Shown here piece by piece: positions 1 to 46,168 of a stretch of DNA of 46,168 nucleotides (position 1 is the stretch's first letter; each line of letters starts with the position of its first letter). Origin of the DNA: Candidatus Moraniibacteriota bacterium (GTDB lineage: Bacteria; Patescibacteriota; Minisyncoccia; Moranbacterales; UBA2206); contig JAUXSI010000004.1 of the NCBI GenBank assembly GCA_030679985.1, positions 1 through 46,168 of the forward strand. Direction: 5' to 3'. A program made the translations under genes and the position numbers. A model generated the notes under the pieces. That model saw only the letters and a list, made by a program, of their open reading frames with translations, was not told the origin of the DNA and ran no database searches.

Positions 1-135
1 CTATCCTTGCTGCCATAAGATTGGGATTTCGAAGTCAAACTTGAGGATATGTCGCGAGGCCGGTATGATGAAAAGGGGATTGGCGGATACTGATAATGGT
101 GCTATAATAACACCGTAATAGATCAGATTATAATT

Positions 136-1371
136 ATGCCGGAAAAAATAATCCAAAAACCGCTAGCTGACAGGATGCGTCCGGAAAATCTGGAGGAATT
201 CGTCGGGCAGGAAAATATCGTCGGCGCGGATAAAATCCTGCGCAAGATCATCGAGAGCGACCAAATCCCCTCGATGATTTTTTGGGGTCCGCCCGGCAGC
301 GGCAAGACGACGTTGGGGCAGATAATCGCCAAGATGACCGACGCGGACTTTGTGAAATTGAGCGCGGTTTCCAGCGGGGTGAAGGAAATCAGAAACGTTA
401 TCGGGAAAGCGGATGCGGAAACCAAACTGAAAAACAAAAAAACTATCCTTTTTCTGGATGAGATCCATCGTTTTAATAAATCCCAGCAGGACCGGCTGTT
501 GCCATATGTGGAAGACGGTACTTTGATTTTGATCGGGGCGACTACGGAAAATCCGAGTTTTGAAGTCAACCACGCACTCCTGTCGCGGACCCGGGTTTTC
601 GTGCTGGAACCGCTGGCGGCGGCGGACGTGAAGAAATTAGTGAAGCGCGCGCTTTCCGACAGGGAGAGGGGTTTGGGAAAAGTAAAAATAGGGATCGCGG
701 AAAAAGATTTGGATTTTCTGGCCGGACTTTCCAATGGCGACGCGCGTACGGCGCTCAACGTTTTGGAATTGGCGGCGGCGATCGGGAAAAAAACGGACGG
801 CGGGCAAATGACAATTGGGAAAGAAGAAATCAAGGAGGCCTTGCAAAAAACCAGCTTGCTCTATGACCGGGCGGGGGAACAGCACTATAATATTATTTCA
901 GCTTTGCACAAAAGTATGCGCGGCGGAGACGCGGACGCCGCATAGTATTGGCTGGCGCGTATGCTGGAGGGCGGGGAGGACCCGCTCTATTTGGCAAGAA
1001 GGATCATCAGTTTCTCTTCCGAAGACATCGGCATCGCCAATTCATTCGCGCTGGAGCAGGCCGTCAGTGCTTATCATTCTTGCCATTATATCGGGATGCC
1101 AGAGTGTGGAGTCAACTTGGCTCAAGCGGTAGTCTATATGGCCAAGTCGAAAAAAAGCAACGCCTTGTATGTCGCTTATGAAAAAGCCAAACAAGACGCG
1201 AAAAATTTTCCCGCCGAACCGGTGCCTGTACATCTCCGCAACGCGCCGACCAAACTGATGAAAGACTTGGATTATGGCAAGGACTATAAATACACGCCGG
1301 ATTTTGAAAATCCCGAGGATGCTCGGCAGGACTATCTGCCGGACAAATTGAAGGGGCGGAAATATCTATAA
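136..1371 (+). CDS. rarA: Replication-associated recombination protein A (AAA+ ATPase, MgsA family), interrupted by in-frame TAG at 943-945
   Basis: [62 protein letters not shown]. ORFs 136..945 and 961..1371 are in the same frame, giving [18 protein letters not shown]. Confidence 0.93.
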
Positions 1372-1424
1372 ACTTTATTTGTTCAAACCTGGAAAAAAGG
1401 GTAAAATGGGGAAAAGCTTATTTT

Positions 1425-2534
1425 ATGAAAATCGCGCTAGTTCACGATTATTTGGTCCAAGTCGGAGGGGCGGAAAAGGTTCTGGAATGTTTCACGGAGG
1501 TTTTTCCGGACGCCCCGATCCATACATTGGTCTATGATAAAAAACTGATGCACGGGTTTTTCGTAGGCAAGGATATCCGGACATCTTTTCTGCAGAATAT
1601 CCCGTTCTCCCGGAAAAAACATCGGGTTTTTCCGCAATTTATGCCGATGGCCATCGAGCAATTCGATTTTTCCGGCTACGATGTCGTCCTGTCGGATTCT
1701 TCCAGTTTCGCCAAAGGCATCATCACCGGTCCGGAAACGCTGCATATCTGCTATATGCATACCCCGATGCGGTTCGCTTGGGATGATTGCCAGAAATATA
1801 CCGAAGATTTCTATTTCCCTTCGATCATAAAAAGGTTCATACCCTTGGTGATGAATTATGTCCGGATCTGGGACCGTGTCAGCGCCGATCGGCCGGACAA
1901 GATCATCGCTAATTCGAAATTCATCGCGCGCAGGATAAAAAAATATTACAAGCGGGACTCCGTCGTGCTCAATCCGCCGATCGATGTTGCGCGGTTCTAT
2001 GCCAGCGAAGATCGCGGGGATTATTTCCTGCTGGTCGGCCGGTTTATGGCGTACAAAAAATTGGATCTCGTGGTCCAAGCTTTCAACCGGATGGGCTTGC
2101 GGTTGAAAATAATCGGCCGGGGACCGGAATACCAGAAATTAAAAGGGATGGCGGAAGGCAATATCGAATTTCTGGGGCGCGTTTCGGACGAGGAATTGCC
2201 GGGATACTATGCGAAGTGCCGGGCGTTCATCTTCCCGCAAGAGGAGGATTTCGGCATAGTGGCCATCGAGGCGATGGCTTCGGGCCGTCCGATAATCGCT
2301 TTCCGCGGCGGCGACATCCCAGAACATATAGAAGAGGGGAAGACGGGCTTGTTTTTTGAAGAACAGACCGTGCAAGCCATTATTGAGGCGGTCGGCAAGT
2401 TCAATGATGGCGACTATAGCCGATCCTATATCCGCAAGCAAGCTGAAAAATTTGACAAAAGCCTGTTTAAGGCTAGAATAAAGGAATATATAGATATGGA
2501 ATACAGGGCTTTTAAGAATAACGGGGTTGTCTGA
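1425..2534 (+). CDS. GT4 (GT-B) glycosyltransferase
   Basis: N-terminal HDYL..GGAE; C-terminal EEDFGIVAIEAMASGRP. Confidence 0.9.
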   Translation: MKIALVHDYLVQVGGAEKVLECFTEVFPDAPIHTLVYDKKLMHGFFVGKDIRTSFLQNIPFSRKKHRVFPQFMPMAIEQFDFSGYDVVLSDSSSFAKGIITGPETLHICYMHTPMRFAWDDCQKYTEDFYFPSIIKRFIPLVMNYVRIWDRVSADRPDKIIANSKFIARRIKKYYKRDSVVLNPPIDVARFYASEDRGDYFLLVGRFMAYKKLDLVVQAFNRMGLRLKIIGRGPEYQKLKGMAEGNIEFLGRVSDEELPGYYAKCRAFIFPQEEDFGIVAIEAMASGRPIIAFRGGDIPEHIEEGKTGLFFEEQTVQAIIEAVGKFNDGDYSRSYIRKQAEKFDKSLFKARIKEYIDMEYRAFKNNGVV

Positions 2535-2566
2535 TACTGAACAGAATCTTGCTAAATTAGCCGTTG

Positions 2567-2679
2567 TTTAATTTTCAATTCACAATTTTCAATTTTCAAT
2601 GAATTTCCAATGACCAAATTTTCAAATTAAAAAATTGATTATTGAATTAAAATTGTAAATTGATAATTGAAAATTTAAA
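2567..2679. repeat. AT-rich 7-nt-periodic imperfect inverted repeat (hairpin element, copy 1)
   Basis: TTTAATTTTCAATT at the left pairs with AATTGAAAATTTAAA at the right; AATTTTC-type heptads; ends 5 nt before ATG 2685. Confidence 0.8.
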
Positions 2680-2684
2680 ATAAT

Positions 2685-3290
2685 ATGGAACTAAAAGAAT
2701 ATTTCAAAATCTTCAAGGAGCATATTAAATTGTTTTCAGCCACAATCATTTTGATCGTGCTGGGCAGTTTCGCGTATTTCGCTTTGCGGCCGGTTTCGTA
2801 TTCAGCCTCGCTGGCGCTTAACATCACCCGTGGCGGAATCCAACAGACTGGGGATTACCGCTACGATGATTTCTACCGTTTGCAGGCGGATGAGAAATTC
2901 GCCGAAACCGTCGTGGAATGGCTGAAAAATCCGCGGACCGTAGTGGACGTCTATGATAAAGCCGGAATCAGCACTGACAGTTTCAGCATGCGCCGGCTGG
3001 CCAAGAGTTTCACAGCGGAAAAGCTTTCCGCGCAGATCGTGGCGGTCTCATTTTCCGCGAAAGATGGAAAATCGGCGGAAAAGCTTTCCGCCGCGATACC
3101 GGAAGCTATCACGGAAAACATCAAGCTGTTGAACAAGAAACAGGATGACGGCACTTGGTTTGAGATCGTGGCGCAAGACCCGGTCATCATCCAGGACCGG
3201 ATCGGCGCGCTGCTTATCTTCTTAGTATCGTCGGCGCTGGGGATTTTCGTGGGATTTTGGGTGGTATTGCTGAAACACTATCTGGAATAA
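2685..3290 (+). CDS. Wzz/CpsC-like polysaccharide chain-length determinant family membrane protein
   Basis: MELKEYFKIF start, N- and C-terminal TM helices, P..Y.AS after TM1, located in a glycosyltransferase cluster. Confidence 0.65.
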   Translation: MELKEYFKIFKEHIKLFSATIILIVLGSFAYFALRPVSYSASLALNITRGGIQQTGDYRYDDFYRLQADEKFAETVVEWLKNPRTVVDVYDKAGISTDSFSMRRLAKSFTAEKLSAQIVAVSFSAKDGKSAEKLSAAIPEAITENIKLLNKKQDDGTWFEIVAQDPVIIQDRIGALLIFLVSSALGIFVGFWVVLLKHYLE

Positions 3291-3429
3291 AAGGTATTAA
3301 TACCCCAGGGCAAGCCCTGGACCCACAGGTTTCCGCGGCAAGCCGCGAAGTATTAAACCTTTTGTTGTTGTCGCTCGTTCGGAAATGAAAAATAATTTTC
3401 ATTTCACTCACTTCGCTAAACAATAAAAA
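3291..3429. repeat. Composite palindromic element (two CAAG-loop GC hairpins plus an AT hairpin), REP/IS200-IS605-end-like
   Basis: CCAGGG-CAAG-CCCTGG (3305-3320) and CGCGG-CAAG-CCGCG (3334-3347) enclosed by AAGGTATTAATAC/GTATTAAACCTT; GAAATGAAAA-ATAA-TTTTCATTTC (3382-3405). Confidence 0.65.
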
Positions 3430-3460
3430 CCGGACGGCATTTATCTTTAACTGTAAGTTT

Positions 3461-4624
3461 ATGCGGATTGGAATCGATGTTCGATGTTTCACGCAAGGAA
3501 GGAATACGGGAGTGGAGGAATATACCTTCAACCTTTTGACCAATCTGTTCAGGCTCGACACGCGCAATGAATACGTGCTTTTTTTTAATTCTTTCCGGTC
3601 CGAGGCAGTCGATTTTTCCTGGATCAAGGAATTTCCAAACGTCAGTCTGAAAAAATTTTCTTGGCCGAACAAGCTTTTGAATTTTCTGTTTTGGTATCTG
3701 GACTGGCCCAAGATAGACAAGCTGATCGGCGGGACGGATGTTTTTTTTATGCCCAATATAATTTTCGGTAGCGTGAGCCGGAACACCAAGCTAGTCCTGA
3801 CTATCCACGACCTGTCTTTCGCCAGGTATCCCGAGACATTTTCCTGGAAGAGGCGCTGGTGGCATATCTTCATAAATCCGCGGAAAATGTGTTTGCGGGC
3901 CGACAGGGTGATCGCGGTTTCCGATTCTTCGGCGCAAGACGTCGCGAAACTGTTCCGGATCAGGCAAGAAAAGATCCGGATAGTCCACAGCGGACTTTCC
4001 GAAAAGTTCAAAGTCCTCGATCGCAATAACGGCGAATTGATCCGCGTCAAAGAAAAATACAGCTTGCCGTATAAATTCATCCTTTTCCTTGGGACGATCG
4101 AGCCGAGAAAAAATATCGCGGCCATCGTCGCGGCCTACAGCCAGCTGCAAAAAGACGCGGCTGGCGCCGGACAGGAGGAGATCGCGAAATATGGGTTGGT
4201 CATCGCGGGATCGGACGGCTGGTTGAATGGGGAGATATTCGCCGAAATCAACGCTTCCAAATTCCGGGACAAGATAATAGTCGCGAAATTCATCAATGAG
4301 GCTGATAAGGCATATGTCATGAATCTGGCGTCACTCTTCGTTTATCCGTCGGTTTTCGAAGGCTTCGGTTTTCCGCCGCTTGAAGCGATGGCTTGCGGGG
4401 TGCCGGTCATCACATCGAACAATTCCTCGTTGCCGGAAATCGTCGGCAACGGGGGGATCATGATTGATCCGCACAAGCCGGACGAGTTATGCCGGGCGAT
4501 GAAAGAGGTGATAATGGACAAGGGGTTGCGCGATGATCTTGTCGCCAAAGGTTTCGTCCAAGCCAAAAATTTCAACTGGTCGAAAACCGCGGAAGAATTT
4601 TTGAAGATGGCCAATAAGCTTTAG
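3461..4624 (+). CDS. GT4 glycosyltransferase (mannosyltransferase-like)
   Basis: MRIGIDVR, TIHDL, GTIEPRKN, EGFGFPPLEAMACGVPV. Confidence 0.9.
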   Translation: MRIGIDVRCFTQGRNTGVEEYTFNLLTNLFRLDTRNEYVLFFNSFRSEAVDFSWIKEFPNVSLKKFSWPNKLLNFLFWYLDWPKIDKLIGGTDVFFMPNIIFGSVSRNTKLVLTIHDLSFARYPETFSWKRRWWHIFINPRKMCLRADRVIAVSDSSAQDVAKLFRIRQEKIRIVHSGLSEKFKVLDRNNGELIRVKEKYSLPYKFILFLGTIEPRKNIAAIVAAYSQLQKDAAGAGQEEIAKYGLVIAGSDGWLNGEIFAEINASKFRDKIIVAKFINEADKAYVMNLASLFVYPSVFEGFGFPPLEAMACGVPVITSNNSSLPEIVGNGGIMIDPHKPDELCRAMKEVIMDKGLRDDLVAKGFVQAKNFNWSKTAEEFLKMANKL

Positions 4625-4691
4625 GTATGGATAAGGGCCGGAGCGTTTTGTTACGGTGGTTCTCGCGCGCATAGTCTGAGGGTGTTTTTAA

Positions 4692-4700
4692 TGGTATAAT
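4692..4700 (+). promoter_or_regulatory. Extended -10 promoter, probably leaderless transcript
   Basis: TG-g-TATAAT, then 6 nt, then ATG 4707. Confidence 0.55.
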
Positions 4701-4706
4701 TGGATT

Positions 4707-5831
4707 ATGAAAATTGGCATTGACGCGCGTTTTTTCGGCATAAGGCAAAAAGGCTTGGGGCGCTATACCCAAAAGCTGGTGGAGAATTTGGAAAAAATTG
4801 ATCCGGTCAATGAGTATTTCGTGTTCCTTCAAAAGGATAATTTCGAAGAGTATCAACCGAAAAATCCGAACTTCCAGAAAATCTTAGCGGATTATAAATG
4901 GTATACTTTCGGCGAACAGGTTTTTTTCCCGCGGATGCTCTATAAATACGGATTGGATTTGGTGCATTTCCCGCATTTCAATGTCCCGTTGTTATATTTC
5001 AAAAGATTCATCGTGACCATCCATGATTTGACCCTGGTGCATTTTCCTACCGTCAAAAACAGTACGCTGCACCCGGTTTTTTATTGGATAAAATTTTTCG
5101 CGTATCTGGCGGTCATCCGGGCGGCGATAGTGCGGGCGGAAAGCGTCATTGCCATTTCCCAGTTCACTAAGGATGATGTCATAAAAAAATACGGGCCGGC
5201 CATAAAAAACAAGACCGTCGTGACTTATGAAGCTTGTGAAGATTTTTGCATGTTCAGCCAAAGAAACGGCCAGGAAATCCTGCGGGAATATGGTATAATT
5301 AAGCCGTATCTGATTTATGTGGGTAATGCGTATCCGCATAAGAATTTAGACAGGCTGGTGCTGGCCTTTGCCCGGGCATTCGGGGAAAGAAATGATTTCC
5401 AATTGGTGCTGGTCGGCAAAAACGACTATTTCTACGGCCGGCTGAGAAAGACGGTCCAGAAGCATCGGATAGAGGGCGTCATTTTTCTTTCGGACGTTTC
5501 GGACTATGAGTTGGACAGTCTGTTCCACTGCTCGGTTGCCAACGTTTTCCCGTCCTTGTATGAAGGATTCGGCCTGCCGCCGCTTGAGGCGATGTCCAAG
5601 GGCGTGCCGGTCATATCTTCCGACCATCCTTGTATGCGGGAGGTTCTGGGTGAAAGCGCACATTTTTTCGACGGCCAGGATGTCGCGGCGATAACCGAGG
5701 CGATGGCAAGGATAGTCAGCGACGTGGAATTGCGCGAAGATTTGATCGGAAAAGGCTATAACCAAGCCAGGAAATACAGCTGGAAAAAAATGGCCGAAGA
5801 GACTTTAGCAATATATTCGAACAAAGCTTGA
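4707..5831 (+). CDS. GT4 glycosyltransferase (mannosyltransferase-like)
   Basis: MKIGIDAR, TIHDL, GNAYPHKN, EGFGLPPLEAMSKGVPV. Confidence 0.9.
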   Translation: MKIGIDARFFGIRQKGLGRYTQKLVENLEKIDPVNEYFVFLQKDNFEEYQPKNPNFQKILADYKWYTFGEQVFFPRMLYKYGLDLVHFPHFNVPLLYFKRFIVTIHDLTLVHFPTVKNSTLHPVFYWIKFFAYLAVIRAAIVRAESVIAISQFTKDDVIKKYGPAIKNKTVVTYEACEDFCMFSQRNGQEILREYGIIKPYLIYVGNAYPHKNLDRLVLAFARAFGERNDFQLVLVGKNDYFYGRLRKTVQKHRIEGVIFLSDVSDYELDSLFHCSVANVFPSLYEGFGLPPLEAMSKGVPVISSDHPCMREVLGESAHFFDGQDVAAITEAMARIVSDVELREDLIGKGYNQARKYSWKKMAEETLAIYSNKA

Positions 5832-8305
5832 TGGAAAACAAAAACAAAGTCTGTTCTTGGACAGACAGGAATAAAATAAATCTACGGATGTCGGATATCC
5901 GGCCGGCTAACCAAGGCGGCGGTTCGCAGATGGGGAGGATCGGCCAGGCGGCGGGACGTCCGGTCGGATCGGCCAGGCGGGCGATTCTGGGTGATATCCG
6001 GCGTCCGGACCGCGCCATACCGCAACCGGTGCCAGCCAAGCGGAGTCCGATTAACCGGAGCGGTCTGTCATATCCGGCCATTCCGAATGGTGCCGTAAGG
6101 GTAAAAATCGAAAGTAATATTAGGCCTACCCGGCTGGCAGACAAGCCGGCCGAAGCGGAAGATATGACGGCCAGATGGGCACGGTTTTCCGGCGCGGATG
6201 GTCCGGACAATAACATTCCAGATGAAATTGTTTTTGGCGATCCGGACGGATCCCATCGGAACGGGCGATTGGCAGGGGCTGGGTCCGACGGATCGGTCTC
6301 GTTTGCCAGGCCGTTTCCAGCCCGGCAGTATAATAAGAGAATACTGTTTTCTTTTGCGGGAGTGGCGGCGGCCATATTTCTGGTGATAGCCGGCACAGGT
6401 CTTTTTAATAAGGGGATGGGAATCAAAGATGCGGTTTTGGGCATCGGGCAAGGCGCGTATATCGACTTGGCTATGGCCAAGGACGGTATGGCCGGGCGTG
6501 ATTTCCAAAAATCCGCTTTTGAGTTCGGCGAGGCGTATGACAAGTTTGGAAGAATATCCCAAGACATAAACAGTCTGGGCGGAATCATGGTTGAGACTTC
6601 CCGGTTCATCCCGTTTTTTTCAAAGATATCCTCCGGCGACCATATCGCCCAGGCCGGGAAAGATGTTTCCCGAATTGGGATTTTAGCCAGTGAAATCATG
6701 CAGTCACTGGAGGCGGTCAAGAATCCGTTGAAAAACGATGCCGGTCCGACCGTGTCTTTTTTGCAGATATTCCAGAATACCGACAGGAACCTGAAAGAAA
6801 TCGCCATCCTGATGCAAGATGTCCAGGATAATCTGGACAAGGTGAATTTGGACGATATTCCCGCGGACAAGCGGGCGCAATTTGCCGGATTGAAAAACCA
6901 ATTGCCGGAAACCAACCGGTTCCTGGCGGAGTTTATCGGGAACAGCCAAATTTTTACGGACGTGCTGGGTGGCAACGGTCCGCGCAAATACCTGTTCCTA
7001 TTCCAGAACAACCAGGAGATGCGCGCCACCGGAGGTTTCATCGGCACCTATGGCGTGCTGGATATTTTCAACGGCAATGTGCGAAGGTTTTTTATCGACG
7101 GAATCTATAATCCTGACGGCCAACTGAGGGAAAAGGTCGTTCCGCCGGTGCCGATCCAGAAAATTTCGGCGGCTTGGAGCCTGCATGACAGCAATTGGTT
7201 TCCGGATTTTCCGAAATCAGCCGAAAAAGCCGCTTGGTTCTATGAAAAAACTGGCGGGCCGACCGTGGATGGCGTGATTACGATGACGCCCACCGTGATG
7301 CAAAAAATGTTGGAGATTACTGGGCCTATCGAACTGCCGGAATATGGCGTAACGGTGGATAAGGACAATTTTATAGAAAAAATCCAATATGAGGTGGAAG
7401 TGGATTATGACAAAGAGCTGAACAAACCCAAACAGATTTTGGCCGACCTGGCGCCGAAAATCCTAGACAGGCTTTTCAATGTCCGGAACTTTTCCGATAT
7501 CGCCCGGACTGCGGATGTCTTATCGGAAAGTTTGAATGAAAAGCAGATTTTGATTTATTCAAAGAATTACGAAATTGAAAGCGTGTTGTCCAAGCAGGGA
7601 TGGTCGGGTGAAATATTGGATACGCAAAAGGATTATCTGAGCGTGATCAATACGAACATCAACGGGTACAAGACGGACGGAGTGGTTGATGAGAAAATCG
7701 AACATCAGGCGGAAATCCAGCCGGACGGTTCGGTGGTTGACACCCTGACAGTAACTCGTCATCATAATGGAGGCAGTCTGGCGCATGAGTGGTGGAACAA
7801 AGTCAACGCGGATTATATGCGGGTCTATGTACCGAAGGGTTCAATCCTGCTTTCGGCCGAAGGGCAGACGCGCGAATACAACACGCCGCCTTTGGATTAC
7901 CGCGCTTTGGCCTTTAAACAAGACGCCCAGGTGCGGATGGAGGAGGATTCGCTGAAAATCGATGAGGAAAGTGGAACCAAGATCTATGAGGATTCGGACA
8001 AGACCGTCTTTGCTAATTGGGCCTATGTCAGTCCGCAGGAAACCGTGACGATAAGATATAAATACCTCCTGCCATTCAAGCTGGCTATGGATAGTAAAAA
8101 TAAACCGGTGGACACCTATTCGCTTTTGGCCCAAAAACAAGCTGGCAGCCTGGGCAGCGGATTCATTTCGCGTATCACATACCCGGACAAATACAAGATG
8201 GTTTGGAATTATCCGGAACAAGTCACGCGGGGGAATAATAATATAAGGATCGAAAGCGATCTCAAGACGGATAAATTCGTAGGCGCCGCGTTCACGCAAA
8301 GATAA
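5828..8305 (+). CDS. DUF4012-domain membrane-anchored protein (start uncertain)
   Basis: YLFLFQNNQEMRATGGFIG, DSNWFPDFP, VDGVI, KQAG motifs; single TM after a low-complexity N-terminus. Confidence 0.8.
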   Translation: MMENKNKVCSWTDRNKINLRMSDIRPANQGGGSQMGRIGQAAGRPVGSARRAILGDIRRPDRAIPQPVPAKRSPINRSGLSYPAIPNGAVRVKIESNIRPTRLADKPAEAEDMTARWARFSGADGPDNNIPDEIVFGDPDGSHRNGRLAGAGSDGSVSFARPFPARQYNKRILFSFAGVAAAIFLVIAGTGLFNKGMGIKDAVLGIGQGAYIDLAMAKDGMAGRDFQKSAFEFGEAYDKFGRISQDINSLGGIMVETSRFIPFFSKISSGDHIAQAGKDVSRIGILASEIMQSLEAVKNPLKNDAGPTVSFLQIFQNTDRNLKEIAILMQDVQDNLDKVNLDDIPADKRAQFAGLKNQLPETNRFLAEFIGNSQIFTDVLGGNGPRKYLFLFQNNQEMRATGGFIGTYGVLDIFNGNVRRFFIDGIYNPDGQLREKVVPPVPIQKISAAWSLHDSNWFPDFPKSAEKAAWFYEKTGGPTVDGVITMTPTVMQKMLEITGPIELPEYGVTVDKDNFIEKIQYEVEVDYDKELNKPKQILADLAPKILDRLFNVRNFSDIARTADVLSESLNEKQILIYSKNYEIESVLSKQGWSGEILDTQKDYLSVINTNINGYKTDGVVDEKIEHQAEIQPDGSVVDTLTVTRHHNGGSLAHEWWNKVNADYMRVYVPKGSILLSAEGQTREYNTPPLDYRALAFKQDAQVRMEEDSLKIDEESGTKIYEDSDKTVFANWAYVSPQETVTIRYKYLLPFKLAMDSKNKPVDTYSLLAQKQAGSLGSGFISRITYPDKYKMVWNYPEQVTRGNNNIRIESDLKTDKFVGAAFTQR

Positions 8306-8309
8306 GTTT

Positions 8310-9959
8310 ATGATGGATAAAATTTTCAAAAATAATTTCATATTGAAGTCCCGGCCGACCGAGTCGGTCATTTCCGCGGCTTTCGTAATAACGGTCGCGG
8401 GCCTCCTGAGCAACCTGCTCGGGCTTGTGCGCGATCGTTTGCTGGCTTCGACTTTCGGAGCCGGTGATACGCTGGACGTGTATTACGCGGCCTTCCGGAT
8501 TCCGGATCTGATTTATAGCTTGCTTATCCTGGGTTCGATGAGCGCCGCTTTTATTCCGGTCTTCACCGGATTGCGAAGCAAGGAGGGCGATAATGACGAA
8601 GCTTGGCGTCTGACCAATGGGATTATGAACCTGTCCTTATTTTTGATCATCATCATTTCGCTGGTTTGTGCGATTGCCGCGCCGTTTTTAATGCGGATCA
8701 TCACCCCGGGCTTTTCTCCGGAAAAGATGGAAAGCGCGGTTTTGTTCACCCGTATAATGTTTCTAAGTCCGATTTTTCTGGGCATCAGCGGAATTATGGG
8801 TGGCGTCCTGACCTCGATGAAACATTTTTTGGTCTATTCGGTCGCGCCGCTTCTATATAATATCGGCATCATCCTGGGCATCACCGTATTCGTCGGTTTT
8901 ATGGGACCGATCGGATTGGCGTGGGGAGTGGTTTTCGGGGCGCTGATGCATATGGTCCTGCAATATACGACGGTGCGGAAATTGGGTTATGTCCATCGGT
9001 GGGGGTTGGCGGCGGCTTGGCAAAATCGAAACGTGCGCAAAGTTTTCTCATTGATGTTGCCGCGGATGACCGGCATCGCGATCAATCAGTTCAATCTGAT
9101 GGTGATCACGGTGTTCGCTTCGACGTTGGCGGCCGGCAGCCTGGCGGTGTTCAATTTTTCTCAAAACCTGGCCAGCGTGCCGCTGAGCGTATTCGGCATA
9201 TCTTTCGCTATCGCGGTCTTTCCCGTCCTGTCGACATATGCCGCGCGCGGCGAGAAGGAAAATTTCGTAAAGGCTTTTTCGGAAACTTTCCGCCAGATAA
9301 TGTTTTTTGTCATCCCACTGAGCGTGTTTATGGTCGTTCTGCGGGCGCAGATCGTGCGGGTCGTTTTGGGAGCCGGGAAGTTCGACTGGAACGATACGAT
9401 TCTGACTTTCCAATGCCTGGGAATCTTGGCGCTCAGTCTGTTCGCGCAAAGCGCGGTGCAGCTTCTGGCCCGTTCGTTCTATGCTCTGCAAGACACCAAG
9501 ACCCCTTTCTATATCGCCATCGCCACGGAGGCCGTGAACATCCTGGCAGTCATAATGCTTATTGACCGCGTCCAGATCGTCGGCTTGGCGATCGCGTTCT
9601 CCCTGGCCAACGTGGTACAGATGATGCTGTTACTTTTCTTTTTGCGGGCGCGCTTCGACAACTTGGATGACCGTAACATCATCCTGTCGGTATCGAAAAT
9701 CGCCTTCGCTTCCTTCGCTGCCGGGCTTGGGATACAAGGCGCGAAATACGCGGTCGCTTCGGCAGTCGATCTGGATACGTTTTTGGGAGTTTTTACCCAA
9801 TTGACCGTTCCGTTGGTTCTAGGATTTGCGATCTTTATCGGCATCAGCCATCTTTTGAAGCTGGAAGAATTCATCTTGTTCAAGAATTCACTCACCCGGA
9901 AAATGTTCAAAGGCAATAAGGTGATCCTGGAGAGTACGGATGAAGTGAGTCGGATGTGA
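8310..9959 (+). CDS. murJ: Lipid II flippase MurJ/MviN
   Basis: LGLVRD..LA..FGAG, AAFRIPD, AAFIPVF, RSFYALQDTKTP; many TM helices. Confidence 0.92.
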   Translation: MMDKIFKNNFILKSRPTESVISAAFVITVAGLLSNLLGLVRDRLLASTFGAGDTLDVYYAAFRIPDLIYSLLILGSMSAAFIPVFTGLRSKEGDNDEAWRLTNGIMNLSLFLIIIISLVCAIAAPFLMRIITPGFSPEKMESAVLFTRIMFLSPIFLGISGIMGGVLTSMKHFLVYSVAPLLYNIGIILGITVFVGFMGPIGLAWGVVFGALMHMVLQYTTVRKLGYVHRWGLAAAWQNRNVRKVFSLMLPRMTGIAINQFNLMVITVFASTLAAGSLAVFNFSQNLASVPLSVFGISFAIAVFPVLSTYAARGEKENFVKAFSETFRQIMFFVIPLSVFMVVLRAQIVRVVLGAGKFDWNDTILTFQCLGILALSLFAQSAVQLLARSFYALQDTKTPFYIAIATEAVNILAVIMLIDRVQIVGLAIAFSLANVVQMMLLLFFLRARFDNLDDRNIILSVSKIAFASFAAGLGIQGAKYAVASAVDLDTFLGVFTQLTVPLVLGFAIFIGISHLLKLEEFILFKNSLTRKMFKGNKVILESTDEVSRM

Positions 9960-10004
9960 CCGATTCTTGATTATTCTTCGGTTCTAGGCTAAGATGGATA
10001 CTAT

Positions 10005-11801
10005 ATGAGCCAAAAAAATGTCCGCAATTTCTGCATAATCGCCCACATCGATCATGGCAAGTCGACCCTTTCGGATCGGCTTTTAGAATTGACCCACACC
10101 GTGGAACAGCGCAATATGAAGGCGCAATTGTTGGATCAGATGGATTTGGAACGGGAGCGGGGCATCACCATCAAATTGCAGCCGGTGAGGATGGATTATG
10201 AACTCAATGGTGAAAAATATGTTTTGAATCTGATCGACACGCCGGGACACGTGGATTTCGGCTATGAAGTTTCCCGGTCTTTGGCGGCCGTGGAAGGCGC
10301 GGTGCTTTTGGTGGACGCGACCAAGGGCGTGCAAGCGCAGACCCTGTCGAATTTGTATCTGGCCATCGAACAGGGCCTGGAAATCATTCCGGTGGTCAAC
10401 AAAGTCGATTTGCCCAATGCCGATGCGCCGAAAGTGAAAAAGGAAATCATCCATGTTTTGGGTTGCAAGGAAGAGGATATTTTCGAAGTTTCCGGCAAGA
10501 CCGGACAGGGCGTCGATAAATTATTGGAAGAGATCGTGAAGACCGTGCCGTATCCGCAAGGCGATGCGGATAAACCGCTGCGCGCCCTTATTTTCGATTC
10601 CAAATACGACACATATAAAGGCGTGGTAGCGTATGTGCGGGTGCTGGACGGCAGCGTGAAGCGTGATGATGAGGTGGCGATGATGGCGGGAATGGCTGAT
10701 AGCGATGTGGTGGAGGTGGGATATTTCAAACCGGATATGCAAAAAGTCGACCGCTTGACGGCGGGCGATATCGGCTATTTGGCCACCGGTTTCAAGAGTG
10801 TGGAATATTGCCGGGTAGGCGATACGATTACCCTGGCCGGATACCGCGACAAAGTCGAAAGTTTGCCCGGCTATAAGAAAGTGACGCCGATGGTCTACGC
10901 TTCTTTCTATCCGATCGAGGGCGATGATTATAATTTTATGCGCGACGCTTTGGATAAGCTGAAGCTTAATGACGCGGCTTTCGAATTCGAGCCGGAGTCC
11001 AGCCAGGCTTTGGGAAGGGGGTTCCGTTGCGGTTTTCTGGGGATGCTGCACTTGGAAATCATCCAATCGAGATTGGAAAGGGAATTTGAAATCAGTCCGA
11101 CCATCACTACGCCGAGCGTCGTCTATGAAGTGGAAGTGAAGAGCCAGGCCGAAAGGATAAAGATTTATTCTGCTACCGAAATGCCGGACGCGTCGGTGAT
11201 CGACAAAATCTATGAACCCTATGCCAAGCTGGATATCATTTCGCCGGCCGCGTATCTGGGTTCGATTATGGAAGTGATGCGCAATACGCGGGCGCAATAT
11301 CTGAACACGGAATATATCGACAGCGAACGGATCATCCTGTCCTTCGATTGCCCTTTGACAGATGTCATTACCAATCTGCATGATGATTTGAAAAGCGCTT
11401 CTTCGGGTTACGCCTCGATGAATTATGAAATCAAGGATTATCGGCCGAATGACTTGGTGAAGATGGATATTTTGGTGGCCGGGGAGAAATTCGACGCTTT
11501 TTCGCGCATCGTGCCGAGGGAAAAAGCCAATTCGGAAGGCAAATCGATCGTGGAGAAATTGAAAAATTCTATTCCGAAGCAGAATTTCTTGATCGCCCTG
11601 CAGGCGGCTATCGGGGGCAAGGTGATCGCGCGCGAAAGCATCCAGGCTTTCCGCAAAGACGTGACCAGCGGACTATATGGCGGGGACATCACGCGTAAGC
11701 GCAAACTTTTGGAAAAACAGTAGAAAGGGAAAAAGAAGATGAAAAGCATCGGCCGCGTAAGCATTCCCTCGGACGCCTTCCTGGCGGTTTTAAAAAGATA
11801 A
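10005..11801 (+). CDS. lepA: Elongation factor 4 LepA, with in-frame TAG at 11721-11723
   Basis: IAHIDHGKSTL, ERERGITIK, DTPGHVDF, GFRCGFLGMLH, GGDITRKRKLLEKQ; the frame continues past TAG as KGKKKMKSIGRVSIPSDAFLAVLKR-TAA, the canonical LepA tail. Confidence 0.96.
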
Positions 11802-11815
11802 ACATAATAATTCCA

Positions 11816-12112
11816 ATGGACCCCGTTTCTCTAGGCGTCATAGTTTTTTTTCTAGCGATCAACGTCGTCGCTTTTTTGATTATGTTTTTTGATAAACTCA
11901 GCTCGCGTAAAGCGGGCGCCGAAAGGATTTCGGAAGGTCTGCTGTTTTTTATGGCCGCGGTTTTCGGCAGTGTCGGGGTTTATGCCGGGATGTTCGCTTT
12001 CCGCCACAAAACCCGGAAGTGGTATTTCATTATCGGGATCCCCGTGCTTATCTTGCAAAATTGCGCTTTATTATACGTCGCATACGGCTTTTTGACCGGT
12101 AATATCTGGTAA
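11816..12112 (+). CDS. DUF1294 family membrane protein
   Basis: DK....ERISE..L...G..G...GMFAFRHKTRK signature. Confidence 0.85.
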   Translation: MDPVSLGVIVFFLAINVVAFLIMFFDKLSSRKAGAERISEGLLFFMAAVFGSVGVYAGMFAFRHKTRKWYFIIGIPVLILQNCALLYVAYGFLTGNIW

Positions 12113-12126
12113 TTCGCAGCGGCCTA

Positions 12127-12155
12127 TTGACAAATCATTCTCTTTGCTGTATAAA
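12127..12155 (+). promoter_or_regulatory. sigma70-type promoter
   Basis: TTGACA-17 nt-TATAAA. Confidence 0.7.
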
Positions 12156-12226
12156 TCAGAGTTATCTGTGATGATGTTTTTTTAAAATAAAATCTAGTAA
12201 ACCTTGCTGGATTAAATTAACTCGGG

Positions 12227-12604
12227 GTGACGAAGATGGAAATAGAGACAACCATGCAGGAGTTGCTGAACAGGAAGTATCTCAAAATTGTGTTTGATAG
12301 AAAAAATTTGAGATACGCGAAATTTTTTTTGCGGCGCAATGCCGTCACTATCATCTTGAACTCGGAGAATAGTTTTACAGAGGACGCAGTCATTCTCCAG
12401 GAGGAAATCAATAATGTTTTCCGCGAAATGGGTGTCGCATTTTCTGTTGAGGCAAATTATAGCCCCGACGGGAATATCGACAAGTTCACGTTGAGAAATG
12501 TGAACGATATCGGAAAATGCAACTTCGCGGGGTTCATGGACAGATTGGTGTCCGGACTCCGAGTGGGCGAACTGCTTGTCTATTTTTGCGACAAGAAAAA
12601 TTAA
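12227..12604 (+). CDS. Hypothetical protein (start uncertain)
   Basis: 125-aa ORF between its own promoter and terminator; no recognisable motif. Confidence 0.6.
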   Translation: MTKMEIETTMQELLNRKYLKIVFDRKNLRYAKFFLRRNAVTIILNSENSFTEDAVILQEEINNVFREMGVAFSVEANYSPDGNIDKFTLRNVNDIGKCNFAGFMDRLVSGLRVGELLVYFCDKKN

Positions 12605-12614
12605 ACAAGCGGTT

Positions 12615-12651
12615 GGCGGGGAACAGGTTTTTACCTGTCCCCGCCTTTTTT
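12615..12651 (+). terminator. Intrinsic terminator
   Basis: GGCGGGGAACAGGT...ACCTGTCCCCGCC followed by TTTTTT. Confidence 0.85.
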
Positions 12652-12722
12652 ATTTCTCGGAATTTGTGCGCCAAGGGATTTTATTGTAGAATTCAGGCAG
12701 CTAACAATTAGCCGGCAACAAG

Positions 12723-13172
12723 ATGAAAAAAATACCAGCCAGATTCTCGGTGGGGGAAAACGATATCAAGGCGGCGGATATTCCGGCGGTGAACGGGTTG
12801 CTGAGACAATTGAATCCTGACGCTTCGGAAATAGATTACAAAAAAATAAAGGAAGTCATGCGCTATGGCGTAATCATGACGATACGTGATTCTTCCCAAA
12901 AAAACGTCCTGATCGGGATGGGCACGCTGATACCGTTGCGGAAGATATTCTCATTTTCCGGCACGATCGAGGACGTGGTCGTGAGCGAGGAATGTCGCGG
13001 TCAGGGATTGGGCCGGAAGATAATGCAGGTCTTGTTAGACAAGAGCCGGTCACTGGGGATGAAATGTGTCGATCTTACGAGCCGGCCGCAAAGGAAAATC
13101 GCCAACCAGCTCTACCAGTCGATCGGATTTGAGCGCCGCAAAACGAACGTCTACCGCTTTTCTAATAAATAA
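12723..13172 (+). CDS. GNAT N-acetyltransferase
   Basis: IEDVVV...RGQGLGR acetyl-CoA motif; LTSRPQR..ANQLYQSIGF. Confidence 0.9.
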   Translation: MKKIPARFSVGENDIKAADIPAVNGLLRQLNPDASEIDYKKIKEVMRYGVIMTIRDSSQKNVLIGMGTLIPLRKIFSFSGTIEDVVVSEECRGQGLGRKIMQVLLDKSRSLGMKCVDLTSRPQRKIANQLYQSIGFERRKTNVYRFSNK

Positions 13173-13181
13173 CTTCGAAAT

Positions 13182-14252
13182 TTGAAAACAAAAATCTTAA
13201 AATACATCTTGGCGGCGCTTTTTCTGGCAGTTTCATTTCTGGTCTGGCGTTCGGTCGACCGGGCGGTGAATGTCGCGGAGGCCAGCGTCTGGATGGTACC
13301 GATAATCTTCTTTTCAGCCTACATCATATTGGCCTATCTGAGCATCATCGTCATCCGGCGGACGGATGTTTTGCAATGGCTGTTTTTAGGTTCCATTCTG
13401 CCGAGTTTCTTTTTCGTGCACAGCCTCGGCCATTTGAATGCGGTTTTTGCAGCCTATGTTTTCCTGGCTTGGGGCGTAACCAGGATAACGGACGATCTGA
13501 GGCTGAATATCCGGATAAGCTTGCGGAAGTCCGTCCGTGCCGGAAGCGTTTGGGTCGTGCTGGCGTTGTCTTTATTGATCGCCAGCCAATATTACGCGTC
13601 GGCAAAAAACTTTGACACCGGTCGGCTCATCCCGCAATTCAGCGTGAGTTCGGTTTCGGGAAACCTGACTTCCAAGATTTTGGCGATGATAAATCCGGGC
13701 CTTGCGGACATCAGCCGTGAAGGCTTGACGGTCGACCAGTTCATATTGCAGATACAGCAGGAACAGGTTGGGGATCCGGCAGCGGTTTCAGCAAACATAA
13801 ACAATCAGATCGACCGGGAAATCGATAGGACCAATCCGGGGTTGTCAAAGACTCAGAAGGAATCATTGAAAGAAGAGACTTTGAAAAAAATCGCAAGCGC
13901 CAATTTGGAGATGGGCCGGGAACAGCAGGAGTTTATTCTGCAGGAAGGAAGGCGTAAGTTTTCAGAAATTTCCGGCAAAAGCCTGACGGGCGATGAGAAA
14001 GTCGCGGATGTTTTTTCGGATGCCATAAATCGGAAAATCGACCAGTATTTCGGTTCGGGATCGGCAATCCCCGGGAAGACATCCCCATTGCCGATGATGT
14101 TGGGCATCGGACTGTTCTTGACGGTTTTGTCTCTGGGTTCGGCTCTGGGCCCGGTTTGGATCTTGTTGGCCGGCGGGATATTCTGGATTTTTATGGAGAC
14201 CGGCCTGATACGCATCATACGGGTTCCGATCGAAATGGAGGTCATCGAATAG
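13182..14252 (+). CDS. Hypothetical multi-pass membrane protein with a large extracytoplasmic helical domain
   Basis: About 5 N-terminal TM segments, a soluble helical middle and a C-terminal TM. Confidence 0.75.
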   Translation: MKTKILKYILAALFLAVSFLVWRSVDRAVNVAEASVWMVPIIFFSAYIILAYLSIIVIRRTDVLQWLFLGSILPSFFFVHSLGHLNAVFAAYVFLAWGVTRITDDLRLNIRISLRKSVRAGSVWVVLALSLLIASQYYASAKNFDTGRLIPQFSVSSVSGNLTSKILAMINPGLADISREGLTVDQFILQIQQEQVGDPAAVSANINNQIDREIDRTNPGLSKTQKESLKEETLKKIASANLEMGREQQEFILQEGRRKFSEISGKSLTGDEKVADVFSDAINRKIDQYFGSGSAIPGKTSPLPMMLGIGLFLTVLSLGSALGPVWILLAGGIFWIFMETGLIRIIRVPIEMEVIE

Positions 14253-14263
14253 GTGGATGGGGA

Positions 14264-14290
14264 TTAGCACTCTTAATGGAAGATTGCTAA
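14264..14290 (+). promoter_or_regulatory. CIRCE element (HrcA operator)
   Basis: TTAGCACTC-N9-GATTGCTAA (1 mismatch to TTAGCACTC-N9-GAGTGCTAA) upstream of dnaJ; right arm overlaps a putative -35 TTGCTA. Confidence 0.9.
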
Positions 14291-14347
14291 TTTGTCGTTT
14301 TTGTGCTAGATTGGATGGGTAAGAAATAAGGCGTGTTTTCCAAATAT

Positions 14348-15439
14348 ATGGCGAAAAATTATTATGATATCCTGGGGGTTTCTAAAGGCGCGACGGATGA
14401 TGAAATCAAAAAAGCTTATCGGAAATTGGCGCACAAACACCATCCGGACAAATCCGGCGGGGATGAAGCCAAATTCAAAGAAATAAATGAGGCCTACCAG
14501 GTCTTGTCGGACCAGAGCAAGCGCCAGCAATATGACCAATTCGGGCAAACCTTCGAAGGCGGCTCGGCCGGCGCCGGCGGTTTCGGCGGTTTTGACTTTT
14601 CCGGTTTCCAAGGTTTTGGCGGACAGAATAGCGGCTTCGAATTCGGCGGGGAAGGCTTTGAGGACATTTTTTCCAATATTTTCGGCGGCAATTCCCGGGC
14701 GCGCCGGCGAGCGCGTGGCGCGGATATCCAGGTGGATGTGGAAATCAACTTTGCGGAAATGGTCAATGGAACGGAGAAGGACATCGAATTGTATAAAAGG
14801 GTGGTGTGCGACCGTTGTCATGGTTCAGGCGGCGAACCGCAGGCTGATATGAAAACTTGCCCGACTTGCAAGGGTTCGGGCCGGGTGGAAACGTTGCGAC
14901 GCAGTTTGTTCGGCAGTTTCTCGCAAGTTTCCGAGTGTCCGGAATGCCATGGGGAAGGCAAAGTGTATGAAAAGAAATGTTCCAAGTGCGGAGGTGACGG
15001 GCGGGTCAAGGAAGAACAGAAAATCAAACTGAATATTCCGGCGGGCATCGCCGATGGCCAGACGATGTCGATGCAGGGCCAGGGCGAGGCTGGTGAGAAA
15101 GGCGCGCCGGCCGGCGATCTGTATATCAATATCCGCGTTTTGCCGCACAAGAAATTCAAGCGCAAGGGCCAGGATATCCTGAGTACGGAATTCGTGCCGT
15201 TTTCGGTGGCGACCCTTGGGGGAAAAATTGAGATTGAAACTATCAACGGCACACTCATTTTGAAAATCCCAACCGGTACCCAATCGGGCGAGGTTTTCCG
15301 CATCAAGGGCGCCGGCGTGCCGGAACTCAATGGCCGTGGCGTAGGCAACCAATTGGTGACGGTGGTGGTCAAGGTTCCCAAAAGTTTGAGCCGCGAGCAA
15401 AAAGATTTGCTGGAGAAATTGAAAAACCAAGGTATTTAA
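14348..15439 (+). CDS. dnaJ: Chaperone DnaJ
   Basis: J-domain with HPD, G/F-rich linker, four CxxCxGxG repeats; start placed at MAKNYY. Confidence 0.96.
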
Positions 15440-15452
15440 ATTTACGAGGGGA

Positions 15453-15488
15453 AAAAGCATCCCACATCTTTGAATGGGATGCTTTTTG
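15453..15488 (+). terminator. Intrinsic (possibly bidirectional) terminator
   Basis: AAAAAGCATCCCA...TGGGATGCTTTTT. Confidence 0.8.
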
Positions 15489-15538
15489 AGCGGCTATTCG
15501 ACGTTTGTCCGTTCGATGAAAGCAATCTAATATGTGTT

Positions 15539-15567
15539 TTGACTTCCTTACTTTTTAACATTATAAT
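15539..15567 (+). promoter_or_regulatory. sigma70-type promoter
   Basis: TTGACT-17 nt-TATAAT. Confidence 0.75.
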
Positions 15568-15686
15568 GGTACATTACAATACGGATTTGAAAAATTGGGA
15601 ATATGGCCAGTTGGAACCTTAAAAAAGGAATAAAAATCATAATCAGCTTGAATCCGTGTTTTTTGGATCTAAGTAAGGAGCGGAAA

Positions 15687-15899
15687 ATGCAAAAGCGAAA
15701 AGCAGACGGAAGAAAGGCGGCACGAATCGAGATTTATATGGACGGAGAATCCGTTTTGCCCTTCGAAGGCACGATAGGGCAGGCGATTGAAAGAGTTCAG
15801 TACATTGCCAAGAGTGTAATCGCGACATTTGAGGTTATTGAATTCACTCCGGACAATCAGGAGGGTACAGTCCGCTATAATAGCGCGAAAGACTCCTAG
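15687..15899 (+). CDS. Small hypothetical protein (70 aa)
   Basis: SD AAGGAG 6 nt before ATG 15687; own promoter and terminator. Confidence 0.6.
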   Translation: MQKRKADGRKAARIEIYMDGESVLPFEGTIGQAIERVQYIAKSVIATFEVIEFTPDNQEGTVRYNSAKDS

Positions 15900-15929
15900 G
15901 ATTTTATGTTATGTGGAGTAACCATCATC

Positions 15930-15966
15930 AGGCCCATCAATCGCACGCGATCGATAGGCCTTTTTT
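15930..15966 (+). terminator. Intrinsic terminator
   Basis: AGGCCCATCAATCGC...GCGATCGATAGGCC followed by TTTTTT. Confidence 0.8.
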
Positions 15967-16031
15967 AATAGGAAATTTGGCGGCGGCTTTTTATTCTGTC
16001 AAATGCCGGATTCGGGCGGTAGAAATTAAGG

Positions 16032-16060
16032 TTGAGCGAAGAGACGAAGAGGAGTAGACT
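16032..16060 (+). promoter_or_regulatory. sigma70-type promoter, probably leaderless transcript
   Basis: TTGAGC-17 nt-TAGACT, then 7 nt, then ATG 16068. Confidence 0.6.
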
Positions 16061-16067
16061 GGAAGAT

Positions 16068-17354
16068 ATGGAACAAAAAACCGCCCTTGAAATTCTTAAG
16101 CTTGGATATAATGTCTTTTTGACCGGTCCGGCCGGTTCAGGCAAGACCTATCTGCTTAAACAATATATCGACTATCTGAAAAGCCGCGACATCGGCGTGG
16201 CTGTGACGGCGTCCACCGGCATCGCCGCCACTCATATGAACGGGCAGACGATCCATAGCTGGTCAGGTATGGGCATCAGTGAAACCTTTAATGAGGCTGA
16301 TTTCGCCAAGCTCAAGAAAAGAGGTTACCAGCAGGAGCGTTTCAAGAAAACCAAAGTTTTGATCATCGATGAGATCTCGATGTTGCACGCGCATCAACTG
16401 GACATCGTCAACAGTATCTGCAAAAGTTTCAAGGAGCCGTTTCTGGCTTTCGGCGGATTGCAAGTCATTTTGTGCGGGGATTTCTTCCAGTTGCCGCCAG
16501 TCACGAAATCCAAAGAGGAAACGCGCTTCGTCATCGAATCCGACGCCTGGCGGGAGATGGACCCGAAAGTCTGCTATCTGGAAGAACAGCACCGCCAAGA
16601 AGATCGGGAGATGCTTAAAATTTTGAATGACATCCGTTCGCAATCATGCGACGAAAAAACCAAAGCGCTTTTGGTCTCCCGCGCCAATATTGAAATTGGA
16701 AACACTCTCAGGCCCACGCGCCTCTTCACTCACAACGCCAATGTGGACGCAATCAACGCTTTGGAGTTGGGGAAAATAAAAGGAGAATCCAAGTTGTTCC
16801 GGATGACAGAGAATGGCAACGAGTATCTGGTCGCTTCCGTGAAAAAAGGATGTCTCGCGCCGGAAAAACTGGCGCTCAAAAAAGGCGCGGTGGTGATGTT
16901 CGTGAAAAATAATTTTGACCGCGGCTATGTCAACGGCACGCTGGGCGAAGTAGCCGGTTTCGACAGCAAGGGAATGCCAATCGTGGATACGGTGTCCGGC
17001 AAGACCATCGTGGCTACGCCGGAAAAATGGTCCATTGAAGAAAACGACGAATCTTTGGCTTCTGTTTCCCAAATCCCATTGCGATTGGCGTGGGCCATTA
17101 CCGTCCACAAAAGCCAAGGTATGACTTTGGACGCGGTGGAGATGGATCTCAGCAAATCCTTCGAGTATGGCATGGGCTACGTCGCCCTCTCGCGCGTCCG
17201 CACCTTGTCCGGCATCAAGCTCTTAGGCATCAACGAACGCGCCCTGCAAGTCAATCCGAAGGTGCTTGCGCTCGACAAACTCTTGGCTGAATCTTCACAA
17301 AACAACGCCCGCAATCTCGTCCAGTTGGGGCAGTTGAAAAAGAAAACGGTATGA
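16068..17354 (+). CDS. PIF1/RecD-like SF1B helicase
   Basis: TGPAGSGKT, ASTGIAA, TIHSW, IIDEISM, GDFFQLPPV, QIPLRLAWAITVHKSQGMTLD, YVALSR. Confidence 0.92.
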   Translation: MEQKTALEILKLGYNVFLTGPAGSGKTYLLKQYIDYLKSRDIGVAVTASTGIAATHMNGQTIHSWSGMGISETFNEADFAKLKKRGYQQERFKKTKVLIIDEISMLHAHQLDIVNSICKSFKEPFLAFGGLQVILCGDFFQLPPVTKSKEETRFVIESDAWREMDPKVCYLEEQHRQEDREMLKILNDIRSQSCDEKTKALLVSRANIEIGNTLRPTRLFTHNANVDAINALELGKIKGESKLFRMTENGNEYLVASVKKGCLAPEKLALKKGAVVMFVKNNFDRGYVNGTLGEVAGFDSKGMPIVDTVSGKTIVATPEKWSIEENDESLASVSQIPLRLAWAITVHKSQGMTLDAVEMDLSKSFEYGMGYVALSRVRTLSGIKLLGINERALQVNPKVLALDKLLAESSQNNARNLVQLGQLKKKTV

Positions 17355-17359
17355 TGGGA

Positions 17360-17390
17360 TTTTTGCCATATGTCTGATTTGGAATAAAAA
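17360..17390 (+). repeat. Degenerate direct repeat, left copy (partner 18266-18297)
   Basis: TTTTTGCCATATGTCTGATTTGGAATAAAAA vs TTTTTGCCATATATCCGCTTTGGGCGTAAAAT. Confidence 0.65.
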
Positions 17391-17421
17391 ACAAGCGGGG
17401 CATTCCTAGTGCTTCCGCTTG
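17386..17421 (-). terminator. Intrinsic terminator for the minus-strand ORF
   Basis: CAAGCGGGGCA/TGCTTCCGCTTG stem with an A-tract on the left (U-tract on the minus strand). Confidence 0.75.
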
Positions 17422-17445
17422 GGCTTGTGCAGCACGATAGCTGCT

Positions 17446-18174
17446 TTATAGGTGAATGATTTTTTTCCGCCTCTGAATTTCTTCATAGGCAAGTTTGAAT
17501 TGCCGGTCATCCAAATAACCGCAACTTGCTATGGATTCGGATTTGCGTCCGATCCTGATTATGTCTGAAAAACCTAGGATCATAGCCGTCAAATCAACAG
17601 CAACTTCGTTGTTTCTCAGGGGGTGGTTTGACATAGCTAGGATGACGTGGGATAGCTCATGGGATATTGAATAGATGAAAATTTCCAATGAGGTTCTGAC
17701 TATGCGTCTGAAGATAAACATAAGGATTTTCATCTCGGTGAATTCCCTTGTCCCATACAAGGGAAAATATCTTGGTTGAAGGATAAGCGCTCCGGCATCA
17801 GTCAAGTCCTTAGCAAGGGCTGATTGACTGACAGTGTACCCCATTTTTTTGATAGCATCCATGAGTAATGTGCGCAGCGATTCTTGCTTGCAATGCTCAT
17901 TGATGTAGCAAATCCTAAGTGTCAAGTCATTGAGCTTCAAGATGTGCTTGACCTTCCTGATGCACTCTGAGAATTCTCCAGAATCATATAATGACCGGAG
18001 TTCTTCCGTGGTTGAGTCCGGGAGACTCTTGATGCCTCCCAATGAAAAGTGCAGGCTCCGTATGAAATCACGGATCTCATTATCAGTCGCGGTTACTATG
18101 GTTTCCACGTCGTTTCCTCCTGGTTTTTTGATTGTGAAATATGCATAATTGATATTCAGATGTTCGGACATCAA
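17446..18174 (-). CDS. HExxH-motif putative Zn metallopeptidase (ImmA/IrrE-like, tentative)
   Basis: SISHELSHVIL followed by NEVAVDLTAMILGF and CGYL; AT-richer than the flanks. Confidence 0.6.
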   Translation of the reverse strand: MMSEHLNINYAYFTIKKPGGNDVETIVTATDNEIRDFIRSLHFSLGGIKSLPDSTTEELRSLYDSGEFSECIRKVKHILKLNDLTLRICYINEHCKQESLRTLLMDAIKKMGYTVSQSALAKDLTDAGALILQPRYFPLYGTREFTEMKILMFIFRRIVRTSLEIFIYSISHELSHVILAMSNHPLRNNEVAVDLTAMILGFSDIIRIGRKSESIASCGYLDDRQFKLAYEEIQRRKKIIHL

Positions 18175-18203
18175 ATTATGGTTTGTTAAATTGCAGATTA
18201 TCT

Positions 18204-18232
18204 ATTTAAGCATATTTATGCCGTCTTGTCAA
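18204..18232 (-). promoter_or_regulatory. sigma70-type promoter (minus strand)
   Basis: Minus strand TTGACA-17 nt-TTAAAT. Confidence 0.55.
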
Positions 18233-18268
18233 TCTGAGCCTTGCTAAGCCTTAAGGATACTGGCTTTT

Positions 18269-18297
18269 TTGCCATATATCCGCTTTGGGCGTAAAAT
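18269..18297 (+). promoter_or_regulatory. sigma70-type promoter within the right copy of the direct repeat
   Basis: TTGCCA-17 nt-TAAAAT. Confidence 0.6.
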
Positions 18298-18417
18298 TGG
18301 GACAGATATGAATGTACGTCTATTTTAAAAACTGGGTTTGGCAGGTGAGTTTTTGGATGGAGCGGGGGATTTGATGGATTTGGGGCGAATAAATTTAAGA
18401 AAGATTATATAACCAAT

Positions 18418-18861
18418 ATGAAAGTCCAAGAATTCAGGGAAAATATACGAGCCGGCGTGAAGATCGTCGCCGATGGAAAAGAGTTTGAGGTTGAGGAGGT
18501 GGTCAAGTTCAGATTTGATGATGGAAATTTTTATATCAAATGTTTCATGTCGGACGGATTTGTTTTGGCTGATGATGAAAATGAAAACAGTTTCGTGCTG
18601 GTCAAAGAAATAAAAAACGATTTTATGCCGCCGTTCCCAAAAATCCTGCGATTTGACGGCAAGGAATTTGAATTCCTTTTCGAAGCCCACGCGGTTGCTG
18701 AAGAAATTGAGGGCAAAGAGATTTTCAAGAAAGGTGACAGTGAAACTTTTTGGGATTTTTCATCTGCTGGCGGAGCATATCTGAGTCTCGGCATCAATGA
18801 CCGATCCGGAGAAAGGCAGGATTTTTATGGTAAGATACTTGAGGGGGTCAACTTAATTTAA
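18418..18861 (+). CDS. Hypothetical protein, DUF4178-like
   Basis: Beta-rich, PFPKILRFDGKEF and FWDF...YLSL pattern recalled for DUF4178; family call tentative. Confidence 0.55.
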   Translation: MKVQEFRENIRAGVKIVADGKEFEVEEVVKFRFDDGNFYIKCFMSDGFVLADDENENSFVLVKEIKNDFMPPFPKILRFDGKEFEFLFEAHAVAEEIEGKEIFKKGDSETFWDFSSAGGAYLSLGINDRSGERQDFYGKILEGVNLI

Positions 18862-18873
18862 AAAAAGAAAAAT

Positions 18874-19590
18874 ATGTTCAAAATAGATTTGCATACCCAC
18901 ACAATCGCTAGTGGCCATGCCTTCGGAACTGTCCAGGAAAATGCCAGAGAAGCTAAAAACAAAGGAATTGAACTTCTTGGCATTACTGACCATGGAAGCG
19001 CGATGGGAGGAGCCGCATATGAATTTTATTTCAGGTGCGGCAATCGACTCCCAAAAAATATAGAAGGAGTCCGCATATTATTCGGCGTCGAGGCTAATGT
19101 CATCGATGATGCGGGTCAACTTGATTTATCGGATAATATTCTGAAAAATCTAGACTTTGTCATAGTCGGCATACATTATGATTGCGGATATATTGATCAA
19201 GGCGTGGAAAAAAACACGGAAACTTTGATCAAAGCTATGCAAAATCCTTATGTAAAAATAGTTTCGCATCCATATTGGTCCATGATGCCGGTTGATATAG
19301 AAGCGATCGCAAAAGAGGCTGTCAAAAAAAACATACTTTTGGAAATAAACGCCTCTTTTTTCTACACAAACAAATTGGAGGATGAAGTTATGTGGGGAAA
19401 GATGAAAAAAATGATAAAGATTCTGAAAGAAAGCGGGCAAAAAATGATTCTAAATTCTGATGCGCATAGCCCTTATGAAGTGGGAAGATTCCAAGAGGTT
19501 GTCGATAAATTTGGCGAGCTTGGCATTGATGAAGGCGATTTGTTGAATGATGATGTTGAGGGGGTGTTGAAGTTTTTAGGCAAGGAATGA
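18874..19590 (+). CDS. PHP-family phosphatase (YcdX-like)
   Basis: DLHTHTIASGHA, GITDHG, GVEAN, SHP, EIN, NSDAH. Confidence 0.9.
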   Translation: MFKIDLHTHTIASGHAFGTVQENAREAKNKGIELLGITDHGSAMGGAAYEFYFRCGNRLPKNIEGVRILFGVEANVIDDAGQLDLSDNILKNLDFVIVGIHYDCGYIDQGVEKNTETLIKAMQNPYVKIVSHPYWSMMPVDIEAIAKEAVKKNILLEINASFFYTNKLEDEVMWGKMKKMIKILKESGQKMILNSDAHSPYEVGRFQEVVDKFGELGIDEGDLLNDDVEGVLKFLGKE

Positions 19591-19636
19591 TTTTTTGTGC
19601 AAATAACCAATTTTATCGCTATGTTTCCGACTCCAC

Positions 19637-19824
19637 CGAAGCGCCGGGTCTATCGGCATCAAAACTTATCATTATGATGAAAACAAAAAAGACCTTGTCG
19701 CGCTCAAAAAGTTTTTAATGGAGAATCTATGAAAAATGCCGATATGCCAGCGGAAAAACTGAAAATAAAATTCACCGTTGGAAAAACCGGACGCAGGCGG
19801 GCAGCTTGTTTATTTGGCGGATAG
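19637..19824 (+). pseudogene. Gene remnants: 3' end of a probable HAD hydrolase plus a short overlapping ORF start
   Basis: RSAGSIGIKTYHYDENKKDLVALKKFLMENL-TGA (to 19732) with ATGA overlap into MKNADMPAEKLKIKF...TAG. Confidence 0.45.
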
Positions 19825-19876
19825 CCTTATAATAAAAATACGCTAGTCTGGAATAAGTCTTTAAATATAAATCCAA

Positions 19877-20377
19877 ATGGATCTCGGTAAATTGTTAGTG
19901 GGTTTCGGCGTGTCGCCCCAAATGACGCAGGACATCTCCTTGTTCATCGTGGTCGCCATCCTGAGTTTCGTATTTGGAATGTTCATCGGGCGCTACAAGC
20001 TGATCACGATCCTGATCAATATCTACGTGGCCTATGCGGTCACGATGAGCGTGCCGGCCAAATATTTTTCGGATTATGTCTATGAGCTGGTTTTCTTTCT
20101 GGCTGGAATCGTGATCCTGACATTGATCAGCAAGCAATTGTTCGAGGTGTATATTTCCGGTTCGGGTTCCGGATTCCTGTGGCGCGTGTTCGTGATGAGT
20201 TTTTTGGAGATAGTATTTTTGATCAGCATCGTCCTTGCGATTGTTCCGAAAAGCGTGGCCTTGGGCTATGTTTCACCGACGGCCTATGGGTATCTGGCCT
20301 CGGAAAACGCCCGCCTGGCTTGGATGATAATCCCGATGGCTTTTATGTTTTTCATCCATAAACGGTTGAACCGGTAG
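19877..20377 (+). CDS. Hypothetical membrane protein (CvpA-like topology)
   Basis: 5 hydrophobic segments; FGMFIGR after TM1. Confidence 0.7.
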   Translation: MDLGKLLVGFGVSPQMTQDISLFIVVAILSFVFGMFIGRYKLITILINIYVAYAVTMSVPAKYFSDYVYELVFFLAGIVILTLISKQLFEVYISGSGSGFLWRVFVMSFLEIVFLISIVLAIVPKSVALGYVSPTAYGYLASENARLAWMIIPMAFMFFIHKRLNR

Positions 20378-20383
20378 GCGTCA

Positions 20384-20411
20384 TTGACTAGTTTCTGAAA
20401 AGTGCTATACT
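20384..20411 (+). promoter_or_regulatory. tRNA promoter
   Basis: TTGACT-16 nt-(TGc)TATACT. Confidence 0.7.
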
Positions 20412-20459
20412 TACACAAGTTATTCGTTTATAACTTTTTTTGTTTGTCATTTGAATAAT

Positions 20460-20532
20460 GCGCCCATAGCTCAGTCGGTAGAGCAGTTGCCTTTTAAGCA
20501 AACGGTCCCAAGTTCGAGTCTTGGTGGGCGCA
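20460..20532 (+). tRNA. tRNA-Lys(UUU), CCA not encoded
   Basis: Acceptor GCGCCCA/TGGGCGC, D-arm GCTC..GAGC, anticodon loop CTTTTAA, T-arm CCAAG-TTCGAGT-CTTGG. Confidence 0.96.
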
Positions 20533-20540
20533 CACGACAT

Positions 20541-20561
20541 AAATCCCCTGGTGGGATTTTT
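20541..20561 (+). terminator. Terminator after tRNA
   Basis: AAATCCC-CTGGT-GGGATTT-TT. Confidence 0.6.
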
Positions 20562-20585
20562 GCGTTTTATGCTATAATCAACCTA

Positions 20586-21638
20586 ATGAATAAATATCTG
20601 ACATTCGCGCTGTTGTCGCTTGCGGCCGTATCCTTGTCCGGCTGTTCTTCGGCTCCGGCCAAACCGGCCGAAGAGGCGCAACCTGTCGCCGTAAAAAGCA
20701 GCAGTGTCCTGAAATCGGTTGACGGAGGGCGCAGCTGGGAATTCAAAGGCAAAGTCGGCGACGCGGTGAATTTGGACGCGGTGGATGTCCTCAGCATGGC
20801 GATCAATCCGTATGACACCAGGAATATCCTGGTCGGGACGCTCAAAGGCGGGATTTTAAAGACCGACGACGCGGGAGAGAATTGGAGCCTGCTTCCGTTC
20901 GAGGCTGAAAAAGTTTACGGTTTGGCGGTCGATCCGGCGGATAGCCGCATAATATACGCGAGCGGAGTTTGGCAGGACCGGGGCAAAATATTCAAAAGCA
21001 TCGACGGGGGCAATGAGTGGAACGAAATCTATACCGCCCCTTCCAACGGACCCTTGGTCATTTCTTTGGTTTTGGACAAAAAAAATCCCAGCGTCCTGTA
21101 TGCCACTACGAGCGACAACCAAGTGGTTAAGAGTGTCGACGCCGGAGTTTCTTGGAAAAACATCTACGCGTCCGGCAGTCCGGTCTTGAAAATCGCGATT
21201 GACAGCGCGGATAGCAATCTGCTGTATCTTAACCTGCTAAGCGGGGTCATCTTGCGGAGCCGGGACGGCGGCAGTTCCATCGGGGAGATAGAAGATGAAG
21301 CTGTCAACCAAGGCATCGGGGTCATTGAGGTTGACCCGCTGAACGCCAATTGGGTTTATGCGGCCGGCCAGGCGGGGATATTCAGGAGTAAGGATGCCGG
21401 GACTAGCTGGGAAATGGTCAAACCGCTGGGCGACGCGAACGCTTTTCCGGTGAAAGTGCTGGCTATCAATCCGGCCAATCCGAGGGAAATCGCATACGGG
21501 GCGGCGCAAGCGACCTATAAATCGCTGGATGGCGGAGTGAGTTGGATCCCCTTCCAATTACAAACGGAAAAAAGTATCAGCATTATGAAATATTCAGCTG
21601 AGCCGGATGTCCTATACCTGGGATTGAGGAAAAAATGA
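20586..21638 (+). CDS. Lipoprotein with BNR/Asp-box beta-propeller (VPS10/YCF48-like)
   Basis: Lipobox LSGC; repeated S.DGG.SW Asp-boxes; start reassigned to 20586 because the longer ORF overlaps the tRNA; TG-c-TATAAT lies 7 nt before ATG. Confidence 0.85.
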   Translation: MNKYLTFALLSLAAVSLSGCSSAPAKPAEEAQPVAVKSSSVLKSVDGGRSWEFKGKVGDAVNLDAVDVLSMAINPYDTRNILVGTLKGGILKTDDAGENWSLLPFEAEKVYGLAVDPADSRIIYASGVWQDRGKIFKSIDGGNEWNEIYTAPSNGPLVISLVLDKKNPSVLYATTSDNQVVKSVDAGVSWKNIYASGSPVLKIAIDSADSNLLYLNLLSGVILRSRDGGSSIGEIEDEAVNQGIGVIEVDPLNANWVYAAGQAGIFRSKDAGTSWEMVKPLGDANAFPVKVLAINPANPREIAYGAAQATYKSLDGGVSWIPFQLQTEKSISIMKYSAEPDVLYLGLRKK

Positions 21639-21670
21639 CCAAATAATAATTTTTTTATATAACTAGCGAT

Positions 21671-22228
21671 ATGTACAAAGAGATAATCGACAAAAAAAAG
21701 CCGGAATTGGAGAAATCAATCGAGCATTTCAAGGAGGAGTTGGGCCAGTTGCGGACCGGACGGGCTGCCGTGGCGATGGTGGACGGTCTGATGGTGGATT
21801 ATTATGGCGCGAAATCGCCCCTGAAGCAGGTGGCCAGCATTTCAGTCCCGGAACCAAGGACGATTCTGATCGCCCCTTGGGACAAAGGCAGTTTGGCGGG
21901 TATCGAAAAGTCTATCCGCGAATCGCAATTAAACCTGAATCCGAATAATGACGGGCAGGTCATCCGGATCAATATCCCGGCCTTGACCGAGGAGAGAAGG
22001 AAAGATCTGGTGAAAGTCTTGAACCAAAAGGCGGAGGAGGCCCGGATTGCCATCCGCAAACAGAGGGAGGACGCCTGGGATGAAATCCAGAAAGGGGAAA
22101 AGGAAGGATTGATGGGCGAGGATGACAAGTTCGTCGGCAAAGAAAAATTGCAGGAACTGATCGTCGAGTATAATAAAAAAGTGGTAGCGATCCGGGTCAA
22201 ACAAGAAGCGGAGATAATGACGGTTTAA
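21671..22228 (+). CDS. frr: Ribosome recycling factor
   Basis: LRTGRA, YYG, PWDK, LNPNNDG, PALTEERRKDLVK. Confidence 0.96.
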   Translation: MYKEIIDKKKPELEKSIEHFKEELGQLRTGRAAVAMVDGLMVDYYGAKSPLKQVASISVPEPRTILIAPWDKGSLAGIEKSIRESQLNLNPNNDGQVIRINIPALTEERRKDLVKVLNQKAEEARIAIRKQREDAWDEIQKGEKEGLMGEDDKFVGKEKLQELIVEYNKKVVAIRVKQEAEIMTV

Positions 22229-22238
22229 TTGGTTTAAG

Positions 22239-22376
22239 AATTTTTAATTTTTAATTTTTAATTTTATAAATAAATCATAATTTTTAAATTTTTAAGCCTA
22301 GCTTGAAACGAGGTTTAGAAATTGAAAATTAAAGCATTATTTAAAAATTACAAAATTCAAAAAATTACAAAATTAA
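22239..22376. repeat. AT-rich 7-nt-periodic imperfect inverted repeat (copy 2)
   Basis: (AATTTTT)n left arm, (AAAATT)n right arm, central GCCT..AGGT; ends about 7 nt before ATG 22384. Confidence 0.8.
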
Positions 22377-22383
22377 ATATTAG

Positions 22384-23508
22384 ATGATAACAGCAATCAT
22401 ATTCATAATCATCCTGGGCGTCTTGATTTTCGTGCATGAGCTCGGCCATTTCGTGACGGCCCGCCGGAACGGCGTCAAAGCGGATGAATTCGGTTTCGGC
22501 TTTCCTCCGCGGATGGCCGGTTTCGTGCGGGATGAGGCGACTGGCAAGTTCAAGTTCGTTTGGGGAAATAAGGATATCGAATCGAAGCATACGGTCTATT
22601 CGATCAATTGGATCCCGTTGGGCGGTTTCGTGAAAATCAAAGGCGAGGACGGAAGCGGCGTGGCCGAACCGGATAGTTTCGCGGCTAAAAAAGCCTGGCC
22701 GAGAATCAAGATTTTGGCCGCCGGCGTGGCGATGAACCTGGTCTTCGCTTGGCTGGCCATTTCGCTCAGCTTGATGATCGGGGCGCCGGAAGCGATCGAC
22801 TATGCTGCCGGAACCGACGTACCCGGATCGAAAATCCAAATCAGCCAGGTCATGCCGGACTCGCCGGCGGAAAGGGCCGGCTTGAAAGTCGGCGACGAAA
22901 TCATCCGATCGTCCGACGGCCGGCTCATATTTGGCAATATCTCTGATTTTCAAAATTTCAATAAGGGCAATAGCAATAAGGAAGTGGCTTTCGATATCAA
23001 GCGGGGAGACGAGACCATTTCAATAAAGGCCGTGCCTGAAGAAAAGGACGGGCAAGGAGTGATTGGGGTCAGCCTGGTGCAGACGGTCGTCGTGAAATAT
23101 CCGGCATATCAAGCTATTTGGAAAGGGGCGGTCGCGGTATATGATTTGACGATATTGATTTTGGTATCGCTTGGAGGGATTTTGGCAAGTATTTTTACCG
23201 GACACGGGGTCGGAGCGGATGTTTCCGGTCCGATCGGAATCGCGATCCTGACCAAACAGGTGGCGGCCTTGGGGTTTGTCCATATCTTGCAATTTGCGGC
23301 GATGCTTAGCATAAATCTGGCCATAATCAACGCATTGCCGATTCCGGCCTTGGATGGCGGACGGATCATGTTTATCCTGATTGAAAAAATCAAGGGCAGC
23401 CCAATCAGCCAGAAAGCGGAACAAATGATGCATACGGTCGGCTTCATGCTGTTGATACTTTTGATGATCGCGGTGACTTTGCGGGACGTGTTCAAATTCA
23501 TAAAGTGA
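22384..23508 (+). CDS. rseP: Site-2 intramembrane metalloprotease RseP (M50, PDZ)
   Basis: HELGH, GFGFPP, IPLGGFV, AGVAMN, SPAERAGL, NALPIPALDGG. Confidence 0.93.
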   Translation: MITAIIFIIILGVLIFVHELGHFVTARRNGVKADEFGFGFPPRMAGFVRDEATGKFKFVWGNKDIESKHTVYSINWIPLGGFVKIKGEDGSGVAEPDSFAAKKAWPRIKILAAGVAMNLVFAWLAISLSLMIGAPEAIDYAAGTDVPGSKIQISQVMPDSPAERAGLKVGDEIIRSSDGRLIFGNISDFQNFNKGNSNKEVAFDIKRGDETISIKAVPEEKDGQGVIGVSLVQTVVVKYPAYQAIWKGAVAVYDLTILILVSLGGILASIFTGHGVGADVSGPIGIAILTKQVAALGFVHILQFAAMLSINLAIINALPIPALDGGRIMFILIEKIKGSPISQKAEQMMHTVGFMLLILLMIAVTLRDVFKFIK

Positions 23509-23554
23509 GATTTTGCGCGGGGAGCGGACGGCTCCGATCGGCCGCTTTTTGTTT

Positions 23555-23583
23555 TTGACAACGGCCGGCCGGTGAAGTATGAT
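23555..23583 (+). promoter_or_regulatory. mreB operon promoter
   Basis: TTGACA-17 nt-TATGAT, preceded by a terminator-like AGCGG...CCGCT-TTTT. Confidence 0.75.
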
Positions 23584-23702
23584 AGATAGAGGCTTATTAA
23601 AGCTGAAAACAAAAATCCAGCCTGGCGCTGGACCCGGAGAACGGGAAAAATAAAGCTTGACTCAAAAAATTCTTAAATAAGAACGGATTTTTTCTTTACA
23701 TT

Positions 23703-24788
23703 ATGGCGAATGGATTTAAAAATATGTTCAAGGACTTGACCGGCAAAATATTCGGCAACCTGTCCAAGGACATCGGCATCGATCTGGGTACGGCGAACAC
23801 CTTGGTGTATGTCAAAGGCAAGGGAATCGTCATCAATGAACCTTCAGTGGTGGCAATCAACAAAAAGACCGGCCAAGTCTTGGCAATCGGAAAAGAGGCA
23901 AAGAAGATGGTCGGGAAAACTCCCGGACATATCGTGGCGACGCGTCCTTTGGTGGATGGGGTCGTGAGCGATTTCGAAGTTACTGAGCAGATGCTAAAAT
24001 ATTTCATCGACAAGGTCCACCGCGACAGCTTCACTTTGTTTCCGCGGCCGAGAGTGGTGATCGGCATACCGTCTGACGTGACGGAAGTCGAGAAGCGCGC
24101 GGTGATTGACGCGGCTATGAACGCCGGTGCGCGCGAAGCCTATCTGATCGACGAGCCGATGGCGGCGGCTATCGGCGCCCGATTGCCGGTGCAGGACGCG
24201 GCAGGCAATATGATCGTGGATATCGGAGGCGGGACGACGGACATCGCGGTCATTTCATTGGGCGGAGTGGTGACTTCACGTAATTTGCGCATTGCTGGAG
24301 ACGAAATGAACGAGGATATCATCCGCTATTGCAGGGATGAATTCAATCTTTTGATCGGGGAAAAAACCGCCGAAGATACCAAGATTGCCATCGGTAGCGC
24401 TTGCCCGCAAAAAGACAAGATGCAGATGCCGGTGCGCGGCCGCGACCTGGTGACTGGCTTGCCCAAAGAGATTATTATAGACGATACCCAGGTGCGCGAA
24501 GCCCTCTCCCGTTCGATCCGCATCGTCGTCAATAACATAAAATCGACGATCGAAGAAACCCCTCCGGAGTTGCTGGCCGATATTATGCAACGCGGAATAA
24601 TTTTAGCGGGCGGTGGAAGTCTGATACGCGGTTTGGATCGCCTAGTGGCCGATCAGACCGATATGCCGGTGCGTATGATGGAAGACCCGTTGACGGCGGT
24701 GGTACGCGGTACAGGCATCGTCCTTGAGGATTTGGAAGCCCTGAAAGGCGTGCTGATGGAAAACCAGCATGAAAGATCACTCATATAG
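23703..24788 (+). CDS. mreB: Rod shape-determining protein MreB
   Basis: IGIDLGTANT, EPSVVA, EPMAAAIGA, VDIGGGTT, TPPEL. Confidence 0.97.
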   Translation: MANGFKNMFKDLTGKIFGNLSKDIGIDLGTANTLVYVKGKGIVINEPSVVAINKKTGQVLAIGKEAKKMVGKTPGHIVATRPLVDGVVSDFEVTEQMLKYFIDKVHRDSFTLFPRPRVVIGIPSDVTEVEKRAVIDAAMNAGAREAYLIDEPMAAAIGARLPVQDAAGNMIVDIGGGTTDIAVISLGGVVTSRNLRIAGDEMNEDIIRYCRDEFNLLIGEKTAEDTKIAIGSACPQKDKMQMPVRGRDLVTGLPKEIIIDDTQVREALSRSIRIVVNNIKSTIEETPPELLADIMQRGIILAGGGSLIRGLDRLVADQTDMPVRMMEDPLTAVVRGTGIVLEDLEALKGVLMENQHERSLI

Positions 24789-24789
24789 A

Positions 24790-24941
24790 AAATCCAAAAT
24801 ATAAAATTCCAAATTCCCTGCCTGCCGGCAGGCAAGCAAATAAATCACAATAGTCAAAATAAAAAATTCAAAACAGTTTTTGATTTTGAAAATTGGAATT
24901 TTACAATTTATTTAGTATTTGTAATTTTGAATTTGTGATTT
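24790..24941. repeat. AT-rich 7-nt-periodic hairpin element (copy 3) carrying a nested GC palindrome
   Basis: AAATCCAAAATATAAAATT...AATTTGTGATTT; colinear with the 16S insertion core 45626-45760. Confidence 0.85.
24817..24836. repeat. 20-nt GC palindrome CCTGCCTGCCGGCAGGCAAG
   Basis: Near-perfect palindrome embedded in AT-only context. Confidence 0.85.
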
Positions 24942-24950
24942 AAATTTTTT

Positions 24951-25760
24951 ATGCCAAAAAAATTTCTATCTGCTAAGTTAATAAAATTCACAATAGTATC
25001 AGCGATATGTTTCTTGCTGTTTTTTTGGAACCCGAAAGGGATATTCGATCCGGTCAGAATCGTTTTTTTGGAAATCGCCTATCCGTTCCAAAAATCCTTC
25101 TATATGCTCGGCCGGAGTGTGGATGAGACGTTTTCTTTTCTGGGTTCGATCGGCGAGATGAAGGGCGACAATGAGCGGTTGATACGGGAGAATGATTCCT
25201 TGGTTTCCGAAGTGGCATCGCTGCAGGAGGCTAAGCGGGAAAACGACGTTTTGCGCGAACAGCTTGACTTGGCGCCGAGAGATAAGTTTGATTTGGAGCC
25301 GTGTTTCGTTATCGGCCAGGACCCGCAAGGTTCGGGCAGTTGGTTGATGGTCGGCAAGGGGAGTTCGGATGGGATCCGGACGGATATGCCGGTTATCGTT
25401 TCTAATGGGATTCTGGTCGGAAAAGTGGATGAAGTCGGGCCCGATAGCTCGAGAGTCAGGTTATTGACCGGTTCTGAAAGCGCGGTGAACGTGAGCGATC
25501 TTGAGACAAGCGCCCGAGGATTGATCAAGGGGACGTATGGACTGGGCTTGGTTATGGATATGGTGGCTCAGGCGGATGCCTTGAACGAGGGTGATACGGT
25601 CATAACTTCCGGTTTGGGCGGGGAGATTCCAAAGGGCCTTCTGGTTGGCCGGATCCAAGAAATCAAAGCTTCGCCCGATAAACTATTTCAACAAGCCATC
25701 GTGATACCAAGGGTAAGATATCAAAAACTGGACCTGGTTTTTGTCATAAAAAACTTATGA
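24951..25760 (+). CDS. mreC: Rod shape-determining protein MreC
   Basis: TM, coiled coil (ENDVLREQL), KGSSDGI, GD.VITSGLGG..PKGL. Confidence 0.93.
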   Translation: MPKKFLSAKLIKFTIVSAICFLLFFWNPKGIFDPVRIVFLEIAYPFQKSFYMLGRSVDETFSFLGSIGEMKGDNERLIRENDSLVSEVASLQEAKRENDVLREQLDLAPRDKFDLEPCFVIGQDPQGSGSWLMVGKGSSDGIRTDMPVIVSNGILVGKVDEVGPDSSRVRLLTGSESAVNVSDLETSARGLIKGTYGLGLVMDMVAQADALNEGDTVITSGLGGEIPKGLLVGRIQEIKASPDKLFQQAIVIPRVRYQKLDLVFVIKNL

Positions 25761-26296
25761 TGCAGAATATCGTAATCGGCCTGATCCTTTTCTTGTCGAC
25801 TATTATGCAGATTTCATTTCTGCCGGTTTTTTTCACGGACCGGTCGGTTCCGGATGTCACGTTGGTCATTATTATGATTTGGATCGCACGCGCTGATTTC
25901 AATTCGGTTTTGAAATGGACGATCATAGGTGGCTTGATGGCGGATATCGCGTCCTTCCAGCCGGTCGGTCTGAATGTATTCGCGTTCGTCACCGTGGCTT
26001 TCATCATAAATTCGCTTAGCAAGAGATTCCTGGTGCCGCAGTTTGCGGGGAAATTTTTCATACTTATCATCCTGGTCGTGGTTGGAACGGCGGTTAATCA
26101 GGCGATCATCGGGTTCGCCGCGGGGATAGGCGGGCAGACAGCCGGCTTATTTCGGAGCATTCCGTTTTTTTTCGGCCAAGGATTCTTCTTGAAATTGCTG
26201 TATAATTTGGGCATATTCGCAATCCTGTATTGGCCGCTCAAGAAACTGGATAAGATTTTCGCTTATCAAAATAACCGGGTAATAATAAAAAGATAA
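25757..26296 (+). CDS. mreD: Rod shape-determining protein MreD
   Basis: Hydrophobic, VPD and GGLMAD motifs, position between mreC and PBP2. Confidence 0.85.
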   Translation: MMQNIVIGLILFLSTIMQISFLPVFFTDRSVPDVTLVIIMIWIARADFNSVLKWTIIGGLMADIASFQPVGLNVFAFVTVAFIINSLSKRFLVPQFAGKFFILIILVVVGTAVNQAIIGFAAGIGGQTAGLFRSIPFFFGQGFFLKLLYNLGIFAILYWPLKKLDKIFAYQNNRVIIKR

Positions 26297-28179
26297 TGTT
26301 AGAGCGGTACTTCAATCGACGGAGGATGGCCAAGGGGATGGAAATAGAGGATTCCATAATGACCGTAACCGAGAAAGAAGAGGCGGTTATGGAAACGCCT
26401 TTCAAACGGCAGGGACTCGATGTCTTATGGTTCGTCATGGTTGTATTTATCGGCGCCCTGATGGCCAGAGTGGCATATTTAGATATCGTCAAAGGGGAAT
26501 ATTATGCCGATGTTTCCAAGGGCAACCGGATCCGTTCAATCGTAATCAAAGCTCCGCGAGGAAAAATTTTGGACCGGGGTGGACAGGTTTTGGCCGGCAA
26601 CGTCCCAAGTATCGACGCGGTTATCGTGCCGAGCGATTTGCCGGATGACTCCGGACAAAGGACCGCGGTAGCCGGGCAAGTGGCGGAAATCTTGAAATTG
26701 GAAAAAGGGAATGTGGAGGCCGCGATCGAAAGCCAGAATCGCAAGTCATCCGATCCGATCCTGCTGGCGGAAAATATCACCCAGGAACAAGCCCTGCTTT
26801 TGTCGGAAAAAGCCAGGAATCTTCCAGGAATAACGGTGGATAATACCGCCATCCGGAATTATGGGGATAGCAATATCTTTTCCGCGATCATCGGTTATGA
26901 TGGCAAGATAACCCGAGAAGAGATGAACAAGGATTCCAGTTATGTTATGACGGATTATATCGGGAAAACGGCTTTGGAAAAACAATATGAAAAAGAACTG
27001 CGCGGGGTGCCAGGCGCCAAACAGGTCGAAGTCGATTCGATGGGGAATGTGAAAAAGAATTTGGGTATTATCAATCCGCAGGCAGGGAACGATTTGGTTT
27101 TGAATATCGACGCAGGACTGCAAAAAAAATTATACGACAGTATGGCGGGCATCCTGGAAGCGACCGGCACGCGGACCGCCGCCGCCGTAGCGATCGATCC
27201 GAGGAACGGCGGGGTGCTGGCGATGGTCAGCTTTCCGAATTATGACAATAACCTGTTCGCACGCGGAATTTCCAATGATGAATACCGGTCCATCGTTTCG
27301 GATAAGGATCTGCCTCTTTTGAACCGGGCTGTCGACGGCGAATATCCGCCCGGATCAACTTTGAAAATGGCGGTCGCCGCCGCCGCCCTTTCGGAGGGAA
27401 CCATCAGTCCGTCGACGATCATCGACGGGATGGGCGGCAGTATCCATATCGGCACTTTCCGCTTCGGCGATTGGAAGACGCACGCCGCAAGCGATGTCAG
27501 GACGGCTATCGCGGAGAGTAATGATATCTTCTTCTATTCCATCGGGGGCGGCTATGGGAATATTGCCGGACTGGGTATGGGTCGGATGAAAAAATATAAC
27601 AACCTTTTCGGTTTTGGCAGTCCGACCGGCATCGATCTGCCTGGCGAGTCAAGCGGATTCATTCCGGACGAACAATGGAAACTGGATAAATTGAAAGAAA
27701 AATGGTATATCGGGAATTCATATCACGCTTCAATCGGTCAGGGATACATAACTGCCACGCCTTTGCAATTTGCGAATTATACGGCCTCTTTGGCCAATGG
27801 CGGGACGCTGTATTCCCCCAAGATAGTCAGCCAGATCAAAAAAGGCGACGGCCAGTCCGAATATATCAATCCGGACATAATCAGGAAAAATTTCATCGAT
27901 AGTCCGATTATGCAAGTCATCCGGGAAGGTATGCGCAAGACCGTGACGGACGGGACGGCCCAGCCGCTTAAAGATCTATCTATTGAGGTGGCGGGAAAAA
28001 CCGGCACGGCGCAATTCGGAAGTGAAGGGAAAACCCATGGCTGGTTCGTTTCGTTCGCTCCGTATGATAATCCGGAAATCGCCATGGCTATCATCGCGGA
28101 AGGCGGCGGGGACGGGCACTCGTCCGGAGTGCCGGTCACCAAGGAGGTCTATGAATATTATTTCAACCGCGGCAAGTAG
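26296..28179 (+). CDS. mrdA: Penicillin-binding protein 2 (class B)
   Basis: APRGKILDR, YPPGSTLK (SxxK), SND, KTGTAQ. Confidence 0.93.
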   Translation: MLERYFNRRRMAKGMEIEDSIMTVTEKEEAVMETPFKRQGLDVLWFVMVVFIGALMARVAYLDIVKGEYYADVSKGNRIRSIVIKAPRGKILDRGGQVLAGNVPSIDAVIVPSDLPDDSGQRTAVAGQVAEILKLEKGNVEAAIESQNRKSSDPILLAENITQEQALLLSEKARNLPGITVDNTAIRNYGDSNIFSAIIGYDGKITREEMNKDSSYVMTDYIGKTALEKQYEKELRGVPGAKQVEVDSMGNVKKNLGIINPQAGNDLVLNIDAGLQKKLYDSMAGILEATGTRTAAAVAIDPRNGGVLAMVSFPNYDNNLFARGISNDEYRSIVSDKDLPLLNRAVDGEYPPGSTLKMAVAAAALSEGTISPSTIIDGMGGSIHIGTFRFGDWKTHAASDVRTAIAESNDIFFYSIGGGYGNIAGLGMGRMKKYNNLFGFGSPTGIDLPGESSGFIPDEQWKLDKLKEKWYIGNSYHASIGQGYITATPLQFANYTASLANGGTLYSPKIVSQIKKGDGQSEYINPDIIRKNFIDSPIMQVIREGMRKTVTDGTAQPLKDLSIEVAGKTGTAQFGSEGKTHGWFVSFAPYDNPEIAMAIIAEGGGDGHSSGVPVTKEVYEYYFNRGK

Positions 28180-28214
28180 GCGAATTGGCTGAATATGCCC
28201 GAAAAAGGCTTGGA

Positions 28215-28242
28215 TTGACAATAATTTTCCAGCTGTTATAAT
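28215..28242 (+). promoter_or_regulatory. greA promoter
   Basis: TTGACA-16 nt-(TGt)TATAAT consensus hexamers. Confidence 0.85.
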
Positions 28243-28256
28243 AGTCTTGATATTTT

Positions 28257-28290
28257 AATTTACTGTCCCCCGAGGACAGTAAATTTTATT
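28257..28290 (+). terminator. Terminator-like hairpin inside the greA leader
   Basis: AATTTACTGTCC-CCCGA-GGACAGTAAATT-TTATT. Confidence 0.6.
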
Positions 28291-28323
28291 AGACAACCCA
28301 AGATAATTTTTAAGGACATTGAT

Positions 28324-28779
28324 ATGGTAAAATTCGTAACTGAAGAGGGCTTGAAGAAAATTAAAGAAGAATTGGAGCATAGAAAAACGACGGTGCGCCA
28401 GGAAATCGCCAATGCGATCAAAGAGGCGAAAGAGCAGGGTGATTTGAGCGAAAACGCCGAGTATAGCGAAGCCAAGAGGCAACAGGCGGAAAACGAGGCG
28501 CGCGTGGCCGAGTTGGAATTTATGCTCAAGGAAGTGACTGTGGTGACTCGCGACCAATCCATGGATTCCGTGCAAATGGGATCGAAAGTGATCGTCCATT
28601 TCAACGGATCGGATATGGAATTCCAAATCGTCGGTTCCAACGAGGCTAGTCCGGCGGAAATGAAAATTTCCAACGAGTCGCCGTTGGGCAAGGGATTCAT
28701 CGGCAAGAAAAAAGGTGATGAGGTTGAAATCGATACGCCGGGCGGAAAAGTGAAATATAAGATTCTAGATGTAAAATAA
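28324..28779 (+). CDS. greA: Transcription elongation factor GreA
   Basis: GDLSENAEY, ISNESPLGK, TPGG. Confidence 0.96.
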   Translation: MVKFVTEEGLKKIKEELEHRKTTVRQEIANAIKEAKEQGDLSENAEYSEAKRQQAENEARVAELEFMLKEVTVVTRDQSMDSVQMGSKVIVHFNGSDMEFQIVGSNEASPAEMKISNESPLGKGFIGKKKGDEVEIDTPGGKVKYKILDVK

Positions 28780-28800
28780 TTTAGAAAAATTTTTGATATC

Positions 28801-28845
28801 AAAAGCCAAGCTTAGGAATAATTTCCAGGCTTGGTTTTGTTTTTT
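28801..28845 (+). terminator. Intrinsic terminator after greA
   Basis: AAAAGCCAAGC...GCTTGGTTTT followed by a T-tract. Confidence 0.75.
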
Positions 28846-28923
28846 GGTGGGCATTGAAGTTGAGTGGTATGCTATAATTAAATAAAAATGGATAGAGACA
28901 TTAATATTAAATTTTTATAGATT

Positions 28924-30993
28924 ATGAGTGTATTTGAAAATAATATAGAAAAGATATCTAAATTAACTTGTGGCATTTCTGGTAAATGGGATGGTGCTGA
29001 TCATTTTAGTAAGAATGAGAAAAACTTTCCATTGAATATTGAGGATAATAGCGGTTCAGGTGGACAACTAAAAAGTCCGGAAGATAGTGTTGGGGGGATG
29101 CTGGACATCATTGCACATAGAGGGCCGGATGCAAAAACTATCATTTCCAGCAAGGATAGTTCATATGTCGCAGGTCAAAGTCGTTTGGCTATTGTTGGAT
29201 TGAGAGAAGATGATATGCGTTTTGATAGTATGAAATCAATGGAATTTAGGGATGGAGAAAGGGAGTATATCTTGACTTTTAATGGCGAGATTTATAATTA
29301 TAGGGAATTGCAGAACGAATTAATAAAAAAAGGTTATGTTTTTGAAACTGAAACGGATACGGAGGTCCTATTGAAATTTTTAGTAGAATATGGAATTATA
29401 GGTGTTGAGAGATTAGATGGTCAATTTGCTTTTGCCTTTAGGGATTCAGAAAAGAAGGAAATTTATTTTGCTAGAGATCGCACTGGTAAGAAGCCGCTTT
29501 ATTATTATTTTGATGGAGAAAAACTTTATTTCGCGTCTGAGCCGAATGCGATTGTTCCGGAAATCGGTTTTGATCCGAATATGGAATCAATTACATCTTT
29601 TTTCATTGACGGGGCGACTTTTGCAGCCGGAGAGGAGCCGATAGGTGAGTCTATATATAAAGATATTGCGCAATTAAAGCCGGGGGAAATTATCAAATTT
29701 GATGAGACCAATAGGCGCTTGGAGAAAAATATATACGCCGTCCTGCCTATAAAAGATATCGTCGAAAAAAAAGAAACGCGGGAGTATATACAGGATTTAA
29801 GAATTAATTTGGAAATTGCTATTAGGAAAAGGGTTGCTCCAGAGGTTCAGATGGGCGCAGCGTTAAGCGGTGGTTTGGATTCTAGTATCGTGACATTGAT
29901 TACGGCTGATGAATTGAAAAAGTATGACAAGAAATTAATAGCAGCATCTATTTTTTATACAGCCCAAGCAAAAAACGAGGACTATAAGCATGCTAAGATC
30001 GTGGCGGATACATGTGAGAACGTGGAACTTTTCGCAACTGAAATATCGCCAGAAAATTTCCTGGATAATTTGGAGGAAATGGTAAAGGCTTTGGGGATTC
30101 AGGATAGTATTAGACAGTTGGCCATGTATGCTAACTATAAAAAATTAAAAGAAAATGGCGTTAAGGTTGCAGTTATAGGCGAAGGAGCGGATGAATTCAA
30201 TTGGGGCTATTGGCATAAGTTTCCTGGCCTAAGGGAAGACAGGGAAGAATGTTCGACAGCTGAAGGCTTGAAGGAATTAATTTTAGGAAGAAAAGAATAT
30301 GTTGAAAAATTGGTTTCAGATAAAATAATAAGTACGATTGATTTTGAAAAAGGCATAAATTATTTAGTAGATATTTATAATAGCTTTGAAACAAATGATT
30401 CCACCAGGAGGATGATGGGAGTTTATGCATTAGCATTTATGGGTTTTCTTAATAAAGCTAACGATCGCTTATCAATGGCTAATTCTATCGAAGCCAGAGC
30501 GCCATATCAAGATAATAAGGTTGTTGAGACATGCTTGAATATTCCTCGGGAAGAGCAAATAACCGAGAATACTGAAAAATACATATTAAGAGAGGCATTT
30601 AAGAATGTTCTTCCTGAAAGTATATATAAGAGGCCTAAAGAACCATTACCAGCCGCAGCTCATATGGCTTATCATGAAAAAATAGCGGAAGAATTTAAGA
30701 GAAGATTAGAGGGTGTTGATGGGAGTTTTTGGGATTATTTCAATAAAGAAACCTGGTTCAATATTTTAAAAAGTTATGAAACAAGGATAGTTGATTTAAA
30801 AAATGAATTTCTGGATTCTGAGGAGGCCGGATCAAAATTGATGGTTTGGAGAAAGGCCAGTTCAAAAATCGATATAATCGGCCATGAAGAAGATGGTAAA
30901 TATATAGCAGGTAAAAATATTTTAACTAATGATGTTTTTAAATTACTTACTACGATTATTTGGTATAGTCAGAATTTAAAATATTCTAAATAA
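28924..30993 (+). CDS. AsnB-family glutamine-hydrolysing amidotransferase with a 15-aa N-terminal pro-segment
   Basis: CGI at residue 16, HRGPD, RLAI, FNGEIYNY, TDTEV, ARDRTGKKPLYY, LSGGLDSS, GEGADE, DRLSMANSIEARAPY. Confidence 0.88.
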   Translation: MSVFENNIEKISKLTCGISGKWDGADHFSKNEKNFPLNIEDNSGSGGQLKSPEDSVGGMLDIIAHRGPDAKTIISSKDSSYVAGQSRLAIVGLREDDMRFDSMKSMEFRDGEREYILTFNGEIYNYRELQNELIKKGYVFETETDTEVLLKFLVEYGIIGVERLDGQFAFAFRDSEKKEIYFARDRTGKKPLYYYFDGEKLYFASEPNAIVPEIGFDPNMESITSFFIDGATFAAGEEPIGESIYKDIAQLKPGEIIKFDETNRRLEKNIYAVLPIKDIVEKKETREYIQDLRINLEIAIRKRVAPEVQMGAALSGGLDSSIVTLITADELKKYDKKLIAASIFYTAQAKNEDYKHAKIVADTCENVELFATEISPENFLDNLEEMVKALGIQDSIRQLAMYANYKKLKENGVKVAVIGEGADEFNWGYWHKFPGLREDREECSTAEGLKELILGRKEYVEKLVSDKIISTIDFEKGINYLVDIYNSFETNDSTRRMMGVYALAFMGFLNKANDRLSMANSIEARAPYQDNKVVETCLNIPREEQITENTEKYILREAFKNVLPESIYKRPKEPLPAAAHMAYHEKIAEEFKRRLEGVDGSFWDYFNKETWFNILKSYETRIVDLKNEFLDSEEAGSKLMVWRKASSKIDIIGHEEDGKYIAGKNILTNDVFKLLTTIIWYSQNLKYSK

Positions 30994-30997
30994 AAAT

Positions 30998-31579
30998 ATG
31001 AAAAAAAGCGAATTAAAAATCAATTACAAAAACACTGCATTGTTGATTATTGATATGCAAAATGATTTTATTGAAAAGGATGCAATTATCGAAGTTCCTG
31101 GAATAAGGAAGAATTTATTAAAGTATGCGAGATTTATTGATGAATGTAGGAATAAGGGAATTTCGATAATATATACTAAACATATATTCAGTCCGAGAAA
31201 TAATCCGATTGAGGCCAGATTGTTTCCTGAGCTTTCTAAAAATGGCTTAAGAAAAAATACCCATGGAAGCGATATCGTAACGGAGTTGTATCCGAAAGGA
31301 AATGATGTGATAATTGAAAAAAATAGATATGACGCTTTTTATGGAACTAATCTAGATAATGTTTTGAAGGATAAAAAAATAAAGAATATTATAATTTCCG
31401 GAACTATGACGAACATATGCTGTGACTCAACTATGCGTTCGGCTATGTATAGGGATTATAACATTTTGTTTTTATCTGACTTGAATTATGCATTTGATAA
31501 AAAAGTACACGATAGCACTCTTAAAACCGTGGAAACTAATTTTGGGCTGGTCGTGTCGTCGAAACAATTTAGTTTCTGA
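30998..31579 (+). CDS. Isochorismatase-like cysteine hydrolase
   Basis: IIDMQNDF (Asp), EKNRYDAF (Lys), GTMTNICC (Cys) triad. Confidence 0.9.
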   Translation: MKKSELKINYKNTALLIIDMQNDFIEKDAIIEVPGIRKNLLKYARFIDECRNKGISIIYTKHIFSPRNNPIEARLFPELSKNGLRKNTHGSDIVTELYPKGNDVIIEKNRYDAFYGTNLDNVLKDKKIKNIIISGTMTNICCDSTMRSAMYRDYNILFLSDLNYAFDKKVHDSTLKTVETNFGLVVSSKQFSF

Positions 31580-31627
31580 TAGTAAATGGGTCAATATATG
31601 CCTATAAGTTACATTATCGTTAAATAT

Positions 31628-31656
31628 TTGATTTTATGGGCTTTTTACGATAGAAT
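31628..31656 (+). promoter_or_regulatory. lysS promoter
   Basis: TTGATT-17 nt-TAGAAT. Confidence 0.65.
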
Positions 31657-31696
31657 TTAATTTATATGGCGCTAAATACTAATTTGAAACACTACG

Positions 31697-33145
31697 ATGA
31701 GGGAAGATATCTTGCAGACAAAATTGGATAAATTGGATAATATCCGCGCGTTCGGCATGGAGGCCTATCCGGAAAAAACCCGGCGGGATATGGACAACAA
31801 GGAGGCTTTGGATAGATTTGATGAATTAGGCGGAAAAGAAATCACCATGGTGGGGCGGGTACGGTCATTCCGGCCGATGGGCGGTTCGACTTTCGCGCAC
31901 ATCGAGGATGGGTCCGGAAAAATCCAATTGTTTTTGAACAAGAACAACATCGATGAAGCGAAATATAAATTATTCGCCAAAAATGTCGAGCTGGGGGATT
32001 TCGTGCAGGTGACCGGCAAGCTTTTCAAGACCAAACAGGAGGAAAAGACCTTGGAGGTCCACGACTGGACGATGTTGTCGAAAAATATGCGGCCGATACC
32101 GACCGAGCATTTCGGTATCAAGGATGAAGAGGAAAAACTGCGCAGGCGGTATTTGGATTTACTGGCCAATCCGGAAACGCGCGAACTTTTCCGTAAGAAA
32201 AATAAATTTTGGCAGACCGTGCGTCAAAGCTTGGCGCAGGAAGATTTTTTGGAGGTGCAGACTCCCGTGTTGGAGCATATTCCGGGAGGAGCCGACGCGG
32301 AGCCGTTTTTGACCCATCATAACGCCCTTGACCAAGATTTTTATCTGCGTATCTCGCTCGAACTTCCCCTTAAAAGACTTTTGGTCGGAGGTTACGAAAA
32401 AGTTTTTGAAATCGGGAGATGTTTCCGCAATGAAGGGATGGATAGGGAGCATCTGCAAGAATTCGATAATACGGAATTTTATGCCGGCTATTGGGATTTG
32501 GAAAAAGGGATGAAATTCGTCGAATCTTTGTATAAAAAAATAGTATTTGAAACGACAGGCGGCTATGAAACGGAATATGAAGGGGACAAGATAAATTGGA
32601 ATATCGATTTCCCCCATATTGATTATTTTACGGAATTTAAAAAAATTACGGGTTTTGATTTGTCGGAAGATATTCCGGTTGAAGATCTGAAAAAGAAGGC
32701 GGATGAGCTGGGCGTGAAATATGAAGCGAATTACGGCAAGGGCAGGATGATCGATACGATTTATAAAAAAACGATCCGACAGAAATTGATCCAACCTTGT
32801 TTTTTGGTGGGCCATCCGATCGATGTTTCGCCTTTGGCGAAAGCCGATCCAAGCAATCCGCGTAAGACTTTGCGGATGCAGCCGATCGCCGGAAGGTCGG
32901 AATTGGGCAATGGCTTCGCCGAATTGAATGATCCGATCGACCAGAAAAGCAGGTTTGAACAGCAGATGAAGATGCGCGAGGCGGGGGACGCGGAAGCCCA
33001 GATGATGGACGAAGATTTCATTGAAGCCTTGGAATACGGCATGCCTCCGGCTTTCGGGTTTGGGATGGGCGAGCGATTTTTCTCTTTCATAATGGACAGG
33101 TCTATCCGCGAAACGGTCATTTTCGCCGCGGTAAAAAAGAAATAA
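31697..33145 (+). CDS. lysS: Lysyl-tRNA synthetase (class II)
   Basis: RRRYLDL, GGADAEPF.THHN, LRISLEL, FRNEG, ELNDP, EYGMPP. Confidence 0.96.
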   Translation: MREDILQTKLDKLDNIRAFGMEAYPEKTRRDMDNKEALDRFDELGGKEITMVGRVRSFRPMGGSTFAHIEDGSGKIQLFLNKNNIDEAKYKLFAKNVELGDFVQVTGKLFKTKQEEKTLEVHDWTMLSKNMRPIPTEHFGIKDEEEKLRRRYLDLLANPETRELFRKKNKFWQTVRQSLAQEDFLEVQTPVLEHIPGGADAEPFLTHHNALDQDFYLRISLELPLKRLLVGGYEKVFEIGRCFRNEGMDREHLQEFDNTEFYAGYWDLEKGMKFVESLYKKIVFETTGGYETEYEGDKINWNIDFPHIDYFTEFKKITGFDLSEDIPVEDLKKKADELGVKYEANYGKGRMIDTIYKKTIRQKLIQPCFLVGHPIDVSPLAKADPSNPRKTLRMQPIAGRSELGNGFAELNDPIDQKSRFEQQMKMREAGDAEAQMMDEDFIEALEYGMPPAFGFGMGERFFSFIMDRSIRETVIFAAVKKK

Positions 33146-33192
33146 TTTTTAGGGGCGCTAAGGAGGACAAAAACCAGGGTCGGAAAAAATCA

Positions 33193-33828
33193 ATGGAAAA
33201 AATATTCGATTTTTTGCATAAAATTGAAAAATTAAAATCCACCCTACGGTTCAGCGGCAGGGCTATCAAGGGCCGGCCGGAATCCAGCGCGGAACATTCT
33301 TGGCGGTTGACGCTGATGGTTTTTGTTTTCGCGGAAGAATTGAAGTTAGATTTGGATGTCAATCACGCTGTCAGGATGGCGATCGTGCATGATTTGGCCG
33401 AGGCGATAACCGGGGATATCGACGCGCTGGACATTTATGACGGAAAAGTATCCAAAGAAGAAAAAGAAAAAATGGAAATTGCGGCTATGGATGAATTGAG
33501 GGATACTTTGCCTGATGGACTGGGTTCGGATATCTATGGTTTGTGGCAAGAATATGTAGAGGGGGAGACCAGGGAGGCGCGATTTGTGAAAGCTTTGGAC
33601 AAGATAGAAACTTTGACGCAAGTCTATGAGGCCGGACACGAATTTTATATCAGGCCGGATTTCATCCCGAATTATGCCGACCAGGCGGTGAAAAAATTTC
33701 CCGAATTGATCGAATCTTTGATGATAGTCAAAAGAAAATTAAAAACGGAATATGCCAAGGGCGGATTGGAATGGAAAGATGGCTATGATGAAATAATACA
33801 AACCGTATATTCCCATACGACCATATAA
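33193..33828 (+). CDS. HD-domain hydrolase (YfbR/HDDC2-like 5'-deoxynucleotidase family)
   Basis: LK...R, ESSAEHSW, HDLAEAITGD, EARFVKALDKIE. Confidence 0.88.
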   Translation: MEKIFDFLHKIEKLKSTLRFSGRAIKGRPESSAEHSWRLTLMVFVFAEELKLDLDVNHAVRMAIVHDLAEAITGDIDALDIYDGKVSKEEKEKMEIAAMDELRDTLPDGLGSDIYGLWQEYVEGETREARFVKALDKIETLTQVYEAGHEFYIRPDFIPNYADQAVKKFPELIESLMIVKRKLKTEYAKGGLEWKDGYDEIIQTVYSHTTI

Positions 33829-33857
33829 GGAAGGATTGAAAAAGTAGGAATAATTTT

Positions 33858-34325
33858 ATGGAACAGAGATATGTCGTTTGCGGCATAGCCCAAAGGGGCG
33901 ATGAGATAATTCTTGGAAAAAAGGCCAAAGGCGTTGCGCCATATCCGGATGTTTGGCATACTCCGGGCGGAGGTGCGGATGATTTTGAATTAGCCCGGGA
34001 ATTGTATGCGAAAGGAGATTTTGAAAATATTTATTTTCAAAACGAATTGAAGCGGGAAATGAAGGAGGAATTGGGAATTGAGATTGCGAATATACGCAGT
34101 ATCGTTCCGGAATACCGATCTGAACCGAGACAAGGCGAGGCTGTCGGCAAGCAAGGAGAATTGATCCATTATTACTTTTTGGAATATCTATGTGATTACG
34201 CGGGCGGAGGGCTTCGGCCAGGTGATGATTTGGCGGAAGCTAAATGGGTCAAGAAGAATGAATTGAAAAACGTCTCACTTACTCCGCCAAGCCAGGAAAT
34301 GTATCAAGAATTAGGTTGGATTTAA
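33858..34325 (+). CDS. NUDIX hydrolase with an insertion in the Nudix box
   Basis: WHTPGGG...LKREMKEELGI; PGDD..EAKWV. Confidence 0.85.
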   Translation: MEQRYVVCGIAQRGDEIILGKKAKGVAPYPDVWHTPGGGADDFELARELYAKGDFENIYFQNELKREMKEELGIEIANIRSIVPEYRSEPRQGEAVGKQGELIHYYFLEYLCDYAGGGLRPGDDLAEAKWVKKNELKNVSLTPPSQEMYQELGWI

Positions 34326-34359
34326 AAAGCATGGATAATAGTTTGGGGTAAATAAAAAA

Positions 34360-34959
34360 ATGAAAATTTTAATCGGGACCAATAATCAGGATAAATTGGC
34401 CCAGTATCGGCGGGTTTTCCAAGAAGTGAATTTTGATGCGGAAATCTTGTCTTTGGCGGATTTGCAGATTGATTTTGATGTAGAGGAAGATGGAGACAAT
34501 CTTTTGCACAATGCTCAGAAGAAGGCCCGGGAATATGCGGAAATATCAGGTTTGTTGACGATGGCGGATGATACCGGACTTTTTGTTGATGCGCTGGACG
34601 GCGAGCCGGGCATCCATGCCAAGCGTTGGCACGCCGGAACTGAGTATGAGCGATGCTTGAAATTATTAGACAGGATGAAAGATGTTCCGAAAGATCAGCG
34701 TAGTGCTAGATATATCGGCGTGGTGGCCACATATGATCCGCGGAATAAGGAAATTTGGTTCCATGAAACTAAAGCCGAGGGTTTTATCGTTGGTAGCGCA
34801 GATGAGATGAAGGGTGATAACGGTTTCGGTTATGACCCGATATTGCATGTGACAAGCTTTGGAAAAAATTACGCGGAGCTTAGCAATAGCGAGATAGATG
34901 TGATAAGCCATCGGACGAACGGCATAAGAGAATTTATAAAGAAATATTTAAATAAATGA
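34360..34959 (+). CDS. rdgB: Non-canonical purine NTP pyrophosphatase (RdgB/HAM1)
   Basis: TNNQDK, NAQKKA, ADDTGL, GFGYDPI, SHR. Confidence 0.9.
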   Translation: MKILIGTNNQDKLAQYRRVFQEVNFDAEILSLADLQIDFDVEEDGDNLLHNAQKKAREYAEISGLLTMADDTGLFVDALDGEPGIHAKRWHAGTEYERCLKLLDRMKDVPKDQRSARYIGVVATYDPRNKEIWFHETKAEGFIVGSADEMKGDNGFGYDPILHVTSFGKNYAELSNSEIDVISHRTNGIREFIKKYLNK

Positions 34960-35537
34960 GAAAAATTATTTTAGCCTCTAAATCGCCAAGAAGAAAGTTT
35001 TTGCTGGAGCAAATCGGGCTTGGGTTTGATATCCGTGAAAGCGAATATGAAGAAGACATGACGGTCATGAGCGACCCGCATGAGCTGGTCAAATTTTTGG
35101 CACTTAGCAAAGCCCAGGATGTGGCCAGGCACTATGAGGACGCTATCATTATCGGAGCGGATACTTTTGTTATTTTTAATGATAAATTTATCGGAAAACC
35201 GAAAGATGAGCAAGATGCTAGAAGAATATTGCAAAGCTTTTCTGGCAAGGAACATGAGGTTGCTACGGGCTTTGCTATTATTGATACGAAAAATAATATT
35301 ACAATAAATGATGTCGGAACGGCCTTGGTAAGATTCAGGGAATTATCTGAAGAGGAAATCGATAATTATATCGCTACCGGAGAACCTATGACGAGGGCTG
35401 GCGCGTATGGCTTGATGGAGAGGGCGGCGGTTTTGATTGAAAGCATCAATGGTGATTTTTATTCGGTCATCGGATTGCCGCTTAATAAGGTTTATGTGAA
35501 TCTATTGAAAATGGGAGTGGATGCGCTTAAATTTTAA
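34956..35537 (+). CDS. maf: Maf nucleoside triphosphate pyrophosphatase
   Basis: ILASKSPRR, GADT, GKP, AGAYG, VIGLP. Confidence 0.92.
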   Translation: MRKIILASKSPRRKFLLEQIGLGFDIRESEYEEDMTVMSDPHELVKFLALSKAQDVARHYEDAIIIGADTFVIFNDKFIGKPKDEQDARRILQSFSGKEHEVATGFAIIDTKNNITINDVGTALVRFRELSEEEIDNYIATGEPMTRAGAYGLMERAAVLIESINGDFYSVIGLPLNKVYVNLLKMGVDALKF

Positions 35538-35549
35538 ATAAAAAAACCA

Positions 35550-36092
35550 GTGGATTTCATAATCGCCAAATTTTTCAATCAGTTGGGGCGGGGGACGGTC
35601 GTCGATGCGCTTTCGATCATCGTCAGCTACAACGGTTTGTTCATCGCCCTGTTTTTGCTAGTCGGGTCGGTCGGTTTGTTTAAGGATAAGATTGATTTTA
35701 AAAAATTCATTTTGGCTTTGTTCATCGCTGTGGCTTTGCACTATTCCATCAGCGAAGGTTTTTTGAAAACTGTCGTGCCGCAATATTTCGGCTTGCGAGA
35801 GCGTCCGTATATCGCCCATTCTCAGGAAATTTTTCCGCTGGGAACGCGCAGTGTCAGCACTTCCTTTCCGTCCAACCATATGTCCAGTGTGGCGGCGACT
35901 TTGGGGGTGCTGGCCTATTTTTGCCGGAGATATTGGAAAGCCGTGGCCGTGTTTGCTGTTCTGACGGGGCTTTCCCGGATGCACAACGGGATGCACTATC
36001 CGTCGGATGTCCTGGGCGGGTTGTTTCTCGGCTTGGGCTATTCCCAATTTGCAGTTTATCTGGTTAACCGATATATTAAAGACAGGGAATAA
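35550..36092 (+). CDS. PAP2-family membrane phosphatase
   Basis: K..RERP, SFPSNH, SRMHNGMHYPSDV. Confidence 0.9.
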   Translation: MDFIIAKFFNQLGRGTVVDALSIIVSYNGLFIALFLLVGSVGLFKDKIDFKKFILALFIAVALHYSISEGFLKTVVPQYFGLRERPYIAHSQEIFPLGTRSVSTSFPSNHMSSVAATLGVLAYFCRRYWKAVAVFAVLTGLSRMHNGMHYPSDVLGGLFLGLGYSQFAVYLVNRYIKDRE

Positions 36093-36109
36093 AATTAGCG
36101 TACAAGCTT

Positions 36110-36640
36110 ATGGATATCCAAACTGAACTGCTCGACGTCGTAAATGGAAATGATGAAGTTATCGGACAGGATCTGAAGAGTAACAAAATCGCAAAAGGTT
36201 TTATTTCGAGAGTCGCGGCGGTTTTTTTGGCCGATTCGGAGGGAAAATTCATCATCACGAAAAGGTCTGAGCAAAAAATGATCGATCCGGGACTCTATGA
36301 CTTGGCGGCGGTCGGCAGCGTGGTGGCCGGAGAAAATTATGAAGCAGGAGCGCGGCGTGAATTGCATGAAGAATTATCGATCGTTTGCGAACTGGAATCG
36401 TTGGACAAATTTTATCAGGAGATAGACCATGAGAAAGGCAAGCTTAAATTTTTCTGCGCGGTTTTCCTGGGGCGGACCGACCAACTTCCCAAGCTTAATG
36501 ATGAAGTGGCTGGATTCGTGAAAATGAGCCTGGATGAAATTAAAAAAGAGATAGGCTTGCATCCGGAAAAATTTTGTCCGGGTTTCCTTAATGATTTCCG
36601 GCAAGTTGAGGAAAAGTTAGTCTTAAAAATATTAAGATAA
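36110..36640 (+). CDS. NUDIX hydrolase (YfcD/IDI-like)
   Basis: ELLDVV, KRS..K..DPG.YD, GSVVAGENYEAGARRELHEEL. Confidence 0.88.
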   Translation: MDIQTELLDVVNGNDEVIGQDLKSNKIAKGFISRVAAVFLADSEGKFIITKRSEQKMIDPGLYDLAAVGSVVAGENYEAGARRELHEELSIVCELESLDKFYQEIDHEKGKLKFFCAVFLGRTDQLPKLNDEVAGFVKMSLDEIKKEIGLHPEKFCPGFLNDFRQVEEKLVLKILR

Positions 36641-36645
36641 AAATT

Positions 36646-37002
36646 ATGGGCATCAAAGTGGAATTCAATCCGGACTTGGCGTTGCGTGACATCGCGGAGT
36701 TCAAAAAAGGCAAAAGGAAAATTGAGGAGTGCGTTCCGGAAAAACTGAAGGCCGGGAAGATTCATAATTTTCTCAAAAAAGAACAGCGCGTCTACTGGTT
36801 TTATGGCGCAGTGTCTTTGATTAAGACCACGACCAAGGGCGGTTCTTTTTCCCAGCCGGTGGCGGACGTGGAATTCGTCGAGGTCACGCATTTCATGCAG
36901 GATGGCGAAGTGTGGACGAAAGGCAAATATAGAGTACTGGAAGTTTTCGCGGAGGAAAAAATAAAATTCGTGAAAGGTTGCCAGATGGCAAGGAAAAAAT
37001 AA
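36646..37002 (+). CDS. Hypothetical protein
   Basis: MGIKVEFNPDLALR start; tight operon spacing. Confidence 0.75.
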   Translation: MGIKVEFNPDLALRDIAEFKKGKRKIEECVPEKLKAGKIHNFLKKEQRVYWFYGAVSLIKTTTKGGSFSQPVADVEFVEVTHFMQDGEVWTKGKYRVLEVFAEEKIKFVKGCQMARKK

Positions 37003-37090
37003 AATTATGCCAGGCAACTTCCGTGCGATCACATAAGGAAGAATGGCAAGGCGGGGATAGTTCTCCATAACATATTAAACTAAAAATTGT

Positions 37091-37336
37091 ATGTGGGATA
37101 TGGTCGCCCAAGCAGGAATATTTACATTCGGAGTGTTGGGAATCATCTTAGTCGCAAGAAAAAATAAATGGGGATTTGTTTTCGGACTTCTATCCCAGCC
37201 TTTTTGGTTCATCACTTCAATCCAAAATGGGCAGTGGGGCATAGTCGCGGTAAGCCTAATTTATACCTTCAGTTGGGCGTATGGAGTGTATAATTGGTTT
37301 TGGAAAAATGAGCAAAAGAAAGAGGTGATTAGCTAG
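37091..37336 (+). CDS. Small PnuC-like (nicotinamide riboside transporter-like) 3-TM protein
   Basis: RKNKWGF..GL.SQPFW, YGVYNW pattern. Confidence 0.6.
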   Translation: MWDMVAQAGIFTFGVLGIILVARKNKWGFVFGLLSQPFWFITSIQNGQWGIVAVSLIYTFSWAYGVYNWFWKNEQKKEVIS

Positions 37337-37347
37337 GAAATAACCAT

Positions 37348-38019
37348 ATGAAAAATACTTCAAAAAAAGAGTTGCTTGCTAAAATCGAAACGGAAGCCCG
37401 GAAATATTTCGTGGGCGCCAGCGGCTGTCATGATTGGACGCATATCGAGCGGGTGCGCGCGCTGGCTGTGCGCATCGGGAAAAAAGAGAAAGCCGATCTG
37501 TTCGTCGTGGAGGCGGCCGCACTCCTGCACGATATCGGCAGGAAGGCGGAAATGGAAAGCGGCGGCTTGTTTTGCCATGCTGAAAAAGGCGCCGAGATTG
37601 CCGGGATTATTTTGAAAAAACTCGGACTGGGGGAAGGTGAAATGGCGAATATCGTACATTGCGTCGGTTCGCACCGTTATCGCAAATCGAATGCGCCGGA
37701 AACTATCGAAGCCAAAGTCCTGTTTGACGCGGATAAGCTGGATTCGATCGGGGCGGTGGGTATAGCGCGGATTTTTCTGTTCGCGGGCAATGCCGGTGCG
37801 CGGACGCTCTATACCGGCAACGAAAAGAAATTGGCTCGCGACGGGAAGGATTATTCATATACGAAAGAAGATTCAGCCCTGCTGGAATATTATAAAAAAC
37901 TTAGATTTATTTATAAAAAAATATTGACCAAAGAAGGAAAAATTATCGCTAGGGAGCGGCAGGAATTTATGGATGATTTTTTCGCGCGTTTTGGCAAGGA
38001 AATCAAAAGCCTGGTTTAA
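37348..38019 (+). CDS. HD-domain phosphohydrolase (YedJ-like)
   Basis: HDWTHIERV, LLHDIG, DADKLDSIGAVGIAR. Confidence 0.9.
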   Translation: MKNTSKKELLAKIETEARKYFVGASGCHDWTHIERVRALAVRIGKKEKADLFVVEAAALLHDIGRKAEMESGGLFCHAEKGAEIAGIILKKLGLGEGEMANIVHCVGSHRYRKSNAPETIEAKVLFDADKLDSIGAVGIARIFLFAGNAGARTLYTGNEKKLARDGKDYSYTKEDSALLEYYKKLRFIYKKILTKEGKIIARERQEFMDDFFARFGKEIKSLV

Positions 38020-38035
38020 AAAAACGAAAAAAATT

Positions 38036-38578
38036 ATGGAATTGGATATCGTAAAATTTTTCAACAGGCTGTGGCGGGGAACGGCGGTCGATCGGGTGAC
38101 GGGCTTCGTGAACCGGAGGCTGTATCTGGCTGTTTTTTGGACGGCTTTGACGATCGGCATATTTTTTTGGGCTGGAAATGGGAGAGTTATCGCGATAACT
38201 ATGGGAGTGGCGGCCGGTTTGCATTTCGCGATCACTGAGGGGGTATTCAAATACTTATTGGATAGGCACTTGAACAAGGTCAGGCCCTACATCGCCCATC
38301 CGGACAAGATTTTTCCGATCGGTCGGATGTTCAGTGATTCATCTTTTCCTTCAAGCCATATGTCAGCCAATCTGGCGCCGTTGGCAGTCTTATGGTATTT
38401 TTATCCGGCTATTTGGCCGGTGGCGGTCGCCTGGGTCTTGATTACGGCTTACACCAGATTGCATAGCGGCATGCATTACCCGAGCGATATAGCGGCTGGA
38501 GCGGTTTTGGGAATGGCTTACGGCATATCCGCGGTTTATCTGGTAAATTATTTTTTCAACTGTTATGTATTATCTTGA
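38036..38578 (+). CDS. PAP2-family membrane phosphatase (paralog of 35550)
   Basis: KVRPY, SFPSSH, TRLHSGMHYPSDI; start at MELDIVKFFN. Confidence 0.9.
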   Translation: MELDIVKFFNRLWRGTAVDRVTGFVNRRLYLAVFWTALTIGIFFWAGNGRVIAITMGVAAGLHFAITEGVFKYLLDRHLNKVRPYIAHPDKIFPIGRMFSDSSFPSSHMSANLAPLAVLWYFYPAIWPVAVAWVLITAYTRLHSGMHYPSDIAAGAVLGMAYGISAVYLVNYFFNCYVLS

Positions 38579-39230
38579 TCTCATCGGGACGTTGGCTTTT
38601 GCCATCGCAGGAGCTTTCAAGGCCAAAAGCCGTGGCTTGAACATCTTTGGCGTGGTTTTTCTGGGCATTATCACCGCGGTAGGCGGAGGGACTTTCCGGG
38701 ATTTGATAATCGGCCGGGCTCCGCTTTTCTATCTGGAGGATTCGAATTATCTCTTGGTCGCCATCGCAGGCGGAATCCTGACCTTCACCATCCCGCACAT
38801 CTTTAAGAAAGGCTATTCCTGGTTTCGTTTCCTTGATTCTATCGGCTTGGCTGCGTTCGTCATCATCGGAGCCTCGGTGACGCATAAGCATCTCTTCGCG
38901 GATTATTCCGATTGGAGCGTTATCGCGTTCCTTGCCTCGGTTTTTATGGGGATGGTGACTGGTTTCGGCGGCGGAGTCATCCGCGATGCGATTATGGGCG
39001 ACACGCCCTATGCTTTCAAGCAGGAATCGACCTATATCACCGCGACATTCATCGGAGCCTTCGCGTTTTATGTCCTGATGTTTTTGGATATCAATCTGGC
39101 GGTATTGGTTTCTTTTTTACTGACAATGGTTTGGCGGGAGGTCGTTTCCAAATATGGTTTATGTAGGCGGGTCCTGAAAAACACCTGTGGCTTCAAGCTC
39201 GGCTTTGATTTTTTGAAAAAATTGGTATAA
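38565..39230 (+). CDS. TRIC/YadS (UPF0126) family membrane protein
   Basis: GTLAFAIAGA, TAVGGGTFRDL, LDSIGLAAF, TGFGGGVIRD. Confidence 0.9.
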   Translation: MYYLDLIGTLAFAIAGAFKAKSRGLNIFGVVFLGIITAVGGGTFRDLIIGRAPLFYLEDSNYLLVAIAGGILTFTIPHIFKKGYSWFRFLDSIGLAAFVIIGASVTHKHLFADYSDWSVIAFLASVFMGMVTGFGGGVIRDAIMGDTPYAFKQESTYITATFIGAFAFYVLMFLDINLAVLVSFLLTMVWREVVSKYGLCRRVLKNTCGFKLGFDFLKKLV

Positions 39231-39263
39231 ACTGGGCGATATAACCAAGTTAAGGATTATTTT

Positions 39264-40580
39264 ATGTTGGATATCAAATTTATCCGGGAAAATAGGGAAG
39301 AAATCAAAAAAGTGATTGAAAATAAGTGCGTCGTTTTGGATTTGGACGCGCTATTGGCAGTGGATGAAAAAAGAGTGGCGCTGTTGCAAGAGATGGAAGG
39401 TCTGAGTGCCGAGAAAAACAGATTGAATGAAGAGATAAAGTTGGTCGCAGACAAGACGAGTGTGATCGAACGCGGCAAGGAAGTGAAAGAAAAAATGGCA
39501 GTGACCGAGCCGGAATATAAAAAAATTAAAAATGAGTTCGAATCTTTGATGGTCAAGGTGCCAAATATCGTTTCTCCTGATACGCCGATCGGAAAAAGTG
39601 AAGAGGGGAACGTGGAAATCTATCGCAGTGATAATGTCCCGCAATTCGATTTTGTTCCCAAGGATCATATTCAGTTGGGGAAAGACTTGGATATTTTGGA
39701 TTTGGAGAGAGGCGCGAAGGTGGGCGGTTATCGGGGCTATTATGTGAAGAATGAAGGCGTATCCTTAATGATGGGATTCATGATGTATGCTATCAACAAG
39801 ATGATGACCCGTGGGTATTCCCCGATGATCGTACCGACTCTGGTGAAGGAATTTTCACTTTTCGGCAGCGGATATTTCAAGGGTTTGGAATATAACCAGG
39901 AAGTCGATGAGATATACAGGGTGGCGACTTCAGACAAAGAACCAACGGGAGAAATAAGCAAGGATAATAAATTTTTAGTCGGGACAGCCGAGCCGTCGCT
40001 GTTGGCCTATTATGCGGATGAAGTTTTGCAGGAAAGCCAGCTACCGATGCGTTTGTGCGGCTATTCACAATGCTATCGCAGTGAGATCGGCAGTTATGGC
40101 AAGGACACTAAGGGTATGTATCGCGTGCATGAGTTTATGAAAGTCGAGCAGGTCATTCTGGCTCAAGCCGATGTCGAAGAGACGAACAGATTGCAGGAAG
40201 AAATGGTGGTGATTTCCAAGGAGATGCATGAAGAACTAGGGTTGCCCTATCGGCAATTGCAGATTTGCACGGGCGACATGGGCTTGGGCAAATATAAGAT
40301 GTTTGATTTGGAGGCTTGGATGCCCGGACTTAACCGCTATGGCGAAACCGGCTCAGCTTCAAATTTCACCGACTGGCAAGCGCGCAGATTGAACGTGAAA
40401 TATATGGATAAGAACGGTGAAAGAAAATATGTCTATATGCTGAACAACACCGCCTTGCCGAGTCCGCGCATCTTCATCGCTATCTTGGAAAATCACCAGC
40501 AAGCTGACGGCTCCATCAAAATCCCGGAAGTCTTGAAAAAATTTATGCCGGTGGCGATGGATACTATCCAAAAGAAATAG
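39264..40580 (+). CDS. serS: Seryl-tRNA synthetase
   Basis: MLDIKFIREN, GTAEP, CYRSEIGSYGKDTKGMYRVHEF.KVEQ, DLEAWMP, LNNTA, ILENHQ. Confidence 0.97.
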   Translation: MLDIKFIRENREEIKKVIENKCVVLDLDALLAVDEKRVALLQEMEGLSAEKNRLNEEIKLVADKTSVIERGKEVKEKMAVTEPEYKKIKNEFESLMVKVPNIVSPDTPIGKSEEGNVEIYRSDNVPQFDFVPKDHIQLGKDLDILDLERGAKVGGYRGYYVKNEGVSLMMGFMMYAINKMMTRGYSPMIVPTLVKEFSLFGSGYFKGLEYNQEVDEIYRVATSDKEPTGEISKDNKFLVGTAEPSLLAYYADEVLQESQLPMRLCGYSQCYRSEIGSYGKDTKGMYRVHEFMKVEQVILAQADVEETNRLQEEMVVISKEMHEELGLPYRQLQICTGDMGLGKYKMFDLEAWMPGLNRYGETGSASNFTDWQARRLNVKYMDKNGERKYVYMLNNTALPSPRIFIAILENHQQADGSIKIPEVLKKFMPVAMDTIQKK

Positions 40581-40643
40581 AATTTTCCGAAAAAGACTTT
40601 GTACGATATAGGCAGGGTCTTTTTCGTTTGGTATGATTCAATT

Positions 40644-41990
40644 ATGGAAAACAATAACCGCCTTAAGAAATTCATCGCTAACCCCCGGAGGGCTTTGTTC
40701 GTGTTGGCCGGTCCTGTCTTGGTCGGTATGGCAGTCCAGACAGCCTATAGCATAGCCGATACCGCGTTTGTCGGCCGACTGGGCGCTCCGGCTATCGCGG
40801 CCTTGTCGTTCGCCTCCCCGCTGTTTTTCATCTTGATCGCGATCAACTCCGGCATAAGCACGGGAATGAGTTCCATGGTCGCGCGTTTTCTGGGGGCTGA
40901 GGACAAGGCGAAGGCCGAAAACTCCGCCTTGCACGCGGTCGCGATTTCCGTCGCTACTGCCCTGGTGATTTCCGTCTTGGGCTTTTTCATTTTGCGTCCG
41001 ATGCTGGTCTTGTTCGGAGCGTCGGGGGATGTCTTGGAATTGGCAGCCGGCTATCTGCGGATCATCTTCATCGGGACGTTATTCATGTTTCCCGCCTTCA
41101 CCATCGACAGTATATTTTCTTCCGAGGGCGATACTCTGTTGTCGATGAAAATCCAGATTTTCAGCCTGGCAGTGAACATCGTTTTGGATCCAATCTTCAT
41201 CTACGGTTTCCATCTGGGAGTCCGAGGGGCGGCGTTGGCGACGCTTATCGCCACCTTCTCAGCCCTCGCCGTTTCCGTCTACTACCTTAAGAAAAAATCA
41301 TACATCAAGCTGGACCCGCGCTATTTCCGCTTTTCCTGGGAAATAATCCGGGAAAACTTTTCCATCGGGATCCCGTCGGCTTTTATGATAGTGCTCATTT
41401 CGATGTATGTGGTTTTTTTGAACAGGCTGATGGCCCATTTCGGCACCGACTACGTGGCGTCTTTCGGATTGGTTTCACGTTTGGAAAGCGTGGCGATCCT
41501 GCTTCCGGTCGGTTTTTCCGTCGCCCTGCTGACCTTGACCGGAATGTTTTATGGCGCCAAGCGCTATGATCTGTTGAAAAACATCGTTTGGTATGCGATC
41601 GGGATATCTTCCGCCTTTTCCGCATCGATCGGAATCATTTTTTTTATTTGGCCGGAGATTTTTTTACGCATCTTCACGGCCGATGAAAACCTGCTGGCAC
41701 TGGGCGGCGGCTATCTGCGGCTGGATGTCCTGACTTTCCCGTTGATGGCGGTTATGATGACGGCCACCCGGGCGTTGCAAGGGGTCGGAACCGGGGTTCC
41801 GGGATTCGTAGCCAATCTGGTCAGGATTTTTTTGGTGGCGGTTCCGCTGGCATATCTGTTCGTCTATGTTTTCGGTTTCGGGTATCTGTCCATCGCCTGG
41901 GCTATGGTGCTGGGAGGAATAGCCGCGGATACGGTGCTGGTTATTTGGCTTGTAATAAAGCTAACCGGACTAAACGGCAAAAGCACTTGA
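40644..41990 (+). CDS. MATE family efflux transporter
   Basis: DTAFVGRLG, NIVLDPIFI...LGVRGAALAT; about 12 TM; start at 40644 with TG-g-TATGAT 6 nt upstream. Confidence 0.92.
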   Translation: MENNNRLKKFIANPRRALFVLAGPVLVGMAVQTAYSIADTAFVGRLGAPAIAALSFASPLFFILIAINSGISTGMSSMVARFLGAEDKAKAENSALHAVAISVATALVISVLGFFILRPMLVLFGASGDVLELAAGYLRIIFIGTLFMFPAFTIDSIFSSEGDTLLSMKIQIFSLAVNIVLDPIFIYGFHLGVRGAALATLIATFSALAVSVYYLKKKSYIKLDPRYFRFSWEIIRENFSIGIPSAFMIVLISMYVVFLNRLMAHFGTDYVASFGLVSRLESVAILLPVGFSVALLTLTGMFYGAKRYDLLKNIVWYAIGISSAFSASIGIIFFIWPEIFLRIFTADENLLALGGGYLRLDVLTFPLMAVMMTATRALQGVGTGVPGFVANLVRIFLVAVPLAYLFVYVFGFGYLSIAWAMVLGGIAADTVLVIWLVIKLTGLNGKST

Positions 41991-42014
41991 GTCAAACCGG
42001 GATTGTGCTATCAT
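41987..42014 (+). promoter_or_regulatory. sigma70-type promoter
   Basis: TTGAGT-16 nt-(TGc)TATCAT. Confidence 0.6.
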
Positions 42015-42126
42015 ATAGGCAGGTTTTGCCGGACGGACTTGCGTGCGTCCGGTAAAAGTAATTATTAAAACAAATCATCCAGTCGGCGTCGCGAAGCGGC
42101 CGTCCGGCCGGATAGAAAACAAAATT

Positions 42127-42780
42127 ATGAAGAAGAGTCTGTTGGTTTCCCTGGTGGCCGCCTCAATGGCGATGTCCGGCGTGGCTTTCGCCCAGGATGA
42201 AACCGTAACGCAAAACCCTGATTGGCAAGCGAGGCAGGAAAAAAGGGGAGAGGTCCGGGCGGAGAAAAAAACCGCGATTGAAGACCGGAAAGAGGAAAGA
42301 CAGCAAAAAAGGGAAGAAACTCGCGAACAACGATGCGCCCGCATCCAGGAGCGGATCACCGAACGGGCTTCCAATTTCGAAGACCGGAAAGAAAAACATT
42401 TTTCGGTGTACTCGAATATGACCGACAGGATTTCAAAATTCATCGAAAAATTATCCGACCAGGGGTATGACGTTTCAAAGATAAAGGCGGATCTGGCGGT
42501 GTTGGAAGAAAAAATCCAAAAATTCTCCACTGATTATGCCGCGCAAGCCGCGAAGGTGGGTGAGACGAAAAATCTGGTTTGCGGCAATTCCGACGGCGAA
42601 TTCAAAAACGGCCTGGTCCAATCCAGGACGATGCTGAAAGCCGTGCATGATGACGCGGCGGATATCCGGAAATATATGCTGACAACCGTGCGGCCTGACA
42701 TCCAAGCTTTGCGCCAGCAGAAAGTCGAAGTGAAGAATACCGTGACTACGACGACGACTGAAGGTTCGACGACTGAATAA
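42127..42780 (+). CDS. Secreted coiled-coil hypothetical protein
   Basis: Signal peptide MKKSLLVSLVAASMAMSGVAFA; charged heptads; two Cys. Confidence 0.8.
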   Translation: MKKSLLVSLVAASMAMSGVAFAQDETVTQNPDWQARQEKRGEVRAEKKTAIEDRKEERQQKREETREQRCARIQERITERASNFEDRKEKHFSVYSNMTDRISKFIEKLSDQGYDVSKIKADLAVLEEKIQKFSTDYAAQAAKVGETKNLVCGNSDGEFKNGLVQSRTMLKAVHDDAADIRKYMLTTVRPDIQALRQQKVEVKNTVTTTTTEGSTTE

Positions 42781-42801
42781 CAATTCATTTAAAATAAAAA
42801 T

Positions 42802-43107
42802 ATGAAAAAAACATTATTAGTTTCCACTTTGGCGCTGGCGGTCGTGTTTTTGGCAGGTTGCGGCCAGCCGGAAACCGATACGAAGAACCAAGCTGGCAAA
42901 ACTCCGGTTTCCGTTTCGGATCAAAAGACAAAAACGCCTGACGAAAAGTCTGCGGCGGACGGTTCCCAAACCGGTTTGCCGGAAAGCGTCAGTACGCAAC
43001 CGGGCGTAACGGCGGATGAGGAGATAAAAAATATCGACAAAGATCTGCAGGCCATCGATGACAGCGTCCTAGAAGAAGGATTGTCAGATGCCGACTTGGG
43101 ATTATAA
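42802..43107 (+). CDS. Small lipoprotein
   Basis: Lipobox LAGC; disordered linker; acidic C-terminal helix. Confidence 0.8.
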   Translation: MKKTLLVSTLALAVVFLAGCGQPETDTKNQAGKTPVSVSDQKTKTPDEKSAADGSQTGLPESVSTQPGVTADEEIKNIDKDLQAIDDSVLEEGLSDADLGL

Positions 43108-43127
43108 ATTCAAAAAATGGAAAAATA

Positions 43128-43162
43128 ATAGGGCGCAGGAGAAAATCTCTCTTGCGCCCTAT
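43128..43162. terminator. Terminator between convergent genes
   Basis: ATAGGGCGCAGGAGA...TCTCTTGCGCCCTAT. Confidence 0.75.
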
Positions 43163-43183
43163 GCTTTATCGTGCCGCTGGTTG

Positions 43184-43798
43184 TTACGTCGGCGGGTTTA
43201 ACACCTTGACGATCAAGGTGTTGCCGGCACTCTGGACTTTTTTTACCCGCTCGTAACCGTTCTTGCCCCAGCCGACAAAAAAATCCAAATGATGGCCTTT
43301 GATGCCGCCGCCTGTGTCTTCGGCGACGAAAACTTTTTCCCGGCCGTCCAGCGGATCGACCAGAAGAAATCGCGTTCCGCGCGGAAAAACTTCCGGGTCG
43401 GTGGCGACGATGCCCAGGCGCGGTTTCGTGCCGTAGGCTGTCAGTTTGCCCTTGCCGTTCATTTGAACCTCTTTTTTGAAATTCCCGTTGAAGAATTTTT
43501 TTTGGTTCTTTTCCGGCCCATAGTAGGCTGTGAACTTGATTTCGACGATCTGGGTTTCTTCGCCAGGGTGACTGGGAAACGCCAGTGGTTTATTTTTGGA
43601 ATGACTGGGAATAAACCGGATGTTGCGCGAAGATTCGGTAGTGACTGGCTCAGTGGTATTTCTGGCAGCAATTTTTGCATAAATTTCCCGAGGGAAATTT
43701 CCGTAAAAATTACCTATAGAACTATCATACTGATATTGAGTTAGCCACCACATCGTTAGCAACAAGAAGATGGTTTTCGGATTGATTTCTTGCCTCAT
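43184..43798 (-). CDS. 3D-domain (MltA-like/Sps) cell-wall protein
   Basis: FTAYY, TAYG, VATDPEVFPRGT, AEDTGGGIKGHHLDFF; SD GGAGGAG upstream. Confidence 0.85.
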   Translation of the reverse strand: MRQEINPKTIFLLLTMWWLTQYQYDSSIGNFYGNFPREIYAKIAARNTTEPVTTESSRNIRFIPSHSKNKPLAFPSHPGEETQIVEIKFTAYYGPEKNQKKFFNGNFKKEVQMNGKGKLTAYGTKPRLGIVATDPEVFPRGTRFLLVDPLDGREKVFVAEDTGGGIKGHHLDFFVGWGKNGYERVKKVQSAGNTLIVKVLNPPT

Positions 43799-43942
43799 TT
43801 TTTCTCCTCCTGTGATTGGTCTCGCTTGTCTCTCCGTTTGAAAAATCGGGCGATGTTATCGCCGCGCGTCCTTCAAACCGGACTTTGTTTTCTACTGACT
43901 CTTCATTTGGTTTTCAAACAACCTTCCCTACCCTCTATATGA

Positions 43943-43971
43943 ACGATACATATATATCGACTTTTTGTCAA
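43943..43971 (-). promoter_or_regulatory. Promoter of the 3D-domain gene
   Basis: Minus strand TTGACA-17 nt-TATCGT. Confidence 0.65.
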
Positions 43972-43999
43972 ATAGACGGGTCTTATTGCGTACTACAGC

Positions 44000-44105
44000 T
44001 TGACTGCCGATTAACTTTCCTTTATACTGAAAAAGCTGTCCAATAAAAGTTATCAACAGGGCGGAACGGAGGGGGGTTGACAAGTTTTTTAGGGCTTGCT
44101 AAACT
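44000..44105 (+). promoter_or_regulatory. Tandem rRNA promoters P1/P2
   Basis: TTGACT-17-TATACT (44000-44028) and TTGACA-17-TAAACT (44077-44105). Confidence 0.8.
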
Positions 44106-44285
44106 ACACAAGTACTGCAAAGGAAATCTTTTTTTGAGATAAGAATTTAACAATAAAACCGCAAAACGAATAATAGCTAAAAACCTATAAATTCGGGTGA
44201 AAGAAGATACAGCAATGGAAGTATCGCAAGGATATTTTTACCGCTGTGTTTTTTGTTCCTGCCATTCGGCGGTCGAAAAATAGCT

Positions 44286-44303
44286 ACCTTGACAAGTGAA
44301 TAT
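44286..44303 (+). promoter_or_regulatory. boxA-like/processing-stem motif in the structured rRNA leader
   Basis: ACCTTGACAAGTGAATA resembles rRNA leader boxA motifs; surrounded by multiple hairpins. Confidence 0.4.
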
Positions 44304-44512
44304 ACATGTATATGTTCAGAAATTGCCTGGGATGGATTAGTAGCCATTCCGGTGTGATTAATAAATCGCAATTTTTTGTGATTAGTCCTTTCTTATCACC
44401 TTCGGGTGGTTTGATAAGAGCTACAACTTTTAAAGTCGCAAGATTTTAAAAACAAATTCCTGGATTCATTAGATACCAGGTAGTTGCAAATCTCTTCGGA
44501 GGTTTGGAACTT

Positions 44513-46149
<1,637 letters not shown>

Positions 46150-46168
46150 CTAGGGAGTAGTGGTGAAC

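Follow-up and report, generated by a model that had tools for sequence, protein, structure and literature searches.

Intervening sequences (IVSs) are present in the rRNA of Leptospira and Salmonella, and a hairpin termed rncO, located in the rnc leader of E. coli, serves in the autoregulation of RNase III. Tandem heptamers (STRR) and 'small dispersed repeats' were reportedly described from heterocystous cyanobacteria by Elhai and co-workers in 2008. The STRR form heptamer arrays in spacers, with palindromic modules of ~20 nt nested inside them, and neither kind of cyanobacterial repeat is known to be linked to rRNA insertions or cargo genes.

A well-described IVS, carrying an S23p ORF, occupies helix 45 of the 23S rRNA of Coxiella burnetii (Warrier 2016, PMC4990558, available text). 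For CPR bacteria, the available part of Tsurumaki 2024 (PMC11270868) reports 23S_rRNA_IVP (PF05635) ORFs in both 16S and 23S rRNA insertions, and leaves short, ORF-less, non-intron rRNA insertions 'uncharacterized'; in that text the words 'hairpin' and 'repeat' occur 0 times and no link to dispersed intergenic repeats is drawn. Among dispersed repeats, the REPINs are associated with the RAYT transposase (Bertels & Rainey 2011, PMC3116915, available text).

Here, two hairpins from the genome of an ultra-small Patescibacteria bacterium, Candidatus Moraniibacteriota, are compared with these systems: element A, which fills the spacer that separates the cell-shape genes mreB and mreC, and element B, the core of an insertion in the 16S rRNA gene. 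Both lie in the window (the whole stretch of DNA analysed, 46,168 nt), which is contig C25 of the source genome (G000; 1.07 Mb, 58 contigs, 46% G+C, 93% complete). Like an IVS, the 16S insert adds sequence to a conserved rRNA helix at its tip, and its ends pair in a long stem; it is patchy among close relatives, its genome has an rnc gene, and some members of the class carry a PF05635 ORF, as in the 16S gene of the relative G027. Unlike the described IVS, element B is gene-less, its site is a 16S helix tip, its arms consist of 7-nt repeats and the A/B sequence family is dispersed at >20 non-rRNA sites. Element B shares with the uncharacterized insertions of Tsurumaki 2024, as given in the available text, the lineage, a length of <200 bp and the absence of an ORF and of an intron-model match.

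The family also resembles REPINs, as these are presented in the available part of Bertels & Rainey 2011, in being dispersed, intergenic, hairpin-forming, gene-less, ~100 nt long and evolving within genomes; it differs from them in that its genome has no RAYT (PF01797, 0 matches), its arms are heptamer arrays instead of REP doublets, the cassettes found here carry PF05635 or PF13366 genes, and copies of the family are found inside rRNA as well. With MITEs it has in common that the whole element is palindromic (terminal inverted repeats) and dispersed, here at 22 loci, yet no transposase-encoding parent with the same termini was found in G000. A 20-mer nested in element A recalls the modules nested in the STRR, which belong to another phylum and have different sequences. 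The A/B element is an IVS/MITE-like, gene-less relative of rRNA intervening sequences. No paper joining 16S insertions, dispersed heptamer hairpins and PF05635/PF13366 cassettes was returned by the literature search, and for the element itself, which a sequence-only reading of the window had named as its best candidate for an undescribed system, no description was found in the literature searched.

Elements A and B are copies of one hairpin element

Element A begins 1 nt past the mreB stop codon and ends 9 nt short of the mreC ATG (Table 1). With 21 nt removed, the remaining 131 nt of A were identical to the 135 nt of B in 101 of 136 columns (74%). The score of this alignment was reached by 0 of 1000 dinucleotide shuffles of B, and by 3 of 1000 palindromes assembled anew from the 7-nt blocks of B's own arm in shuffled order. 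An independent HMM, built on nine other copies with A and B excluded, gave scores of 59.9 bits (A) and 54.2 bits (B), compared with shuffle maxima of 7.2 bits (dinucleotide) and 38.8 bits (heptamer-block). The sequence-only reading had proposed that the two hairpins are the same element, at about 70% identity and with only a 3-nt loop indel between them; the identity and the homology hold, but the claim of a single indel was slightly too strong, as three further 1-nt gaps separate A from B.

Table 1. Features of the window, with positions on the forward strand.
Feature	Position	Strand	Remark
Hairpin between glycosyltransferase gene and Wzz-like gene	2567..2678	+	Same design, TTTTCAA units
Hairpin between frr and M50 protease gene	22229..22383	+	Same design, reverse polarity
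mreB	23703..24788	+	PF06723, Pfam match
Element A	24790..24941	+	152-nt imperfect palindrome filling the mreB-mreC spacer
Nested GC palindrome CCTGCCTGCCGGCAGGCAAG	24817..24836		20 nt, inside element A
mreC	24951..25760	+	PF04085, Pfam match
16S rRNA gene	44513..46149	+	Sole one found in the assembly
Insertion in 16S rRNA gene	45605..45785	+	181 nt in place of a 3-nt helix loop, Rfam SSU model positions ~1149-1172
Small palindrome ACTTTGCGCATTAGCGCAAAGT	45604..45625	+	5′ side of B
Element B	45626..45760	+	Core of the 16S insertion, a hairpin of 135 nt with heptamer arms, family of A
Small palindrome ACTTTGTTCGTTAGTGAATAAAGT	45761..45784	+	3′ side of B, resembles a diverged direct repeat of ACTTTGCGCATTAGCGCAAAGT

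The two elements are collinear over 131-135 nt, and this includes the non-repetitive landmarks, namely the two termini, the core CAAATAAAT and the loop AAAAC..GTTTT. Of the shared ends that had been noted, CAAAATATAAAATT has exact matches in A and B only, and AATTTGTGATTT nowhere but at the 3′ termini of the two. Each arm is a series of degenerate heptamers flanking the conserved core CAAATAAAT / ATTTATTTG. The phase of roughly 7 nt seen earlier in their A and T triplets was recovered as lag-7 identity, at 0.55 in A and 0.56 in B against shuffle means of 0.36 and 0.35 (0 of 1000 shuffles reached either), and in an alignment of 13 copies the columns without variation are those of the A and T runs. 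A and B are thus confirmed as homologous, being copies of one repeated hairpin element.

The nested palindrome CCTGCCTGCCGGCAGGCAAG is a separate mini-repeat, present at 24 sites across G000. In the same-genus genome G001, whose MreB is 99% identical, the mreB-mreC element is present without CCTGCCTGCCGGCAGGCAAG and with one heptamer fewer; therefore the nested module of A, which had been set aside as such before the two hairpins were first compared, is a true 20-nt insert. In tRNA-like sequences that hold the GC module, no tRNA was found by ARAGORN, whether the module was kept or removed.

Family size and distribution

Iterated nhmmer searches of G000 returned 24 matches, which represent 22 loci (15 full-length, 6 partial and 1 truncated at a contig end), since two pairs of matches are the same locus viewed from two contig ends. 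Six contig ends stop inside a family copy, and thus the repeat disturbs assembly. Eight of the full-length copies separate co-oriented protein genes, with 10-14 nt left to the stop codon on one side and again 10-14 nt to the following start on the other; other full-length copies are located in tRNA spacers (two), next to the tmRNA gene (one) and in the 16S gene (one). The family has accordingly colonised both rRNA and mRNA spacers, as had been proposed, and tRNA spacers as well. The gene-less element is ~115-135 nt long. Identity among paralogues within G000 has a median of 0.77 and a maximum of 0.88; near-identical paralogues are absent, so a recent burst has not taken place.

Two further hairpins of the window, the ones beside the Wzz-like gene and beside frr, lie between genes that are co-oriented in both cases. 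Neither gave a family-HMM match at E <= 0.01; they have the design of A and B yet fall outside the sequence family. The sequence-only reading had spoken of four copies in co-oriented positions; of the four hairpins described here, all lie between or within co-oriented units, but only A and B belong to the sequence family, which comprises 22 loci.

Across the phylum, which was sampled evenly with 401 genomes, 63 (G000 included, two candidates scored per genome) matched the 135-nt core at E <= 1e-6. In a genome belonging to another family, B has two intergenic counterparts, each 80% identical across its whole 135 nt.

The insertion in the 16S rRNA gene

The insertion replaces the loop of a helix that, by its position on the Rfam SSU model, we take to be 16S helix 40. 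Its ends pair into a long stem, and the flanks pair as well, closing the helix. Element B plus flanks has a minimum free energy (MFE) of −64.8 kcal mol−1 (z = −8.9), and none of 200 shuffles was as good; element A folds more weakly (z = −2.9). On either side of B stands a small palindrome, ACTTTGCGCATTAGCGCAAAGT or ACTTTGTTCGTTAGTGAATAAAGT, with the motif ACTTTG common to both. This layout, an AT-rich hairpin between two small look-alike palindromes, is shared by the long helix-40 alleles (11 of 23 genomes of the order), and the flanking palindromes may be either a duplicated palindromic target or a designed junction.

A contig of 584 nt from a DNA run, which may derive from the source sample, spans 45235-45818 with 0 differences. 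In three metatranscriptome runs, whose contigs are short and from mixed organisms, cover on 45613-45777 was zero and no contig bridged the insertion; joints in these contigs have sides of only 20-27 nt. The 23S rRNA gene of G000 also has an insertion, which is outside the A/B family.

Turnover and copying between sites

Among 23 genomes of the order, the helix-40 region is long in 11 (155-232 nt), intermediate in 4 (112-132 nt) and short in 8 (74-81 nt). The short set includes the same-genus genome G002, in which helix 40 measures 47 nt versus 194 nt in G000, although the 16S flanks of the two are 99-100% identical. A look-out for empty alleles had been advised, and congeners do have alleles that are short or different. 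Similar turnover was found in spacers. The copy in spacer C18a of G000 has a near-identical counterpart in G001, and a different heptamer hairpin is present there in G002; in the spacer next to it, tandem units have been altered in concert (TTCCAAA to TCCCAAA) between congeners. In one spacer, the three congeners respectively hold a PF05635 gene (G000), a PF05635 gene that is 50% identical (G001) and a PF13366 nuclease gene (G002), with homology between the genomes lost from the last codons of the preceding gene and regained at the ATG of the following one.

Likeness among hairpins was compared across three loci (16S helix 40, nusB-rnc and mreB-mreC). The mean local score between hairpins at different loci of the same genome was 28.6 (n = 24), versus 21.6 between hairpins at the same locus of different genomes (n = 354), and 0 of 2000 label permutations reached the observed same-genome likeness. 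Hairpins are thus more alike within a genome than within a locus, and sequence therefore moves from locus to locus in a genome. Together with the alleles above, this shows a spread and exchange of copies among sites on the DNA level. Clear target-site duplications were not detected, and none is evident at the spacer copies; nor was there any match in the 93%-complete G000 to PF01797, PF07282, PF01609, PF00665 or PF00078 (Y1, TnpB, DDE_Tnp_1, rve and RT, respectively). The earlier description of the family as 'mobile or self-removing' is therefore largely supported in its first part, given the spread between sites, but not in its second, as no intron or ribozyme match was found and the fold is a plain hairpin.

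Cargo-bearing cassettes

G000 encodes four PF05635 ('23S rRNA IVS protein') genes and one PF13366 gene (PD-(D/E)XK, GxxExxY-type; C15:1641-2030). Three of the PF05635 genes, and the PF13366 gene, are each alone in a spacer and stand between inverted short-repeat arms; around the nuclease gene, the inverted repeat is perfect over 39 bp. In G001, the PF05635 cassette in the spacer whose load differs among the three congeners has arms that match the A/B-family HMM (left, E = 4.7e-12; right, E = 0.0016). The sequence-only reading had guessed that the hairpins are the non-autonomous form of elements carrying four-helix-bundle genes; with a PF05635 gene found between arms of the family, this idea gains direct support, and a PF13366 nuclease, the GxxExxY type that had been named as another candidate, was found as the alternative cargo. 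Arms of the PF05635 cassettes of G000 itself, compared with A and B, scored 18-26, inside the range of shuffles (maxima 24-30.5), and no cargo cassette of G000 has arms of the A/B type.

The hairpin beside frr provides a second case. Against the two arms of a PF05635 cassette on contig C37, it is identical at 49 of 59 and 53 of 70 positions, and 0 of 1000 shuffles reach either score; the hairpin is the C37 cassette minus its gene. Furthermore, in G027 a PF05635 ORF with arms of 7-nt units is located inside the 16S gene, as in a classical IVS with an ORF. The loop of the wider class of hairpin cassettes can thus carry a PF05635 four-helix-bundle gene or a PF13366 nuclease gene, an architecture also seen in ORF-carrying rRNA IVSs, and the gene-less copies are most likely derivatives that lost the loop gene.

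Among 41 relatives, PF05635 was found in 29, PF13366 in 22 and neither in 8. Of these last, four retain a hairpin in the rnc leader, and helix 40 is long in one. Since hairpins persist in relatives where neither cargo family was found, the cargo genes are not needed to keep a hairpin. Taken as a whole, the reading of A and B as mobile, ORF-less relatives of IVS-protein elements is largely supported.

Folding, strand bias and a probable link to RNase III

The rnc gene, which encodes RNase III, is present in G000 (C38:5282-5989), and a copy of the family fills the nusB-rnc spacer (G000:C38:5162-5284). Of 30 genomes of the order, 21 have a hairpin with 20 or more pairs in this spacer, and 19 of the 21 show lag-7 periodicity, with unit sequences that differ between genera. 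Periodicity of 7 nt combined with an MFE z <= −3 was detected in 7 of 26 nusB-rnc spacers, in 3 of 114 other co-oriented spacers and in 2 of 28 mreB-mreC spacers, where the comparison spacers come from the same loci and the relatives are non-independent samples. Like rncO, the nusB-rnc copy is a long hairpin directly ahead of rnc, in a position conserved among relatives (the same 21 of 30). It differs from rncO in being a copy of a dispersed repeat and in having no sequence or Rfam match. A family copy directly ahead of rnc recalls the E. coli leader and points to RNase III as the likely processor of all the hairpins, that in 16S included; most likely it cuts them in transcribed form.

The sense strand folds better than the antisense strand in the 16S copy (−31.6 versus −17.8 kcal mol−1) and in C8, a copy in a tRNA spacer (−30.1 versus −19.1 kcal mol−1). 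No sense-strand bias was present among copies in mRNA spacers (better fold in 5 of 10) or among nusB-rnc hairpins (12 of 21), and G.U pairs in the family hairpins showed no general strand bias. Own arms did not pair better than arms of different copies (−27.5 versus −29.9 kcal mol−1; 4249 of 5000 permutations at least as good), and RNAalifold on 13 copies gave 16 consensus pairs, of which 3 had a double change, on a MAFFT alignment that is poor in the inner arms. As own arms are no better and covariation is weak, the pairing seems to be inherited from a palindromic ancestor and is not visibly maintained.

Neither A nor the rnc copy showed a terminator-like site, and counts of promoters and terminators were at chance level. 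The missing Shine-Dalgarno motif after the elements was rejected as a special trait, as the motif is present for just 74 of 708 ATG-start ORFs.

Discussion

The reading that we favour, and hold to be fairly probable, is that A and B are one dispersed, gene-less element of a cargo-capable hairpin class, whose RNA is most likely cut by RNase III. Family elements would sit at transcribed positions, where their RNA is predicted to fold into a duplex of ~40-55 bp that RNase III could cut. In 16S helix 40, such a cut would excise the insert without religation, in the style of a classical IVS; in operons, a cut at the hairpin would separate the cistrons; and a hairpin ahead of rnc may exert feedback on RNase III synthesis. 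A cargo nuclease acting in trans is one possible route of DNA spread, and a guessed one.

A bolder version, which we offer only tentatively, regards the heptamer-armed cassettes as undescribed selfish DNA whose cost may be hidden by RNase III, which would take them out of the RNA, and which could be the source of classical IVSs. The copy ahead of rnc would then tie the supply of RNase III to the hairpin load, and the two look-alike palindromes beside the 16S copy would be a duplicated hairpin target, suggesting an inserting nuclease that is structure-specific. The cassettes so regarded may lack a gene or hold one for either a four-helix-bundle (Avd-like) protein or a PD-(D/E)XK nuclease, and they would settle in transcribed spacers and rRNA helix tips for the sake of that removal. 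The finding as such would provide one frame for the origin of rRNA intervening sequences, would explain the short ORF-less CPR rRNA insertions that distort 16S surveys, and would give a role to the widespread PF05635 and PF13366 (GxxExxY) proteins.

Of the competing explanations, the one that survives best, though we consider it unlikely, accepts the family but has the 16S copy remain in mature rRNA, as an expansion segment of the head facing the solvent, with the mRNA copies acting as stabilisers or partial terminators and not as RNase III sites. The insert is indeed located at a helix tip, and as the 16S gene is the sole one found, it must be tolerated; the layout with two small palindromes is conserved in nearly half of the genomes compared, and a cut in the insert is not shown by the metatranscriptome contigs, none of which cover it. 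A terminator role is at odds with the lack of a terminator-like site at A or the rnc copy, however, and the rnc-leader hairpin of most relatives points to RNase III, by which a classical IVS of the same build is cut (Warrier 2016, PMC4990558, available text).

It is more doubtful still that the hairpins are immobile, each having arisen in place by 7-nt compensatory slippage on both strands of the stem and being alike through a shared bias. In favour of slippage, G000 and G001 differ by a 7-nt indel, concerted changes of tandem units are seen between congeners, the nusB-rnc hairpin holds its position with a changing sequence, and no transposase was found. What it fails to account for is the collinearity of A and B through their non-repetitive ends, CAAATAAAT core and loop, a likeness that few heptamer-block palindromes (3 of 1000) attain. 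Nor does it fit the full-length copies, 80% identical, in a genome of another family, or the cargo genes between arms of the same family, and the failure of own arms to co-vary is the opposite of what compensatory slippage predicts.

Little credence is due to a standard MITE or REPIN mobilised by a classical transposase (IS or RAYT) whose gene lies elsewhere in the genome. The shortness, palindromy and dispersal of the copies and their intergenic, gene-less state speak for it, but G000 gave no matches to PF01797, PF07282, PF01609 or PF00665, clear target-site duplications were not seen, and the genes that stand between such arms are PF05635 and PF13366. An assembly artefact, in which a repeat copy was misjoined into the 16S contig, is brought to mind by the six contig ends that stop in repeat copies; it is barely credible in view of the DNA-run contig that spans the insertion with 0 differences (possibly from the source sample), the 10 other, separately assembled genomes with long inserts at the same helix tip and the pairing of the insert flanks that closes the helix. 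A self-splicing intron or other ribozyme has just as negligible a probability, for although group I and II introns are frequent in CPR 16S genes (Tsurumaki 2024, PMC11270868, available text), no intron family reached its gathering score in the window, A has nothing at E <= 1, B has one chance match of 13.6 bits against a cut-off of 65, and the fold is a single plain hairpin.

On the favoured reading of a dispersed hairpin element probably cut by RNase III, candidate RNase III substrates can be named for organisms not yet grown alone, and it becomes a testable idea that operons of the mreBCD type may be split after transcription in bacteria with minimal genomes. At the level of the genome sequence itself, the repeats break assemblies, and helix 40 is longer by ~150 nt than the short helix of a congener.

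Gene-less hairpins and cargo-gene cassettes

Besides the A/B family (dispersed heptamer-armed hairpins, including hairpin A of the mreB-mreC spacer and the core, B, of the 16S rRNA insertion), other heptamer hairpins are found in the window. Both halves of the reverse-polarity hairpin match the arms of a cassette elsewhere in the same genome, G000 (C37:3223-3726), in which a PF05635 gene (four-helix-bundle '23S rRNA IVS protein') lies between inverted arms; the hairpin is therefore that cassette's gene-less twin. The TTTTCAA-type hairpin, which takes up the whole spacer separating a glycosyltransferase gene from a Wzz-like one, showed no match to the A/B-family HMM.

The inverted repeats around the PF13366 gene of contig C15 are perfect, 39 bp long and of ACGAAAC-type units, with two additional direct copies of the left arm located upstream of the gene, and a promoter with the consensus sequence TTGACA-17-TATAAT and a hairpin resembling a terminator lie immediately in front of the whole cassette. 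In the distant genome G289, the PF05635 ORF contains a nested GC-rich hairpin, and an A/B-family copy is positioned 250 nt downstream of the gene.

Locations of hairpins, cassette genes, repeats and rRNA-associated features
Feature	Location	Detail
TTTTCAA-type hairpin	window 2567-2678	arms 45 nt, 78% complementary
Reverse-polarity heptamer hairpin	window 22229-22383	between frr and M50 protease gene
PF13366 gene (PD-(D/E)XK, GxxExxY-type)	G000:C15:1641-2030	inverted repeats either side
PF05635 gene of G289	L202:363-752	own GTAAC-type inverted arms
23S rRNA gene	G000:C21:6479-9649	contig other than the window's
Group II intron domain match, RF01998	L042:1021-1134 (G027)	48.9 bits
CCTGCCTGCCGGCAGGCAGG palindrome, example sites	G000:C47:19053, C50:21224, C8:1356, C43:6509, C47:31891
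One-arm half copies, A/B family	G000:C31:23603-23666, C26:36601-36659, C20:1283-1341, C37:6571-6654

Insertions at rRNA genes, and nusB-rnc spacers

The 16S hairpin of the window is bordered by two similar small palindromes (ACTTTG...CAAAGT; 45604-45625 and 45761-45784), which can form pairs locally or, alternatively, with one another and may represent a duplicated palindromic target; the same two-palindrome layout recurs in four further genomes (L032, L034, L038 and L047). The 23S rRNA gene of G000, at 3171 nt versus the 2925 positions of the Rfam model, harbours a palindromic, AT-rich insertion around gene positions 2280-2400; the inserted sequence is unlike the A/B family. For another genome, G027, the Rfam 16S match spans 1965 nt with a PF05635 ORF included, and the RF01998 match sits immediately past its 3′ end.

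Nearly all nusB-rnc spacers (L079-L108; G000:C38:5148-5165) open with a conserved run of T and then AAAT (TTATTTTTTTAAAAT and similar), a start that persists despite differing hairpin sequences. Within the genus, the nusB stop codon is overlapped by TATAAT.

Nested palindrome and half copies

The 20-nt GC palindrome CCTGCCTGCCGGCAGGCAGG is a separate repeat family. It occurs at 24817-24836 of the window and at 23 further sites in G000, and three hairpin copies besides A carry it at the identical position; at C53:1804-1960, a second small hairpin lies nested within it. Three of its G000 sites are hosted by tRNA-like sequences, in which ARAGORN called no tRNA either with or without the module.

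Long open reading frames contain the one-arm half copies of the A/B family, apparently reading through them in frame. Among the 708 ORFs in the whole genome of G000 that start with ATG and reach 100 aa or more, only 74 have a GGAG/GAGG-type motif at most 22 nt upstream, by which measure Shine-Dalgarno sites seem to be little used by this organism.
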